Source of the DNA: an uncultured Candidatus Saccharibacteria bacterium
GTDB lineage: Bacteria > Patescibacteriota > Saccharimonadia > Saccharimonadales > Saccharimonadaceae
Direction: 5' to 3'
DNA length: 64,000 bases
NCBI GenBank assembly: GCA_938046115.1
Contig: CALIXX010000002.1
Location: 4,029-68,028 of the forward strand
In this document: positions 1-64,000 of the stretch, one piece after another
Layout of the letters: each line of letters opens with the position of its first letter
Numbering within the stretch: the first letter of the stretch is position 1
Notes under the pieces: generated by a model
The model's database searches: none
Told to the model about the DNA's origin: nothing
What the model saw: only the letters and a program-made list of their open reading frames with translations
Translations under genes and position numbers: made by a program

Positions 1-922
1 TACGCACGGCAAGACGACGACGACTGGCATGCTAGTGTGGACGTTGCAGCAGCTTGGCGTGCCGGTGAGCTATCTGGTTGGCTCGACACTTAGTTTTGGC
101 CCGAGCGGTCGGTTTGATCCGGCTAGTCAGTTTTTGGTGTATGAATGCGATGAATTTGACCGCAATTTCCTCCACTTTTCGCCGTGGCTAAGCCTCATTA
201 CTTCAGTTGATTATGACCATCCTGACACCTTTCCGACGCCAGATGATTACCGAGCGGCGTTTCGGCAATTTGGTGAGCAATCGGTGCAGGTAGTCGCGTG
301 GCGAGAAGATGCCAGCGTATTTACGCCGGCTAATGTGACGGTGCTTGAACAGACTGATCCACACATAACGCTGGCTGGCGAACACAACCGGCGTAACGGC
401 ACGCTGGCAGCACGGGCAGCAATGCTGGTGCGAGAGGCGGCTGCCCTTGAAATTAAGGCTGAAGCGATTATCGCGGCGCTCAATGCCTTTCCAGGCACCG
501 GCCGACGCTTCGAGAAGCTAGCTGACAATCTCTACACCGACTATGGCCATCACCCATCGGAGATTGCCGCTACGCTGCAGCTGGCTCATGAGCTAAATGA
601 CCGCGTGGTGCTCGTCTACCAGCCACACCAAAATATTCGCCAGCACGAGGTTCGTGAGCGCTACACTGATGAGATTTTTATCCATGCTGACGAGATATAT
701 TGGCTGCCGACGTACTTGACCCGCGAAGACCCGAGCCTGCCGGTGCTGACGCCGGAGGAATTGACGCGCCAATTAACGACGGACAAGGTACATATCGCGC
801 AGCTGGATGAGGCGCTGTGGCACACGATTGAGCAGCAGCGAGCACGCGGTGCGCTGGTACTCGGTATGGGTGCCGGGACAATCGACGGGTGGCTGCGCGA
901 GCAGTTAGGCCGCAGCGCTTGA
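1..922 (+). CDS. murC: UDP-N-acetylmuramate--L-alanine ligase (MurC-type Mur ligase), N-terminus outside window
   Basis: The frame is open from nt 2 and reads THGKTTTTGM (Mur-ligase P-loop) ahead of the tracked Met at 29. Later Mur-ligase motifs are ECDEFDRNF, LAGEHNRRN, GTGRRFE and DYGHHPSEI. Confidence 0.85.
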   Translation, partial: THGKTTTTGMLVWTLQQLGVPVSYLVGSTLSFGPSGRFDPASQFLVYECDEFDRNFLHFSPWLSLITSVDYDHPDTFPTPDDYRAAFRQFGEQSVQVVAWREDASVFTPANVTVLEQTDPHITLAGEHNRRNGTLAARAAMLVREAAALEIKAEAIIAALNAFPGTGRRFEKLADNLYTDYGHHPSEIAATLQLAHELNDRVVLVYQPHQNIRQHEVRERYTDEIFIHADEIYWLPTYLTREDPSLPVLTPEELTRQLTTDKVHIAQLDEALWHTIEQQRARGALVLGMGAGTIDGWLREQLGRSA

Positions 923-937
923 TCACAAGTAGCCGGC

Positions 938-1597
938 CTATTCGTCAGACTCGCCACCAAGCGCCACCCGGATATCGTCATACGAAAATCCTTGACGGGC
1001 TAGATACGCCATGAACTTTTGCTGATCGCCAGCATACTTATAGCGTTTTTTAGCGATAATTTTTTGCAGCTCCTCGTCATCAGAGCGGATATTTTCGCTG
1101 ATTAGTTGCTCTATCGTCTCGCGCTCAATTCCCTTTTGCGCTAGTTCCAATTTTAGCCGCCTAACACTAGCCCCTTTTTGCATAAATCGATGTTCCAGCC
1201 AAAAGCGCGCAAACTTCTCATCATCGAGGTATTTTTTTTCAATCAGCCGCGCCAGCACCCGCTCGGTAATTTCCGGTTTCACGCCTGGACGCTCAGTAAT
1301 TTCACCAGTCTTTGGCGAGCGTTTCTTAGTCGGCCTAGTTTTACGCCACAGATAGTCACGCACTTCTTTAACCGAGCGCGGCCGCGTCAAGCAATACTCC
1401 ATGGCCCGGGCGTACAACTTACCAAACTGGCTCTCGTCCTCTAGCGCTGTCAGTTCGTCGTCGCTATATTCGCGCCCAACTTTAATCCCCAGCTCGCCCG
1501 CCTGAAAGACATCGAGGCTAAAGCGATACTCGCCGTCGACACTCACGTTAACGCGGTTTTTATCGCGAGCTTGGAGGGAGATGTTAGTGATTTTCAT
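938..1597 (-). CDS. recX: RecA regulator RecX
   Basis: RecX-like helical-repeat protein (KNRVNVSVDGEY..., YCLTRPRSVKEVRDYL, FWLEHRFMQKGAS) downstream of recA. Start moved to Met15 (MKITNISL) because the upstream codons are a TATAAT box. Confidence 0.85.
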   Translation of the reverse strand: MKITNISLQARDKNRVNVSVDGEYRFSLDVFQAGELGIKVGREYSDDELTALEDESQFGKLYARAMEYCLTRPRSVKEVRDYLWRKTRPTKKRSPKTGEITERPGVKPEITERVLARLIEKKYLDDEKFARFWLEHRFMQKGASVRRLKLELAQKGIERETIEQLISENIRSDDEELQKIIAKKRYKYAGDQQKFMAYLARQGFSYDDIRVALGGESDE

Positions 1598-1617
1598 GAA
1601 GCTATTATACCGCGAAG
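1598..1617 (-). promoter_or_regulatory. -10 box TATAAT (1604-1609) 6 nt upstream of the recX ATG, inside a 16-nt motif CTTCGCGGTATAATAG
   Basis: The minus strand reads CTTCGCGGTATAATAGCTTC-ATG with no Shine-Dalgarno. The identical 16-mer recurs at 25401-25416. Confidence 0.5.
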
Positions 1618-1642
1618 ACGGTGAGCTCGCTACTGGCAAAGA

Positions 1643-2167
1643 CTACTCGACTACTTTGACAACCTTACCGTACACGCCGTTGTAGCAAGCAGCAGCACGC
1701 GGCTCGGTGATGACCGGTAGTTGCCCTGGAATAGCGCTCATATTAACGTCGTCCAGCGTACCGGCCTCGACGCAACCAAGCGTGATGTGCGGGCGGAACC
1801 CATCAACATCCAGCCCTGGGTGAATACCATCCAGTGCCGCGAGTAATTGCTGGCGCGCCTCAACCATCCAGGCAGTTTTCTGCGTGCGCAGCTCCACCCA
1901 AACACAGTTGCCTGCTTTATCTGGCAGGAAATTAACTCCATCAAGCACCAACTTATCGAGGACGGGTAGCGCCGCAGCGGCTGCTTTGAGACGTGGCATA
2001 TCCCGCTCAGTCACGTTAATCAATGTCACGTGTGGGATAAACTCACCAAAGTCAAGGTTCATTGTTTCTGACAACTCGCGAAGATACGCGTTTTGCTCAT
2101 CATCAAAGACCAGACTGACTGACGCCATATGTTTTTCGACTGGATATGCAGTATCTGCTGCGCGCAT
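1643..2167 (-). CDS. 2H phosphoesterase superfamily protein (LigT/ThpR-like RNA 2',3'-cyclic phosphodiesterase)
   Basis: Two HxT motifs (PHVTL and PHITL) about 80 aa apart in a 174-aa protein. Its ATG overlaps the recA stop (TAATG). Confidence 0.7.
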   Translation of the reverse strand: MRAADTAYPVEKHMASVSLVFDDEQNAYLRELSETMNLDFGEFIPHVTLINVTERDMPRLKAAAAALPVLDKLVLDGVNFLPDKAGNCVWVELRTQKTAWMVEARQQLLAALDGIHPGLDVDGFRPHITLGCVEAGTLDDVNMSAIPGQLPVITEPRAAACYNGVYGKVVKVVE

Positions 2168-3189
2168 TAGTTTTCTCCTTCTTTCACTTTGTCGCGAACC
2201 TTCTGATCAATTTCCGTCAGGACCTCAGGATGTTCTTTCAGGTACAACTTAGTTTTATCGCGACCCTGACCGATGGTCTCGCCGTTATATTTGTAAAAGG
2301 CACCAGATTTTTCAACAATGCCGTGCGTAGCTGCCAAATCCAGAATGTCGCCAGTCTTAGAAATGCCTTCATTATACATAATGTCGAACTCAGCGATGCG
2401 GAAAGGCGGCGCAATCTTGTTTTTTACCACCTTTACCTTCGTGCGGTTACCGCGAATGTCATCACCCACTTTGATCTGCCCAATCCGGCGGATATCCACC
2501 CGCTGCGAGGCATAGAACTTGAGCGCATTACCACCGGTCGTTGTCTCAGGATTGCCAAACATTACGCCGATCTTCATGCGAATCTGGTTGATGAAAATGA
2601 CGGTTGCTTTGCTCTTGTTGATAATCCCCGTTAGCTTACGTAGTGCTTGGCTCATCAAGCGAGCCTGGAGGCCCATATGCGAATCACCCATGTCGCCGTC
2701 AATTTCGGCTTGGGGTGTCAATGCTGCCACCGAGTCTACGACAATAAGGTCAACAGCGTTCGACCGCACCAGCGTCTCTGTTATCTCCAGCGCCTGCTCA
2801 CCATTGTCTGGCTGCGACACCAAAAGGTTGTCTGTATCGACACCAAGCTTTTTGGCATAGCTTGGGTCGAGCGCATGCTCGGCATCAACAAAGGCCGCCG
2901 TGCCACCCTGTTTCTGAATCTCGGCAATGGCATGCAACGTGAGTGTCGTCTTACCGCTACTCTCTGGCCCATAAATCTCGATAATGCGCCCCTTGGGGTA
3001 GCCACCGCCCAGCGCAAGATCGAGGCTCAGCGAGCCAGACGGAATCACTGCTACATCTGCCTGATGGAATTCACCAAGCTTCATAATGGCACCATCGCCA
3101 AATTGTTTTGTAATCTGATCCATCGCGAGGCCAAGCGCTTTGAGCTTGCCGTCGTCTGTGGTTTGTGTCGTATTCGATTGTTTGGTCAT
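2167..3189 (-). CDS. recA: Recombinase RecA
   Basis: Walker [10 protein letters not shown] plus [43 protein letters not shown]. Start set at MTKQSN, preceded by GAAGGAGAGGGG; the longer tracked ORF reads through the promoter. Confidence 0.97.
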
Positions 3190-3213
3190 ACGTCCCCTCT
3201 CCTTCAAGAATTT

Positions 3214-3222
3214 ATTATACCA
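3214..3222 (-). promoter_or_regulatory. Extended -10 (TGGTATAAT) of the recA promoter
   Basis: The minus strand reads TTCTGGTATAATAAATTCTTGAAGGAGAGGGGACGT-ATG. GGACAA lies 16 nt upstream as a weak -35. Confidence 0.5.
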
Positions 3223-3380
3223 GAATCTCTTGCCGTTGTCCGCGTGGAGATTGGTTTGCATTTACGAAGCCTCAATATCACCGATTTATTTATTGTATAT
3301 AACCTCTAGCTTCCACAACTCTACCGGTATGGAGCGTTAAACAGCAACGGGCCTTTTGAAGACATTTTTCGTGGTAGACA

Positions 3381-3389
3381 TGCTATAAT
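3381..3389 (+). promoter_or_regulatory. Extended -10 (TGCTATAAT) 6 nt upstream of the pilin ATG (leaderless-type)
   Basis: TGCTATAAT-AACACT-ATG, with no Shine-Dalgarno. Confidence 0.5.
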
Positions 3390-3395
3390 AACACT

Positions 3396-3794
3396 ATGAA
3401 GGCACGTAAAGGATTTACCGTTATTGAGCTCATCGTCGTGATCGCTCTGCTTGCAACGGGCAGCTGGCTCTTTTTCAGCGAGAAAATCGCGACCGAAGCG
3501 ACGCAGCGTGACAACCAGCGCAAGACCGCCATTAACGCAATGTACTATAGCCTGGAAGAAGTGTATTTTGAAAAAAATAACCACTACCCCAACACGATCG
3601 ATAGCAAGACGCTACGTTCAGTTGACCCATCGCTCTTTACCGATCCAAATGGCCACAAGCTTGGCAGCGCCCAGTCTAGCTACCACTACAGTGGAACCGA
3701 CTGCACCACCGACAACCAGTGCAAAGGCTACAAACTCACCGCCAACTTAGAGCGTGAGGCAGACTACACCAAGACTAACCGCAATAATACCTAA
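3396..3794 (+). CDS. Type IV pilin / pseudopilin with prepilin N-terminal methylation motif
   Basis: N-terminus MKARKG|FTVIELIVVIALLA matches the class III signal peptide (G/FTxxE) followed by a hydrophobic helix. Confidence 0.75.
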   Translation: MKARKGFTVIELIVVIALLATGSWLFFSEKIATEATQRDNQRKTAINAMYYSLEEVYFEKNNHYPNTIDSKTLRSVDPSLFTDPNGHKLGSAQSSYHYSGTDCTTDNQCKGYKLTANLEREADYTKTNRNNT

Positions 3795-3815
3795 GTCTCT
3801 ATTATATAGATATGC

Positions 3816-3849
3816 AAAAAATACCAAGCTTTGTTTGCTCGGTGTTTTT
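3816..3849. terminator. Bidirectional hairpin terminator between the convergent pilin and PH-domain genes
   Basis: An 11-bp stem with one mismatch (AAATACCAAGC / GCTCGGTGTTT) and a 7-nt loop, flanked by an A-run on the left and a T-run on the right. Confidence 0.45.
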
Positions 3850-3869
3850 ATCATCAACGTCTGCTAGTA

Positions 3870-4634
3870 TTAGTCATTTGCCACTGGCCGGCCGTTCTTA
3901 AAGTCCTCCACCGCATTATTGAGCGTCGCAATTTCTTGCTTGGGGTTGGCTACAAATGAGAAGCGATAGGTCGTCTCATCGCCCTCCGTACTGAGGCGAA
4001 TAGAGCCATAATTAAACATCGCTTGGAGGACACCACGCTGGTTGTAGCTGGCATCTTCGATATTCATCAGGCTGACCGTTTGCTCGGTGTGTGAAAAAAT
4101 ACTGGTCTGGATCTCTTGGATAACACTCTCATTTGTTAGATAAAACATATTGCGCGTATAAACCCAGACCGACACATAGCCACCAAGAATAAAGGCCAAG
4201 ATGAGCGCCATACACAGCAACATAAATGACCCAGAAGCAGAAGTTGGTAGGTGGAGGAGGTCAAAAATATAATCGTAATTAAACATCAGTGCCAAGACAA
4301 TACTCGTCATCAAGGTCGACATAACAATCGCTGGCAGCATGCCAATTGGGTGGCGACGCACTACACTAATGATGTATTCTTGCTCACTCAGGTTGAGATT
4401 CGGAAAAGCCATGACTGATTCATCATGGCGGCGGCGCACCTCTGATGACATCCGTGGCAGGTTCGCTTCTGGGCGCGGCGCATGGTAGTGAGGAGCACCT
4501 TCTTTGCCGCTCACATCATAGAGTGTACTGCTCGCGCGTGGTGCCGTGGGCGGCTCGGCATAGAGTGGGTTACCATCGACATCATAGGCGACGGGCCGTG
4601 GTGGATCATTGCGTTGCAATCGTTGTGAATTCAT
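3870..4634 (-). CDS. Membrane protein with bacterial PH (bPH_2/DUF304, YdbS/YdbT-like) domain and Pro-rich N-terminus
   Basis: Two TM helices are followed by a segment of about 90 aa (YLTNESVIQEIQTSIFSHTEQTVSLMNIEDASYNQRG...IRLSTEGD) resembling bPH_2. Assignment is by eye only. Confidence 0.5.
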   Translation of the reverse strand: MNSQRLQRNDPPRPVAYDVDGNPLYAEPPTAPRASSTLYDVSGKEGAPHYHAPRPEANLPRMSSEVRRRHDESVMAFPNLNLSEQEYIISVVRRHPIGMLPAIVMSTLMTSIVLALMFNYDYIFDLLHLPTSASGSFMLLCMALILAFILGGYVSVWVYTRNMFYLTNESVIQEIQTSIFSHTEQTVSLMNIEDASYNQRGVLQAMFNYGSIRLSTEGDETTYRFSFVANPKQEIATLNNAVEDFKNGRPVAND

Positions 4635-4640
4635 GGGTAT

Positions 4641-4649
4641 ATTGTAGCA
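4641..4649 (-). promoter_or_regulatory. Extended -10 (TGCTACAAT) 6 nt upstream of the ATG at 4634
   Basis: The minus strand reads TGCTACAAT-ATACCC-ATG. Confidence 0.45.
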
Positions 4650-4676
4650 TATCTTGGGCTCATCACCTCACGCCTC

Positions 4677-5684
4677 TTACTCCATTGCGCGGCCAAGATG
4701 CTGTCGTGCTCGTGGTGTCACCCGCCGGCCTCGCGGCGTCCGCTCAATAAAGCCAATTTGCAAGAGATATGGCTCATAGAAGTCTTCGATCGTCGTTGTC
4801 TCGTCACCTGTCAGAGCAGCAATTGTCGTCAGACCAACCGGGCTATCGCCATAGGTATCGAGCATCGAGAGCAGCAGGTTACGGTCGGCTGGGTCGAGGC
4901 CAAGCTCGTCAACTTCCAGCAGGGTTAGCGCTTGTGTTGTCGTTACTACATCAATAATACCATCGCCGTTTACATCCGCATAGTCACGCACCCGCTTAAG
5001 CAAGCGGTTAGCAATCCGTGGTGTGAGGCGCGCTCTCGTGGAGAGTAATCGCGACGCCTCTGGCTTGATGCGCGTCTCGAGAATAGTCGCTGCCCGCGTG
5101 ATAATCTGCGCAATCTCCTCTGGAGTGTAAAACTCCAAACGATAGATATGCCCAAACCGATCACGCAATGGCGCTGCAAGACTCCCCGTCCGTGTCGTCG
5201 CGCCAATCACTGTAAAGCGTGGTAGATCGAGCCGGACACTGCGGGCCGCTGGCCCTTTGCCAATGACGATATCGAGCTTAAAATCCTCCATTGCCGAGTA
5301 TAAAATCTCTTCCACGGCCCGTCCCAAGCGATGGATCTCATCAATAAACAACACATCACCATCATTGAGGTTAGTCAAGATCGATGCTAAGTCGCCCGCT
5401 TTCTCGATCGCAGGGCCACTGGTGACTCGCAAGCCAGCTCCCATTTCGTTGGCAATCACCGCCGCCATCGTCGTCTTGCCAAGGCCAGGTGGGCCATAGA
5501 GCAAGACATGGTCGATCGGCTCACCACGCTTCTTGGCTGCCGCAATTGCCAACTGCAAATTCTTCTTCAGTCGCTCCTGCCCCACATACTCCGCAAAGCG
5601 CTGTGGTCGCAGCGTCACCTCAATGCGTTGCTCCTCGCTATCATCCGCGTGGCTACTAGTATCAACAATTCGTTCTATCGCCAT
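4677..5684 (-). CDS. ruvB: Holliday junction branch migration helicase RuvB
   Basis: [13 protein letters not shown], Walker [10 protein letters not shown], Walker [10 protein letters not shown], and the C-terminal winged-helix region [17 protein letters not shown]. Confidence 0.97.
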
Positions 5685-5690
5685 AGGTTT

Positions 5691-5699
5691 ATTATATCA
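5691..5699 (-). promoter_or_regulatory. Extended -10 (TGATATAAT) 6 nt upstream of the ruvB ATG
   Basis: The minus strand reads TGATATAAT-AAACCT-ATG, with no Shine-Dalgarno. Confidence 0.5.
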
Positions 5700-5778
5700 T
5701 TGGTGATGCATGATAAATTATCTATGCGATTTTTTACGAAGATAAACAAAGTACCTTGTATTACTTCCGCTGGTTGCC

Positions 5779-6246
5779 TTAAGACTGTGGTAAGTTCTCT
5801 TGCACCGCAAGGACAATCTTGCCAAACAGCTCCTCGCTCACACGGTGCTCACCACTCTCTAGATGCCGTGGCCACTTTGGATCAGGGAATTCCTCCCCCG
5901 CAAAGTGTGTACCGTTAGCATAGCGCGGGTAGAGGTGCCAGTGCACATGGGTCGACTGCCCAGCCTTGACGGCATTGTTCATCAGGCATTCCCAGTTGCA
6001 CACGTCTGCACCAAAGGCCTGAGTAATTGCGTGCTCCATGCTGCGGATCACTACGTGGAGCTCGCGCCAATCGGTCTCATCGAGCTCACTAAGTGATGAC
6101 TTGTGCTCACGTAGCGTCACAAACCCCTTGCCTAGATATAGCTGATTACGATCGAGCACCGCATTCCATCGATCGGTTCGCATGACCACCGCTGGGTCAT
6201 CAATTGTTTGCTCTGCCACAAATGGGCAGATGTCACAGTTTTTCAT
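5779..6246 (-). CDS. HIT family nucleotide hydrolase/transferase
   Basis: Histidine triad STHVHWHLYPR. Start set at MKNCDICPF, preceded by a strong SD (AAGGAGGTGA). Confidence 0.85.
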   Translation of the reverse strand: MKNCDICPFVAEQTIDDPAVVMRTDRWNAVLDRNQLYLGKGFVTLREHKSSLSELDETDWRELHVVIRSMEHAITQAFGADVCNWECLMNNAVKAGQSTHVHWHLYPRYANGTHFAGEEFPDPKWPRHLESGEHRVSEELFGKIVLAVQENLPQS

Positions 6247-6299
6247 TTTTATCACCTCCTTCTCTTGCTCTATTGTAGAGGAGAAGATGCTGCTTGTCA

Positions 6300-7049
6300 T
6301 TACTGATTATTCTGTCGCTTAAGCCACGGGTTGCTCATTTCCATAATGCGCTTAAGGTGAGATTTAAGAGTATCCAATCGTTTTTGGATTTCGTCCTCAG
6401 CAATACCAAGTGATTGAAAGTCATTCTCCAATGACTCCATATATTTTGGCAAGAAATCTGCCTCAAACTTCTGGAAGTTCTCCCATGACATTTTTGGGTG
6501 CTCCTCATCGTGAAATGCCTCAGCACCGCGCCAGAATGTCTCCCAATCAGCTGTCATATAGGCCATATCAGCGTGATGGAGTAGCTTCGCCTCGGGTGTA
6601 TCACGTTGCTGGAGTGAGGGCGCCATAATTGTACCTCTAATGGCTCGATCGAGGAAAGCAATATCGTGATCAGTCAGGTCAATCTTATTGCTTTTGATAT
6701 CTTCCTTCATGAGTGCTATTGCATATTCTTCCTTCGTCGGATACGCCTGAGCCTCATCATCGTCAAAACCGGCATCATGCCAAGCCGCTGCTAAGCCAAG
6801 GAGGTCTTTTTGCCATGGAGTGATCACACGTGGATAGCTATCATCAGGCAAAAGCTCTACAAGCTCGCCAACTGCCTCCATCACATCTTTCATGTGGCCA
6901 GGATGGTGGTAAGGTAGCTTAGGATAGCGCTCACTAGCGCGATCTACTGACCCTTCAAAGGCTTTTGTATAATGCTCCTTTGACTGGCTAATCGATTCAT
7001 GTACACTATCAACCTGAGAATTAGAGGAATGAGGAAATTTATCAAACAT
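6300..7049 (-). CDS. HD-domain metal-dependent phosphohydrolase (paralog 1)
   Basis: PYHHPGHMKDV ... AAAWHDAGFDD ... LLHHADMAY. These motifs are shared with the ORF at 7740-8396. Confidence 0.65.
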   Translation of the reverse strand: MFDKFPHSSNSQVDSVHESISQSKEHYTKAFEGSVDRASERYPKLPYHHPGHMKDVMEAVGELVELLPDDSYPRVITPWQKDLLGLAAAWHDAGFDDDEAQAYPTKEEYAIALMKEDIKSNKIDLTDHDIAFLDRAIRGTIMAPSLQQRDTPEAKLLHHADMAYMTADWETFWRGAEAFHDEEHPKMSWENFQKFEADFLPKYMESLENDFQSLGIAEDEIQKRLDTLKSHLKRIMEMSNPWLKRQNNQ

Positions 7050-7118
7050 AGATGTCCTATTATATGGGTAAATTCATCAGTTGTCAACAGAGGTGCCTAT
7101 ACACCTCAGCTGTGGGTA

Positions 7119-7688
7119 TTATAACCGACGAACTTTTTTGCCAGTCGGCTTGCCAACTCCACGCAGATGCGGTACTGTTGTAGCTGCAACAACGCCAGCC
7201 GCTATACCGCCTGCGAGGCGCGTCCGCCCGGGTTTACCGCGTGCCGCTACAATGGCAAAAGCCGCCGTAGCGATATTAGCGGCTCGTTTGTAGCGCCCAC
7301 CCTTGGTCACCTCACCAGTTTTTGCCAGATGGTAGGCATTGGCTGCGCCAGTTGCTGCCTGCCCAAGGGCAACGGCAGCAATTCCCGCTCGCGCCTCAGG
7401 ATAGCGCTTGCCTAACTCATACATTACACGCACCACAGCAGCTGTGTCTACTACGCCGTCAGTCACACGGCGCAGTGGCGTATCATCAAGAATTTGCCCA
7501 TCAGCAACATCAGCCACCATAAAAGCTGCAAGCGCAGGCCCAATCGGCTTGCCGTCACGTGCCTGCCGGGCAATATATTCTACGCCACCATAGCGCAGGG
7601 CCGTTAGTCCCACACTCGCCATTTCTCTTAGGCGAGATACATGATGCGTATCAGGCTTCTCCGAATTTTTCTGCTCAGGATTTCTCAC
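7119..7688 (-). CDS. Hypothetical Ala/Gly-rich protein, possibly membrane-associated
   Basis: Long ORF with a GTG start between the two HD paralogs. It has hydrophobic A/G-rich segments. No family recognised. Confidence 0.4.
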   Translation of the reverse strand: MRNPEQKNSEKPDTHHVSRLREMASVGLTALRYGGVEYIARQARDGKPIGPALAAFMVADVADGQILDDTPLRRVTDGVVDTAAVVRVMYELGKRYPEARAGIAAVALGQAATGAANAYHLAKTGEVTKGGRYKRAANIATAAFAIVAARGKPGRTRLAGGIAAGVVAATTVPHLRGVGKPTGKKVRRL

Positions 7689-7739
7689 ACTATGTGCTAG
7701 TATCTCATATTTTTTGCATTGTTGCTACTGCATGCAATA

Positions 7740-8396
7740 TTATTTTGCAGTATGAGCTACTGGCTCTGGCATACGCACAAATTGTTCCATATGCTGCTGC
7801 AGTGCCGCACAATACTGGCCAATAACAGATGGAGCAATACCTAGCAGCAAACCATCTGTCTGCATCTCTGCTAAACATATTGCAAAGAAGCGCTGCTGCC
7901 TCTGCAAAAACTCTACCCATGGGGTATCTGGTTGCTCCTCTACCCGATAAGCCATCGTGCCCCGCCAAAATGTTTGCCAATCTGCAAAGAGAAACCCGAT
8001 GTCGGCCAAATGAAGCAACTTAGCCTCAAGGGTGCTGCGCTGCAGTGGTGGCACAACGATCGTACCAAGTATTGCTCGCTCCACAAAGGCATAGGCCTCG
8101 CTATCTAGCTCAAGCCCTTCTCTTTGGCTGTCTTGTACAAACAATGCAACTGAGTATGCCTCTTTGCACCAGTATTCTTTGGCTGCAGCATGGTCGTAAC
8201 CAGCATCATGCCAGGCCGCTGCTATAACGAGAAGTTCATGCTGCTGAGTCGAAAATGTATATCGAGGTACAAGGCGTATCAGTTCTTTTGTCATTTGCAC
8301 CACATCATCCATATGTTGCGCGTTATGGTATGGTAGCGATGGATAAGCCTGACGAGCACGCTGCACTGTAGCCGACAACAAAGAGGTACTATTCAT
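7740..8396 (-). CDS. HD-domain metal-dependent phosphohydrolase (paralog 2)
   Basis: PYHNAQHMDDV ... AAAWHDAGYDH ... LLHLADIGF ... TFWRG. Start set at the ATG (MNSTSLL) because the tracked GTG at 8405 sits 1 nt from the predicted -10 box. Confidence 0.65.
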   Translation of the reverse strand: MNSTSLLSATVQRARQAYPSLPYHNAQHMDDVVQMTKELIRLVPRYTFSTQQHELLVIAAAWHDAGYDHAAAKEYWCKEAYSVALFVQDSQREGLELDSEAYAFVERAILGTIVVPPLQRSTLEAKLLHLADIGFLFADWQTFWRGTMAYRVEEQPDTPWVEFLQRQQRFFAICLAEMQTDGLLLGIAPSVIGQYCAALQQHMEQFVRMPEPVAHTAK

Positions 8397-8406
8397 AATA
8401 GTCACT

Positions 8407-8435
8407 ATCGTATTACACTGTTGTCAGTATGTCAA
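8407..8435 (-). promoter_or_regulatory. Sigma70-like promoter TTGACA-N17-TACGAT for HD paralog 2
   Basis: -35 is at 8430-8435 and -10 at 8407-8412 (minus strand). The ATG lies 10 nt downstream of the -10. Confidence 0.45.
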
Positions 8436-8702
8436 GTTACTGATATTATGCCAAATCCTCAGCAACTATTACACTTCTCACTATTTTCTCGATAGAGTAT
8501 GATTCCCTTACATAATAACGAGGTTTGGTTCTAGCACTCAGAGATTGGTATCTTAAGAAAGACGATTGATTCCCTAAAAGGAATTTCAAAGAAAATATTA
8601 GTTCAAGTAGGTAACGCTTTGCTTGTTCAACGCAAGAAATGTTTTTCATCACCAAGAGTTTTAGCAATTTACAACACTATTCTCTGTTGATATCAATGCG
8701 GC

Positions 8703-9278
8703 TTACTGCTTCAAAGCCATTGTCACTCGCTGCGCCGTCGGTAAGCTCGTATCAATATGAGCAAGTGCTTTGGTGGCATCTGCCAACGTATAGCCTAGCG
8801 CAACCAACGCTTCGAGTGCTTCGTCGTTTGTATCAAGCTCTGCCTGCACAGGCGCGTCGTGAGCAGCATAGTACGTTGGCACGCCCACCTTATCTCGCAG
8901 GTCTACCACCACACGCTCAGCAGTCTTTTTGCCCACCCCACTGGCTTTTTGGATAAAGGCCGCATCGGCATTGGCTAAGGCATTACGCACCTGCTCAGCC
9001 TCACCAAGGCTGAGGATAGCCAGTGCCGCCTTGGGACCTACGCCTTGCACTGTGATGAGCAACTCAAACAGTTTCTTGGCTGCCCGCGATGAAAAGCCAA
9101 ACAGCTCCTGAGCTTGCTCCCGGATATGGTGATATGTATAGAGCTTGACTGCCTCACCAAGCTGCATCGCATCATAATCATGCGCTGCAACCGCTATTTC
9201 GTAGCCAACCCCCTGCACATCAATAATGACACTACCCGCAAACTTCTCATCAACTTGGCCAGCAATATGAGCAATCAT
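8703..9278 (-). CDS. ruvA: Holliday junction DNA-binding protein RuvA
   Basis: MIAHIAGQV..., helix-hairpin-helix pairs (LITVQGVGPKAALAILS, IQKASGVGKKTAERVV) and a C-terminal domain III. SD GAGGAG lies upstream. Confidence 0.95.
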   Translation of the reverse strand: MIAHIAGQVDEKFAGSVIIDVQGVGYEIAVAAHDYDAMQLGEAVKLYTYHHIREQAQELFGFSSRAAKKLFELLITVQGVGPKAALAILSLGEAEQVRNALANADAAFIQKASGVGKKTAERVVVDLRDKVGVPTYYAAHDAPVQAELDTNDEALEALVALGYTLADATKALAHIDTSLPTAQRVTMALKQ

Positions 9279-9296
9279 CCGCGTCTCCTCAAAGCA

Positions 9297-11825
9297 CTAA
9301 AAGTTAGTCCTGAAGAAGTTGTTGTTATTGCCACCAGTATTGTTCTGACTATTCTGCCCAGAGCTATCATCGTCGCTCGTACCACCGGTACCAGAACTAT
9401 CACCACTCGTACCACCGGTGTTACCACTGTTGCCGGTATTATTGCGGCGGCGAGTATTACCGTTGATAGTTGAGCTATTATCACTGTCGTCGCTTGTGTT
9501 ACCAGAGCTCCCTCTGCTACTTGACGACCGGCAGCTTGCGATGTTCTTTGAGTAATGACTACTGTCAAAGTCTTTTTCGTCGATGGTAATGATGCGCTTT
9601 TGCTCAACGTCGCAGACACGGATTTGCTGTTTCGTCGTAGAGCAGTCTGAGCTGTTCTTTGAGTACTTCGTACTGTCGAAGTCATCTTCGTAGATAGACT
9701 CCATCTTTTTATCGCTGAGGTTACAGACTTCGATCTTGGTACGCACAACATTACACTGCTTAGTTGGCAATGCACCAGTTAGGAAGTATTCTTTGTATGT
9801 CCCCTTGGCATTCTCGGTAGTAGCCAGGCCACCGTCGCTCGTACAGACCGAGCGCTGCACAACACCACTTGGCACAGGGAATTGGGTGTTCGACTGACCT
9901 GCTAAGAGTTTCGTCATTGTGTTGCGCCAGATTGGCCCTGCCATGTCTGAGCCACCATTTTTCATTGGTGTATTGTCATTATTGCCAACCCATACGCCAA
10001 CGGCATACTCTGGGTTATAGCCAATCGTCCACGCATCTTTGTTGTCATTCGTCGTTCCTGTCTTGACGGCCGCGGTGTGGCCAGGCACCGTGAGGGTTGA
10101 ACCAAATACGCTCGCTCGTGCCGAATTATCGGACAAAATATTTGAGATCAAGTAGGCCCCGCCTTCGCTAATTGCCCGCTTGCTTGTCGCATTGGGCCAG
10201 CTAACTTTCTTGTTGTATTTGTCATTGACTTGCTCAATGAGCCCCAGCTCAAACTGCTGCCCTTGGTTGCCAAATGCTGCGTAGGCATTAGTCATTTGCG
10301 TTAGCGATGCCTCACCCGAGCCAAGTGCGAGAGACAAACCATTCTTCTCACCTGTTGCTTGAGTAATCGACGAGATACCAAGATTGTTAGCCGTTTGAAC
10401 CGACTTACTAATACCAAACTTCTTCATGATCTCCACGCTCGGAATGTTGAGCGACCAGCTAATTGCTCGACGTGTCGTCACACTTCCGTGCCAACGTTTG
10501 TCAGCGTTGAGCGGCTGGTAGCCACCGCCAAAGTCCGTTGGCTTATCTTGGAAAATTGTCGCTGGTGTAATAACCCCCTCGGCTAGTGCTCCTGCATAGT
10601 AGATCGGCTTGAAGCTACTGCCTGGCTGGCGCGGCGTTGTGGCCATATTGACATTACCCCACTGTGGGTTGTTGTAGTCGGCACTGCCCACTAGTGCGCG
10701 CACCCGGCCTGTCTTAACGTCTATCACAACACCGCTTGCATTCGTCCCACCACGGTTATTGAGGTATGGAATCTGCTTGGAGACGTTATCGATCAGCATC
10801 TGCTGCGTATCCATATTGAGCGTTGTCTTCACCTGGTAACCTGAGCGCATTAACTTACCATACGCATTTTTATCGTCCGCACTGTATAGTTTCTGTTTGA
10901 GTTGGTTTATAACCATCTGCGCAAAGTGTGGTGCAATCGACTTAACGGTATTTGCCGTCGATGCATACGAGAGCTGCTGCGCATATGCTGCGTCTTTTTG
11001 CTCATTAGTGATAGCACCCACATCAACCATGCGGCCGAGCACTGTCTTTTGGCGCTGCTTGGCCTTTTCTGGGCTACCGCTAATTGGTGAGTAGGCAGTT
11101 GGGGCTGGTAGGACACCAACAAGCATAGCGCTCTCGGCTAGCGTGAGATCCTTCGGTGCTTTACCAAAGTAAATCTTGGCTGCCTCTTCAATACCAAATG
11201 AGTCTTCACCATAGTACACAGAGTTGAGATACATCTCGAGGATTTGGTCCTTCGTATAATTCTGCTCGATCGCTAGTGCTACGAACAGCTCTTGATATTT
11301 ACGCATAAAGGTCTGTTCACTTGTGAGGACGGTGTTCTTGGCGAGCTGCTGCGTAATGGTCGAGCCACCACCATGACGCTGGAAGGCTGCCCGGAAGATA
11401 CCGATTAGACTGAACCCAGGGTGTTTATAGAAGTCTTTATCCTCACTAGCCAGTAGCGCATTTTTCATACTGTCTGAGATGTCAGCTAGTTTCACCATAT
11501 TGCGGTGCTGAGCTCGCCCCACACTATAGAGTGGCTTGTTGTTGACATCATTGAGGACAATACCAGTGTTGTTGCGGTTCATCAGCCGCTCTTGGTCAGA
11601 AATATCACGTGCATAATATAGGTATGTCAAGATCGGCACAATCAGCAAAAACAGCAAAAACGGCGTCAGAATCACCATCGCCTTCTTCTTTTTGCTCATA
11701 TTCCAAAACCATAAGAAATGTTTATGCTCGCGTCTTCGGCGCGGTGGCTTCGACTGGCGAACCTCTCCAAAGTTGGCATATCTGCCCATTCGGGCTGGTT
11801 GTTGTCTTCCTCGAGGTAGTTGCAT
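9297..11825 (-). CDS. Bifunctional class A penicillin-binding protein (PBP1A-type transglycosylase/transpeptidase) with a C-terminal Cys-repeat and low-complexity tail
   Basis: N-terminal TM helix. GT51 motifs are EDKDFYKHPG, GGSTITQQLAKN and RKYQELFVALAIE. Transpeptidase motifs are GSSFKP (SxxK) and KTGTTND. Confidence 0.9.
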   Translation of the reverse strand: MQLPRGRQQPARMGRYANFGEVRQSKPPRRRREHKHFLWFWNMSKKKKAMVILTPFLLFLLIVPILTYLYYARDISDQERLMNRNNTGIVLNDVNNKPLYSVGRAQHRNMVKLADISDSMKNALLASEDKDFYKHPGFSLIGIFRAAFQRHGGGSTITQQLAKNTVLTSEQTFMRKYQELFVALAIEQNYTKDQILEMYLNSVYYGEDSFGIEEAAKIYFGKAPKDLTLAESAMLVGVLPAPTAYSPISGSPEKAKQRQKTVLGRMVDVGAITNEQKDAAYAQQLSYASTANTVKSIAPHFAQMVINQLKQKLYSADDKNAYGKLMRSGYQVKTTLNMDTQQMLIDNVSKQIPYLNNRGGTNASGVVIDVKTGRVRALVGSADYNNPQWGNVNMATTPRQPGSSFKPIYYAGALAEGVITPATIFQDKPTDFGGGYQPLNADKRWHGSVTTRRAISWSLNIPSVEIMKKFGISKSVQTANNLGISSITQATGEKNGLSLALGSGEASLTQMTNAYAAFGNQGQQFELGLIEQVNDKYNKKVSWPNATSKRAISEGGAYLISNILSDNSARASVFGSTLTVPGHTAAVKTGTTNDNKDAWTIGYNPEYAVGVWVGNNDNTPMKNGGSDMAGPIWRNTMTKLLAGQSNTQFPVPSGVVQRSVCTSDGGLATTENAKGTYKEYFLTGALPTKQCNVVRTKIEVCNLSDKKMESIYEDDFDSTKYSKNSSDCSTTKQQIRVCDVEQKRIITIDEKDFDSSHYSKNIASCRSSSSRGSSGNTSDDSDNSSTINGNTRRRNNTGNSGNTGGTSGDSSGTGGTSDDDSSGQNSQNNTGGNNNNFFRTNF
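9531..9737 (-). repeat. Two tandem copies of a roughly 33-aa Cys-bracketed module in the PBP1A C-terminus (coding repeat)
   Basis: KIEVCNLSDKKMESIYEDDFDSTKYSKNSSDC aligns with QIRVCDVEQKRIITIDEKDFDSSHYSKNIASC. An S/G/N/T/D-rich tail follows at 9300-9530. Confidence 0.7.
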
Positions 11826-11831
11826 AGTTTA

Positions 11832-11840
11832 ATTATACCA
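11832..11840 (-). promoter_or_regulatory. Extended -10 (TGGTATAAT) 6 nt upstream of the PBP1A ATG
   Basis: The minus strand reads TGGTATAAT-TAAACT-ATG. Confidence 0.45.
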
Positions 11841-11980
11841 TCGTTCTGGTGCAATGTGCTGAAAACACCAATCTTAGCGCTTTTCTCTTTCTCATCTCTG
11901 ATAGAGCACAAGCATAAGCCTTTTTATAATCTAATTTCTAGCCTTGTTAGTGTAGTTACACCGGTAGCAGCTCACTATCT

Positions 11981-12451
11981 CTACCGTGTCATAAATGCTG
12001 CCATAATCGCTGCCGCGAGAGCATCTGCACAGTCATCTGGCTTGGGTACCGTCTGAAGGCCTAATTGGAGCCGCACCATCTCTTGCACTTGCTTTTTGTC
12101 TGCTTTGCCATAGCCAGTGATTGTCTGTTTGATCTGGAGTGGTGTATATTCCTCAATCCGCAGACCCGCTCGCTGACCGGTCAGTAGCGCTACGCCACGT
12201 GCTTCGGCTACGCTCATAGCGGTAGTTATATTACGAGTAAAAAAAAGCTTCTCGATCGCCATCATCGTGGGCTGTGTCTCTGCAATAATACTCGTAAGGC
12301 CATCGAATATCTCACTAAGGCGCTCTGGTATTGGAGTGTGTGCTGGCGTTGTAATAACACCCGCCGTGACGAGTCGCGTTGCGCCACCATGAGCGTCAAT
12401 GACGCCAAAGCCAAGGATACCAGTACCTGGATCTATACCAATGATTCGCAT
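11981..12451 (-). CDS. ruvC: Crossover junction endodeoxyribonuclease RuvC
   Basis: MRIIGIDPGTG (catalytic Asp), IEKLFF, and the DDCADALAAAI C-terminal acidic motif. Confidence 0.95.
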   Translation of the reverse strand: MRIIGIDPGTGILGFGVIDAHGGATRLVTAGVITTPAHTPIPERLSEIFDGLTSIIAETQPTMMAIEKLFFTRNITTAMSVAEARGVALLTGQRAGLRIEEYTPLQIKQTITGYGKADKKQVQEMVRLQLGLQTVPKPDDCADALAAAIMAAFMTR

Positions 12452-12457
12452 GATGCT

Positions 12458-12463
12458 AGTATA
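12458..12463 (-). promoter_or_regulatory. -10 box TATACT 6 nt upstream of the ruvC ATG
   Basis: The minus strand reads GCTATACT-AGCATC-ATG. Confidence 0.4.
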
Positions 12464-12515
12464 GCTGAATCTGAGAGCTTCTGCTATATACCGCTATGGT
12501 ATAGCTAATGAGACT

Positions 12516-14303
12516 CTAACCTTTGCGCATCATCCGGCGTAGCCACTGGCCAATCTCACTGCGCCATTCCCAGCCAGCATAGCCCACTGCCACGATGGCT
12601 ACCCCACCAATCATCCACCAGACAATCTCTGTCTGTCCATTATTACTACCCGGCTCAACAGCGTAGCCTGCGGCTGGTGCTTTGCTATTCTTGCTCGTCG
12701 ATTTGCGGCAGCGATTGGTCGATGGATTACGCTCCCAGCCTGGCTTGCAGGGCGTCAGCTGGCGACTATTTGCTGCGCTAAGCTTTTTGCAGCGGCCAGT
12801 CGCTGGGTTGCGATAGTACCCTGCTTTACATATAGCAGCTGGTGCCTTACCGCCAGCGAGCGCTCGGCAGCGCCTTGTGGCAGGATTGCGATACTGCCCC
12901 GCTTTGCACGCAGCCAATTGCTGGCCAGTGGCAGATACTGCGCGGCAACGGCCCGTCGTGGGGTTACGCTCTTGGCCTGGTTTGCAGATGGTTAGCTTTT
13001 GAGCATGAGAAGTGCTGCGCGCCACCTTTGCATTGCCGACTGTTTGTTTTGACTGTTTCTCACCACTGTTGATCTTTCGACAACGATTTGTTGCTGGGTT
13101 GCGTTCTTGGCCAACGGGGCACGGTTTGCCCGATGGCTGATGAGGTGAGGCTGGTGTATCAGTGATAATATTATCGGCTTGGTTGGGGCTTGGCGTTGTC
13201 CATTGCCATGTGCCAGTTTGCGAATTATATGCCCAAGACTTGCCCTGGTGCGCAGCCTGTCCTGCACCGCTATATGCATCAATGCGCGGTGAAAAGCTTA
13301 CTAAACCATGCTGGTCCTCGAACCACAGTGTACCACTACGCAGTACCGCAAGCTCCGCACCATTTGCTTGAGCACGAATCGTCAGCACCTGGCCTGGCGC
13401 AATAACTCCCACAAGAGACGAGGTGTTTCGCACAGTACTATCACTCCCAAGCGTACCACTACGCAAACGATAGGTAGCAAGGTCGATTGGCTGGTCGCCA
13501 GTATTTTTGATCTTGACATATTTTTGACAATTGTCTGGTGCTGTGTCGCAGGCGTGTGGATGAGGTAAGACCTCAAGAATTTGCAATGATGGCTCGCCTG
13601 GCGTTTCGTACGGCGCAGTTACCTCAGCCTTGCCAGCTCGTGCTCGAAAGTCCTTGGCAAATATCCCAGTGCGCGCCGCTGCCGTCCAGCGTGCACGCTC
13701 CCAGACGAGTGCACCTGCAAGCTCGTCCACGGCTGCATTTGCTTTGTCAACAGTCGTACCTGATCGCTCCAGTGCCACATCATACCGCGTGATTTGCTCG
13801 CCATCCGGCACACTTGGGCAACCCTGGAGCTGTGCGCCATCTGCCGGGGCTACTGCTGGATGATAGTAGCGCACCGATGACTGGGGCGGTGCATATCCTT
13901 GTAGATTGACACGACACGTGTAGTCAGTGTGGTTTGTGCTAACACTGACAACAAGCACGACATCACTAAGCGGTATAAACTGACGCGCAGTATTATGCAG
14001 CTCGACTGCACTCACCGTACGCCGGTCTGTTGTGTGGAGGGCCCCGATCATCAATGCATCGTGTTCAGTATGAGCAGCAAGGTGCACTACAGGCTGTGCT
14101 GCTGGAAACTTGCTGCTAGCAGTATCATCACGCGCCACTACCCCTTCAAATAAAAAATCGCCGATGGCGGCGACTGGGGTGGCAAAATAAGCAGTGGAAG
14201 AATCAGCACCAAGCGCAGAAGCTCCGGCTATTCCTGGTATCATCATGGTTACGGCAAGCCCATATGCAATAATTCGCCGGGCATAATTCCGCATAGTTTG
14301 CAT
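12516..14303 (-). CDS. Secreted, C-terminally membrane-anchored surface protein with a lamin-tail-like (LTD) domain and five Cys-pair repeats
   Basis: Start at MQTMRNYARR, preceded by GAGGAGG. Signal peptide ...IPGIAGASALG. LTD-like segment LQILEVLPHP...YVKIKNTGDQPIDLATYRLRSG. C-terminal TM WWMIGGVAIVAVGYAGW followed by a basic tail. Confidence 0.6.
   Translation of the reverse strand: MQTMRNYARRIIAYGLAVTMMIPGIAGASALGADSSTAYFATPVAAIGDFLFEGVVARDDTASSKFPAAQPVVHLAAHTEHDALMIGALHTTDRRTVSAVELHNTARQFIPLSDVVLVVSVSTNHTDYTCRVNLQGYAPPQSSVRYYHPAVAPADGAQLQGCPSVPDGEQITRYDVALERSGTTVDKANAAVDELAGALVWERARWTAAARTGIFAKDFRARAGKAEVTAPYETPGEPSLQILEVLPHPHACDTAPDNCQKYVKIKNTGDQPIDLATYRLRSGTLGSDSTVRNTSSLVGVIAPGQVLTIRAQANGAELAVLRSGTLWFEDQHGLVSFSPRIDAYSGAGQAAHQGKSWAYNSQTGTWQWTTPSPNQADNIITDTPASPHQPSGKPCPVGQERNPATNRCRKINSGEKQSKQTVGNAKVARSTSHAQKLTICKPGQERNPTTGRCRAVSATGQQLAACKAGQYRNPATRRCRALAGGKAPAAICKAGYYRNPATGRCKKLSAANSRQLTPCKPGWERNPSTNRCRKSTSKNSKAPAAGYAVEPGSNNGQTEIVWWMIGGVAIVAVGYAGWEWRSEIGQWLRRMMRKG
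12702..13121 (-). repeat. Five copies of the coding repeat C-x2-G-x2-RNP-x-T-x-RC-(R/K)
   Basis: CPVGQERNPATNRCRK, CKPGQERNPTTGRCRA, CKAGQYRNPATRRCRA, CKAGYYRNPATGRCKK, CKPGWERNPSTNRCRK. Confidence 0.85.
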
Positions 14304-14325
14304 TTTGTTTTTCCTCCTCGCCACG

Positions 14326-14354
14326 ATTATGCGCAAAGCAACCCTCTCGGTCAA
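14326..14354 (-). promoter_or_regulatory. Sigma70-like promoter TTGACC-N17-CATAAT for the LTD surface protein gene
   Basis: -35 is at 14349-14354 and -10 at 14326-14331 (minus strand), followed by SD GAGGAGG and the ATG at 14303. Confidence 0.45.
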
Positions 14355-14486
14355 GCACAAGCACATTGTTTTGTTGATCACGCAAACTAATACGGTGGTC
14401 GGATTTTGTTCTCTACCGCACAATAGTAGCGAGAAATAGGAATTAAGATTGTATAATGCGGATCTTTAGGCTTTCAAACAGATACA

Positions 14487-14512
14487 ACAAAAAACAGGCT
14501 ATCTCGCCTGCT
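14487..14512 (-). terminator. Rho-independent terminator downstream of tRNA-Lys
   Basis: The minus strand reads AGCAGGC-GAGATA-GCCTGTT followed by TTTTTT. Confidence 0.6.
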
Positions 14513-14522
14513 AATTGGTCAA

Positions 14523-14599
14523 TGGAGGGCCCAGTGAGGCTCGAACTCACGACACCCTGCTTAAAAGGCAGGTGCTCTAACCTGCTGAGCTATGGGCCC
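14523..14599 (-). tRNA. tRNA-Lys (anticodon UUU), CCA encoded
   Basis: The minus strand folds as a cloverleaf: GGGCCCA TA GCTC AGCAGGTTA GAGC A CCTGC CTTTTAA GCAGG GTGTC GTGAG TTCGAGC CTCAC TGGGCCC T CCA. Confidence 0.92.
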
Positions 14600-14611
14600 G
14601 TAGACTCTGCG

Positions 14612-14641
14612 AGTATAGCACTGGTCGCGGTGGACTGTCAA
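14612..14641 (-). promoter_or_regulatory. Promoter TTGACA-N18-TATACT for tRNA-Lys
   Basis: -35 is at 14636-14641 and -10 at 14612-14617 (minus strand). The mature 5' end lies 12 nt downstream of the -10. Confidence 0.55.
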
Positions 14642-14940
14642 GCGGAGGAAGCGCTGGATTCATCATCACTCTTCCAAAATTCTACTATCTATAGCAAAAT
14701 TCACCCTTCTCCTCTGTAGGAGACTCTCCCTTGCTACCTCACCTGGTGAATATATAAAAATCTCTTGCTAAACGCAAAAGATTCAATAATTTCACCCTAA
14801 GAAAACAAATTACGTAAAAATTCTAGCCTCCCTGATAAACCCTGCAAAAAGTAGAACAAACAGCATGAAATTGACAGAAAGGCCGCGATTTGGATGTAAT
14901 AAATTGACACACCAGCAACACAATAGTTTAATGATAACAA

Positions 14941-16383
14941 ATGACGTGGTGGCAACGGCGAATTCACCCAACATGGCAGCTCACAATGTGCTGCGGTGGC
15001 ATCGTTGGTGGAGTAGCACTAGCCCAGTGGTGGCCGTATGCTGCGTGGTGGTGGCTTGTTGTAGCTAGCGGTGGCATTGCCTGTGCACTACGCCAAAGCC
15101 GGCGGTGGTGCCTTATTGTCATATTGATTGCTGGGCTTATGATTGGCCTAGTGCGCGGTGGGAGTGACCAGCAGCAACAGCGCTCTTACACGGCATCATT
15201 TGGGCACATAGCGACAATCACCGGGCAGGTGCAGGATGATCCTGATACAAATCAACGCAATCAACTCGTCGTGAGGCTGAGCGCTATCCGCCTCGATGGC
15301 CGCTCGCTACCTAGCACAGTATGGGTGAGTTTACACGGCAACCCTGCAGTCCATCGCAGCGACTGGCTAGTTGTGCGAGGTAAGCTCAAGCCTGGCTTTG
15401 GCAACTTTGCCGCTGTCATGCAGCGTGCTCATGTGGAGCGCATTGTTCAGCCGCAACCTAGTGATATCGCTCTACAGGTACGCGATTGGTTTGCCGAGCA
15501 TATTCGCCATGCAATTCATGAGCCAGCGGCTAGCCTTGGCAGTGGCTACGTCCTTGGCCAAAAGCGCGCCCTACCACATGATATCCAAGAAGCAATGCGC
15601 ACTACTGGCCTCACTCATATCGTAGTAGCAAGCGGATACAACCTCACGATCCTCGTCCGCCTCGCTCGGCGCTTGTTTGCTAAGGTGTCGCGCTACCTCG
15701 CAGTGCTTACCAGCGCAAGTCTCGTCCTTGGCTTCGTCGCCATCACTGGCCTAAGCCCAAGCATGACGCGCGCTGGTCTTGTGGCTGGGCTCAGCATTTG
15801 GGCTTGGGCCTATGGTCGTGCGTTTCACCCCATTACACTACTAGCAGTAGCAAGTGCCGCCACAGTACTATGGAACCCAAACTATGTCTGGGGAGATATT
15901 GGCTGGCAGCTGAGTTTTGCGTCCTTTGCTGGGGTGATGATTCTTGCACCACTGTTGCAGCGCTATTTCTTCGGCCCAGTAGAGCCATCAATCGGCCGCC
16001 AAGTCTTGGGCGAGACAGTCTCTGCACAGCTTGCTACACTACCAATTAGCCTCGCAGCATTTGGGCAATTATCGCTTGTGGCGCTACCAGCCAATCTACT
16101 CATTGTGCCGTGGGTGCCGCTGGCGATGCTTCTCACGTGCATTGCTGGGGTTGGGGCGCTTGTGTGGCCAGCGGCAGCAACAGTATTTGGCACACCAGCA
16201 CAATGGCTGCTTGATGCAATGCTGTGGGTTGTCCAGCAATGTGCCGCCTTTCCCTGGGCGCAGTTCGATTTTACACCGCCCTGGTGGGGTGTAGCACTGT
16301 GGTATGGCGGGCTCATTAGCCTCTGCTGGTGGCTCTGGCGAGCAACTGGCTACTCGCTGCGCGATGCCTCGCTCGTAGAATAA
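14941..16383 (+). CDS. comEC: ComEC/Rec2 family DNA uptake channel protein (short form, no metallo-beta-lactamase domain)
   Basis: Polytopic membrane protein with the competence-domain signature GLTHIVVASGYNLTIL. It is only 480 aa. The exact start is uncertain. Confidence 0.8.
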   Translation: MTWWQRRIHPTWQLTMCCGGIVGGVALAQWWPYAAWWWLVVASGGIACALRQSRRWCLIVILIAGLMIGLVRGGSDQQQQRSYTASFGHIATITGQVQDDPDTNQRNQLVVRLSAIRLDGRSLPSTVWVSLHGNPAVHRSDWLVVRGKLKPGFGNFAAVMQRAHVERIVQPQPSDIALQVRDWFAEHIRHAIHEPAASLGSGYVLGQKRALPHDIQEAMRTTGLTHIVVASGYNLTILVRLARRLFAKVSRYLAVLTSASLVLGFVAITGLSPSMTRAGLVAGLSIWAWAYGRAFHPITLLAVASAATVLWNPNYVWGDIGWQLSFASFAGVMILAPLLQRYFFGPVEPSIGRQVLGETVSAQLATLPISLAAFGQLSLVALPANLLIVPWVPLAMLLTCIAGVGALVWPAAATVFGTPAQWLLDAMLWVVQQCAAFPWAQFDFTPPWWGVALWYGGLISLCWWLWRATGYSLRDASLVE

Positions 16384-16396
16384 CAACTACCCAATA

Positions 16397-16405
16397 TGCT
16401 ACAAT
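16397..16405 (+). promoter_or_regulatory. Extended -10 (TGCTACAAT) of the yebC promoter
   Basis: TGCTACAAT lies 32 nt upstream of the ATG. SD AAGGAGA is at 16427-16433. Confidence 0.45.
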
Positions 16406-16437
16406 GAGTTGAAAGATAGAACAATCAAGGAGAACCT

Positions 16438-17142
16438 ATGTCTGGACACAGTAAATGGGCCACGACCCATCGCCAAAAGGCCGTGGTTGATGCAAAGCGC
16501 GGCGCAGCCTTTACCAAGCTTGGCAATATGATTGCCATTGCAGCCCGTGGCGGCACCGATCCAACAACCAACTCAAGTCTCGCATTGGCCATCGAGAAGG
16601 CTCGGGCGGCTAACATGCCCAACGCTAACATCCAGCGAGCAATTGATCGCATCAATGATAAAAATGCTGCCGCACTCGAAGAGGCAGTCTATGAGGGCTA
16701 CGGCCCAGGTGGTGTTGGCATCATTATCGAGACAGCAACCGATAACAAGAATCGTACCTACCCAGAGGTCCGCACTGCTCTCACCAAGAATGGTGGCACC
16801 ATGGCAGATAGCGGTAGTGTGATGTTTCAGTTTGCGCGCAAGGGCGTGATCCGCGTAGCAGCCAGTGGTGAAGAAGCGCTCCTTACTGTGCTTGATGCTG
16901 GAGCTGAGGATGCAACAGAAGAAGATGGCGGCCTCACCGTCTACACCGACAAAAAAGAGCTTGCCAAAGTTCGCGAAGCTTTGCTCGCAGCTGGCATGAC
17001 TGTTGAAGATGCAGAGCTTCAGTATGTGCCCAACAACACTGTTGCTATTGAGGACGACGAAACCGCCCGCAAGCTTACCAAAATTATCGACGCACTTGAA
17101 GCACTCGATGATGTGACAAACGTTGCAACGAACGCGGCGTAA
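16438..17142 (+). CDS. yebC: YebC/PmpR (TACO1) family DNA-binding transcription/translation factor
   Basis: MSGHSKWATTHRQKAVVDAKRG..., EGYGPGGVGIIIE. Confidence 0.95.
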   Translation: MSGHSKWATTHRQKAVVDAKRGAAFTKLGNMIAIAARGGTDPTTNSSLALAIEKARAANMPNANIQRAIDRINDKNAAALEEAVYEGYGPGGVGIIIETATDNKNRTYPEVRTALTKNGGTMADSGSVMFQFARKGVIRVAASGEEALLTVLDAGAEDATEEDGGLTVYTDKKELAKVREALLAAGMTVEDAELQYVPNNTVAIEDDETARKLTKIIDALEALDDVTNVATNAA

Positions 17143-17175
17143 TACCCACTAGAGCTACACGCGAATCACAATACT

Positions 17176-17208
17176 AAAACGACCCTCTATTATGAGGGTT
17201 GTTTTGCT
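17176..17208 (+). terminator. Rho-independent terminator after yebC
   Basis: AACGACCCTC-TATTAT-GAGGGTTGTT followed by TTTG. Confidence 0.6.
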
Positions 17209-17282
17209 AGGCACATCAACGTATATATTTTTGTAAAACCACACTTATCAAGTGACACGCGCAAGAGGGATATCTATATCTG

Positions 17283-17768
17283 TCACTTTTTCTTATGTGG
17301 TTTTGCGCCCTTTGTGCGAGCCACGAGCGTGTCAACAAGAGCACATGCAAACCCCATCGTTACAACCACTGCATGAGACCCATCCAGCACTGCCATAATC
17401 GTCTTGCTTGTCTCATCAACTGGTGGTACGAGACTACTCAGCGCACCAAACAGTACATACACTGCCACAACACCAAAGATCAGTGAGCCACCAATGCGCC
17501 ACCAGCGCTGACTCACCACCGAGCCGCAACACACCAGCACCACAGCTGGTAGCACCGTCAGCACAATCGTCACCACTGCAAGCAAAGCAGATCGGTCAAT
17601 GCCTATGCCAACCCCAGCAGCATACGGCACGACATCTGCCGCCCACAGCTGTGTCATTACCATACCAACCGCCAGGCCTATTACTGGTAGCCCAAAATGC
17701 CGCTTCGCTACATATACCAAACCAGCCAAAACTACAGCCATGCCAACAAGCAATCCAAGCAACATCAT
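17283..17768 (-). CDS. Hypothetical polytopic membrane protein
   Basis: Four to five hydrophobic helices. Start moved to MMLLGLLVG because the tracked N-terminus MSWYNSG is a TGGTATAAT box. Confidence 0.5.
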   Translation of the reverse strand: MMLLGLLVGMAVVLAGLVYVAKRHFGLPVIGLAVGMVMTQLWAADVVPYAAGVGIGIDRSALLAVVTIVLTVLPAVVLVCCGSVVSQRWWRIGGSLIFGVVAVYVLFGALSSLVPPVDETSKTIMAVLDGSHAVVVTMGFACALVDTLVARTKGAKPHKKK

Positions 17769-17774
17769 ACCACT

Positions 17775-17783
17775 ATTATACCA
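17775..17783 (-). promoter_or_regulatory. Extended -10 (TGGTATAAT) 6 nt upstream of the ATG at 17768
   Basis: The minus strand reads TGGTATAAT-AGTGGT-ATG. Confidence 0.45.
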
Positions 17784-17834
17784 TGACATCGATTCAACAT
17801 AAGCGTTATGAGAAACGCCAATACGTTTGGATAG

Positions 17835-18752
17835 CTATGCTCCAACGCGATCCTTCTTGTGCTGCCGCTTCGCATTGCGCTCAATATATTCAATGATCGG
17901 TTTGGCTACATTGCGCCGCGTAATTTTCTCTATCCCAAAGCCTGGGCTCGCATTGACCTCAAGCACTAGCGGCCCACGGCTCGAGCGCATAAAGTCAACA
18001 CCCGCTACCGTCAGACCCATCGCCTTAGCCGCTCGCAAACACATACGGCGCTCGGCATCTGTTAAGCGGATCGGCGTTCCTTCGCCTCCCTTATGGAGGT
18101 TAGATCGAAAGTCGTCATCTAGGCTCTGGCGCTTCATACTCGCCACTACACGACTCCCCACCACGAAGGCGCGGATGTCTACTCCAGCTGACTCACGAAT
18201 AAATTCTTGCAACAGGATGTTTGTCCCATCCTCGTTGGTGAGATACAACGCCTGAAGCACTGACTTTGCCGCCTTCTTCGTCTCCGCTAGCACCACACCA
18301 TTGCCATGAGTACCACGAGCGAGTTTGATGATAACTGGCGTACCACCAAGTTCGTTAAGGAGATCGTCTATATCGGCTGAGTTGCGGCTAAACACTGTCT
18401 TAGGAATAGCTACTCCACCTCGGGCTAGTAGCTGTGTCGAACGCAGTTTATCGCGCGCCCGGGTAATCGCAATCGAGCGATTAACAAAAAGTGTGCGTGG
18501 GTACGCCATTTCTAATTGGCGCGCCACTGCTGTACCGTAGCGAGTCATATAGCTTGCAATGCGCGGAATTATTGCATCATACTGATCGATTGCTTCACCA
18601 TCATACATCACCGTTGGGTTCTTCTCATCAATCGTTACATAGCATTTGCGGTATTTAATCACTCTCACACTATGTCCACGCCTCTCCGCCTCTTCCTTGA
18701 GGCGAAGCGTTGAGTAGTTCACATTGCCATTACTGAGTATTGCGATTTTCAC
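17835..18752 (-). CDS. rimK: RimK-type alpha-L-glutamate ligase (ATP-grasp)
   Basis: MKIAILSNG...LKEEAERRGH; ATP-grasp core PVIIKLARGTHGNGVVL, GVDFM...LVLEVNASPG. The start overlaps the upstream gene by 4 nt. Confidence 0.88.
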   Translation of the reverse strand: MKIAILSNGNVNYSTLRLKEEAERRGHSVRVIKYRKCYVTIDEKNPTVMYDGEAIDQYDAIIPRIASYMTRYGTAVARQLEMAYPRTLFVNRSIAITRARDKLRSTQLLARGGVAIPKTVFSRNSADIDDLLNELGGTPVIIKLARGTHGNGVVLAETKKAAKSVLQALYLTNEDGTNILLQEFIRESAGVDIRAFVVGSRVVASMKRQSLDDDFRSNLHKGGEGTPIRLTDAERRMCLRAAKAMGLTVAGVDFMRSSRGPLVLEVNASPGFGIEKITRRNVAKPIIEYIERNAKRQHKKDRVGA

Positions 18753-19261
18753 TTTTCTGACCTCTCCTTATGGTATTTTTTATAGAATTTATGCGGATTT
18801 CTTTTGAGCTCTCTGTTGAGTTTTTGAGTGTATTTTTGCTTTACGCTATCTATCTCGCCTTTGCGGACGTCAACTAAGAATCTTCCTTTATGCAAAGTAC
18901 GCCTTCCAATTAATACAGGGAAATTATGAAGTGATCGATCAGATAAACCAAATAAGACACGAAGTTTCCTCCCTCCAATGTGTACCGTAAAGTAAGTACG
19001 ATACTTTATCACCTGGTGCCCAGAAGCACTTCGCACAGCAGCAACAGAATACTCGGTTCGTTTAATTAATTTGCCTGTGTAATATGGCGAACCTTCGCCA
19101 AACAGAGAAAAACGTAACACACCATCCTTGCCAACCCTAATGTTGCTCGCCCACACTGCTGAATTATCTGCACCAGTATCTACCTTGGCTGGCACATCCA
19201 TCCGCTGGCTAAAGTGAATCCTTACATTGCGGCCAATAATAATCCTCTTTCGTTGCTTCAT
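18749..19261 (-). CDS. RimB-like retropepsin-fold protease (family annotated as putative ATP-dependent zinc protease / DUF785)
   Basis: 170 aa with the aspartyl-protease motif VDTGADNS. It lies directly upstream of rimK with 4-nt overlaps on both sides. Confidence 0.7.
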   Translation of the reverse strand: MKQRKRIIIGRNVRIHFSQRMDVPAKVDTGADNSAVWASNIRVGKDGVLRFSLFGEGSPYYTGKLIKRTEYSVAAVRSASGHQVIKYRTYFTVHIGGRKLRVLFGLSDRSLHNFPVLIGRRTLHKGRFLVDVRKGEIDSVKQKYTQKLNRELKRNPHKFYKKYHKERSEK

Positions 19262-20169
19262 AGACTTTTATTACTTGATAAATATTCAGCTACCATCTCG
19301 CTATATGCGATCATCTTTTCATCATTACATACACCAGTTGCAATCTGTGGCGCTCTATTAACCTCAAGAATATAATATTCACCAGTAGTTATGTCCTGTA
19401 TAATATCAACACCCGCTACCTCCAGCTGTTCTATCTTTGCTGCTTGCTCTGCCTTATCTATGATGTCTCGTGGAAAATTTTTAGCATTGATTACCTCTGC
19501 TGAACCACCTTGTGATGTATTGTTGAGATATGAGCCTTCTTTTCCTTTTCTTAGCAAGATTAACCTTACCTTGCCCCCTAATACAAGGAACCGATAATCT
19601 CCTCTATTGGGAATATATTCTTGAGCAATCATAGTAGTATTCTGAAGCCGCTGTAGTACGTCTTGCATCTCTTCAAGAGACTGTATTAAGAAATTATCTC
19701 GACCTTTCTTACCATTGTCTGCTTTAAGTACAAAAGGTGGTCGCAGTTTACTATTCTTTATCGCTGTCGCTATAAATAGTTGACTTGCATACACTGTTTT
19801 AGGTACAGGTAGGTACTTTTGTCTTGCAAATGAACATGCTAGTTTGCCCTTACCTTGAGTCAGTAGATAGCTATCTGTAAATGGCGTGCCTTTTTGGTCT
19901 AGATAATGTGCTACTGCAATACCACGTTCAAGCTCATCACCTACTGTTCTTATTAGAACAAGATCAAAGTTAGCAATATCATAACCATCGATAGGGTGGT
20001 AGATTGCAGAACATCCTCCACCAGACACATAAACCAGTTGATTAAAAGCGGTTATCTGCACCTCTACATCACCTAGCAACCGCTGTAGCCACCTACTAAG
20101 CCCATACCAATTAAAACTGTTCTCATCCTTTGGTTTTTTACTAACAATTATCAAAACCTTCTTTTTCAT
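19258..20169 (-). CDS. Second RimK-like ATP-grasp ligase
   Basis: ATP-grasp core PFVLKADNGKKGRD, IAQEYIP, GVDIIQD...YILEVNRAPQ. SD AGGAGA lies upstream. Confidence 0.7.
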   Translation of the reverse strand: MKKKVLIIVSKKPKDENSFNWYGLSRWLQRLLGDVEVQITAFNQLVYVSGGGCSAIYHPIDGYDIANFDLVLIRTVGDELERGIAVAHYLDQKGTPFTDSYLLTQGKGKLACSFARQKYLPVPKTVYASQLFIATAIKNSKLRPPFVLKADNGKKGRDNFLIQSLEEMQDVLQRLQNTTMIAQEYIPNRGDYRFLVLGGKVRLILLRKGKEGSYLNNTSQGGSAEVINAKNFPRDIIDKAEQAAKIEQLEVAGVDIIQDITTGEYYILEVNRAPQIATGVCNDEKMIAYSEMVAEYLSSNKSL

Positions 20170-20280
20170 GGTTTTCTCCTACTCACCACGACATTTCAGA
20201 CTACACGCTGTCATCTATATCGTACCAATAGTAACATACTATACGATAATTAGTGAACTTATTAAAATATATAAAACAAT

Positions 20281-20321
20281 AAAATCTACTAAAAACTCCT
20301 GTCTCAAGGAGCTTTTAGTAG
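20281..20321 (-). terminator. Rho-independent terminator downstream of dnaJ
   Basis: A 14-bp stem with one G:U pair. The minus strand reads CTACTAAAAGCTCC-TTGAGACA-GGAGTTTTTAGTAG followed by ATTTTATTGTTTT. Confidence 0.6.
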
Positions 20322-20343
20322 ATCGCGTCATCGGCTTGCTACA

Positions 20344-21465
20344 CTACAGCCCAAATATCCCCTTCCGCCCTAACGTGTCATTAAACTCGCGAAGGATTTC
20401 CTTCTGGCGGCGGTTTAGTTTGGTTGGGGTATCGACCACTACTGTCACGATATGGGGGCCACGCTTGTCGCTTCGCATGTGTGGCACGCCATGGCCAGAT
20501 AACTTGAAGTCTGTGCCCGATTGTGTACCAGCTGGCACCTTCATTGTAATCGTCCCATCGACTGTCTTAACGTCGAGCTCGGCACCAAGCGCTGCATCTG
20601 CCATACCGATATGCTCCTCACTCAGGATTACATCACCTTCGCGGCTAAACGTCTTGTGTGGATTGACTCGCACCTGCACATAGAGGTCGCCCTTGCTGCC
20701 ACCACCTACAGCTTCGCCACGACCACGGAGACGAATCGTCGAGCCATTATCAATACCAGCGGGGATCTTGACGGTAATCGTTTGCTCGCGGCGCTGCACA
20801 CCGCTACCTTGGCAGACTGTACAGGCCTTCTCAGGAATCTGCCCACGGCCTTGGCATGTCTCACACGTTACCGCCTGCTGAATGGGGCCAAACATTGTGT
20901 TCATCGTCCGCACGCGCTGGCCAGTGCCTTTACAATCTGGACAACTCTTAAGGCTTGAGCCAGGTTCGACGGTGCTACCGTGGCAATGCTCACATTCGTC
21001 GTCAAGCGTTAGTGCAAGAGCGACTTCTTTGCCAAAGATCGCTTCTTCAAATTCGAGCGTCACGCTCGTCTCAACATCACGACCGCGTGACGGGCCTTGG
21101 CTTGCACTGCCGCCAGCAGCACCACCAAAGAACTGGCCAAAGATATCTCCCAGGCCACCATCACCAAAATCAAAGTGGATATTCTGCCCCTGGCCAAAGT
21201 CGCCAAAACCAGCGAATGGGTTACCGCCACCACTACCGCTGGCACCACCACCAACGCCCGCATGGCCAAATTGGTCATACCGCTGGCGCTTTTGCTTGTC
21301 CTTCAGGACCTCATACGCTTCATTAATTTCTTTGAATTTCTCTTCACTCCCACCCGCTTTATCTGGGTGGTACTTCACTGCCAATTTGCGGAATGCCCGC
21401 TTGATGTCATCATCGCTGGCGCTTTTGGCAACACCAAGCACCTCATAATAATCTCGCTTCGCCAT
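20344..21465 (-). CDS. dnaJ: Molecular chaperone DnaJ (type I Hsp40)
   Basis: J domain DYYEVLGV...KYHPDK, a G/F-rich linker, and four CxxCxG zinc-finger repeats (CEHCHG, CPDCKG, CETCQG, CTVCQG). Start at MAKRDYY. Confidence 0.95.
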
Positions 21466-21474
21466 ATCTGTCTT

Positions 21475-21503
21475 AGTATAGCCAATTGGCACTCTAATTG
21501 CAA
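21475..21503 (-). promoter_or_regulatory. Promoter TTGCAA-N17-TATACT for dnaJ
   Basis: -35 is at 21498-21503 and -10 at 21475-21480 (minus strand). The ATG lies 9 nt downstream of the -10. Confidence 0.55.
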
Positions 21504-21512
21504 GAGTGCTAA
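21486..21512. promoter_or_regulatory. CIRCE operator (HrcA binding site)
   Basis: TTGGCACTC-TAATTGCAA-GAGTGCTAA matches the consensus TTAGCACTC-N9-GAGTGCTAA at 17 of 18 positions. It overlaps the dnaJ -35. Confidence 0.8.
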
Positions 21513-21523
21513 CAGATCATTCC

Positions 21524-22195
21524 TTATGTTTCGGCGATGATCGATATATAGTCGTGTTTCGTAACGATAAGGTGGTCGAGCAGCTGGATGCCAAGCAGCT
21601 TACCCGCCTCGGCCAAACGCTGCGTTGTCTCTCGGTCAGCCTGGCTTGCGATAAGCTGCCCACTAGGATGATTATGCGCCACAATAATCCCTGCTGCTCG
21701 GTCGGCAATTGCATCCGTAAAGACTTCTCGTGGGTGCACCAAGCTCGCAGTTAGTGTGCCAATGGTAATCGTGCGTTTAGCAATCAAGCGATGTGCTCCA
21801 TCAAGCGTCAGGCAGACAAAATGCTCCTGCCGTTTGTCGCGAATATCGGTAAGTTGCTCTGCTGCTTTGCTCGGCTCATCAATGATAGGCTGGTCACTTT
21901 TGAGCAGATAGCGCCGTGCAAGCTCAAAATTCGCGAGAATCACTGTCACCTTAGCCGCACCGAGGCCAGTTATCTTAGAGAGCTCCTCATGAGTTAGGTC
22001 ACCCCCATGTGTGCGCAAAGCTTTAAGTACACAGCGCGCAATTTTACCAACGTCAGCTTGTGCATTACCACTGCCGATAATCGCCATAAGGAGCTCGAGG
22101 TCACTCAGGCGAGCTGCTCCATCGCGCGCAAGTTTCTCTCGCGGGCGGTCACTTGGTCGTCTGTCGCGCATTCGCATTGGCATCTCTCCCTTCAT
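21524..22195 (-). CDS. radC: RadC-like JAB-domain protein (UPF0758)
   Basis: N-terminal RPREKL, HhH region, JAMM-like motif VAHNHPSG. The start is ambiguous among Met21, 25, 27 and 29 of the tracked ORF. TGGTATACT lies at 22210-22218. Confidence 0.85.
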   Translation of the reverse strand: MKGEMPMRMRDRRPSDRPREKLARDGAARLSDLELLMAIIGSGNAQADVGKIARCVLKALRTHGGDLTHEELSKITGLGAAKVTVILANFELARRYLLKSDQPIIDEPSKAAEQLTDIRDKRQEHFVCLTLDGAHRLIAKRTITIGTLTASLVHPREVFTDAIADRAAGIIVAHNHPSGQLIASQADRETTQRLAEAGKLLGIQLLDHLIVTKHDYISIIAET

Positions 22196-22328
22196 GCTAT
22201 ACCTTTTATAGTATACCAGAACATTGTGCAAACACCAATTATATATTTTCATCATTCAGCGCAGATACAGTTCCTACTCTTAAGATCCAGTTTACAGTTG
22301 CTTCAGGTCTTATTTACTGTAGTATCTG

Positions 22329-23672
22329 TTATGACCAAACTACTGCTTTCCCGTCTAGCGTGTATACTGTCTGGCCAGTTTTATTATCAATAATATGCGT
22401 TTTGGTGGAGCTACCAGCGGTGCTTTTTTGCTCAATGGCGGTATATTGATCATTTGGCGACACAGTGATGTTTGTTGTATATGCCGGTGGTGTTGTCTGA
22501 TGAATCACTTGCCTAGTGGGGTGGGTAAGCACTGTTTGGCGCTGCAATATGTGCTGTTGATTAACACTTGTTATCTCCATACTATAGCCACTGCGGGTGT
22601 GTAAGAATGCAGCTAATGATATGACGTCGTTTCCTTGTTGGTGAGTAATGGGCGATTTTTTGCTATTTTCTAAGTTGAGTGCAAAATACCCCTCGCCTAC
22701 TTTCATCATGATAATATTCTTGCCATCATATGATACGTCGCCAAGCGTTGCTGCCTGGCCAAGCGGCTGCATAGCATGCTTGCCAGTCGGGTCAATAAGC
22801 AGTACATCATCACCGCGAGTTCGCACCACAACTGCTGCACCACGTGATACTGGGTGCCAATCATACACTGGTAATGGCTGCGCGTTAAGGCCACGTATAG
22901 TGTGGTGGCGCTGCGCTGCAATATCATGCACGATGAGATTAGTGGTCTTTTCTTTGCTGTCCGCCTTTGCAAAGAGATACCCTACCGTCCCATCATCCAT
23001 TGCTCGCAGGCGAGACACCGTACCCTTACCAGGCAACGGTAATGGCGATACAGTACCAGTCTCTATATCAACCTGATGCAATTCACTGGTTGTTGCATCA
23101 CTCATTGTGTGGACAACGATACGAGAGCCTACTACTGCATATTCGATAATTCGCGTCGCTTGGTAAAGTATCTTCTCATGCTTTGTTGCCAGATTCATCT
23201 GCATGATAGCATCCGTCGCTTGTGCGGCATAGAACTCCGTTTTTGTCTCGGCAAGGCTATGATGCTTGAGATAGTAGAGCTGTGCTGGCGGTGTATCAAA
23301 GCGGTAGCTGGCTGCTGTAGTCTGCTGTATAGAAGCACCCGTTATCTGAGCAATTGCCACGTGATACTGGGCGTTACTAAGCAAACGCTGCCGAAACTGA
23401 ATCGTCACAGTTGCATTGTTTGTCGTAGCTGTAAAGTCTGCCTGAGGTGTGATTTGTATTGCATGGGGTTCTATCGGCTTGACCGGCTGATTGAATTCCA
23501 ACTGGAGCGTCTGGTAGCCCATATTTGGATCATCTACGAGTACCGCGTTGCGTACGCGTGGGCCTTGTAAATAGCTGAGTGCTATGAGTGTGCTCAGTAT
23601 AATCAATAATCCAATCACGGCGAATAAAAATCGCTTCCGCTGGCATATCCAGCGCCAGCCCCTAGTATTCAT
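22329..23672 (-). CDS. Hypothetical membrane-anchored protein (Ig-like N-domain plus probable beta-propeller)
   Basis: Start at MNTRGWRW, preceded by AAGGAG and overlapping the upstream stop by 11 nt. One N-terminal TM helix. No family recognised with certainty. Confidence 0.5.
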   Translation of the reverse strand: MNTRGWRWICQRKRFLFAVIGLLIILSTLIALSYLQGPRVRNAVLVDDPNMGYQTLQLEFNQPVKPIEPHAIQITPQADFTATTNNATVTIQFRQRLLSNAQYHVAIAQITGASIQQTTAASYRFDTPPAQLYYLKHHSLAETKTEFYAAQATDAIMQMNLATKHEKILYQATRIIEYAVVGSRIVVHTMSDATTSELHQVDIETGTVSPLPLPGKGTVSRLRAMDDGTVGYLFAKADSKEKTTNLIVHDIAAQRHHTIRGLNAQPLPVYDWHPVSRGAAVVVRTRGDDVLLIDPTGKHAMQPLGQAATLGDVSYDGKNIIMMKVGEGYFALNLENSKKSPITHQQGNDVISLAAFLHTRSGYSMEITSVNQQHILQRQTVLTHPTRQVIHQTTPPAYTTNITVSPNDQYTAIEQKSTAGSSTKTHIIDNKTGQTVYTLDGKAVVWS

Positions 23673-24414
23673 ACGGCTCCTTTGGCTGAGTCGTTGGCGT
23701 GATCGAGCGCGGCATAACAACGATCGGCTGCTGACGATGTTGCTGTGGATGCGCGGCAAAGTCGCCCGTTACCGTTACCCAACTATTAGGCTGGTAGCGC
23801 TCACGCCACCCAGGTGCATAGACTGGCACGCCAACCGCCTGTGCATCGACCGCACAACACGTCACAACAAATCGAGACACATAAAAAATCTGCGCATCCG
23901 CCGCATCTGGCGTGACAAACCCCGTCAAATTGACTGTCTTGCCACGATAAAATGCGCTGTCATGCGTTTGCACGAGTAACCCTGCCCATTCTTTGATCGT
24001 GAGACGCGAATAATCTCGCTGAGCAAAGATAGATGCGTGCGATAGCTTCTCTGCAGACAGCTGAGCTGCTGCCCCTTTGTTAATACCACGTTGCGTGGCA
24101 GTTGTTGTCGTTAGTGCTGTCGGTGGGACAAGTAGTGCCATGGCTGCGACCATACATACCATCACACACGCGGTAGCGCGACGCCACCAAGCAAGGTGTG
24201 TATGCCGATGGGTGCGTGATTGCGTAATAACACTCGCACTTGCCATCACAAGAGCCACCACTGCCATACTAGTCGTAAAGACGATATACCGCTGATGAAT
24301 ATAGAGCGTCAAACGACCAGTCACAGCTAGCCACAGCGTCGCCACGGCAATGACAAAAAGGAGTAGTATACCTTGTTGCTGTGCAATCCGGGACAAAACC
24401 AGCCTAAAACGCAT
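23662..24414 (-). CDS. TIGR03943/DUF1980-like partner subunit of a two-component permease
   Basis: Three N-terminal TM helices plus a soluble C-domain. It overlaps the stop of the upstream UPF0718-type permease, the usual pairing for this family. Confidence 0.6.
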   Translation of the reverse strand: MRFRLVLSRIAQQQGILLLFVIAVATLWLAVTGRLTLYIHQRYIVFTTSMAVVALVMASASVITQSRTHRHTHLAWWRRATACVMVCMVAAMALLVPPTALTTTTATQRGINKGAAAQLSAEKLSHASIFAQRDYSRLTIKEWAGLLVQTHDSAFYRGKTVNLTGFVTPDAADAQIFYVSRFVVTCCAVDAQAVGVPVYAPGWRERYQPNSWVTVTGDFAAHPQQHRQQPIVVMPRSITPTTQPKEPYEY

Positions 24415-25396
24415 AATTCACCACCAATCCCAATGTTATCGATGCCAGTCCAACGAGTGCACTCACCTGAAACAGCACACTTGGCCGATATGTCGTGCGC
24501 AGCAAGCTCAGCATCTTGATATCAATCATTGGGCCAAAGGTTAAGAAACTCACAAGGGCCCCGGTCATAAAGGTCTGGCGGAATGCCAAGGCGAAGAACG
24601 CATCAACATTAGAGCAAATTGAAACAATAAACGCCAGTGCCACCATTGCAATTACCGACCATACTGGTTGACTCCCCAGTGACACCAATACCTCGCGCGA
24701 CACCAGCACTTGCACGAGACCCGCGAGCCCTGCGCCAACTACCAAGGCTGGCAGCATCACCTGCACCTCACGTCGAAATATCGCAAGGCTTGCTACTCGC
24801 TTGCTCTGTTGCACATGATCTGCCCGGCACGAAGCGACAAAAGTATTAGTCAATAGCTCTTCCGCCGGACGACGCGCATAGACCCAGCCAACAAGATTAG
24901 CAATAATAAAGCCACCAAGCACTCGCGCCCATAGTATGGTTGCATCCCCAGCGAATGCTTGCTGCGTTGTGATGATTGTCACTGGGTTGAGGATTGGTGC
25001 AGCAAGCAAAAAGACGAGAGATTCACTGGGTGTAAGCCCTTTTGCTAACAGGCCGCGCGCTAGGGGGACATTACCGCACTCACAGACTGGCAGTGCAGTA
25101 CCAAGGAGCGACAAACAAGCCCGGCGCAATAATGGCTGCTGCGGCAGATAGGTAAGCAAGCGCTCGGCTGGCAGCCACACCTGCACTATAATTGCAATGC
25201 AGATCCCCAACATGACAAATGGCAGCGCCTCGATCATCACGCTCAAACTCAGCGTTATCCAGTCTTGCAATCGATCAGGCAGCGACCACTGCCCTGTTTG
25301 CGCCGATACAAGGCGAAATGCGGCCAGCCCAACAAGCACCCCAGCCACTACCGCTCCGCGGTGCCACCGCTTCACCAACCAACGAGTCATTTTCAT
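24404..25396 (-). CDS. UPF0718/ArsP_1-type permease
   Basis: Polytopic membrane protein with the CxCG motif (LPVCECGNVP). Start moved to MKMTRWLV because the upstream codons are a TATAAT box. Confidence 0.72.
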   Translation of the reverse strand: MKMTRWLVKRWHRGAVVAGVLVGLAAFRLVSAQTGQWSLPDRLQDWITLSLSVMIEALPFVMLGICIAIIVQVWLPAERLLTYLPQQPLLRRACLSLLGTALPVCECGNVPLARGLLAKGLTPSESLVFLLAAPILNPVTIITTQQAFAGDATILWARVLGGFIIANLVGWVYARRPAEELLTNTFVASCRADHVQQSKRVASLAIFRREVQVMLPALVVGAGLAGLVQVLVSREVLVSLGSQPVWSVIAMVALAFIVSICSNVDAFFALAFRQTFMTGALVSFLTFGPMIDIKMLSLLRTTYRPSVLFQVSALVGLASITLGLVVNYAF

Positions 25397-25400
25397 GCTT

Positions 25401-25416
25401 CTATTATACCGCGAAG
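25401..25416 (-). promoter_or_regulatory. 16-nt motif CTTCGCGGTATAATAG (-10 at 25403-25408), 6 nt upstream of the permease ATG
   Basis: The minus strand reads CTTCGCGGTATAATAGAAGC-ATG, identical over 16 nt to the recX promoter. It lies inside the 3' end of pnkp. Confidence 0.5.
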
Positions 25417-25434
25417 GGTGAGGTAGTAATATGG

Positions 25435-27615
25435 CTACACGGCTTTTTCTTGCTCTCGCTGCCAACGGTGACGGACATCAATAATCGACATCTGAGCCAA
25501 TATGTCAGTAGGTATGCTCTGCATATAGGTAATGACGCGTGCTGCATATTCAGGGTGTGGGTAGGTAGCAGCACGCTTTGGGCGGCGCCCTGCCTTGAGC
25601 CCATCGAGTACACCGCGCATCCGCTTCCAAAATGAATAATAATCGAGCTTGGCCTTGACTTGCCAGTGCTGAGCATCTTCTATCACAAAACCTTCGATTG
25701 GTACACCATCATACAGATAGTCGAGCCCCTGCACCTGCTCATACCAGGTCGCAAACTCCTCCCATGTCTGGAGCGTCGCCGCAAGCCGCTTGGTTTCCAT
25801 GCCAAATTCCGTTGCAAATCGCTCACGCTCAGCTTGGTCAACTGCGGCAAACTTCGCTTGGCGGTGCACTATGTCGAGCAAAACAATCCGATCCTGTGCA
25901 TACTCAATGATGTGCGGGTCCTCCGTTGGAAGCATCACCTCACAAACCAAACATACATTGTGCTCTGCAAGATACTGACGAATTTCATCGACATGCTTAC
26001 CATAGCGCTGCAAAAATAAGCGACGAAACCATCCAGCAAAATCGCTCTCTGTCGTTGTTTTCGATGCAAAGACGAGGTCACCTAGTGTCGCATCATAGCC
26101 TACCAGGCCAAGATAGCCATTCTCCTTCACCCAAGCACGCACTGGAAAAACAAGTTGATCTTTGAGCGCAGCAAATTCAGTTTCTCGTCGCTCACCAATA
26201 TTGAAGAATTTATCATAGGCACGAATCACAATCTCATTTGTGAGCGTATTCATAAATAGTCCACGAGCTCGCACTGTTTGCGCTGTCCATTTTTTGTCAT
26301 AAAACACCTTTGGTTTAAAGTGAAATGAGCTAATATTGCCCGGCAGTGACCGCTCGCTAATCAGCTTATTAGTGCGCAGGCTGTGGATGAGTGGTGCGTT
26401 TTCTGGATGGAGGAGGCCTTCAGCCGATTGGTTGCTTATCTCAACGACCGACCAGCCCTTCTCGGCAAGCTGAGCAACCCGTAGTGTGCCACCAAACTCC
26501 ACTTTGCCCTCGAGATTAAAGCACCGCTGGTTATACTGCGCTGGATAATTCTGAGCGTTGCGATGGCCATGCACTTGATAGACATTATCAGAGGTGTGAG
26601 CAACAAAAGCATCGTCGATAGCACCAACCTGCTCATAGCGCCCCACACCACGAATATACTGCTGGCTGGCAAGCAGCAGAGGATTCTCTGGTAGATTGCT
26701 CACCCCTGCGTGGCTTACAAATACACGCTTGTTATGCCATGTGTAATAGAGGCAGTCCTGCATGGAGTTCATCAAACGACTGACAGCACGCTTGTCTATG
26801 TTGGCACGCTCTAGCTGCGCTCGAGTTCGGCCATTAAACTCTCGCGCTTTTATCGGCTGGTGAGTCAGCCATTGCCAAATATAACCATCATGGTTGCCCT
26901 CAATGAACGTCACATTCGGCCTGCCGACAAAATTATCACACACATACTGCAACACTTCTGCATTCTCTGTGCCGCGATCAAGTAGGTCTCCCGTAAAGAC
27001 ATAATAATCATGCTCGGTATAGGGATGCTGCTCAAAATATTCACGCAGTGGCGTATAGCATCCTTGGATATCACCAATGTGATGAATATGCTTATACTGG
27101 CTCAAATTAATCGGTTTCTGGTACGATGCGATAAGCTCTTTTACTGCCGCTGGTTGTATGACAGTGTATTGTTTTGGTATGGCACATGTGGAGAGACGAG
27201 CGTGCATTTTCTCGAGAACTACATCATCGACTATCTTATGTGGTGCACGCTGACGGTTGCGCTCTAGACAGACCGCAAGCGGTACATCCGCAAAATCTAT
27301 AACGTACAGCTTATAGCGATACTTTTGTGCAAGCTGTGCATACTGCTGAAAGTACGAGCTCGTTGTATGTGTTGCATCAACCACAATGAGCTCACCACGA
27401 GCCATACGCATATCAAGCAACTCGTGAAGCTGCTGCCACACCCGTCGATCATCCTGATATGGCATAACGATGCGCCCTGCATCATTCATCACTGGGCTAC
27501 TATACGCTAAACGTAGAGTATCGGGAGATAGTGTATATGGGCCAAGCCCAGCAGATTGCAAAAAGGTACTTTTGCCAGATCCAGGAATTCCACGTGTAAT
27601 AAAAAGATGTCGCAT
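25435..27615 (-). CDS. pnkp: Polynucleotide kinase-phosphatase-ligase (bacterial Pnkp-type RNA repair enzyme)
   Basis: The P-loop kinase domain has GIPGSGKST. The calcineurin-type phosphoesterase has GDIQGC, GDLLDRG, GNHD and VHGHRN. The nucleotidyltransferase domain has motif I VKENGY, motif IV EGFVIED and motif V VKAK. Start at MRHLFITRG. Confidence 0.8.
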   Translation of the reverse strand: MRHLFITRGIPGSGKSTFLQSAGLGPYTLSPDTLRLAYSSPVMNDAGRIVMPYQDDRRVWQQLHELLDMRMARGELIVVDATHTTSSYFQQYAQLAQKYRYKLYVIDFADVPLAVCLERNRQRAPHKIVDDVVLEKMHARLSTCAIPKQYTVIQPAAVKELIASYQKPINLSQYKHIHHIGDIQGCYTPLREYFEQHPYTEHDYYVFTGDLLDRGTENAEVLQYVCDNFVGRPNVTFIEGNHDGYIWQWLTHQPIKAREFNGRTRAQLERANIDKRAVSRLMNSMQDCLYYTWHNKRVFVSHAGVSNLPENPLLLASQQYIRGVGRYEQVGAIDDAFVAHTSDNVYQVHGHRNAQNYPAQYNQRCFNLEGKVEFGGTLRVAQLAEKGWSVVEISNQSAEGLLHPENAPLIHSLRTNKLISERSLPGNISSFHFKPKVFYDKKWTAQTVRARGLFMNTLTNEIVIRAYDKFFNIGERRETEFAALKDQLVFPVRAWVKENGYLGLVGYDATLGDLVFASKTTTESDFAGWFRRLFLQRYGKHVDEIRQYLAEHNVCLVCEVMLPTEDPHIIEYAQDRIVLLDIVHRQAKFAAVDQAERERFATEFGMETKRLAATLQTWEEFATWYEQVQGLDYLYDGVPIEGFVIEDAQHWQVKAKLDYYSFWKRMRGVLDGLKAGRRPKRAATYPHPEYAARVITYMQSIPTDILAQMSIIDVRHRWQREQEKAV

Positions 27616-27780
27616 ATTTTCTCCTTTCTGTAGCGTTGTTTTCAAGATTTCGCTTAACTATATCTAACTCAAGTAATTTACTCTTGTTTTTATATTATAT
27701 CATCATCTTCTGGAAACGGCTTCTACCTCATTAGAGTATGTAGCAATTTATCTTAGTTTATGAATGATATTTATATATAA

Positions 27781-27819
27781 TTCATTGTAAAATACCCTAT
27801 TGGGGTATTTTACAATGAA
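27781..27819. repeat. Perfect 17-bp inverted repeat with a 5-nt spacer in a divergent intergenic region
   Basis: TTCATTGTAAAATACCC-TATTG-GGGTATTTTACAATGAA. Confidence 0.9.
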
Positions 27820-27902
27820 CATAAAATACTATTTATTCTATTATATTGTCCCTACTGGCTGTGGTACTTCTTATACCATTTTGTTCTTATCTTGGTTCGC
27901 GC

Positions 27903-27908
27903 TACAAT
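27903..27908 (+). promoter_or_regulatory. -10 box TACAAT 6 nt upstream of the deacetylase ATG
   Basis: GCTACAAT-ATAGCT-ATG. TTGTTC lies 16 nt upstream as a possible -35. Confidence 0.45.
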
Positions 27909-27914
27909 ATAGCT

Positions 27915-29369
27915 ATGTTCCATAAGGTGGAAAAAATAGATGCTCGAAATCATTCAGGTGTCGAAAATAATACAACACCTGCAAAACCTCGCAGCTTTTT
28001 TTATACATGGCTCTGTCTTATTATTACTAGTCTATTAATCTGCTCACTTTGGTATGGCCAACAATCACAAAAATCATCACACATCACACATATACCACCA
28101 TCAACAATACACACTTACACACTATCTTCTCGTGGTGCTGTTCGCTCACGCATCATCAAGCATCAATCGGCATCGCACCAAACAATCGTTACCTATCCAC
28201 AAACAGGTATTGCCAACATAGACAAAACGGTTGCCACGATCATCGACAATACTATTCCATCTCAACAAACAGCTTCAACTAATGTAGCAGCTCGAAGCAA
28301 CACCATTACCTATCGCATTATTCACCAAGACGACACGACGATTTCTCTCGCTGTGTTTATCCGTACTACTACACCTCATGCTCTGCCAACCAACACGGTT
28401 CACTGCTGGACATTCGATAAAATGAGTGGCCAGCCAATTACATCGTCTGCCCTCGTTGATACATCAATCGCAGGGATCAATGAGATTGTTATTGCTCTAC
28501 GCAGACAAGTGCAGCAGCGCTACCCGCATGTAGAGCCAGTAAAAGTAGCGGGAGTCATTACTCCAGAATCTATCACGAACTTTTTAGTACACGACCGAAA
28601 AACAATTGGCTTTCTCTTCGATAAACGCTCGCTTGGTATTGGTGTAGATGGAATCATTAGCCTGAAATTGCCAATCAAGCAGCTCAGCCATTTTGTCCAA
28701 AACCCAACCACCAAGAAGCTTTTTGATATTCCACCGTCAGCATTATCATCAACAACCGACTGCGTGCGTTATCGCTGTATTGCACTCACCTTCGACGATG
28801 GGCCTGGGTTATACACGCAAACACTACTCGAGTATCTTGATCGCTATCATGCTAAGGCAACCTTCTTTGTGGTGGGGCGAAATGTTGCACCATACAGTAT
28901 CGCGCTCCAGCAAGCAGTTCAACGCAAACACCAAGTAGGCAACCACACGTGGAATCATCCACTCCTTCCTAAGCGCGACGAAGCTGTCATCCGCCAAGAG
29001 ATTGAGAGTACAAACAGTGCCGTTGCTGCAGCTACTGGCGTGACACCAACAATGGTCCGTCCACCATATGGTGGCATGAATGACAAGGTGCGTGCGCAGC
29101 TCCAGCAGCTTACTATGCCAGCCATTATGTGGTCAATCGATACACGTGATTGGGCCGATCACGATGCAGCAATTGTCTGCAGCCGTGCCGTTGCCAATGC
29201 CGCACCTGGTGCGATTATTCTCATGCACGATATCCACAAAACCAGCGTCGATGCTGTGCCGTGTATCCTCGATGCATTACAAAAGCAAGGGTACAGATTT
29301 GTCACGGTCAAGAACCTATTTGGCCATCCGCTCAGCGCTGGCGAGTCATATTCTCAATATAAGCAGTAG
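27915..29369 (+). CDS. Membrane-anchored polysaccharide/peptidoglycan deacetylase (NodB homology domain)
   Basis: NodB motifs TFDDGP, HTWNHP, RPPYG and LMHD sit in the C-terminal half. An N-terminal TM helix is present. Start moved from the tracked TTG to MFHKVEK. Confidence 0.85.
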   Translation: MFHKVEKIDARNHSGVENNTTPAKPRSFFYTWLCLIITSLLICSLWYGQQSQKSSHITHIPPSTIHTYTLSSRGAVRSRIIKHQSASHQTIVTYPQTGIANIDKTVATIIDNTIPSQQTASTNVAARSNTITYRIIHQDDTTISLAVFIRTTTPHALPTNTVHCWTFDKMSGQPITSSALVDTSIAGINEIVIALRRQVQQRYPHVEPVKVAGVITPESITNFLVHDRKTIGFLFDKRSLGIGVDGIISLKLPIKQLSHFVQNPTTKKLFDIPPSALSSTTDCVRYRCIALTFDDGPGLYTQTLLEYLDRYHAKATFFVVGRNVAPYSIALQQAVQRKHQVGNHTWNHPLLPKRDEAVIRQEIESTNSAVAAATGVTPTMVRPPYGGMNDKVRAQLQQLTMPAIMWSIDTRDWADHDAAIVCSRAVANAAPGAIILMHDIHKTSVDAVPCILDALQKQGYRFVTVKNLFGHPLSAGESYSQYKQ

Positions 29370-29414
29370 GGTCTTTATAAACCGCTCATGCTACCATTCC
29401 GCTGTGTAATCCTC

Positions 29415-29420
29415 TACACT
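29415..29420 (+). promoter_or_regulatory. -10 box TACACT 6 nt upstream of the ATG at 29427
   Basis: TCTACACT-AATGCT-ATG. Confidence 0.4.
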
Positions 29421-29426
29421 AATGCT

Positions 29427-31628
29427 ATGCAACAACCATTTCTTCCTAACAACACCTCTCTCTCTTCAAGTCCACTCGATCTGGAGCAGCGGCTTGAGGT
29501 CCTGCAGCTTCCTGAGGCGAAACTGCTAATCGGCGAACATATCAAAGCCTCACCAGAGTCACAAGGGGCAGACGAAGCAGCCAATCAGCGCGCAGAATAT
29601 CAACGAACTGTCTGCTCGCTCAACGTTATGGACTACCTATACTATGGCGGCGATGAAAATTATCACAAACTGACCGCTACCCAGAACGACGCCAATCGCC
29701 TCACGCGTGAAGAATTTGAAGAATTTCATCAGTGGGTTGCGAGCAACTTGCCTGGCGAGCATAGCGCCAATGTAATGCGCTACATTATGCTTATTCATGA
29801 TCTAGGCAAGAACCAAACGCTCGCGAGTGCCGTTATGGGAGAGGATGCCACTGATTCGGTCGATCATGACGAAGTGCTGCGCCGTTTACTCAGGTCAGAT
29901 TACGCTGCAAAGCGCACAGAGTTATTACCGACATTCAGCCAATTAAGCGAAGTAGACCAAACGATCATACGCGATGTCATCAATACAGAACTCAATCTTG
30001 GCCAGTTTATCCAAGCCGAAGCACCGGCGGCAACGCTGGCAAGCTTTGCGGACAGTACTGAGCCAGTGCGCTCGCTCTATATCATGCATACGCTATTTGA
30101 TATTGCTGGTGCGGCGGGACATGTTAATGCTGAGAGTTCTCTACTCCTCACTTCTCCTATGTACAACCAAATGGCAGCAGCCTGCGACGTCTTAACCGAC
30201 AGCACCCTCCCGACCGACAACGCACGCTACACTCACTACCTCGCTCGGCGAGCACAGCGCTTTGGCCTCGATAACGATGCTATTGAGCAGCTCATCAACA
30301 GCCAAGCATATACTCACACTGTGCGCCTTGCTTGTATGCTACGCTACGATTCGCCAGAAGAGTATCAGCAACTGACCAATGCGCTAGATACGCTACCTGG
30401 CCCTGTACAAGCTATTCTCGCTCAAGAGCTCAGCAATGATGGTATTCATCAGCGTGCGACTCTGCCTTACTACGGCCCAGCCTTGCTGAAGGGGCTTGAG
30501 AAACATCATAGCCTCGGCACGGCGCTCACTTACTTTGCGCATGTTTTGCAAGAGGCACACATTGCCGACAAAGCAGCGCGCAAAGCAGGCGAGACAGGTA
30601 TCGTCACGGCAGACCTCAGCACTATTGCCCAAGCCGCCAACCAAGACATACTTGATCCACACCACGCTGAGCTGCGCTTTCATCACAGTGGTGAGACACT
30701 TGTGCCAGAATATCAGGACACACCTGAGCTCGCTATCGATTCACTCCCAGCGTTTGACTCTGAGAAGCTACGCGGCAAACGGATCATCTACCTTGGGATG
30801 GGTGGTGGCTCGGATGGTATCCAGGCTGCTATGCTAAGCAAGCTTCATCAGCAGCACCATGCCGTGCAGCCTACAGCTATTGTGTCGGTGCGCAACTTCG
30901 CTGCCGATAGCAACAAACAGCTTGCTCATACTGGCCGACAGATTGGTGACGCACTCGCAGAGATTACGAAGGAAACAACCAAAGTTGGTGACTGGCGCTT
31001 CCTCGAGGATATTATTGCTAAGGACGAGACAATCGCACCAGTTTATCTGCTTAATTCAATCGAGCCGGAGCAGATTACTCACGACCTGCAGATTCTCATC
31101 CGCGAGACGGGAGCTGATGCAATTTGTGGCATCGACACCGGTGGTGATGTACTCTACCATGCCAATACCGCCATCGACCCAACAACCTCATCACCGGATC
31201 AAGATTATGCTGTACTCACTGCTCTGCATATGATCAACGCCGCAGCAGAGGCAGATGGCACACCACTCAATGTCTTTACTGCTATTGTTGCACCTGGCGT
31301 GGATACACCTCCATATGCCAATGAGATACTTACTCGCAGCAGCGCCCAGCGCTATTCTCTTCACCCAGACGATACCACCACGATTACTCAAACCTACGCT
31401 GCATGGCGCATGGACGGCTCTGCTAGCGAAGAAGGGCTTTATGGTAAAACACCACTGGCGTGGATTGCTGCGCTGACAGGCAAGTACGGCTTGCAGCCAC
31501 TCGCTCTCCCACGAGCTAACGCAACTTCAGCTCATAACCCATGGCGTATCTTTATGAATATCCGCCCTTCGACTGCTCGCGTGGTAATGATGCAGGCTGA
31601 GCAGTTATACCAAGCTGTAAATCATTGA
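29427..31628 (+). CDS. Uncharacterised 733-aa fusion protein: N-terminal HD-like domain plus C-terminal DUF1152-like domain
   Basis: The N-half has an HD-type signature RYIMLIHDLGKN ... VDHDEV. The C-half has IIYLGMGGGSDG and ICGIDTGGDVLY, which resemble the GGGGD / DxGGD motifs I recall for archaeal DUF1152. Assignment is from memory only. Confidence 0.5.
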   Translation: MQQPFLPNNTSLSSSPLDLEQRLEVLQLPEAKLLIGEHIKASPESQGADEAANQRAEYQRTVCSLNVMDYLYYGGDENYHKLTATQNDANRLTREEFEEFHQWVASNLPGEHSANVMRYIMLIHDLGKNQTLASAVMGEDATDSVDHDEVLRRLLRSDYAAKRTELLPTFSQLSEVDQTIIRDVINTELNLGQFIQAEAPAATLASFADSTEPVRSLYIMHTLFDIAGAAGHVNAESSLLLTSPMYNQMAAACDVLTDSTLPTDNARYTHYLARRAQRFGLDNDAIEQLINSQAYTHTVRLACMLRYDSPEEYQQLTNALDTLPGPVQAILAQELSNDGIHQRATLPYYGPALLKGLEKHHSLGTALTYFAHVLQEAHIADKAARKAGETGIVTADLSTIAQAANQDILDPHHAELRFHHSGETLVPEYQDTPELAIDSLPAFDSEKLRGKRIIYLGMGGGSDGIQAAMLSKLHQQHHAVQPTAIVSVRNFAADSNKQLAHTGRQIGDALAEITKETTKVGDWRFLEDIIAKDETIAPVYLLNSIEPEQITHDLQILIRETGADAICGIDTGGDVLYHANTAIDPTTSSPDQDYAVLTALHMINAAAEADGTPLNVFTAIVAPGVDTPPYANEILTRSSAQRYSLHPDDTTTITQTYAAWRMDGSASEEGLYGKTPLAWIAALTGKYGLQPLALPRANATSAHNPWRIFMNIRPSTARVVMMQAEQLYQAVNH

Positions 31629-31663
31629 TTAAATTAATCAGTAATAGAAGGAGTTCTCTTCAT

Positions 31664-32443
31664 ATGAAATTAACATTCATGACATATAATATCTACAATG
31701 GTGCCGAGACAACGATCGATGACGTTATTGCAGTTATCAACGAAGTAAAGCCAGATATCCTGACGCTTAACGAAGCAAATGGCTTCGAGAACGACACAAG
31801 AAAACGCCTTGCATACGTCTCAGAACAGACCGCTATGCCCTATACTCACCTTGCGCTCTGCGGCGATGGGTCGTGGTACCATACAGCGTTGCTATCAAAA
31901 TATCCTATCCTGGATGCAACATTGCTCTACCCGTGTAGTCGATCACTCTTAGTAAGCCGCATTCAAGTCGATAATCATGTTTTCTCCATTGGTAGCCTTC
32001 ATCTCTCACCGCGATGCGAAGCTGACCGGCTACAAGAGGTGCACCGGCTTATTAACCATATTGGTGAGAATAGCACTCATACTGCTGTTATGGGTGATTG
32101 CAATTCACTCTCGTTTTATGATACATATCCGCCTGATATGGTAGATTCTTTCGATGCAAACTTGACGCGCAAATTTACTCGTGATGGCACAATTGTTCAT
32201 GATGTCACTCGTTTTATGGCACAGGCGGGCCTTGTCGATACAGCAGCTGCTTTGCAACAACACGCAACCTCGACGGCTCCAACACCACTGCCACCACACC
32301 CTGATCACCCAACCAGCCGGCTTGACTATATCTTTGTCTCGAAGGATCTGCAGCCTGCATTAACCTCATACAATGTTGTTAAAACACCACTATCAGACCG
32401 GGCGTCGGATCACTACCCAGTTGTCGTTGAGCTTGCATTATAG
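31664..32443 (+). CDS. Endonuclease/exonuclease/phosphatase (EEP) family phosphodiesterase
   Basis: MTYNIYNG, LTLNEAN, GDCNS and the C-terminal SDHYPVVVEL. SD AAGGAG lies upstream of MKLTFMTYN. Confidence 0.8.
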   Translation: MKLTFMTYNIYNGAETTIDDVIAVINEVKPDILTLNEANGFENDTRKRLAYVSEQTAMPYTHLALCGDGSWYHTALLSKYPILDATLLYPCSRSLLVSRIQVDNHVFSIGSLHLSPRCEADRLQEVHRLINHIGENSTHTAVMGDCNSLSFYDTYPPDMVDSFDANLTRKFTRDGTIVHDVTRFMAQAGLVDTAAALQQHATSTAPTPLPPHPDHPTSRLDYIFVSKDLQPALTSYNVVKTPLSDRASDHYPVVVELAL

Positions 32444-32523
32444 GTGCAAGCTCTCTCGTCCGCTGCTAGAATTTCTTTCGTCTCCCGGTATTTGAATTTT
32501 GCGACCCAAGGGCAATATAAGCT

Positions 32524-32555
32524 TTAATAAAATAAGACCGATTTTCATCGGTCTT
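32524..32555 (-). terminator. Rho-independent terminator downstream of tRNA-Asn
   Basis: Hairpin AAGACCGAT-loop-ATCGGTCTT. On the minus strand it is followed by ATTTTATT. Confidence 0.55.
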
Positions 32556-32567
32556 TATCATGCATCG

Positions 32568-32642
32568 TGGCTCCGGAGACTGGGCTCGAACCAGCGACCT
32601 AATCGTTAACAGCGACCCGCTCTACCACTGAGCTACTCCGGA
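32568..32642 (-). tRNA. tRNA-Asn (anticodon GUU), CCA encoded
   Basis: The minus strand reads TCCGGAG TA GCTC AGTGGTA GAGC G GGTCG CTGTTAA CGATT AGGTC GCTGG TTCGAGC CCAGT CTCCGGA G CCA. Confidence 0.9.
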
Positions 32643-32652
32643 TTACTCTGTA

Positions 32653-32682
32653 AGTATACCGGTTGAAGGGGTGGTTCGTCAA
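32653..32682 (-). promoter_or_regulatory. Promoter TTGACG-N18-TATACT for tRNA-Asn
   Basis: -35 is at 32677-32682 and -10 at 32653-32658 (minus strand). The architecture matches the tRNA-Lys promoter. Confidence 0.55.
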
Positions 32683-32711
32683 GAGTCACGCCGCAAAATA
32701 AGCATTTTATG

Positions 32712-34478
32712 CTATGGCTGGCTGCGGAATTGTTCGATCCGCTTAGTTAGCTCAGCGATATTGTTCCAACTACTGCCATCTGTCATGATGGCGAGCACAT
32801 ATTTGCCGTTTGAATCATAGACGATCGCTGCGTCGTGCAGGAGACCATTCAAGAATCCAACCTTATCTGCCACCGTACCATTAGTGCCAGCAGGGATACC
32901 CTTGCGATATACATTGGCCTTAAGTGCAGAGAGGAACCGGTCACGGTTGGCACTACTAAAGTTCTGCCCCGCATCAAGCATTACCATAAAGCGTGCAAGG
33001 TCATTTGCTGTGGTGTATGGCCCGCCAGACTTGGCAAAGGTCGTGTCTTTGAATCCAATGTCATTGGCATCCTTTGTCACAACGTCATAACCAATAACCT
33101 TAAGGTAGTTCTCTGCACATGGGTTATCACTCTGGCTAATCATTTTGTTGAAGCAAACTTGGTTGTCCTCCCAGCGCCAGCCTGCCAGCTGCTCGCGCCG
33201 AAGCACGCTATAGCCAACAAATAGTTTGTATGTACTGGCAGTGACAAATTGCTTGTTGCCATTGTAGCTTGCATTGCGCTTCTTGCCATCAATCTCTAAG
33301 AATGAGACGCCATACGTTCCGGGGTGATCTTCAGCATAGTGTTTGAGAAGAGCGTTGAGCCCGTCTTCGGTTGAGCTATAATTGCGGTCATATTCTACCT
33401 TGGCTGGCACCGTCTTCGTCACTGCGGCTGGCTGTGGGCGTGTTTGATTAATAAACTCCGAGAGCTGCTGCGCAGTTGCGTCAATATCCAGCGTGCGCCC
33501 TGGTTTACCATCTGTGCGTGACGTTTCAGTGAGGTCGTACGTGGCAACTTTCGTGGTACCTGGGTCAATATTCACCTTTGGCGTGACATGCTTTGTGAGA
33601 TAGCCGGAGGCTTGTGATGCACTAATACTTGCTACTAATGCCTTGTCCTTTGGCTGAGTAACAACCCATTGAATAACTTCATTCGCTGGCAATGTCACCG
33701 TCTCCTCGTTTACTTTAAGAGCGACACCTTTGCCAATAACTTTCGTGATCTTTTGCTCGAGCGCCTTCGCTGCATCGGTTGTAATAGCCGGGGCGATGCC
33801 GCGCATTGGGATCTCAACGGTCGTGCCCTGCATGAGACGTGGGCTAATTGCACCAATGCTATGCGATACCGCATCACGCTGACACTCACCACCGCGCCGC
33901 GCTTGATTAACCACCAGCTTGCCATGTTCGACTTTGAGGCTCGCATCGACTGGTGCACGCTTACAGACTGGCATGATCGTCTGAGTAATATATTGCTCAG
34001 TACGCGTAGTAGTCGTTAATTTTGGCGAGCTTGGCACATCTGGCTGCCACCAGAACGACGACAACGGCATAATTCGCCACAGCAAGGGATACTGCGCCTG
34101 CGTAAGCCGGTCGGTGTTGTCTACTGTAATAGCAAGCTGCTCAATCGTCGGCGAGGCAATGGTTGTGCCATCACCCACTAGCTTTACGGAGTGTCCTTGG
34201 TAGGCTTGGTTAAGGGTTTCTGTGGCTTCTGGCATTGTCTGCCAACCAAGCGATACACCGTCGATCCGAGCATTTGGCAGCAGTCGATCACTTGGATACA
34301 CCAGCTGAAACAGCACATTAAGCCCAAGAATAATACCAATAGTGATATATGTTTTGCGCCGTGTCCAGCGAATACGCAACACTGGCACACGCCAATCGGC
34401 AAAACAAAGTTTTTCGGCAATAGTTGCCTTGCGGCGTCGGGGGTACGGACGCTGCGCGCGCGGAGGAGTATACATCAT
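32712..34478 (-). CDS. Membrane-anchored serine hydrolase with class A beta-lactamase / DD-peptidase fold
   Basis: N-terminal TM helix and a long extracellular linker region. The C-terminal domain has ASTYK (SxxK), SQSDN (SxN) and DKVGF (KxG). Confidence 0.7.
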   Translation of the reverse strand: MMYTPPRAQRPYPRRRKATIAEKLCFADWRVPVLRIRWTRRKTYITIGIILGLNVLFQLVYPSDRLLPNARIDGVSLGWQTMPEATETLNQAYQGHSVKLVGDGTTIASPTIEQLAITVDNTDRLTQAQYPLLWRIMPLSSFWWQPDVPSSPKLTTTTRTEQYITQTIMPVCKRAPVDASLKVEHGKLVVNQARRGGECQRDAVSHSIGAISPRLMQGTTVEIPMRGIAPAITTDAAKALEQKITKVIGKGVALKVNEETVTLPANEVIQWVVTQPKDKALVASISASQASGYLTKHVTPKVNIDPGTTKVATYDLTETSRTDGKPGRTLDIDATAQQLSEFINQTRPQPAAVTKTVPAKVEYDRNYSSTEDGLNALLKHYAEDHPGTYGVSFLEIDGKKRNASYNGNKQFVTASTYKLFVGYSVLRREQLAGWRWEDNQVCFNKMISQSDNPCAENYLKVIGYDVVTKDANDIGFKDTTFAKSGGPYTTANDLARFMVMLDAGQNFSSANRDRFLSALKANVYRKGIPAGTNGTVADKVGFLNGLLHDAAIVYDSNGKYVLAIMTDGSSWNNIAELTKRIEQFRSQP

Positions 34479-34494
34479 GTAGATATTATATCAT

Positions 34495-34857
34495 CTATGA
34501 TGATTGGTCGCTTTGCAAAATTTCTAGTGCACGCTGCAAAACCGCAATATCATCAGCGGCATTGTCCTGCTGCTCTAGTGCGCTTATTTTTGCACGAATC
34601 ACCTGCTCGACTGGTGCCACCACTACATCCGCAGCATTCTGAGTGGGCGGTACCACTTGCAGGCTACGTGCTGAGTTATCCTTTTTGACCAAAAATCCAC
34701 GAACAATCAGGCCATTGACATGCGCTGCTACCGTACTGACCGACTTATAGTCGAAGGCACGCATAATTTCGCGGTAGCTTGGGCCGTAACCATTGCTCTT
34801 GATAAATGTGTCTATAAATGTCAATAATTCACGTTGTTTTCGCGTTGGGCTTGTCAT
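34495..34857 (-). CDS. LexA-N-terminal-domain-like winged-helix DNA-binding protein lacking the S24 peptidase domain
   Basis: LTFIDTFIKSNGYGPSYREIMRAFDYKSVSTVAAHVNGLIVRGFLVKK aligns by eye with the LexA DNA-binding domain. Only about 50 further residues follow, and they look helical. The ATG overlaps the upstream stop (ATGA). Confidence 0.6.
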   Translation of the reverse strand: MTSPTRKQRELLTFIDTFIKSNGYGPSYREIMRAFDYKSVSTVAAHVNGLIVRGFLVKKDNSARSLQVVPPTQNAADVVVAPVEQVIRAKISALEQQDNAADDIAVLQRALEILQSDQSS

Positions 34858-36152
34858 AATCCATCCTCCGTTATCGCTAGTGCTGCCAGCCCCCACCAGA
34901 GCATCGACACAGTGTCGTCAACAAAAACTGGTAAGAACAATCCTATCACAGTTAAGCCGATTCCGCCAGCAAAACTACCGAAAGCCAGCCAATATGACCG
35001 GCGATGCCATAATTTTACCAGTACACCAGTGGTTAATGCAACTAATAATAGTAATCCAATCCAGCCAATTTCGTGAGCAACGAACAAATAGTGGTTTTCA
35101 ATAATTAAGCTCTGCCCATTGCCAAGAAGCGATGCCGAGCCAGTACTCCCTACGCCAGTGCCAAGCGGTTGCTGCAAGGCGCGCGTTAGGCCAGCTTGCA
35201 ACGAAGTGATTCGGTCGCTGTCGGATGTTTGGGCCGGGCCATGCGTTGGGTCGTTATGCAAGATAACATTATCAATAAAGTGTGGATCCATAGCGTAGCC
35301 AATGCTACCAACAATCACCCCACAGCCAAGTACTGCGCCAGCACCCCACAGTACGACACGCCGAGATGCCTGCGACTGCCATGACCTGACAATCGCAACA
35401 ATGCCAACGCCAACCGCCACCGCGAGCAGCGCACTTCGCGAATAGCTCTGCCACACTGCAAGCGCCGCTAGCAGCGCCATACCACCAAGCACCCAACGCC
35501 GCATATGCGAGATACGCCGCCATTGCAATGCGCTATACGCCACGATAAGCGTCAGGACAGTACTTGCATACGCCCCAAGTGGGTTTGGCCCACGCAGCGT
35601 GCTATTAATGCGAACATAGGCACTATTGGAGTCGACTGTTTGGTAAGGTTCGATCGTCGTCGGCCCATAGCCAAGCGGCACAAGCACATCACGCGGCAAA
35701 GCAAGCTGCGCTGCTGCAAAGCCAATCACGATAACTGCACCCGCACCAAGCATACGCAGCAACCAGCGTCGATACTGCGGATAATTACTCACAAACACAT
35801 AAACCGCCACACCAAGTGCCACAAAACGCAGATCAATCAACAAACCCGACAGCAGGGCCAACCCAGACGTTGCCACAAGCAGCGCCACCACACCGTGCCA
35901 CAGCGCAAAGGCAAGTGCCAGCTGGATAATGCGATCACTCAGCCAACGCCGCCACTGCCGGCGCAGCGTCACATCAACAATAACAAGAAGTAAGACGACG
36001 AGGAGTAAAACTTCTTTCCACGCCTTGACAAAGAGCGCATAATCTGGCCAATGTGCGCCTACCCATACGGTCAGCGGTGCATGGATAGCCAGCCCGAAAA
36101 ATATCGTACACAAAAACCAAGCCGGTATCTTTTCTCGCAATAACCGCTTCAT
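34854..36152 (-). CDS. O-antigen ligase / polymerase family (Wzy_C-type) membrane protein
   Basis: About 10-12 TM helices with the loop signature WQSYSRSALLAVAVGVGIV typical of the O-antigen ligase family. Confidence 0.72.
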   Translation of the reverse strand: MKRLLREKIPAWFLCTIFFGLAIHAPLTVWVGAHWPDYALFVKAWKEVLLLVVLLLVIVDVTLRRQWRRWLSDRIIQLALAFALWHGVVALLVATSGLALLSGLLIDLRFVALGVAVYVFVSNYPQYRRWLLRMLGAGAVIVIGFAAAQLALPRDVLVPLGYGPTTIEPYQTVDSNSAYVRINSTLRGPNPLGAYASTVLTLIVAYSALQWRRISHMRRWVLGGMALLAALAVWQSYSRSALLAVAVGVGIVAIVRSWQSQASRRVVLWGAGAVLGCGVIVGSIGYAMDPHFIDNVILHNDPTHGPAQTSDSDRITSLQAGLTRALQQPLGTGVGSTGSASLLGNGQSLIIENHYLFVAHEIGWIGLLLLVALTTGVLVKLWHRRSYWLAFGSFAGGIGLTVIGLFLPVFVDDTVSMLWWGLAALAITEDGL

Positions 36153-36160
36153 CTCTTTCT

Positions 36161-36169
36161 AGTGTAGCA
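36161..36169 (-). promoter_or_regulatory. Extended -10 (TGCTACACT) 8 nt upstream of the ATG at 36152
   Basis: The minus strand reads TGCTACACT-AGAAAGAG-ATG. Confidence 0.45.
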
Positions 36170-36185
36170 AACTTTGGGTAAAAAG

Positions 36186-36194
36186 TGTTATAGT
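36186..36194 (+). promoter_or_regulatory. Extended -10 (TGTTATAGT) 10 nt upstream of the ATG at 36205
   Basis: TGTTATAGT-AACAGTTGTT-ATG. It sits back-to-back with the divergent box at 36161-36169. Confidence 0.45.
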
Positions 36195-36204
36195 AACAGT
36201 TGTT

Positions 36205-37641
36205 ATGCCGTCAAAAAATACGAAATTTTATAGTCTCATTCTCATCGGCCTCGATTTTGTTGTGCTGATGGCGGTGTTTTTCATCGCATACTATGTCCGT
36301 ACGCAAATCGATCACCGTGATTTGCTCCATACTGTCTATGCTAGCGACTATCTGCTTGGTTTCGTCGTCATTGCGCCAGTGTGGATTATTCTCTATGCCT
36401 CACTTGGACTCTATAGCGCAAGCGTCTATAGCCGGCGACTCGTCGAATGGGGGCGGCTGCTGCTGGGGACATTCATGGGTATTCTGCTGGTGATTGGCTG
36501 GGAATATGGCACACGAATGTATATCTTTCCAGCCCGCTTGGTGGCGATGTATGTCTTTCTTGGTTCGTTTTTGGCAATTGGCACGGTGCGCGAGTTGTTT
36601 CGCCTGACACGAAGTTGGCTCTTCCAGTACAACCATGGTGTGAACCGTGTGATGGTAATCGGGACATCGCTGGCAACGCGGGACATCGCTGAGTCAATCT
36701 CGACCACCTACAAGTCAGGTTTTCGTGTTGTGGCAATGGCTGGCCCCAAGCGCTTTGTACCGCCTGGGCTCGATGTTGTTCATTTTGCATCACTCGACCC
36801 TGCCCTTGCGCAGATCAAGGAGCTCAAGATCGACACCATTATCCAAACCAACCTCTACGAAAATGAGGAAAAGAATCAAAAAGTGCTTGGTGCCGCACAG
36901 GTCAACCATATCCAATACAACTTCATCCCTGGCGAGCCAGAATTTTATACTGGCAAAAACACCATCGATGTTTTTCTTGGCTACCCAATGATTACCGTTA
37001 GTCAAACACCACTCATTGGCTGGGGAGAAATCGCAAAGCGGATTTTCGACACAATTATTTCTGGCATATTACTCATTGCCCTTGCCCCGCTTTTTGTACT
37101 CCTTATCATTATGCAAAAGATCTTTAACCCTGGGCCAGCATTTTATATCTCAAAGCGCCTCAGTCGCTACTCCGAGCCAATCCAGCTCATCAAGTTCCGT
37201 AGTATGGGTGCACAATATGGCAAGCAAGACGCGGCTGATGAATTCCGTGCAATGGGTCGCGACGACCTGGCTGAAGAGTATGAAAAAAACCGCAAGGTCG
37301 AACACGACCCACGCATCACTCGCTTTGGCAATTTTTTGCGGGCAACATCACTTGACGAATTACCCCAGATTTTCAACGTCTTTCGTGGTGATTTGAGCTT
37401 GGTTGGGCCGCGGCCAATTCTACCCCAAGAAGTGAAGTTTAGTTCAGCCCGCACGGCACTCTTGCACAGCGTGAAGTCAGGGGTGACGGGCCTATGGCAG
37501 GTATCTGGGCGCTCAAACCTGAGCTTCGATGAGCGGATCGAGCTTGAGCTATTTTATGCCCAAAACTGGAGCTTCTGGCTAGATATCAAGATTCTATTCA
37601 AGACGATTGGTGTGGTGCTACGCAAGACGGGCGCGAAATAG
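36205..37641 (+). CDS. Polyprenyl-phosphate hexose-1-phosphate transferase (WbaP/Bac_transf-type initiating glycosyltransferase)
   Basis: N-terminal TM bundle and the C-terminal motif RATSLDELPQIFNVFRGDLSLVGPRP. Confidence 0.9.
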   Translation: MPSKNTKFYSLILIGLDFVVLMAVFFIAYYVRTQIDHRDLLHTVYASDYLLGFVVIAPVWIILYASLGLYSASVYSRRLVEWGRLLLGTFMGILLVIGWEYGTRMYIFPARLVAMYVFLGSFLAIGTVRELFRLTRSWLFQYNHGVNRVMVIGTSLATRDIAESISTTYKSGFRVVAMAGPKRFVPPGLDVVHFASLDPALAQIKELKIDTIIQTNLYENEEKNQKVLGAAQVNHIQYNFIPGEPEFYTGKNTIDVFLGYPMITVSQTPLIGWGEIAKRIFDTIISGILLIALAPLFVLLIIMQKIFNPGPAFYISKRLSRYSEPIQLIKFRSMGAQYGKQDAADEFRAMGRDDLAEEYEKNRKVEHDPRITRFGNFLRATSLDELPQIFNVFRGDLSLVGPRPILPQEVKFSSARTALLHSVKSGVTGLWQVSGRSNLSFDERIELELFYAQNWSFWLDIKILFKTIGVVLRKTGAK

Positions 37642-37937
37642 ACGACTGTCGTTGCGAAAATTGGATAAATAGTTTAGCATTAATAAGCTTCCTGTTTGGG
37701 CTACAAGCTATGTTTATTTTTATAGGAGTCTCTGCGACACTCCATTTGCTGGAATACTTGGTTTATTAGTTTTCATAACAAAACGTCATCTTTAATATAA
37801 AAGATTAATAGTGGAAGGTGCCGATGTTTTATAACGTCTCTAAGAAAGTAGTAGAAGTGTGGGGCAGAAAATCGCAACAATAAGCCGTCAGGCTTGGGCA
37901 CTGCTTACAAAAAAGCGTGTAGCCCTCAGTCCCTTAG

Positions 37938-39062
37938 TTATTTTATCATCTGATCGCGCACTACCTTGCGTAGCTTAGTCAGAAATAGCGTCTTGTCAAA
38001 ACGCTGTGCGGTGCGGCGCAAGACTGCAGGGTCAAAGGTTTGTTTCTCGGCCTGCTCAATTGCCTTAGCAACGCTGATGCTCGTCTGCCGGTCAAACAGC
38101 ACACCCACTTCGGGCGACGTGACGATATCCGTCGTGCCGCCACGAGCCAAACCAATCACTGGCGCACCAGCCGCTAGCGCTTCAACACTGACAATCCCAA
38201 AGTCCTCCTCTGCTGGATAGATAAAGCCACGCGCTGTTGTAATAGCCTTCTCATATTCGGCATCGCTCGCATCGCCGAAGCGATCGGTGCGGAACTCAAC
38301 TGTTGGACCAGCCAGGTCAACGAGCCTACTGTGCGCGGGACCATTACCAAAGACAATCAGCTTCTTGCCAAGTTTTGTTGCTGCTGTGACTGCCAAGTCG
38401 TACCGCTTGTATGGCAACTGCCGGCCAATCGTCACATAATGATCACCCCGCTTGGCAGCAGGCGTAAACCGGTTTATATCTACTGGTGGATGAATAACTA
38501 TACTATTTCGATTGTAATATTTTTTAATGCGCTGTTGCGTCTCGGTCGAGTTTGCCAAGAAAACATCGACTTGCCGAGCCGCTTGGAGGTCTAGCTTGCG
38601 CTGGTGCGGCACCATGAGTGGCATGAGCGTGCGAATGAGCGGATTGAGATTACCATAGCCTGGGTCGCGTCGATATTCATCGTAGTGGCTCCAGTAATAT
38701 CGTGGTGGTGTGTGACAATAGTTGATAATAACCTGATCGGGCCTCGTCTTTCTCACTTGGTGACCATGCATGTATGAGCTGGTGAGGATGATATCAAACT
38801 CACGCAGATCAAGTCGCCGCATCGCTTTGACAGCCAGTGTTGGAAACAGCTTATAATACGTGCGCACCTTGCGTGGGATTTTTTGCAAAAACGACGGCCG
38901 AACATCAAGCTCAGCAAAGGCTGGCATTTTGTCCTCATTGTACATTGCGGTATAGATCGGCGCATCCGGAAAAGCTTCGTGCATGGCCAACACGACATTC
39001 TCGGCACCACCCATTGTTGTCAAGAAGTCGCAGACAATGGCAATTTTGGGTTGTTTACTCAT
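37938..39062 (-). CDS. Glycosyltransferase family 4 (GT-B)
   Basis: KIAIVCDFLTTMGGAEN, and the C-terminal EX7E-type motif PAEEDFGIVSVEALAAGAPVIG. Start at MSKQPK. Confidence 0.85.
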   Translation of the reverse strand: MSKQPKIAIVCDFLTTMGGAENVVLAMHEAFPDAPIYTAMYNEDKMPAFAELDVRPSFLQKIPRKVRTYYKLFPTLAVKAMRRLDLREFDIILTSSYMHGHQVRKTRPDQVIINYCHTPPRYYWSHYDEYRRDPGYGNLNPLIRTLMPLMVPHQRKLDLQAARQVDVFLANSTETQQRIKKYYNRNSIVIHPPVDINRFTPAAKRGDHYVTIGRQLPYKRYDLAVTAATKLGKKLIVFGNGPAHSRLVDLAGPTVEFRTDRFGDASDAEYEKAITTARGFIYPAEEDFGIVSVEALAAGAPVIGLARGGTTDIVTSPEVGVLFDRQTSISVAKAIEQAEKQTFDPAVLRRTAQRFDKTLFLTKLRKVVRDQMIK

Positions 39063-39068
39063 AGTATC

Positions 39069-39074
39069 AGTGTA
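39069..39074 (-). promoter_or_regulatory. -10 box TACACT 6 nt upstream of the GT4 ATG
   Basis: The minus strand reads GCTACACT-GATACT-ATG, in the 39-nt gap after glmS. Confidence 0.4.
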
Positions 39075-39101
39075 GCGCAAAGGAGAGATTTTACCTATAC
39101 C

Positions 39102-40928
39102 TTACTCCACCGTCACGCTCTTAGCAAGATTACGCGGCTGGTCGACGTCGTGTCCCCGCTCCACTGCCATATAGTAAGCAAAAAGCTGTGATATAACATT
39201 AAACAAAATTGGCGTGAGGTGCTGCAGCTTAGTTGCAACGCGCACCACTGTCTCGGCAGGTACGCGTTTATCCGTATCGGTAATAACAATCGCATGAGCA
39301 CCACGTGCATTCATCTCGATCAAATTACTCTGCGATTTTTCGTACAGCCAGTTGTCCTGCAAATAACACACTTCGAAGAAATGATCGTCGATCAGGGCAA
39401 TTGGCCCATGCTTGAGCTCACCTGCTGCATAGGCTTCAGCATGAATATAGCTTACCTCCTTAAGCTTAAGTGCGCCTTCAAGTGCAGCTGGGTAGAGTGT
39501 GTCGCGACCAATATAGAGCGCATGATTATAGTGAGCATAATTATGTGCGATGTTTTTGACGCTATCAGCCTGCTTAGCCAGCGTCTTTTCAATCTCAGCT
39601 GGCAGCATCTCAAGCTCATTAATAAACTCACCTATCAGTTGCGGGTTTGTTCCCTTGGCTGCTGCAAGCATCAGGCCAAAGATTGTCATTGCGGCCACTT
39701 GCGAAGTAAAGGCCTTGGTGCTGGCCACACTGATCTCTGCCCCCACGTGTACATATACTCCACCGTCAACTTCGCGTGCAATCGTGCTCCCCACTGCATT
39801 GACGACACCAAGGCACGTCACACCACGCCGTTTGAGTTCCATCAGGCAAGCTAATGTATCGGCTGTCTCACCACTCTGACTCACAATGAGCGCAACGGTA
39901 TGCTCGGGGATGTTATATGCTCGGTAGCGCAGCTCACTAGCAATCTCTACACTCACTGTTACATCATCAGTCAGTTGCTCAATAAAATAACTAGCCTGCA
40001 TACCCGCAAAATACGCCGTGCCACAGCCCACAATCATCACATGCTTGATCTGTCGCAATTCAGCATCACTTAAGCCTATGCCGCCTAGCCGGGCATAACG
40101 CTGCGCTGCAATCACTCGTCCAGCCAGCGTTGCTGCAAGGCTGGTCGGTTGCTCAAATATTTCTTTGAGGAGAAAGTGGTCGTACCCCTGTTTTTGAATA
40201 GCTTGCAAATCCATCTCTAGCGTCTCTACTTGTACATCAACCACTTGTGAATCCGTCGTTTGGAGCTCGAGACCAGTGCGGGTGCAGCGCCCTACTTCGC
40301 CATCGTGCAGATAGACCACTTGGTTGGTATACCCCACCAAGGCCGATGCATCACTAGCAATGTACGTTTCGCCATCACCAAGCCCAACAATGAGCGGGCT
40401 ACCTTTGCGGGCCACAATAATCTCATCAGGGTCACTTGCTTGAACAACTGCTAAGCCATACGTGCCTACCACCATTTTGAGCGCACCTCGCACTGCCGCC
40501 AAGAGGTCTGGTGCTTGCTTGTGCAGATAGTCGATAAGCGCCGTCAATACTTCGGTGTCAGTATCACTCTTAAATTCATACTCATGCGCTGCAAGCATCG
40601 TCTTGAGTGCCTGATAATTCTCGATAATGCCATTATGTACAACGTAGATCTGCCCCACCTGATGTGGATGAGCGTTGCGTTTGCTGGGTGCCCCGTGGGT
40701 TGCCCAGCGAGTGTGACCAATACCAACCGTATCAGTCGTCTTGTGGCGAGCTGTTAGTTCATTCAGCGCAGCCACCTTGCCTTTCGTTCGGAGCAACGTT
40801 GGCGCAGCATCCTTGTCGAGTGTAACAATACCAGCACTATCATATCCACGATATTCAAGCCGCTTGAGTTCCGTCAGCAGTACACCCTGCGCTGGTCGCG
40901 TTCCGATATATCCAACTATTCCACACAT
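39102..40928 (-). CDS. glmS: Glutamine--fructose-6-phosphate aminotransferase
   Basis: N-terminal MCGIVGYIG, two SIS domains, C-terminal LAKSVTVE. SD AGGAAAGG lies upstream. Confidence 0.97.
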   Translation of the reverse strand: MCGIVGYIGTRPAQGVLLTELKRLEYRGYDSAGIVTLDKDAAPTLLRTKGKVAALNELTARHKTTDTVGIGHTRWATHGAPSKRNAHPHQVGQIYVVHNGIIENYQALKTMLAAHEYEFKSDTDTEVLTALIDYLHKQAPDLLAAVRGALKMVVGTYGLAVVQASDPDEIIVARKGSPLIVGLGDGETYIASDASALVGYTNQVVYLHDGEVGRCTRTGLELQTTDSQVVDVQVETLEMDLQAIQKQGYDHFLLKEIFEQPTSLAATLAGRVIAAQRYARLGGIGLSDAELRQIKHVMIVGCGTAYFAGMQASYFIEQLTDDVTVSVEIASELRYRAYNIPEHTVALIVSQSGETADTLACLMELKRRGVTCLGVVNAVGSTIAREVDGGVYVHVGAEISVASTKAFTSQVAAMTIFGLMLAAAKGTNPQLIGEFINELEMLPAEIEKTLAKQADSVKNIAHNYAHYNHALYIGRDTLYPAALEGALKLKEVSYIHAEAYAAGELKHGPIALIDDHFFEVCYLQDNWLYEKSQSNLIEMNARGAHAIVITDTDKRVPAETVVRVATKLQHLTPILFNVISQLFAYYMAVERGHDVDQPRNLAKSVTVE

Positions 40929-41188
40929 AGATTTTTCCTTTCCTCTTGTATTATGGCGCTTTGGTCTTTGCCTTCTAGTGTACTCTTATTTTTGAACAAT
41001 TTTGCAAGAATGTAAAAATTACAATGATTTTTCTCTGTTAGATTATGTTGATGTTTTTACATTAATAGTACTTCAGCTGTAAAATATAGAGAAAAACGAC
41101 AGAATAAGCAAGAACGAATGCAGTGCTCATTCTCAGCAATAGTTAAGCTGATATGCTCATACTTATAGACAAAGAATAATACGATATG

Positions 41189-41218
41189 TTCGACATTTTT
41201 TCGACGAAGGGGTATACT
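41189..41218 (+). promoter_or_regulatory. Promoter TTCGAC-N18-TATACT, 7 nt upstream of the galE ATG
   Basis: -35 is at 41189-41194 and -10 at 41213-41218, then AGGTAAT-ATG with no Shine-Dalgarno. Confidence 0.45.
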
Positions 41219-41225
41219 AGGTAAT

Positions 41226-42260
41226 ATGAGTAGAGAAACGATTTTAGTCACTGGTGGCGCTGGGTATATTGGCAGCCACACCATTATTGAGCTTATTGCG
41301 GCAAGATTTGACGTCGTCGTTATTGACAACCTCGCCAATGCCAGCCGTGAAAGTCTGCGACGTGTCGAAACAATTACCGGCACAACTATCCCCTTTGTCG
41401 AGGCTGATGTGCGCGACCGATCGGCACTCGATGCGATTTTTACCAAGCATGATATCAGTGCTGTGATTCACTTTGCTGGACTCAAGGCAGTTGGTGAGTC
41501 GGTTGAGAAGCCGCTCGAATACTATGACTGCAATCTTAGCTCAACCCTCACCCTCTTAGCTGCAATGCGACAACATGGAGTGCATCGACTTGTTTTCTCA
41601 AGCTCTGCGACGGTCTATGGCACACCAGAGTCATTGCCACTCACTGAATCATCACGCACTGGCACCGGCATTACTAATCCATACGGCTGGACGAAATATA
41701 TGATCGAGCAGATCATTCGTGACTATTGCACGGCTCACCCCGACTTCCAAGCGACTATCTTGCGCTACTTTAATCCGATTGGTGCGCATATATCAGGTAT
41801 GATTGGCGAAGATCCAAATGGCATCCCTAATAATCTCCTGCCCTATGTTGCACAAGTTGCCGTTGGAAAATTGCAAAGCGTTGGTGTATTTGGTGATGAC
41901 TACGACACGCCTGACGGTACTGGTGTACGCGACTACATTCACGTTGTCGACCTCGCCAAAGGGCACGTGGCCGCTCTATCGCACATGCAGCCTGGTGAGC
42001 ACACCTATAACCTTGGTACTGGCCATGGCACTTCTGTCCTGGAAATCATTAGAGCCTTTGGCAAAGCGTGCAAGCATGACATTCCATACGAGATAAAACC
42101 ACGCCGAGCTGGTGATATTGCAGCTTGCTATGCCGACTGCAGTAAGGCGCAGCAAGAGCTTGGTTGGCAAGCAGAATTATCCATCGAACAAGCCTGTGAA
42201 GACTCCTGGCGCTGGCAATCTCACAACCCAAATGGTTATAAGAATTTAAAATTTAGATAA
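41226..42260 (+). CDS. galE: UDP-glucose 4-epimerase
   Basis: VTGGAGYIGSH Rossmann motif, catalytic YGWTK (YxxxK), and full-length similarity to GalE. Confidence 0.93.
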   Translation: MSRETILVTGGAGYIGSHTIIELIAARFDVVVIDNLANASRESLRRVETITGTTIPFVEADVRDRSALDAIFTKHDISAVIHFAGLKAVGESVEKPLEYYDCNLSSTLTLLAAMRQHGVHRLVFSSSATVYGTPESLPLTESSRTGTGITNPYGWTKYMIEQIIRDYCTAHPDFQATILRYFNPIGAHISGMIGEDPNGIPNNLLPYVAQVAVGKLQSVGVFGDDYDTPDGTGVRDYIHVVDLAKGHVAALSHMQPGEHTYNLGTGHGTSVLEIIRAFGKACKHDIPYEIKPRRAGDIAACYADCSKAQQELGWQAELSIEQACEDSWRWQSHNPNGYKNLKFR

Positions 42261-42279
42261 TACCCCATGAGGGTATTAT
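42257..42279. repeat. 9-bp inverted repeat overlapping the galE stop; related to the 27781-27819 element
   Basis: ATAATACCC-CATGA-GGGTATTAT, followed by GCAATGAACAAAATATTTATT. The other site reads ACAATGAACATAAAATACTATTTATT. Confidence 0.7.
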
Positions 42280-42439
42280 GCAATGAACAAAATATTTATT
42301 ATATTCAAAATGAATATATTATTTGTTCATACAATAATTTTATTATTCAAGGGCATAAGCTTCCTGCTATATACGTTTGTGTCTCTGAGTAATAAATGTA
42401 TACAAACTATTGTTGCCTGCAAAGTTAATCTATAGAAAT

Positions 42440-42470
42440 AATAAACAGCCCATAGATATTGGGCTGCTTT
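42440..42470 (-). terminator. Rho-independent terminator downstream of the cytidylyltransferase gene
   Basis: The minus strand reads CAGCCCA-ATATCTA-TGGGCTG followed by TTTATTATTT. Confidence 0.55.
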
Positions 42471-42509
42471 GTTACTGCAAAAAATAGCAAGTTTCGGTTT
42501 AGACGCCTA

Positions 42510-44058
<1,549 letters not shown>

Positions 44059-44061
44059 CCA

Positions 44062-44610
44062 ATGCCCGATACCCCCAGTAAAACTCGTGTGAGTAGCAAG
44101 ATCGCCTACCAAAACCCGTGGATCACCATCCACGAAGACCAAACACGCGACCACGCAGGCAATCTGGGGGTATATGGCTATATGGAGTCGCGAAACTCGT
44201 GTATGGTCGTTGCTGTCGACGAGCATGAGCGCATCTACCTGGTGCGTGGCTTCCGCTACCCCTCACAGAGCTTTGGCTGGGAATTGCCCGGTGGTGGCGG
44301 TGATGGCGAGGATCTGCTCACCGCCTCCAAGCGCGAACTAGAGGAAGAGACTGGTATTGTTGCCCAGTCGTGGGAGAAGCTCGGTGAGGCATACGTGTGC
44401 AATGGCCTGATGACAGAGAAAATGGCGGTGTGCTTGGCACGAGACCTGTCTTTTGGCGGCAACAAAGAACAGTCGGATGAAGTATTTAGCGATATGCGGT
44501 TCTTCACCAACGAGGAGATCGACCAGCTTATTACCCAAGGCGATATCAACGACTGCCAGACACTAGCTGGCCTCCATTATTATCATATATGGCGAAAGGA
44601 GAACGCATGA
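44062..44610 (+). CDS. NUDIX hydrolase
   Basis: Nudix box GGGGDGEDLLTASKRELEEETGI. It lies 3 nt after rfbB, and its stop overlaps the rfbC start (ATGA). Confidence 0.85.
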   Translation: MPDTPSKTRVSSKIAYQNPWITIHEDQTRDHAGNLGVYGYMESRNSCMVVAVDEHERIYLVRGFRYPSQSFGWELPGGGGDGEDLLTASKRELEEETGIVAQSWEKLGEAYVCNGLMTEKMAVCLARDLSFGGNKEQSDEVFSDMRFFTNEEIDQLITQGDINDCQTLAGLHYYHIWRKENA

Positions 44611-45176
44611 ATTTCGACCCATCAACCTACAACGACCTTACCGTGACTGAATCACCAATTCCAGGGCTATTCGTCATCAAGCTGCCCGTCCATGGTGACA
44701 ACCGTGGGTGGTTTAAAGAAAATTACCAGAAGGAGAAGATGGAAGCGCTGGGACTACCTGCCTTGACCATTGTGCAAAACAACATTAGCTTTAATGACAA
44801 AGCTGGTGCAACACGTGGGCTACACGCCGAGCCCTGGAATAAGTTCATTAGTACCGCGAATGGCCGCGTGTTCGGTGCATGGTGTGATGTGCGCCAAGGC
44901 CCAACCTTCGGCCGCACATTCTCTGTAGAAATTAATCCTGGCACAGCGGTGTTTGTACCCAAGGGCGTGGCTAATGGTTACCAGACACTGGACGATAATG
45001 TGGCATATACCTACCTGGTTGACGCCCATTGGTCACCAGATGCGCAGTATACCTTTGTTAACCTCTTTGACCCAGCACTCGATATTGCGTGGCCACTCGG
45101 CAAAGATAAGGCGATCATCTCACACAAAGATGCTGCGCACCCACTCCTGCGCGACGTACAGTCAATGGAATTATAA
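44607..45176 (+). CDS. rfbC: dTDP-4-dehydrorhamnose 3,5-epimerase
   Basis: Cupin motifs HGDNRGWFKENY and TRGLHAEPW. Start at MNFDPSTY. Confidence 0.93.
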   Translation: MNFDPSTYNDLTVTESPIPGLFVIKLPVHGDNRGWFKENYQKEKMEALGLPALTIVQNNISFNDKAGATRGLHAEPWNKFISTANGRVFGAWCDVRQGPTFGRTFSVEINPGTAVFVPKGVANGYQTLDDNVAYTYLVDAHWSPDAQYTFVNLFDPALDIAWPLGKDKAIISHKDAAHPLLRDVQSMEL

Positions 45177-45193
45177 AAAGAAAGGAAGCGTGC

Positions 45194-46051
45194 ATGACAG
45201 ATTACACCTCTACCCTCATCATTGGTGCCAACGGGCAATTGGCCAAAGCAATGCAGCAGCAATACCCTAGCGCTCGGGCGATTGGACACAATGACCTCGA
45301 TCTCTGCAGCGCAGCAGCTATTGCGAACTTCGACTGGTCCGGTATTAAGACAATTATTAACACTGCTGCTTATACCAATGTTGACGGCGCAGAAACATCG
45401 GAGGGCCGCGCAGCAGCCTGGCGCATCAATGCCCAAGCAGTGGGACAGCTTGCTCGTATCTGCTCCGAGCGAAATATTACCTTGGTTCATGTGTCGAGCG
45501 ATTATGTTTTTGATGGTGAGACAGCACCACACACCGAAGATGAGCTATTTAGCCCCTTAAGTGTCTATGGTGCATCCAAAGCAGCAGGCGACATTGCCGC
45601 GAGCACCACACCACGGCACTATATTGTCCGCACCAGCTGGGTGATCGGCGACGGCAAAAACTTCGTGACAACGATGCTTGGCTTGGCCGCAAAAAATATC
45701 GCACCAACAGTGGTAGCAGACCAAATCGGCCGCCTGAGCTTCACGCCAGAAATTGCACGGGCGATTGACCACCTGGTAGAGAGCAAGACACCATATGGTA
45801 CCTACAATGTGACAAATAGCGGCCCACTAGTAAGTTGGGCAGACATCACGCGGCAGATCTTTGCCTTGGCAGGGCGCGATGACTTACCAGTGACAGATAC
45901 AACCACCGCCGAGTATTTCGCCAATAAGCCTGGCATCGCACCACGGCCGCTCAATAGTGACCTCAGCCTTGATAAACTCAATGCGACCGGCTTTGTCAGC
46001 CAAGACTGGCGCGAGGCACTACGTGAATATGTTGCTCTACATACTCATTAA
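45194..46051 (+). CDS. rfbD: dTDP-4-dehydrorhamnose reductase
   Basis: RmlD fold: IIGANGQL, HVSSDYVFDG, YGASKAAGD. Confidence 0.9.
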   Translation: MTDYTSTLIIGANGQLAKAMQQQYPSARAIGHNDLDLCSAAAIANFDWSGIKTIINTAAYTNVDGAETSEGRAAAWRINAQAVGQLARICSERNITLVHVSSDYVFDGETAPHTEDELFSPLSVYGASKAAGDIAASTTPRHYIVRTSWVIGDGKNFVTTMLGLAAKNIAPTVVADQIGRLSFTPEIARAIDHLVESKTPYGTYNVTNSGPLVSWADITRQIFALAGRDDLPVTDTTTAEYFANKPGIAPRPLNSDLSLDKLNATGFVSQDWREALREYVALHTH

Positions 46052-46203
46052 AGTAGTCCCTGGCTGTTTGTCATAGCTTTAGGATATCATCTCACGACGT
46101 GAATAATTTTGTTTGACTTCGTGCATTATCTAGAGTTACTAACTCTTTCGTACACTGTTATATATTCCCATTATCTTCGGTATTATGGTACTATTACTTT
46201 ATC

Positions 46204-46212
46204 TGGTATGAT
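46204..46212 (+). promoter_or_regulatory. Extended -10 (TGGTATGAT) upstream of rfbA
   Basis: It lies 33 nt upstream of the ATG. SD AAGGAG is at 46232-46237. Confidence 0.4.
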
Positions 46213-46245
46213 AAGTATATAGTTAGAACATAAGGAGTTTTACGT

Positions 46246-47097
46246 ATGAAAGGTATTATTTTGGCAGGTGGTTCGGGTTCGCGCCTGTGGCCGATTACTA
46301 AAGCAATTAGCAAACAGCTGATGCCTATTTATGACAAGCCAATGATCTACTACCCTCTCACTACACTGATGCAGGCAGGGATTCGCGACATTCTCATCAT
46401 CACGACCCCAGCTGACCAAGCAGGCTTCCAGCGCTTGCTTGGTGATGGTGCGCAGTGGGGTATCAATCTGCAATATGCCATTCAGCCCAGCCCCGATGGC
46501 TTGGCGCAGGCATTTATCATTGGTGAGGAATTTATTGGTAACGACAAGGTGGCGCTCGTCTTGGGTGACAATATATTCTACGGCGCAGCGCTTGATGACT
46601 CACTGCGCGCCTGCACCGACCCAGATGGCGGTGTGGTTTTTGCTTACAAAGTATCTGACCCAGAGCGGTATGGCGTTGTAGCTTTTGATGATAACAATCA
46701 TGCGGTATCGATTGAAGAAAAGCCCGCCCAACCTAAGTCGAACTTCGCAGTAGTGGGACTCTATTTCTACGACAATGATGTGATAGAAATTGCGAAGAAT
46801 GTCCAGCCAAGCGACCGTGGTGAGTTAGAAATTACCTCTGTGAATGCTGAGTATCTGCGTCGCGGCAAACTAAAGGTCCAGACACTAGACAACGGCGATG
46901 TATGGCTTGATACTGGGACGATTAGCAGCCTGACCGATGCTGAGGACTTTGTGCGCGTTGTACAGAATCGCACCGGCCAAGTCGTTGGCAGCCCCGAAAA
47001 GACTGCGCACACCAATGGCTGGATCACTGACGAGCAGCTTACCGAACTTGCTGCACCGTTAAAAAAATCAGGCTACGGAAATTACCTCTCGGCGTAG
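46246..47097 (+). CDS. rfbA: Glucose-1-phosphate thymidylyltransferase
   Basis: [35 protein letters not shown]. Confidence 0.95.
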
Positions 47098-47112
47098 TAT
47101 AATAATACCAAT

Positions 47113-47832
47113 ATGAAAACGAATACCAAGACAGTCTGTGTGATCGTCCCAGCCTACAACGAAGCGACGGTCATCAAGGACGTGATCAAACAATCCAAGC
47201 GAGTCTTTGCCAAAGCCAAGGCAGCCGGCTATACGATCGACGTTGTGCTGGTAAATGATGGATCGAAGGACGACACACTCACTCAAGCTAAAAAAGGCGG
47301 CGCCATCACGATCGATCATATCCTTAACTCTGGTGCGGGCGGCGCAACCTTAACTGGTCTGTCGTATGCTCGACAGCATGGATATGACATTGCCGCCACG
47401 ATGGATGCCGATGGCCAGCACGCGCCAGAGGATGTGTTGGCAGGTATCGCGCAGATCGATGAGCGCCAGGCTGATCTACTCATTGGTAGTCGCCTCATCG
47501 ACAGCACGGGCATGTCCAAGACAAAAGTGCTCGGCAATAAAGGCTTGAGTCTTATCACCAAATTCTTATTTGGCATTAATGTGACAGATTCACAGTCTGG
47601 CCTACGTATTTATTCGCGCCGCGCTATTGATGACCTTGATTGGAAGTCAACCGGTTACGAATTTTGCTCGGAGATGATCTGGCGTGCCAAGCAAGCGGGG
47701 ATGACAATCGGTGAATATCCAATCAAGGCAATTTACACCGACTATTCCCGCGCCAAAGGTCAAAACAACTGGAATGCCATCAATATCGTCAAACGCTTAT
47801 TCAAACAACGCTTAACGGAGCTCTTCGAATGA
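47113..47832 (+). CDS. GT2 polyprenyl-phosphate glycosyltransferase (DPM1/GtrB-like)
   Basis: VIVPAYNE, VNDGSKDDT, MDADGQH. TATAAT at 47098-47103 lies 9 nt upstream of the ATG. Confidence 0.85.
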   Translation: MKTNTKTVCVIVPAYNEATVIKDVIKQSKRVFAKAKAAGYTIDVVLVNDGSKDDTLTQAKKGGAITIDHILNSGAGGATLTGLSYARQHGYDIAATMDADGQHAPEDVLAGIAQIDERQADLLIGSRLIDSTGMSKTKVLGNKGLSLITKFLFGINVTDSQSGLRIYSRRAIDDLDWKSTGYEFCSEMIWRAKQAGMTIGEYPIKAIYTDYSRAKGQNNWNAINIVKRLFKQRLTELFE

Positions 47833-48188
47833 GATACTTTGCCCTTGTCTTGCTCAATGTGCCAATTATTCTCTTGGCGCTCGTCAATATCATCACCCAA
47901 TATAAATTACGCAAGATCACTATCACTCGTCTGCGCCACCAGGTGGTGATGTGGCTGGTGGTGATGGCAGTGCTGCTAAGCTGCTTCCCGCTGTATAATA
48001 TTTCGATTGGCCACCCACCGTTTGATTCGTCGGAGTTAAGTTTGTTTGATATTGTCCAGACGACAGCGATTGTGTTACTCTTCTACATCGTCAACACGCA
48101 GCGCCAGCGGATCGACCAAAACGAACGCCGCGTGCGCGACCTCCATCAAGAATTGTCAATTAAACTCTCGGCTCATGACAAAAAATAG
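47829..48188 (+). CDS. Small membrane protein, DUF2304-like
   Basis: 119 aa with three TM helices plus a charged C-terminal helix. It overlaps both flanking GT2 genes, an arrangement I associate with DUF2304 in rhamnan loci. Confidence 0.5.
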   Translation: MRYFALVLLNVPIILLALVNIITQYKLRKITITRLRHQVVMWLVVMAVLLSCFPLYNISIGHPPFDSSELSLFDIVQTTAIVLLFYIVNTQRQRIDQNERRVRDLHQELSIKLSAHDKK

Positions 48189-48990
48189 ATCACTCGATAT
48201 CGTCATCCCCTACTGGGGCGAATTCACTCTCCTCAAAGAAGCAGTTGACTCTGTCTTGGCTCAGACGAGCGATGACTGGCACCTAACCATCCTCGACGAC
48301 CACTACCCATCGACCGAAGCGCGCGATTATTACACAAAGCTCACCGACCCACGCATCACCTATATCCGACACAAGAAAAACCTCGGCATTACCAATAACT
48401 TCAACTTTGCCGTCCAGTACGTAACAGCATCGCACTGTATGATTGTGGGGTGCGATGATCGGCTCTTGCCGGAGTGCGTAGCAGTAGCACTACAGACAAT
48501 TGGTGAGGCAGATTTTTATCAGCCAGGAGTGCAAGTGATTAATGATAAGGGGCAACTATATCTCCCATTGGTTGACCGTGTTAAGCGATTTTTGCAACCT
48601 TATACATCAGGGCTTTACTCGGGCGAAAAACTTGCAACGTCTCTGAGCCATGGCGACTGGCTCTACTTCCCATCGATTGTCTGGAAGACAGCGACGCTCA
48701 AGCGGTATTCCTTTGACGCGACGTATACTATACTAGAAGATCTTGTCTTGGTGTTTGATTTTATTCTTGACGGAGCGGTACTTGCTTTTGATCAGACTGA
48801 GACATTCCAATACCGACGCTTTGCCCAGTCGCTCTCAAGCAAAGAAAAGTCAAAGGACGGCGTGCGCTTTGCAGAAGAAAATGCAGTATATAATAGCTAT
48901 GCTCAGCGCTTCGCATCGGTTGGCTGGCATAAAGCCGCTCGGGCGGCGCGACTCCATATTACGTCACGCATTCATCAGTTGTTGTCGTAG
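48175..48990 (+). CDS. GT2 glycosyltransferase
   Basis: LDIVIPYWGE ... ILDDHYPS ... GCDDRL. Start moved to MTKNRSLD. Confidence 0.8.
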   Translation: MTKNRSLDIVIPYWGEFTLLKEAVDSVLAQTSDDWHLTILDDHYPSTEARDYYTKLTDPRITYIRHKKNLGITNNFNFAVQYVTASHCMIVGCDDRLLPECVAVALQTIGEADFYQPGVQVINDKGQLYLPLVDRVKRFLQPYTSGLYSGEKLATSLSHGDWLYFPSIVWKTATLKRYSFDATYTILEDLVLVFDFILDGAVLAFDQTETFQYRRFAQSLSSKEKSKDGVRFAEENAVYNSYAQRFASVGWHKAARAARLHITSRIHQLLS

Positions 48991-49331
48991 CTAATGCAAT
49001 TTGACTATCCTCTAATCTCTATAAAATAGAGGTTATTTTGTGAGCAAATTAGTGTCTCTTTGCTCTTGTACCACTGTATGGTAGAGCTTGAGAATACATT
49101 CATTAGCAGCAATTCGCTTATTATTTTTCTCTATTAGCTCATTCCAGTTTCATTATAGATGAGATAATGGACGCGAAAACCGGTTTTCACTTTTATAAAA
49201 CACTTTTTTATATTTTTATATCGAGAAATTTTAGAATAACACGCTGTTTTGAGTAATATACATGATAGTAAGAGCATAGAAAATTGACGCTATTCCACAT
49301 CAAGAAATACTACCCTTTGCAGCGCACGACA

Positions 49332-49366
49332 AAACCAGCTCGATTTCCTCGAGCCGGTTTGTTTTA
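49332..49366. terminator. Hairpin terminator at the end of the GT8 gene (possibly bidirectional)
   Basis: AAACCAGCTCGA-TTTCC-TCGAGCCGGTTT (one mismatch), followed by GTTTTATT on the plus strand and TTTTG on the minus strand. Confidence 0.4.
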
Positions 49367-49375
49367 TTATATACG

Positions 49376-50404
49376 CTACCTCACGTTTGCTTCAGTAGTC
49401 TCGGTTTTTTCTTTATCGACCTCGGCAAATTTGCGCTCCACTGCCATGATGTATAGCTGCATAAAGATTGGGCGAGGTAAGACATCATACAGATACCACA
49501 CCAGTGTTTTCTTGGCATGCGGAAGCTCGGTGTTTTTCCACGGAGTGAGTGCAAAGTACTTTTGCCACAACAGCCGGTTCGGGTGCTTGTTGCCAACTTC
49601 CCACGGTTTGCCCTGAATGCCATAGAGCGAGTGAATAATCTTGGGACTATAGTAGTTGGTCATAATCTCGTCGTAGCTATAGAAATACGGCTGCTTAAGA
49701 TTATTAATGCGCAGCAGATCTTGCGGCCGATAAGCATAAAACGCACTAGAGAAATTGTAGGCGATATCGAGCGTCTTAATCTGCCCTCGGAACATAACAT
49801 TACAGAGGTCTTGATCGGCAATGACATAGTCACTTTTCTTCGACAGGTGCTCAACGACTTGACTCGATACATCATCCTTGAGCCATTTTTTGTGATTGAT
49901 AAGCATGATACCACAGTTATAGTAACCATCGGTGGGCTGGAGGCCAATCGTTGCTTTGTGCTGATTAGTGAGCGTATCGTAAGCCAGTGCCATGATATTT
50001 TTCTCAAAATCAAGCTCCAGTAAACCATCAAGTGAGCTGGTAATGATCGTGTGTGGGTTGAGGTAGAGCACACGATCGGTCTTGATTTCAAGATCGGCCA
50101 GTGCTAGCATCTTGAGCCACGTCACATACACGCCATGCCACGGCTTGACGCCTAGCTTCTGTAATTTCTTGTGGTACGCGTTGGGATTGATAAATGTTAA
50201 ATAGGCGTTGGGGTATTTTTCAACCAACTTCTTGAGACGGTCCTTGCTTTGTTTGCTCAGCTTATACCCACAATAAAAAATATGAATCTCGTCGAGCGTC
50301 TTGTTATTCTCGAGCAGTGATGCGATCGAAATCGCACTGACCACTGCATAGTTATCGTCACTCTGATACAAGACATTTAAGATTTTCTTTTTGACTCTGG
50401 GCAT
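49376..50404 (-). CDS. GT8 family glycosyltransferase
   Basis: NVLYQSDDNYAVV, ADQDLCN, HSLYGIQGKPWE (GT8 HxxGxxKPW-type motif). SD AAGGAGAG lies upstream. Confidence 0.8.
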   Translation of the reverse strand: MPRVKKKILNVLYQSDDNYAVVSAISIASLLENNKTLDEIHIFYCGYKLSKQSKDRLKKLVEKYPNAYLTFINPNAYHKKLQKLGVKPWHGVYVTWLKMLALADLEIKTDRVLYLNPHTIITSSLDGLLELDFEKNIMALAYDTLTNQHKATIGLQPTDGYYNCGIMLINHKKWLKDDVSSQVVEHLSKKSDYVIADQDLCNVMFRGQIKTLDIAYNFSSAFYAYRPQDLLRINNLKQPYFYSYDEIMTNYYSPKIIHSLYGIQGKPWEVGNKHPNRLLWQKYFALTPWKNTELPHAKKTLVWYLYDVLPRPIFMQLYIMAVERKFAEVDKEKTETTEANVR

Positions 50405-50420
50405 GGCCTGCCTCTCTCCT

Positions 50421-51278
50421 TTATTCCACCGCTGCTATGTTTTTTACGTAGTTTTCCAGTAATGGCTGATAGCTCTCACTGATGAATCCGGTGTTGTGCA
50501 ACTTCGACAAATTCATATCACTATACATTGGTCGAGGTGCAAACGGAATCTTGTCTTTACTATACTCTTGTGTTGACACTTTTACAACCCTATCGCGATC
50601 GTGCCCCGCATATTCGAATACATCCTCGGCAAGCTCTGCCCATGACTTGATTGGTCCGGAGTTAGACACGTGATACAAACCATACTCTGCCTTGGTGTCT
50701 AGCAAGTGCTTGGTAGCACGCGCTATCTCCGACGCAAAGGTTGGCCGACCATATTGATCATCCACAACCTTGGGATTAATGCGCATGTCAGCCAGGCGCT
50801 TCATCGTCCGCGGGAAGTTATGCCCATCACCAATCACCCACGAAACACGTAGCACATAATGACGTGGCGCAAGGCTAACTAGTAGATCCCCTGCTGCCTT
50901 GACATCACCATAGACCGACAGTGGTGAGAGCGACTCATCCTCACCGTGGTTTTTGTTCGTCCCATCAAAGACATAGTCAGATGAGTAGTGCACCAGTGTA
51001 ATATCATGCTCCAGTGCTACCTTGACAAGGTTGCGCGGGCCAACAGCATTAACCTGCCACGCTTTGGTACGGCCATCACGCGTTTCGGATCCATCCGCAT
51101 TGACGAACGCCGCTGCGTTGATAATGACATCCACACCCGACCAATCATACCCAAGCACCTGCTCTTCATCAGCAATGTCGAGCTGCTGGTGACCTAGCGC
51201 TGTCGCCTTTGGATATACCTCCTGAAGCGCCCGCCCCACTTGGCCATTACAACCCAATATTACAATCCCCTTGCTCAT
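50421..51278 (-). CDS. Second RmlD-family dTDP-4-dehydro-6-deoxyhexose reductase (rfbD paralog)
   Basis: Same length (285 aa) as rfbD at 45194 and alignable throughout: HYSSDYVFDG, YGDVKAAGD, WVIGDGHNF. Roughly half the residues are identical by eye. Confidence 0.85.
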   Translation of the reverse strand: MSKGIVILGCNGQVGRALQEVYPKATALGHQQLDIADEEQVLGYDWSGVDVIINAAAFVNADGSETRDGRTKAWQVNAVGPRNLVKVALEHDITLVHYSSDYVFDGTNKNHGEDESLSPLSVYGDVKAAGDLLVSLAPRHYVLRVSWVIGDGHNFPRTMKRLADMRINPKVVDDQYGRPTFASEIARATKHLLDTKAEYGLYHVSNSGPIKSWAELAEDVFEYAGHDRDRVVKVSTQEYSKDKIPFAPRPMYSDMNLSKLHNTGFISESYQPLLENYVKNIAAVE

Positions 51279-51644
51279 ATACCCTCCTTTGTTTCCGCTA
51301 TTATAGCACAGTTAGCGTAAGCTTTTTGAAATATATGAAATCGTATGGTCGATGTGAGACAAAAATACACTAGAGAGTCGTTCTAACACTGTTAAAAAAT
51401 CATATAAATTTCTCAACCACCCGAGTCACTGTAATCAATTTCACCTAGTAATGAGCCAAAGATCTGAATCTCAAAATCTCTTTTTTATTACTAGCTAGAG
51501 TTCCACTTTTTTATCACGTCATCAGGTAGGGTGTAAGGTCGATGTTTCAGTTTGTCCAGGGCAAGAAGTCGGTGTCTCGTAGATCCAACCCTTTTAGTAC
51601 TCCGTTGGAGGGAGTGTGGGGAGGTAGAAATTATCCCACTCCTA

Positions 51645-52871
51645 CTACATAGCCATGGAGCGCAGCTGCCGGCGATAAACCACCGCGAGCAGCACCGCTT
51701 GGATAATGCCTGCCACCATAAAGCACAGCACACTGCCCAGCATCGCATAGTGTTGCACCACGCTATATGACACGACTGTGAGTACAATGTTACTCAGCAA
51801 AAGTATATAAAACTGCCCCTTAAATTCGCGCAGCACAGTGAGGATATTGATATAAATCGACACCAGCGCATTGGCCACCGCCCCTACCACCATGATGAGC
51901 AGCTCGGTGCGATAATCGGTGATGCGCGCATTGAAGACGAGCGTAAGAAGCGGCGCTCCAACCAGCCACGTTGCAATGAGCGTCAGCGCACTAATCCCCA
52001 AGACAATAAGGATAATCTTGCTCACCAAAGCATGGAACTCGAGGCGCTTCTGCTGATGATAGAGCTCCGACAACTGCACGATATTAGGCTGGATAATGAA
52101 GGTAATGAATAGTGAGAGCAAGGTGATGGGCATGGCCATAATACCAAAATACGCGATCTCGTGCGTGTGGAATGTATCGAGAAAATAGCGCGGAATATTA
52201 AGCGAAAACATCGTCAAAAATGTGGTAAGGAACACTGGTGCGCAGCGCCGCATGATCATGCCAACATGACGCAGCTTAGGCACGAGATGATCGATATGGG
52301 GCTGGATAGATTCGTACCGCTGTACCTGTTGCCAATCATACAACACAAGCATGAGAGTATTAACCGCCACAATTGCCACCACCCCCCACAGCACACTATG
52401 CACAAGCATATCAACGAGCAAAAATGCCACAAAGCCTCCTACCGCCTTGATCGTAAGCGAATAGCCAACGACGTAGAGTCTGTGGTGAATCTGCAGCACA
52501 CCATAGAGTGCGTCGGCCACTGCCTCCAGCGCCTTGAAGAGTACGAGCGCGATGATGATACTCGACTTCACGACATCATAGTGATTTGCCGCGCAAAACA
52601 GCACCGCACCCACCATCATCACGATCGACGTCACGAGCTTAACGGCAAGGTAGCTGCTACTACGAAACTCTTTGCGCACATCCGACACCTGATAGGTGCG
52701 CCCACCCCACAAGCCAATCGCCCAAAACACCACCGAGAGCGACAGCGCAAAGGAAAAAACCCCCGAGTCCGCAATGCCATTCAGCCGCGTAATAAGCAGC
52801 AGGAGCGCCGGCGAGATGGCGCTTTGCAAAAAAGATCCGATGGAGTTCCAGATATAATTTTTAGATTGCAT
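51645..52871 (-). CDS. Polysaccharide flippase (Wzx / MOP superfamily)
   Basis: 408 aa with about 12 TM helices and the N-terminal NSIGSFLQSAISPALLLLITR pattern typical of polysaccharide biosynthesis (PST) proteins. Confidence 0.78.
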   Translation of the reverse strand: MQSKNYIWNSIGSFLQSAISPALLLLITRLNGIADSGVFSFALSLSVVFWAIGLWGGRTYQVSDVRKEFRSSSYLAVKLVTSIVMMVGAVLFCAANHYDVVKSSIIIALVLFKALEAVADALYGVLQIHHRLYVVGYSLTIKAVGGFVAFLLVDMLVHSVLWGVVAIVAVNTLMLVLYDWQQVQRYESIQPHIDHLVPKLRHVGMIMRRCAPVFLTTFLTMFSLNIPRYFLDTFHTHEIAYFGIMAMPITLLSLFITFIIQPNIVQLSELYHQQKRLEFHALVSKIILIVLGISALTLIATWLVGAPLLTLVFNARITDYRTELLIMVVGAVANALVSIYINILTVLREFKGQFYILLLSNIVLTVVSYSVVQHYAMLGSVLCFMVAGIIQAVLLAVVYRRQLRSMAM

Positions 52872-52881
52872 AATCTTATTT

Positions 52882-52890
52882 AGTATACCA
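52882..52890 (-). promoter_or_regulatory. Extended -10 (TGGTATACT) 10 nt upstream of the flippase ATG
   Basis: The minus strand reads TGGTATACT-AAATAAGATT-ATG. Confidence 0.4.
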
Positions 52891-52947
52891 CTGGTTGATT
52901 ATTTCTCGCGATTTAGACCATAATTTGCTCTGTTGTGATTTGTGCTC

Positions 52948-52953
52948 TATAAT
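52948..52953 (+). promoter_or_regulatory. -10 box TATAAT 10 nt upstream of the ATG at 52964
   Basis: CTCTATAAT-CAGGCGTGTT-ATG. Confidence 0.4.
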
Positions 52954-52963
52954 CAGGCGTGTT

Positions 52964-54403
52964 ATGAAGAAATATTGGGCATTATTCGAATCATTTATTG
53001 CACGGCCAGAGCGAGTCTTTCTTTCGCTGTGTTTGCTATTTGGCGTGTTGTCGGCGTTTTTCGTGCCGCAGCTGTCGGTGAGTGATGAAAATATGCACTA
53101 CTTGCGGGCGTATGCGCTGGCAGATGGGCGCTTAGAATCCAAGCGCTGTACCTACCCAGCGGACGTTAATGGCCGGGCATCGTCAGTGTATCATGGCAAC
53201 ATCAGCGCTGATTATTCGCGCCCCATCAACCGCTCAGATCTCAAGACAACAAGCAAATGCAACAGTGCTGTGGGCTACGCACCCATTATGCATGCGCCGC
53301 AAACGCTTGGTATTTTTATTGCTAATCTCTTCAATGGGTCGACAGGCCTAACGATTCTCTTTGGGCGGATTGCAAACTTGCTGTTCTACGCGCTGAGTGT
53401 ATTTTTCATTATCAAGTGGGTGCGCATTGGTAAGTGGGTCTTTGCAGTAGTGGGGCTGCTACCACTGATGGTTCATCTCGCTGCTTCGCTCTCGAGTGAT
53501 GTCATGACGAATGTGGCGATATTCCTCATTACCGCCCTGACTCTCAATCTCTACACCCAAGAAACACCCATCCGCCGCAAGCAAGTTGCTGGCCTCTTAG
53601 CTATAGCGGCACTGCTAGCACTGACCAAGGCGGTTAATGGTTTGCTGCTCTTTCCACTGCTGTTTTTGCCAAAGCGACTCTTCATCCCAAACACCAAGCT
53701 ACCCAAGCTACCATCACTTTTCAAGAAGCTCCCCTTCAACCTGCACAAGTGGGCGCTGATCGCGGGCGCTGGCATCGTGTCGCTGGCGGCACTGCTCATC
53801 TGGCAAAAGATCTATGATGGTGCGCTCCTTTCATCTGGTGCAGCCGATAATCCACTGCATCATAATCCACTCGGGTTTATCCGTATCCTCTTTAATACCT
53901 ACATCAATCCAAACATTGGCTACACCGACATCGTGGTACGTGGTAGTGTGGGCGACTTCTCAAGCTTCAAATATCACCTGCCGCTCTTTGTTTTGATCCC
54001 ACTCTTTCTACTGGTCTTTCTTGCACTCATCAAGCGCGATAAGGCTGAGGAGCAAGCGCTCGCACCAGCTGCTGGTCGATTAGCCGCGGCCAACCTCACC
54101 ACTATTGCCGTCTTTATCGCGGCGGTTTCATACGCGATGTACACCGCCTGGGCGCTACTACCAATTCGCTTTGGTGCTGGTGCATACTACGCCGATGGAG
54201 TGCAGGGGCGTTACTTTACGGCACTACTCGTGCTCCTCATCCCCTGTGGGGTGTGGCTACGCAAGTATATTTGGTTCCATACTGCCTCGGCTAAGGTGTT
54301 TCACGCCCTTATATTCTTCGGCTGCGGGGCAATTTTGCTGTACTATACCTTTGGCACCTACTGGGCTTACCACGCGCCGATACCGGTACCACCGGTGGCA
54401 TAA
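52964..54403 (+). CDS. Polytopic membrane protein, DUF2142-like (GT-C-like candidate)
   Basis: About 480 aa with many TM helices and an early extracytoplasmic loop bearing DENMHYLRAYA. Family assignment comes from memory of rhamnan loci. Confidence 0.55.
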   Translation: MKKYWALFESFIARPERVFLSLCLLFGVLSAFFVPQLSVSDENMHYLRAYALADGRLESKRCTYPADVNGRASSVYHGNISADYSRPINRSDLKTTSKCNSAVGYAPIMHAPQTLGIFIANLFNGSTGLTILFGRIANLLFYALSVFFIIKWVRIGKWVFAVVGLLPLMVHLAASLSSDVMTNVAIFLITALTLNLYTQETPIRRKQVAGLLAIAALLALTKAVNGLLLFPLLFLPKRLFIPNTKLPKLPSLFKKLPFNLHKWALIAGAGIVSLAALLIWQKIYDGALLSSGAADNPLHHNPLGFIRILFNTYINPNIGYTDIVVRGSVGDFSSFKYHLPLFVLIPLFLLVFLALIKRDKAEEQALAPAAGRLAAANLTTIAVFIAAVSYAMYTAWALLPIRFGAGAYYADGVQGRYFTALLVLLIPCGVWLRKYIWFHTASAKVFHALIFFGCGAILLYYTFGTYWAYHAPIPVPPVA

Positions 54404-54635
54404 GAGAAAATTTCGGTGCTAGCATTAGGGGGTTGATGTTTATAGAGAAGCAGTACTCTTTGTGGTGTCTTGAATGAGAGGGTGATACAAACAGAGCGAT
54501 ACGAGAATTGGTAAGGTTCTGATATGCCATTGAGAAGATAGGATTATATAAGGATTTTTTGATATTCTATCTTCCACCTTCCCCTTTCATGACGCTTATG
54601 CTATAGTGACATGGAACACTAATAGCACAAGCATT

Positions 54636-55211
54636 ATGAAATTATTACGTACTCTATCCAAAAAACGTCTCACGCTCATCATTAGTATTGGCATTGCGCT
54701 CATCACCGCCGGCAGCTATGGTGCCTATATCGCAACGCGCCCCGCCTCGCTACCACCCCTGTCAGACGAGCCAACGCCAGCCCAAAAACAAACACAGCAC
54801 AAGACCGATGCCGCCACGAAAGAATCATTTTTAGACAGCAACACAAACCACGACACGAACACTACCAAAGACACCTCACAGCAGCGCACCACCCAGGCTC
54901 AGCCCGCGCCAGTCCCAACCTCAGCGAAGCATATTGAGCTCTCTGCTGAGCAGTCAGGCGAAACGGTTGTTGTGACTACTAAGCTAAGAGAACAAGGCTT
55001 TTCCTCTGGTCAGTGCGTGCTGACGATCACTAGTAGCGAGCAGCGCTCCGAGCAGCACGCTGCCATCATCTACCAACCAGAATATTCCACCTGTGCTGGT
55101 TTCTCTGTGCCCGCCCGATCATTGCCCAAAGGTACGTGGCATATCTCTCTCGCTGTCACGCCGCTTGGTGGCAAGACACTCACGAAGACACTTGATACGG
55201 AGATTCGCTAG
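54636..55211 (+). CDS. Hypothetical membrane-anchored/secreted protein
   Basis: N-terminal signal-anchor LTLIISIGIALITAGSYGAYI, a T/Q/P-rich linker and a small C-domain. Its stop abuts the ATG of the ChW gene. Confidence 0.45.
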   Translation: MKLLRTLSKKRLTLIISIGIALITAGSYGAYIATRPASLPPLSDEPTPAQKQTQHKTDAATKESFLDSNTNHDTNTTKDTSQQRTTQAQPAPVPTSAKHIELSAEQSGETVVVTTKLREQGFSSGQCVLTITSSEQRSEQHAAIIYQPEYSTCAGFSVPARSLPKGTWHISLAVTPLGGKTLTKTLDTEIR

Positions 55212-57521
55212 ATGATGGCTCAATCATACTCCACCGCTCGTCTCTTCTCGACATATTGGCGATATATCCTTGCTGGTGTTTTATGTGTGAGTTTATTTGC
55301 TGCGACTATCCTCTCCCGCCCAGCCCAGGCAGTGACGGCGGCTGATTGGCGGGCGGGCAATATCGTTGATGACTTACTCTTTACTAATAGCGACGATATG
55401 TCAGTGGCAGATATTCAGGCGTTTCTCAATAGCCTCAACCCACAATGCGACACCTATGGCCGGCAGCCTGCTGCCGAACACGGCCGGCGCGATATCAGCC
55501 GAGCACAGTATGCCGCCGCTCGAGGTTGGCACGGGCCACCATATGTCTGCCTCAAGGACTATTATGAAGTGCCTAAATACACACCGGGCAATTACATCCC
55601 CGCCAATAACTTCGGTGGAACGATCCCCGCTGGGGCGGTTAGTGCCGCGCAGATTATCTATGATGCTGCCAAGCAGAATAATCTCAATCCCAAAGTCCTG
55701 CTAGTAAAGATCGCCACCGAGTCGGCTGGCCCGCTCACCTCCGACACTTGGCCACTCCAAAACCAATACACCTATGCCATGGGTTCACACTGCCCCGATA
55801 GTGGCCCGGGTGGCAGTGCCAATTGCGATCGCAACTATGCTGGCTTCTCGATGCAAGTTGCCTCAGGAGCGCAGCTCATCCGCTGGTATCTGGATAGTAT
55901 GCAGCAGCCTTGGTGGTCGTACAAAAAGCCGTTTGCGACCAATCGTATCCTATGGAATGTGGTGCAGCGAGGCTGCGGCGCTGGCGATGTGTATATCGAG
56001 AGCAAGGCCACAGCGGCACTCTACACCTACACACCCTACCAGCCTAATCAAGCAGCCCTGGCCAATATGTATGGCTTAGGCGATCATTGCAGCGCCTATG
56101 GCAACCGCAACTTTTGGCGCGTGTGGAATGACTGGTTTGGCTCGACCCAGCATAGCCGGCCACTCATCAGTTTCCGATCGCATAGCAGCTACATCGGCTG
56201 GACAGGGGTCATTCATAACCGTGGCATTACAGGCGTCACTGGCCAAAGCAAGGCAATGCAAGCTCTCACGATCGATGGTGAGGTAAGTTATACCTCATAC
56301 AGCAACGAGCGCGGTTGGCAGCCCACTGTGCAGGGCAGTATGCAATCGGGCACAACGGGGCTTGACCGGCCAATCACCGCCGTTAAGATCCAGCCAACTG
56401 GTACTCTCGCCCAGGCGTACGACATATACTATCGCGCCCACGTGAGCTACATTGGCTGGATGGGTTGGGCTAAGAATGGTGAAGTGGCTGGTGCAACTGG
56501 CGGAGCTAACAATGCTATCGAAGCGATCGAAATAAAGCTTGTACGCAAAGGAACGCCTGCGCCTGAGTCATCTGGAGTAGCATATAAAAATATTGCGGCG
56601 CATGGCGACCCATCACCCCTCAAGCTCTCACTCAGCTCACATGTCGGTATGGTTGGCTGGCAGCCAGAAGTACGCGATGAGATGATGAGCGGTACCACTG
56701 GCCAAAGCCGCCGCATCGAAGCCATCAAAGCATCGCTCCACAATACAACAGGCCTGCCAGGCAGCATCCAATATTCATCACATATCAGCTACGTCGGCTG
56801 GCAAGATTGGAAGCAAGCGGGCGACGTATCCGGCACCACAGGGCAGTTCCGCTCCATCGAGGCAGTCCGCTTCTTGCTCACTGGCAAACTTGCCACTAGA
56901 TACGACATCTGGTACCGAGGTTACTCGCAATACGTCGGCTGGATGGGCTGGGCCAAGAATGGTCAACCAGCTGGTTCGACCGGTGCCTACAGACAGCTCG
57001 AAGCACTAGAGGTGCGCCTTGTGCCAAAGCATACACTCAGCTTGCCCGGTGGTGCCTTTTATAACCCAACCAATACTGCTGTGCCCGATCTCTACCAACT
57101 GAGCTACGCTGCCCACGTAGGTTACATCGGCTGGATGCCCGATGTGTCACACCCCATTATGGCTGGCACCACTGGCAAATCACGCTACCTCGAGGCAATC
57201 CGCCTTGGCAAAGCCGTATCGCTGCGCGATGGTTCGCCCATTACCATCCAGTGCGACGCAAAAGCGGCTGGTCAGTGGCTTCCATCGGCCACCCTCTCGT
57301 CGTCGTCGCAGTCTTGTGGCACGACTGGCCAGCGCAAAGCGCTCGAAGCCCTCAAGCTTAACCTCAGTCCCGCCGACGCCACTCGCTACGATATTTATTA
57401 CAACACTCACCTCTCCTGGGTAGGCTGGCAGGGCTGGAAAAAGAATGGCGAAGTAGCTGGCGACCGGCACAGCTCACATGTCGAAGCAGTGATGATTAAG
57501 CTCGTCGAGAAGAGTGAGTGA
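55212..57521 (+). CDS. Secreted cell-wall protein: N-terminal putative wall-hydrolase-like domain plus nine ChW repeats
   Basis: Signal peptide ending RPAQA|VT. The N-domain contains AAQIIYDAAKQNNLNPKVLLVKIATESAG. The repeats follow Y..HV..(I/V)GW....NG..AG(T/A)TG....(I/L)EA(I/L), which matches the clostridial hydrophobic W (ChW) pattern. Confidence 0.75.
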   Translation: MMAQSYSTARLFSTYWRYILAGVLCVSLFAATILSRPAQAVTAADWRAGNIVDDLLFTNSDDMSVADIQAFLNSLNPQCDTYGRQPAAEHGRRDISRAQYAAARGWHGPPYVCLKDYYEVPKYTPGNYIPANNFGGTIPAGAVSAAQIIYDAAKQNNLNPKVLLVKIATESAGPLTSDTWPLQNQYTYAMGSHCPDSGPGGSANCDRNYAGFSMQVASGAQLIRWYLDSMQQPWWSYKKPFATNRILWNVVQRGCGAGDVYIESKATAALYTYTPYQPNQAALANMYGLGDHCSAYGNRNFWRVWNDWFGSTQHSRPLISFRSHSSYIGWTGVIHNRGITGVTGQSKAMQALTIDGEVSYTSYSNERGWQPTVQGSMQSGTTGLDRPITAVKIQPTGTLAQAYDIYYRAHVSYIGWMGWAKNGEVAGATGGANNAIEAIEIKLVRKGTPAPESSGVAYKNIAAHGDPSPLKLSLSSHVGMVGWQPEVRDEMMSGTTGQSRRIEAIKASLHNTTGLPGSIQYSSHISYVGWQDWKQAGDVSGTTGQFRSIEAVRFLLTGKLATRYDIWYRGYSQYVGWMGWAKNGQPAGSTGAYRQLEALEVRLVPKHTLSLPGGAFYNPTNTAVPDLYQLSYAAHVGYIGWMPDVSHPIMAGTTGKSRYLEAIRLGKAVSLRDGSPITIQCDAKAAGQWLPSATLSSSSQSCGTTGQRKALEALKLNLSPADATRYDIYYNTHLSWVGWQGWKKNGEVAGDRHSSHVEAVMIKLVEKSE
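56166..57518 (+). repeat. Nine tandem ChW-type coding repeats (about 45-50 aa each)
   Basis: Examples: YRAHVSYIGWMGWAKNGEVAGATGGANNAIEAIEIKLV, YRGYSQYVGWMGWAKNGQPAGSTGAYRQLEALEVRLV, YNTHLSWVGWQGWKKNGEVAGDRHSSHVEAVMIKLV. Confidence 0.8.
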
Positions 57522-57539
57522 TTATAAGACCCACTCTAG

Positions 57540-57773
57540 CTAGCTCGTCGTAATGTCATACTCTTTACACGTCATTTCGTACCGCCGCAAAAATTTTCTT
57601 GCAGACTCTGGATACACATTTGCCACAGGATCGCCCGGATCAATTGGCCCTACTGTATAAAAGGGGTCGCCTGATTTCCAATGCCGTTCTTTCCACCAGG
57701 ATTTTATTGCTTTGCCTAGTGCTCTGCAAGAAAATTTTTGGGGTGAAACTGTTGTTGGAGTCTCTTCTATCAT
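57540..57773 (-). CDS. Hypothetical 77-aa protein (doubtful)
   Basis: An ORF only, with no recognisable motif and a poor SD spacing (GGTGAG directly abutting the ATG). Confidence 0.2.
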   Translation of the reverse strand: MIEETPTTVSPQKFSCRALGKAIKSWWKERHWKSGDPFYTVGPIDPGDPVANVYPESARKFLRRYEMTCKEYDITTS

Positions 57774-57835
57774 CTCACCATTTGCTGGTAGGGTATGCTC
57801 CGCTTGGCTCTAGCCCTCTTGATAGGGTTCATATG

Positions 57836-57862
57836 TTTGGTTTGGTTTGGTTTGGTTTGGTT
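57836..57862. repeat. Pentanucleotide microsatellite (TTTGG)5 plus TT
   Basis: Direct reading: TTTGG TTTGG TTTGG TTTGG TTTGG TT. Confidence 0.95.
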
Positions 57863-57926
57863 AGCTTCTCTCTCATAGTACCTCCTATTTTATACCACAA
57901 TATCACTATAATAAAATAATGCTGGG

Positions 57927-60143
57927 CTATTCGTAAATCGCTGCCACTTTCTCCTCAATATTCTTCCACTGGTAGTCGTTGGCTGTTTGGCGGCCACCAG
58001 CGATGAGTTTGTCACGCAGTGCTTTGTCTGCCACCAGGCGCTCCACCGCCGCGACACCAGCCGCGATATCACCCTGTTGGTAGAGGAGGCAGTTCTCGCC
58101 ATCCTTGAGGTATTCGACATTGCCGCCATTGGGCACCACTACTGCAAGGCCACCGGTTGCCATCATCTCAAGTGGTGGGTAGGAGAAGCTCTCAAGGATG
58201 CTTGTTTTGATGAGAATGTCACAGCTGGCGTATACTTCGCCGACCTTCTCAGGTGCAATGCGATTGTAGAATGTATCGACGCGGTACCAGTCCTTAGGCT
58301 CTTTGCGGTACGATAGGTATGAAACCTCATACTTCGCAGGGTCGAGCTGGTTGATGATGCGGAAGGCTTCGTCGGTGTTTTTATACTCGCTCTTACTATC
58401 GCCCTCGACGAGGATTTTTATCTTGCGACCACTGTCAAAATCGCGCTCGCGGTATGGATAATACTCGATATCGATGCCGTTCGAGACATACTTCGCATCC
58501 TTACCAAACATATCTTTGAGCCACTTCTGGCACCAGAGCGACATTGTTACATAGCGCACGCCCGACTGGTCGCAGTACGATGCGTTCGCCGCGAAGCGTG
58601 GCCCACCCGTGCCGGGAATATAAAAATCAGTCTCGAAGTTTTGGACGAAGTAGAGCCGGTTGCGTACATTGGGGTGCTTTTTGATAATCTCCACCGTTGA
58701 CCACAGCGTCGCCACTTGCGTATCGAAGAAGGCCTCTATCTTCGTCTTGTGTGCTGTAATAACATTGAAGCCTGGCAATTCAGAGCGGTATTGGTAGGTC
58801 TTTTTGGCTTGCTTAAGGGCATGCTTACTTACTGAATCGATCAGCGTTACATCCCAGCCCGCCTTGCGGAGAATGTCAGCGTGTTTGACGGCAACGATCA
58901 CTCCACCCGAGATATCTGTCGAAGGCAAAACAAAGCCAATATTGCGCGCCAAGCGCTTCCGTATAAACGATGCAAGCGTGTAGCCAGTGTAGACTGTCGA
59001 ATAATCATTGGTGGCAATCTTGTGTGCATTCTCGCCCAGCTGAGTGCGCAGTGCTTTGTCGGTAATGAGGCGATCGAGTGCTGCGTACCAATCGTTATCT
59101 GCACCAACCAAGAGGCCTGTCTCACCATCCTTGACCTGTTCGGCAAAGGCCCCCACCTGGCTCGCCACCGTTGGCACCTTGACGAGGCCAGCCTCAAGCC
59201 ATTTATTCTCAGACTTCGCACGGTTAAAGATCGTATCGACTAGTGGTGCAAGGATGATATCGCAATCCACCATCACTGCGGGCAGCTCCCGCCAATCAAC
59301 AAAGCCCGACGTCATCACCCGCTCCTTATACGGCTCAAGTGCAGCCGGCACATCGAGAATACCAGCAATCTTGAGGTGGAGCTGTGGATATGCATCGAAC
59401 AGCCGAATCAAATCTGGGATGACTAGCTCAAAGTCCTCATTGTGCGTAATACTCCCACTAAAGTACCCAATGATGATTTTGTCTGCATCTTTGGCGATCT
59501 TCCCCTCAGCCAGGTCTTCAAGTGCCATGTTAGACGTCTTGATCATCTCATCAGAGGCGGCATTACGGTTGATGAGTACATCGCCAGTGGTGTATTTTTG
59601 CAGCTCATCGCGCAGTTGCGTTGTAGTTGTCACAACGTGATCACAAAGCTTAAGTGTCTCACGCATACGGTTCACTCCATCGTCATAGAGCTGCTTATCG
59701 GCTTGGTTCATCTGCTGGACGTACTTAATGCCGTCGGTATACGTTTGATCGATAACAAGATCGTCAATATCAAAAAAGCAGGTCTTGTTGAAGAACTTTG
59801 CTTGCTTAATAAATTCCCGCACCGTCTCTGTCACTGGGCAACGAAAGAATACGAAGCCACGATAATATTTGAGGTCATCCAGCGAGAGTCGATCATAAAA
59901 CACACTCTCCACCGTTAGCCCCTGCGACATCAACTGCTCCATTTGGTGTGCCACGCGGTAGCGCTCGGGGTGCGGCAGGGTGCAACCATTGATAAAGAGG
60001 ATGTCTTTGTAATACTTCTGCTTGCGCTCGGGGAATTTACGATAATAGGCATACTTCGTGGCGCGCTTGCCAAAGCCGATCATTCCATCGTCTTTGATAA
60101 TCTTCATGCTTTTCTTGGCGGCTTTGTGTACTTTACCGATCAT
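57927..60143 (-). CDS. Two-module GT-B glycosyltransferase (tandem GT1/GT4-like domains; candidate glycan polymerase)
   Basis: Two EX7E-type regions: SENKWLEAGLVKVPTVAS...DGETGLL and ESFSYPPLEMMATGGLAVVVP...DGENCLL. The start overlaps the upstream stop (ATGA). Confidence 0.8.
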   Translation of the reverse strand: MIGKVHKAAKKSMKIIKDDGMIGFGKRATKYAYYRKFPERKQKYYKDILFINGCTLPHPERYRVAHQMEQLMSQGLTVESVFYDRLSLDDLKYYRGFVFFRCPVTETVREFIKQAKFFNKTCFFDIDDLVIDQTYTDGIKYVQQMNQADKQLYDDGVNRMRETLKLCDHVVTTTTQLRDELQKYTTGDVLINRNAASDEMIKTSNMALEDLAEGKIAKDADKIIIGYFSGSITHNEDFELVIPDLIRLFDAYPQLHLKIAGILDVPAALEPYKERVMTSGFVDWRELPAVMVDCDIILAPLVDTIFNRAKSENKWLEAGLVKVPTVASQVGAFAEQVKDGETGLLVGADNDWYAALDRLITDKALRTQLGENAHKIATNDYSTVYTGYTLASFIRKRLARNIGFVLPSTDISGGVIVAVKHADILRKAGWDVTLIDSVSKHALKQAKKTYQYRSELPGFNVITAHKTKIEAFFDTQVATLWSTVEIIKKHPNVRNRLYFVQNFETDFYIPGTGGPRFAANASYCDQSGVRYVTMSLWCQKWLKDMFGKDAKYVSNGIDIEYYPYRERDFDSGRKIKILVEGDSKSEYKNTDEAFRIINQLDPAKYEVSYLSYRKEPKDWYRVDTFYNRIAPEKVGEVYASCDILIKTSILESFSYPPLEMMATGGLAVVVPNGGNVEYLKDGENCLLYQQGDIAAGVAAVERLVADKALRDKLIAGGRQTANDYQWKNIEEKVAAIYE

Positions 60144-61555
60144 ACGTCCTCCTCTGGCGTTACGTGCGGGTTATATAGTGTGTTGTATCCTTTACCACAG
60201 AGTGCAGCAGTTATCTGAGCACTGGTGAGCGGTGTATCTGGCGCAAGAGCAGCAAGTTTGGTACGCGCCACCACCACTGTTGGTGCGTCGATAGTACCAA
60301 TATTATAGCGGGCTGTCAAGTAGATATGTTTGGTAAATGAGCGCCGACTGAGCTGCTGGAGCAGACCTACCACCGATGGTTGTAAAATCGACGACAAATT
60401 TGCAATCACCTGCTGCTCATCGGCAATCCGTGGCGTCACCGCACCGATCATTGGGCGAGCGGCATCGGCAGCGAGGTGCTGCAGCGTGGCAGTGGGCAGT
60501 GCATTATGCTGCGTCAGGCATATCATCTCAGCAGTGGTTGCCTCAAGCAGCTGACCAACAGTGGTCGACTCATTGAACGGCGCGGTGTGAATGCTGTATG
60601 ATTGACCCAAGACATAGCTCATCTGCCACTGAGCGCCATACTGCGGGTCACGCTCCACCTGGGTCTGCACCCGGCGAGCAGCGCTGTCTGCCTCGAGGGC
60701 GCGGCGCTGCGCATCGATAACGTAAGGTTTGGCATCAAGGTCTTTCGCTGTAGAGGCTTGGTGAACACGCCAATAGTAGAGGATCTGCGGCACATGAGCA
60801 ATCTGCTCGGGCTGCAAAGCCCGCGTCAGGCGCAAGAACAGCTCCCAATCCTGCGTGCCATTATACGACCCATCTTCACCGCCGACCTCTGTGAGTAACT
60901 GACGTGACATGACGGCAAAGTGCGTAATGTAATTCACCGCGCGCAAAAAATCTTCGTTCCAGTCGGGCTTGAAAAACGGCTGATAGGGCCGGCCGTGCTC
61001 GTCCATCTTCGTCTCATCGGTGTAGACGAACTGCGCGCCAGTACGGTCGATTGCGGCCGCAACCCACAGAAGTGCATCAGGGTGGAGAGTGTCATCATGA
61101 TCAAGCAGCGCAATGTACTCGCCCGTAGCCTGTGCGATACCATAGTTGGTTGCACCGGCAATGTGGCGGTTTTTGTCCAAAAAGAATGGCTTGAGCTGCG
61201 GTGTGTCCTCGGCTAGGTCACGAATCGCCTGACGGGTAGTCTCGTTGGTCGAGGCATCGTCAACGATGATAAGCTCCCAGTGCGGGTACGACTGCTCCGC
61301 CACCGACTGCACCATCTCTCGCAGGAACGGAATTGGCGTATTATACGTTGGTACGATGATGGAGATACGCGGCTGCTCAGTAAGCGAGGCAAGCGTTGGT
61401 GGCTGCTCGGTGTGCTGACGCTGCCATACATCGTAGATGCGGCGCTGGCGATTATCGAGATGGGCTCGATACGGCGCCAAGAGACAACGTACCGCGCGGT
61501 GGAGATGGCGATTGGCTTTGATAAGGTGCGTCAAACGATGTAATATATACGACAT
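60140..61555 (-). CDS. GT2 glycosyltransferase
   Basis: ISIIVPTYNTP...ELIIVDDAS...ALLDHDD. Confidence 0.85.
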   Translation of the reverse strand: MSYILHRLTHLIKANRHLHRAVRCLLAPYRAHLDNRQRRIYDVWQRQHTEQPPTLASLTEQPRISIIVPTYNTPIPFLREMVQSVAEQSYPHWELIIVDDASTNETTRQAIRDLAEDTPQLKPFFLDKNRHIAGATNYGIAQATGEYIALLDHDDTLHPDALLWVAAAIDRTGAQFVYTDETKMDEHGRPYQPFFKPDWNEDFLRAVNYITHFAVMSRQLLTEVGGEDGSYNGTQDWELFLRLTRALQPEQIAHVPQILYYWRVHQASTAKDLDAKPYVIDAQRRALEADSAARRVQTQVERDPQYGAQWQMSYVLGQSYSIHTAPFNESTTVGQLLEATTAEMICLTQHNALPTATLQHLAADAARPMIGAVTPRIADEQQVIANLSSILQPSVVGLLQQLSRRSFTKHIYLTARYNIGTIDAPTVVVARTKLAALAPDTPLTSAQITAALCGKGYNTLYNPHVTPEEDV

Positions 61556-61561
61556 TTCTCC

Positions 61562-62722
61562 CTATTTCCAGGTATGCTTGAGCTTGGTAACACCACCCCA
61601 CCGGCCATGATCATAATCACGTTGCACCGAGAAGTGCGGCCCCTCCTCAGTAAAGGCAATCGTCTTCGTGTCGTCCGCCCCCATCAAGCCAGCCTTGATG
61701 AAGTAACTCCCCTCGTTGAGGTTGAGCTGCACCGTGTAGACCGCGCGATTCTTGCCAGCAATCTTCACTTTTTCTTGATAGGTGTTCGGGCCATAGACAT
61801 ACTCACCATTCTCGCGGAAGATTGCGACACCAACGTGCTTGACCCCTGTTTGCTGCCACTCTAACTCCACCGTCATAGTTTCGTTATACTCATACACCGT
61901 CTGTTCGTTACCATCACTGCCGCGCAGTGTAATATCAAAGTCATCTGATATTTGCTCGTCTAGCCCTTCCGACTCGTTGTAACTCTTGATGTTGCTCCGG
62001 CTATAGGCGGCGGCAATGCGGTATGGCTTGCCGATCATCTTCACCTTCCCATCCTCGATAAACACTGCCTTGTTGCAAAAGCGCTCTACCGCCGACATAT
62101 CGTGCGTGACGAGGATAACAGTGCGCTTTTCGCGCTTAAGCTTATCGAAATAAGCGTAGCATTTCTTTTGGAAGGCTTCATCTCCTACCGCCAAGACTTC
62201 GTCTAGCAGCAAGATATCGGCATGGGCACGGATGGCAATGGAGAAAGCCAGGCGCACCTGCATCCCACTAGAATAATTCTTGAGCCGCTCCTCCATAAAG
62301 TCGCCCAACTCGGCAAAGTCGACAATTTTATCATACATTGCCTCCATCTCGTCGTGGCTAAAGCCGAGCAATGCACCGTTGAGAAAGACATTTTCGCGGC
62401 CAGTGAGCTCTGGGTTAAAGCCAACGCCCAGCTCAATAAACGGCACCAGCGAGCCACCCACCTCGACACTTCCGCTATTGGGGGTGTAGATACCAGCGAT
62501 TGTCTTGAGTAGCGTACTCTTACCTGAGCCATTGCGCCCAACAATACCAAAGAAGTCTCCCTCGTTAATGGTAAAATCGATATCTTTAAGCGGAGTAAAG
62601 ACCCGATACCCTTTGCGCCCCTTGAGGAGGTTAATGAGCTTTTGCTTGATGCCCGAACTTGCCTCCAGCGGGATCTTGAAGGACTTCGTGAGGTTATTGA
62701 TAACAACGATTGGTTGCGCCAT
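61562..62722 (-). CDS. Polysaccharide/teichoic-acid export ABC transporter ATP-binding protein (Wzt/TagH-type) with a C-terminal carbohydrate-binding-like domain
   Basis: Walker A GRNGSGKST, signature YSSGMQVRL, Walker B ILLLDEVLAVGD. An extra beta-rich C-terminal extension of about 140 aa resembles Wzt_C. Confidence 0.92.
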   Translation of the reverse strand: MAQPIVVINNLTKSFKIPLEASSGIKQKLINLLKGRKGYRVFTPLKDIDFTINEGDFFGIVGRNGSGKSTLLKTIAGIYTPNSGSVEVGGSLVPFIELGVGFNPELTGRENVFLNGALLGFSHDEMEAMYDKIVDFAELGDFMEERLKNYSSGMQVRLAFSIAIRAHADILLLDEVLAVGDEAFQKKCYAYFDKLKREKRTVILVTHDMSAVERFCNKAVFIEDGKVKMIGKPYRIAAAYSRSNIKSYNESEGLDEQISDDFDITLRGSDGNEQTVYEYNETMTVELEWQQTGVKHVGVAIFRENGEYVYGPNTYQEKVKIAGKNRAVYTVQLNLNEGSYFIKAGLMGADDTKTIAFTEEGPHFSVQRDYDHGRWGGVTKLKHTWK

Positions 62723-63547
62723 CTAGATACTCTCCGCAAAATACTGTTGGTTGCGCCGGAAATAAAACACCGCCAACAGAATGATAATGATAATCGAAAT
62801 AAATGGAGTGAGCACCCACGGGAAAGAAACAAGATCGTAGAGCTGGATAGTCTGGGGTGTTACGAGCACTTGGCGGACGTCTTGGATAATCTGGGCTGCT
62901 GGGTTGAGCATGAGATATGGCGCAGCAGCTGGCATGCGCTCCACTACCATCTGCAGAGGATAAATAACCGGTGTAGCATAGAAGGCAGCCTGCATAAAGA
63001 TCTCCCATAGGTAGCCAATATCGCGGTATTTCACATTGATCGTCGCAAGGAAAAACGCCACCGCTAGGGAGAGTACATAGAGTTCGAGGATGAGTGGAAT
63101 AACCAACAATCCCTCAAGCGACCACTGTACGCCATTAACCAAACAAAAACCAAGAATCACCACCATATTGATAGCGAGGTTAATAAAGGCCGAGATCGTA
63201 CCTGAGATAACGATAATGTACTTGGGAAAGTTGATCTTGCGGATCAGGTCGCCGCGCGAGACGATCGACTGCAGTCCCTGCACCGTCGCCTCACTAAAAA
63301 AGTTCCACAGCACGATCCCTACTAACAGATAGACAGGATAGTGCTCGACTTGCTTACCAAGGCCGAGGAATTTATCAAACACAATATACAAAATAATAAA
63401 CAAAAATATCGGTTTGAGGATTGACCACAAATACCCCAGCACCGAGCCCTGGTAGCGTAGCTTGAAGTCCGTTACGACCAACTCGCGCAGCAAGATGCGG
63501 TTTTTTCGTTGCAAAAGATTTGTTACTTTCATAGTTTCTCTGGCCAT
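62723..63547 (-). CDS. ABC-2 type polysaccharide export permease (Wzm/TagG-type)
   Basis: Six TM helices and the N-terminal DFKLRYQGSVLGYLWSILKP motif. An alternative start is at 63532 (MKVTNLL). Confidence 0.88.
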   Translation of the reverse strand: MARETMKVTNLLQRKNRILLRELVVTDFKLRYQGSVLGYLWSILKPIFLFIILYIVFDKFLGLGKQVEHYPVYLLVGIVLWNFFSEATVQGLQSIVSRGDLIRKINFPKYIIVISGTISAFINLAINMVVILGFCLVNGVQWSLEGLLVIPLILELYVLSLAVAFFLATINVKYRDIGYLWEIFMQAAFYATPVIYPLQMVVERMPAAAPYLMLNPAAQIIQDVRQVLVTPQTIQLYDLVSFPWVLTPFISIIIIILLAVFYFRRNQQYFAESI

Positions 63548-63555
63548 TATATAAT

Positions 63556-64000
63556 ATGACCGTGGTAAAAAACAATCTTGCAATCATAGTTCTTAACTGG
63601 AACGGCGCCGATGATGCCCTAGAATGCATCGATTCGTTGGCGCAGCAGACGCTAGTGCCGACCATTATCGTGGTCGATAACGACTCACACGATGACTCGG
63701 TGACACGCTTCCGCTCATATCAAGCTAAGCACCCTGCGCTTAGTCTCGTCATCATTGAGAATCAGCGCAACCTCGGCTTCGCCGGTGGTATTAACACAGG
63801 CCTGCGCTACGCACAGAAACAGCAATTTCGCTTTGTTGGCGTGCTTAACCCCGACGCAGTTGCTAACACACACTGGTGCCAAGCCTTGGTGGACGAGCTA
63901 CGAGCCCATCCGCATTGTGGTATTGCCACTGGGCTACTCGCTCGTCGCGATGGAACGACCATCGATAGCTCGGGCGACTTCTACACCACCTGGGGTTTGC
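63556..64000 (+). CDS. GT2 glycosyltransferase (rhamnosyltransferase-like), 3' end outside window
   Basis: Not in the ORF track because there is no stop in the window. It translates as MTVVKNNLAIIVLNWNGADDALECIDSLAQQT...VVDNDSHDDS...NLGFAGGIN, a GT2 signature. Confidence 0.8.
   Translation, partial: MTVVKNNLAIIVLNWNGADDALECIDSLAQQTLVPTIIVVDNDSHDDSVTRFRSYQAKHPALSLVIIENQRNLGFAGGINTGLRYAQKQQFRFVGVLNPDAVANTHWCQALVDELRAHPHCGIATGLLARRDGTTIDSSGDFYTTWGL

What the first reader, a model, noticed from the sequence alone, without database searches (positions are those of the whole stretch)
29427..32443. Uncharacterised gene pair: a 733-aa HD-like + DUF1152-like fusion protein followed by an EEP-family phosphodiesterase
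The large ORF has an N-terminal half with an HD-type metal-site signature (IMLIHDLGKN ... VDHDEV ... HTLFDIAGAAGH). Its C-terminal half contains LGMGGGSDG and GIDTGGDVLY.

These motifs resemble the glycine-rich GGGGD/DxGGD motifs of DUF1152. As far as I recall, DUF1152 is an archaeal family with no assigned function, and I know of no described fusion of it to an HD domain.

The next gene starts 36 nt downstream with its own SD and encodes an EEP-fold enzyme (nuclease / inositol- or lipid-phosphatase superfamily). Two predicted phosphoester hydrolases plus an unknown glycine-loop domain suggest a small pathway acting on a phosphorylated metabolite, nucleotide second messenger or lipid head group.

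The pair lies in an accessory-looking stretch next to tRNA-Asn. This is my top candidate for a genuinely undescribed function in the window.
Basis: partly seen in the sequence, partly recalled or inferred. Interest (0 to 1): 0.7.

Follow-up and report, generated by a model that had tools for sequence, protein, structure and literature searches.

The report
Unknown two-part enzyme, unrelated neighbour gene
The large gene encodes a well-conserved two-domain enzyme of a widespread family that nobody has characterised (probably acting on nucleotide-like molecules), while the phosphodiesterase gene next to it is an optional passenger rather than a partner.

Summary
Both genes are real, intact and under purifying selection. 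The window comes from an oral Saccharibacterium (Nanosynbacter).

The 733-aa protein is Pfam DUF6829 (E 1.5e-42) fused to DUF1152 (E 1.4e-10; fold match to a giant-virus DUF1152, E 1e-6). AlphaFold models it confidently (pLDDT 92). No solved structure matches either half by sequence or fold. The "HD" signature exists only as a motif, and its His is Asn in most relatives.

The fusion is not new as an architecture. It recurs in Patescibacteria, Bdellovibrionota, Rickettsiales, Actinobacteria and Clostridia. It is sometimes split into two adjacent genes. The N-module family has more than 1000 clusters, including protist NACHT/ankyrin giants.

The EEP gene is not a partner. It lies beside the fusion only in Nanosynbacter. 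It is cleanly deleted in 14 of 51 strains and never accompanies distant homologues.

No neighbour is conserved. The company either module occasionally keeps is NUDIX (2×), YfbR-type HD nucleotidase, P-loop kinases, DSP phosphatase, nucleoside hydrolase, TIR and PARG. This points to a nucleotide or ribosyl-phosphate substrate. That is my best, unproven, mechanism.

A (CT)n tract just after the start codon varies between strains (4, 5 or 6 units) and switches the reading frame.

The parts
29427..31628 (+). DUF6829-DUF1152 fusion gene. It encodes 733 aa from ATG 29427; an in-frame ATG at 29388 would give 746 aa.
   Evidence: ORF list. Pfam. 52 homologues including full-length ones at 30-62% identity. 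dN/dS 0.13. AF2 pLDDT 92, pTM 0.89.
29456..29465 (+). (CT)5 tract in codons 10-13. Its length decides which start codon, if any, is in frame.
   Evidence: It is the only dinucleotide repeat of >=5 units in the window, though about 1.1 are expected by chance. Tract length is 5 in most of the ~50 strains; a few lineages have a different N-terminus with no tract. Six strains have n=6 and are frameshifted: their first in-frame ATG is Met68, and the rest of the ORF is intact. L098 has n=4, which puts ATG 29422 in frame.
29499..30302 (+). N-module 1 (residues 25-292). It is all-alpha and carries the HD-like motifs: E57, R60, [H/N]124-D125-x-G-K128, D146-H147-D148, Q196-x-E198, D225-IAG-x-x-G231-H.
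   Evidence: Invariant columns in A1, A3 and A9. An exhaustive profile search finds 1095 clusters. The module is absent from the 'short forms'.
30303..30731 (+). N-module 2 (residues 293-435). It consists of helices plus beta-hairpins and always accompanies the DUF1152 domain, even in short forms.
   Evidence: DSSP of the model. Short forms P0061, P0066 and P0067 match only profile positions ~240-410 of DUF6829 plus the C-domain.
30732..31625 (+). C-domain (residues 436-733): a DUF1152-type alpha/beta domain. Invariant motifs sit at or just past the C-terminal ends of strands: G457-x-GGGSD463, S487-x-R489, D570-TGG-D574, P590-D-x-D593, A622-P-G-x-D626. Further invariant residues are D663 and K674-T675.
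   Evidence: Pfam PF06626 E 1.4e-10. Foldseek BFVD hit to Hyperionvirus DUF1152, E 1.1e-6, TM 0.63. Motifs shared with classical stand-alone DUF1152. Strand positions.
31647..31653 (+). Shine-Dalgarno-like GAAGGAG, 10 nt before the EEP start codon.
   Evidence: Read directly from the sequence row of the window.
31664..32443 (+). EEP-family (Exo_endo_phos) gene, 259 aa. It is an optional accessory gene.
   Evidence: Pfam PF03372 E 4.7e-19. dN/dS 0.09 where present. Presence/absence polymorphism. Only generic 'EEP family protein' relatives at 24-29% identity.
31642..32347 (.). The segment missing in the short allele of the slot. The ~705-nt deletion leaves the last ~32 EEP codons.
   Evidence: Alignment A8. 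The slot is 222-233 nt in 14 loci and 925-940 nt in 36 loci plus the window.
32534..32555 (.). Hairpin (AAGACCGAT-loop-ATCGGTCTT) between EEP and the tRNA. It is terminator-like and conserved in both alleles.
32568..32642 (-). tRNA-Asn (GTT), which bounds the variable slot.
   Evidence: ARAGORN. Used as the anchor.

Best explanation
The 733-aa gene encodes a self-contained, cytoplasmic enzyme of the widespread but uncharacterised DUF6829-DUF1152 family. It has two catalytic modules.

Shown:
- Each module has its own invariant set of acidic, His, Lys and Gly-loop residues.
- Each module occurs alone elsewhere.
- The two are sometimes encoded as adjacent, overlapping genes.
- AlphaFold packs them into one compact body.
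- In the C-domain, all invariant motifs lie at the C-terminal edge of the parallel sheet. A GxGGGSD loop follows strand 1, in the position of a classical phosphate-binding loop.

Inferred:
- The two modules catalyse consecutive, divalent-metal-dependent hydrolytic steps on one phosphorylated ribosyl or nucleotide-derived small molecule. Candidates are a nucleotide or an NAD/ADP-ribose derivative.
- The helical N-module acts as an HD-like phosphoesterase.
- The DUF1152 module holds the remaining phosphate in its glycine loop and uses its Asp cluster (D463, D570, D574, D593, D626) for a second hydrolysis, of a glycosidic or anhydride bond.
- In Nanosynbacter it is a vertically inherited chromosomal gene, plausibly serving nucleotide salvage or clean-up in an organism that lives off its host's nucleotides. 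A slippery (CT)n tract can switch its expression.

The EEP gene downstream is an independent accessory gene. It sits in a variable slot next to tRNA-Asn and is merely co-transcribed with the fusion where present.
For: Family membership.

Autonomy of the modules:
- Among the best 150 N-module clusters, 67 are N-only, 59 are N+C, and about 24 are tandem-N giants.
- Stand-alone and short C-forms exist.
- Split adjacent genes with 4-nt overlaps occur in L073, L077 and L078.

Compact model: pTM 0.89.

Nucleotide theme from independent contexts:
- A NUDIX gene overlaps the fusion start in L102.
- In L111 the order is NUDIX, then YfbR-type HD nucleotidase, then a short form that lacks N-module 1.
- A TIR gene overlaps the Streptomyces homologue.
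- An IU-nucleoside-hydrolase protein sits directly downstream in two Bdellovibrionota contigs and is partly fused in L052.
- Zeta-toxin kinase fused to DUF6829.
- A small P-loop kinase lies upstream of P0053.
- DSP-PTPase of the PTP-NADK/SAK type fused to DUF6829.
- Microbial PARG sits next to a classical DUF1152.

Not mobile, not defence-like:
- No PADLOC hit.
- No plasmid, phage or IMG/VR homologue.
- Some homologues sit among housekeeping genes.
- Synteny is conserved.

EEP is unlinked.
Against: - No neighbour family recurs. The largest count is 2 of 131 flanking proteins, and no neighbour cluster is shared across lineages. Each nucleotide-related association is seen once or twice, so the theme is anecdotal.
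- I could not list all singleton families among the neighbours, so the theme may partly reflect what I looked for.
- HD homology is unproven. There is no Pfam HD hit on the window protein. The best Foldseek E is 0.8 with TM about 0.2. hhalign probability is below 1%. His124 is not conserved.
- No solved structure informs the chemistry of either domain.
- The Perkinsus fusion to MIOX and SET and the phytase-like PTP hits would fit an inositol-phosphate substrate equally well.
- Catalysis itself is inferred from conservation only.
Confidence: 0.4

Rival explanations
1. The fusion and the EEP enzyme form a small pathway of two or three phosphoester hydrolases that acts on a phosphorylated metabolite, a second messenger or a lipid head group.
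For: - The genes share a strand with a 35-nt gap, and no terminator was detected between them in the window.
- Both are under purifying selection.
- EEP includes inositol-polyphosphate phosphatases (established knowledge).
- DUF6829 is fused to MIOX in Perkinsus and to a PTP with phytase-like hits.
Against: - EEP is adjacent only in Nanosynbacter.
- 14 of 51 strains carry a clean deletion of EEP while the fusion stays intact, and one strain has DUF4238 in its place.
- No EEP gene lies near about 45 distant homologues.
- OFF-frame fusion alleles show no association with EEP presence.
Confidence: 0.05
2. It is an effector delivered to, or acting on, the host or prey cell. It would be a hydrolase that epibionts, predators and intracellular bacteria use to degrade or remodel a host molecule, with contingency (phase-variable) expression.
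For: - The phyletic pattern is rich in host-dependent lineages: Saccharibacteria and other Patescibacteria, Bdellovibrionota, Rickettsiales and gut Alphaproteobacteria.
- Bdellovibrionota homologues and their IUNH neighbour carry Sec-type signal peptides.
- Tandem paralogues occur in L053 and L066.
- A frame-switching (CT)n tract lies at the 5' end.
- The N-module is the C-terminal module of protist NACHT/ankyrin giants.
Against: - The window protein has no signal peptide. Its first 24 residues are only disordered.
- The family is also present in free-living Streptomyces, Acidimicrobiales, Methylomirabilota and fungi.
- The gene is not on mobile elements.
- Some relatives sit in housekeeping neighbourhoods.
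- This rival is not exclusive of a nucleotide substrate.
Confidence: 0.2
3. It is the effector of an anti-phage or conflict system that degrades a signalling or essential nucleotide when triggered.
For: - A TIR gene overlaps the Streptomyces homologue.
- NACHT/TCAD9 architectures occur in eukaryotes.
- A Zeta-toxin fusion exists.
- DUF4238 occupies the neighbouring slot in L103.
Against: - There are no PADLOC hits.
- No sensor or partner is conserved.
- The family is absent from plasmids, phages and viral contigs.
- It is syntenic and near-universal in Nanosynbacter species genomes.
- There is no compositional island.
Confidence: 0.1
4. It acts on inositol phosphates or inositol-containing lipids or thiols, for example the phosphatidylinositol or mycothiol of the actinobacterial host, rather than on nucleotides.
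For: - The HDxGK motif resembles that of MIOX, and Perkinsus proteins fuse three DUF6829 copies to a MIOX-like domain.
- The PTP fused in P0184 also hits PTPlike_phytase.
- Saccharibacterial hosts are Actinobacteria (for the lifestyle).
Against: - The MIOX similarity covers only 12 residues.
- The His ligand is not conserved.
- Neighbours such as NUDIX, YfbR-type HD, IUNH, TIR and PARG are nucleotide or ribose enzymes.
- Most carriers (Bdellovibrionota, gut Alphaproteobacteria) do not have Actinobacteria as hosts or prey.
Confidence: 0.1

Closest known systems
Pfam DUF1152 (PF06626): stand-alone ~270-350-aa proteins of archaea, bacteria and giant viruses, function unknown
   Same: - The core motifs are the same: GxGGGSD after strand 1, DTGGD, D...L, APGxD, T675 and W706.
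- Pfam hit E 1.4e-10.
- Fold match to Hyperionvirus DUF1152, E 1.1e-6, TM 0.63.
   Different: - The window domain belongs to a distinct subfamily with an extra C-terminal region (W-x-MDGS, YGKTP, NPW). The WxMDGS and NPW motifs are lacking in classical members.
- It is always preceded by the last third of DUF6829.
- Only residues 455-639 align to the Pfam model.
Pfam DUF6829 (PF20717): uncharacterised ~410-aa helical domain
   Same: Full-length match, E 1.5e-42. The family-wide invariant residues E57, D125, K128, H147, D225 and G231 are all present.
   Different: Saccharibacterial members have His at position 124 ('HD'), where most of the family has Asn ('ND'). About half of the family lacks the DUF1152 partner. 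Others carry kinase, phosphatase or NACHT/ankyrin partners.
HD-domain metal-dependent phosphohydrolases and oxygenases (PF01966 and relatives: YfbR, Cas3 HD, MIOX)
   Same: - It is an all-alpha domain with an HDxGK motif followed by further His/Asp motifs.
- Eukaryotic DUF6829 copies reach 22.5 and 24.8 bits on Cas3_HD (cut-off 23.1) over the ~40-residue HDxGK motif region only.
- The weak Foldseek hits include PDEases, a dNTPase and RelA.
- A genuine YfbR-type HD gene sits immediately upstream of a short form that lacks this module.
   Different: - No HD-family model hits the window protein.
- No significant fold match: best E 0.8, TM about 0.2.
- hhalign probability is below 1%.
- The His of the HD doublet is not conserved in the family, and the usual upstream His ligand was not identified.
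Endonuclease/exonuclease/phosphatase (EEP) superfamily (PF03372), for the downstream gene
   Same: Full-length Pfam match, E 4.7e-19. The translation contains sequence stretches that resemble canonical EEP catalytic motifs (N in YNIY, E in LNEA, H in SLHL, D/N in GDCN, SDH at the C-terminus); this reading rests on my own knowledge of the family.
   Different: - No subfamily could be assigned. Exonuclease III models match only weakly and below their cut-offs.
- No PDB relative at E<=0.01.
- The nearest annotated relatives are generic EEP proteins at 24-29% identity.

Membership tests
Pfam DUF1152 (PF06626) | Profile match above the gathering score | tested here: met
   41.4 bits against a cut-off of 27, E 1.4e-10, residues 455-639.
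Pfam DUF1152 (PF06626) | Shared fold with an annotated DUF1152 protein | tested here: met
   Foldseek against BFVD: Hyperionvirus DUF1152 protein, E 1.1e-6, probability 1.00, TM (target) 0.63, 306 columns.
Pfam DUF1152 (PF06626) | Conserved GGGSD and DTGGD loops shared with classical stand-alone members | tested here: met
   These columns are invariant in alignment A6, which holds classical (P0127, P0128, P0130), split and fused forms.
Pfam DUF6829 (PF20717) | Profile match above the gathering score over most of the model | tested here: met
   146.2 bits against a cut-off of 27; profile positions 45-395 of 408.
HD-domain superfamily | Match to an HD-family profile (PF01966 or relatives) | tested here: not met
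   No HD-family hit on the window protein at E<=1 or E<=5. Only eukaryotic paralogues touch Cas3_HD, at 22.5 and 24.8 bits, over about 40 residues.
HD-domain superfamily | Conserved H...HD...D metal-ligand pattern | tested here: inconclusive
   H124-D125 is present in the window protein, and D125, H147 and D225 are invariant. However, position 124 is Asn in most of the family, and no conserved upstream His was found.
HD-domain superfamily | HD/PDEase helical fold | tested here: inconclusive
   The N-domain model has pLDDT 93. Foldseek against PDB gives a best E of 0.8; the PDE, dNTPase and RelA hits have E>=1 and TM 0.11-0.25. hhalign against a YfbR-like HD and a MIOX domain gives probability below 1%.
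EEP superfamily (downstream gene) | Profile match above the gathering score | tested here: met
   PF03372: 69.4 bits against a cut-off of 24.5, covering positions 1-225 of 225.
EEP superfamily (downstream gene) | Catalytic residues present | not tested
   Motifs that look like the canonical ones are visible in the translation, but no residue-level alignment to a characterised EEP enzyme was made.
Conserved functional gene pair / operon (fusion + EEP) | Co-occurrence of the two genes across lineages | tested here: not met
   EEP is adjacent only in >90%-identical loci. It is deleted in 14 of 51 of them. It is absent near all distant homologues.
Known anti-phage defence systems (PADLOC-DB) | Match of either protein to a defence-system model | tested here: not met
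   The fusion and its Streptomyces homologue have no hits. EEP has only a 0.043 chance-level hit.
Mobile-element cargo | Homologues on plasmids, phages or viral contigs | tested here: not met
   tblastn against plasmids and phages finds no match. The IMG/VR scan finds none.
Metal-dependent hydrolase acting on nucleotides (proposed working analogy) | Catalytic activity and substrate | not testable with these tools
   Only indirect evidence is available: conservation and occasional genomic company.

The most novel reading that the evidence does not exclude
DUF6829-DUF1152 may be a new class of two-step enzyme built from two folds that have no solved relative. It would process a nucleotide- or ADP-ribose-derived molecule. 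Genome-reduced episymbionts and predators would use it as a core enzyme, with frame-switch (phase-variable) expression in oral Nanosynbacter. Its N-module would be reused, in triplicate, as the output end of NACHT/ankyrin immune-type giants in protists.
Probability: 0.3. Interest if true: 0.75.

Novelty: new member of a known kind. Interest (0 to 1): 0.5.

Why it matters
The N-module family alone has more than 1000 sequence clusters across bacteria, protists and fungi. DUF1152 extends to archaea and giant viruses. Neither has a structure, a paper or a function.

The gene is present in all the oral Saccharibacteria (Nanosynbacter) genomes that the scan returned. These organisms have minimal metabolism, so retained enzymes tend to matter.

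A confident AlphaFold model with no PDB neighbour, clear candidate catalytic residues and a short list of plausible substrates make this a tractable target for enzymology. An assigned activity would annotate thousands of proteins. It might also explain what the triple DUF6829 output of protist NACHT proteins does.

The negative result matters too. The EEP gene should not be used as a guilt-by-association clue.

Tried and rejected
1. Sequence searches of PDB with the single protein and with three profiles (A3, A4, A9) gave nothing better than E 0.07 on unrelated proteins. A weak PP-loop look-alike (NAD synthetase SGGxDS against GGGSD, E 0.6) was not pursued as homology.

2. Foldseek against PDB was run with the full-length and the N-domain models. 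No hit reached E<=1e-3. The many PAC2 and nucleoside-phosphorylase hits for the C-domain (E 0.15-0.7, RMSD >15 Å) are too weak to classify the fold.

3. A search for a conserved neighbour used all-against-all BLAST clustering and a pooled Pfam scan of 131 flanking proteins. Nothing recurred. jackhmmer with the TIR, NUDIX, PARG, IUNH, Zeta, HD and kinase neighbours found no further copies in the fetched loci.

4. The defence-system idea was raised by the TIR neighbour. It was rejected as the main reading by PADLOC, by the absence from mobile elements and by synteny.

5. The metagenome scan aimed at classical DUF1152 contexts returned mostly the same Nanosynbacter loci.

6. The N- and C-terminal extensions of long homologues (P0159, P0160) have no PDB relatives.

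7. The supplements of the Saccharibacteria Tn-seq paper (PMC10633639) do not mention either DUF.

8. LOG/SLOG, macro/PARG and IU-nucleoside-hydrolase relationships for the C-domain were considered from motif resemblance recalled from memory. They were not adopted. No LOG, SLOG or macro/PARG structure appeared among the listed Foldseek hits, and the only IU-nucleoside-hydrolase hit (YeiK, 3mkm) had E 0.59.


Full report
**1. What is at the coordinates**

The plus strand carries an ORF at 29388/29427..31628, encoding 746 or 733 aa. After a 35-nt spacer containing GAAGGAG comes an ORF at 31664..32443, 259 aa from its ATG. tRNA-Asn lies at 32568-32642 on the minus strand.

Pfam assigns the large protein to DUF6829 (residues 56-403, E 1.5e-42) plus DUF1152 (residues 455-639, E 1.4e-10). 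It assigns the small protein to Exo_endo_phos (E 4.7e-19). NCBIfam adds nothing specific.

The closest relatives are 92-98% identical and come from oral "Candidatus Saccharibacteria / Nanosynbacter" genomes. The window is therefore from such an organism.

Against about 35 orthologues, median dN/dS is 0.13 for the large gene and 0.09 for the EEP gene. Both are real, selected genes.

**2. The large protein as a family**

Full-length homologues at 27-62% identity occur in many lineages:
- other Saccharimonadia; Komeili-, Paceibacterota and Woesebacteria
- Bdellovibrionota
- Rickettsiales and gut Alphaproteobacteria
- Clostridia
- Acidimicrobiales, Mycobacteriales and Streptomyces
- Methylomirabilota and Eremiobacterota

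The fusion is thus a recurrent, catalogued architecture, not a novelty of this genome.

In L062, L073, L076, L077 and L078 the two halves are separate adjacent genes, several with 4-nt overlaps.

"Short forms" of 420-530 aa keep only the last third of DUF6829 plus the DUF1152 domain. Black-yeast and lichen fungal proteins of similar length also carry the DUF1152 domain, but no DUF6829 segment was detected in them.

An exhaustive HMM search with residues 25-292 finds 1095 clusters at E<=1e-3. Among the best 150 clusters:
- 67 are DUF6829 alone
- 59 are DUF6829+DUF1152
- about 24 are 1000-4500-aa proteins with two to four tandem DUF6829 copies

The giants carry a TCAD9/APH kinase-like domain, NACHT and ankyrin repeats. 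The two whose source could be traced are eukaryotic: a EukProt transcript and *Perkinsus olseni*, where a MIOX-like domain and a SET domain are also fused.

**3. Structure**

AlphaFold2 with a 29-sequence alignment gives pLDDT 92 and pTM 0.89. The model has an all-alpha N-region (residues ~25-340), a helix/hairpin connector (to ~435) and an alpha/beta C-domain.

Foldseek against PDB returns no hit at E<=1e-3, either for the whole model or for a separate N-domain model of pLDDT 93. Profile searches of PDB sequences are also empty.

The only significant structural match is to a predicted giant-virus "DUF1152 domain-containing protein" (E 1.1e-6, TM 0.63). This confirms DUF1152 membership at fold level.

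The invariant C-domain motifs sit at or just past the C-terminal ends of the predicted strands:
- G457xGGGSD463 after strand 452-457
- S487xR489 at the end of strand 481-489
- D570TGGD574 after strand 565-571
- A622PGxD626 after strand 615-621

This is the usual place for the active site of a doubly wound sheet. The glycine loop lies where phosphate-binding loops lie.

**4. Is the N-half an HD domain?**

The window protein has H124-D125-x-G-K128, D146-H147-D148 and D225. Across the family, position 124 is mostly Asn. The invariant set is E57, D125, K128, H147, D225 and G231.

- No HD-family Pfam model hits the window protein.
- Two eukaryotic paralogues reach 22.5 and 24.8 bits on Cas3_HD (cut-off 23.1), over about 40 residues around the motif only.
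- Weak Foldseek hits include PDEases, a dNTPase and RelA, at E>=1 and TM 0.11-0.25.
- hhalign against a YfbR-like HD and a MIOX domain gives probability below 1%.

I rate "HD-like" as a motif-level lead, neither shown nor excluded.

**5. The EEP gene is not a partner**

tblastn finds the EEP gene downstream only in Nanosynbacter loci. The distance from the fusion stop codon to tRNA-Asn is bimodal:
- 925-940 nt in 36 loci plus the window
- 222-233 nt in 14 loci

The short allele is a clean ~705-nt deletion that leaves the last ~32 EEP codons. Most carriers share the same boundaries. One strain carries a DUF4238 gene in the slot instead.

None of the ~45 more distant homologues has an EEP neighbour, and no other neighbour family recurs. 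All-against-all clustering found none, and the largest count in a pooled Pfam scan was 2 of 131 flanking proteins.

The big gene itself sits in conserved synteny. At 62% identity the polysaccharide deacetylase upstream is kept, together with the 588-aa protein, the LexA-like protein, the 432-aa membrane protein and the sugar transferase downstream. At 45% identity part of this is still kept. GC content is unremarkable.

The "accessory" character therefore belongs to the tRNA-adjacent slot, not to the fusion.

**6. Clues to function**

Nothing is conserved next to the gene. The occasional tight neighbours and alternative fusion partners of either module nonetheless share a theme.

| Context | Association |
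|---|---|
| L102 | NUDIX gene overlapping the fusion start; SAM methyltransferase after it |
| L111 | NUDIX, then YfbR-type HD 5'-nucleotidase, then a short form lacking N-module 1; a separate DUF6829 gene convergent |
| Streptomyces homologue | TIR gene overlapping it |
| Two Bdellovibrionota contigs | Secreted IU-nucleoside-hydrolase protein directly downstream; part of it fused in L052 |
| L066 | Zeta-toxin kinase fused to DUF6829 |
| P0053 | Small P-loop kinase upstream |
| P0184 | DSP-PTPase of the PTP-NADK/"Swiss-army-knife" type fused to DUF6829 |
| Classical DUF1152 | Microbial PARG beside it |

Each association is seen once or twice, so this is suggestive rather than statistical.

Evidence against a defence or mobile role: no PADLOC hit; no homologue on plasmids, phages or IMG/VR contigs; and some relatives embedded among ribosomal genes.

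**7. Most likely mechanism (confidence about 0.4)**

I propose a self-contained, two-step, metal-dependent hydrolase acting on a phosphorylated ribosyl or nucleotide-derived molecule. The N-module would act as an HD-like phosphoesterase. The DUF1152 module would bind the remaining phosphate in its glycine loop and use its Asp cluster for a second cleavage.

Shown: domain autonomy, conservation, the compact model and motif placement. Inferred: catalysis, metal dependence, substrate class and the order of the steps.

Rivals:
- a host- or prey-directed effector (0.2), which is not exclusive of the main model
- a conflict-system effector (0.1)
- an inositol-phosphate substrate (0.1)

**8. An unplanned observation**

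Codons 10-13 of the gene are a (CT)5 tract at 29456-29465. Among about 50 Nanosynbacter loci the tract has 5 units in most.

It has 6 units in six loci. These are frameshifted with stop codons upstream, and the first in-frame ATG is Met68, so the invariant E57 and R60 are lost. The remaining 666 codons are intact.

It has 4 units in L098. There the overlapping ATG at 29422 (ATGCTATGCAAC) comes into frame. The 666-aa proteins are these shifted alleles.

The tract is the only dinucleotide repeat of >=5 units in the window, but one such repeat is expected by chance. The argument therefore rests on the length polymorphism, not on the tract's existence. It looks like a slipped-strand expression switch. 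Within-population variation was not tested.

**9. Verdict**

The "gene pair/pathway" reading is refuted, "HD domain" is unproven, and the fusion is a normal member of a catalogued, uncharacterised family.

I file it as a new member of a known (DUF-level) kind. There is a real chance (~0.3) that the family represents new enzymology. Interest is 0.5.

Noticed in passing
window 29456-29465 (and 29422/29427 overlapping ATGs): A (CT)n tract lies just after the start codon of the fusion gene. Its length varies between Nanosynbacter strains (4, 5 or 6 units) and switches which ATG, if any, is in frame. Six strains are in the OFF frame with an otherwise intact ORF. This may be phase variation.
   Followed up: partly
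window 31629-32567; loci L003-L038, L085-L107: The slot between the fusion gene and tRNA-Asn is a variable site. It holds the EEP gene in 36 loci plus the window. In 14 loci a ~705-nt deletion leaves the last ~32 EEP codons. In L103 a DUF4238 gene sits there. L024 appears to carry an EEP frameshift.
   Followed up: yes
window 25435-27645 (-): This 736-aa protein combines a P-loop kinase (AAA_33), a calcineurin-like phosphoesterase and a T4-type RNA ligase domain. That is a Pnkp-like RNA repair enzyme architecture, in a Saccharibacterium.
   Followed up: no
P0134, P0138, P0140, P0144, P0145, P0146; P0276/P0280 Perkinsus olseni: Proteins of 1600-4500 aa carry TCAD9/APH-like kinase, NACHT and ankyrin repeats followed by three tandem DUF6829 copies; the two whose source was traced are eukaryotic. 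In Perkinsus the three copies are fused to a MIOX-like domain and a SET domain. This architecture appears to be undescribed.
   Followed up: partly
L111:3628-8120: A cluster of NUDIX, YfbR-like HD nucleotidase and short-form DUF1152 (without N-module 1), with a convergent 595-aa DUF6829 gene. This is the most informative single neighbourhood for the family.
   Followed up: partly
L079:4995-6813: A classical stand-alone DUF1152 gene follows a microbial-type PARG gene and a 56-aa ORF in apparent operon arrangement. A DUF4291 gene lies further downstream.
   Followed up: partly
L053:4259-10723 and the P0052 contig: In Bdellovibrionota the family is expanded: a DUF6829-only paralogue plus the fusion. 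It is followed by an ~808-aa IU-nucleoside-hydrolase-like protein. The P0052 fusion protein and the L053 hydrolase both start with Sec-type signal peptides. A fragment of the hydrolase protein is fused to the N-terminus of the L052 homologue.
   Followed up: partly
P0044, P0046 (C-terminal ~250 aa) and L102:5848-6519: Two soil Saccharimonadales homologues carry a C-terminal extension. From its sequence motifs it looks to me like a Rossmann/SAM-methyltransferase-type domain. In L102 a separate SAM methyltransferase gene follows the fusion by 16 nt.
   Followed up: no
window 27846-29369 (+): The upstream gene is a 507-aa polysaccharide deacetylase. It has a ~300-aa N-terminal region without any Pfam match and a predicted membrane anchor. 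It is syntenic with the fusion gene in two Saccharibacteria genera.
   Followed up: no
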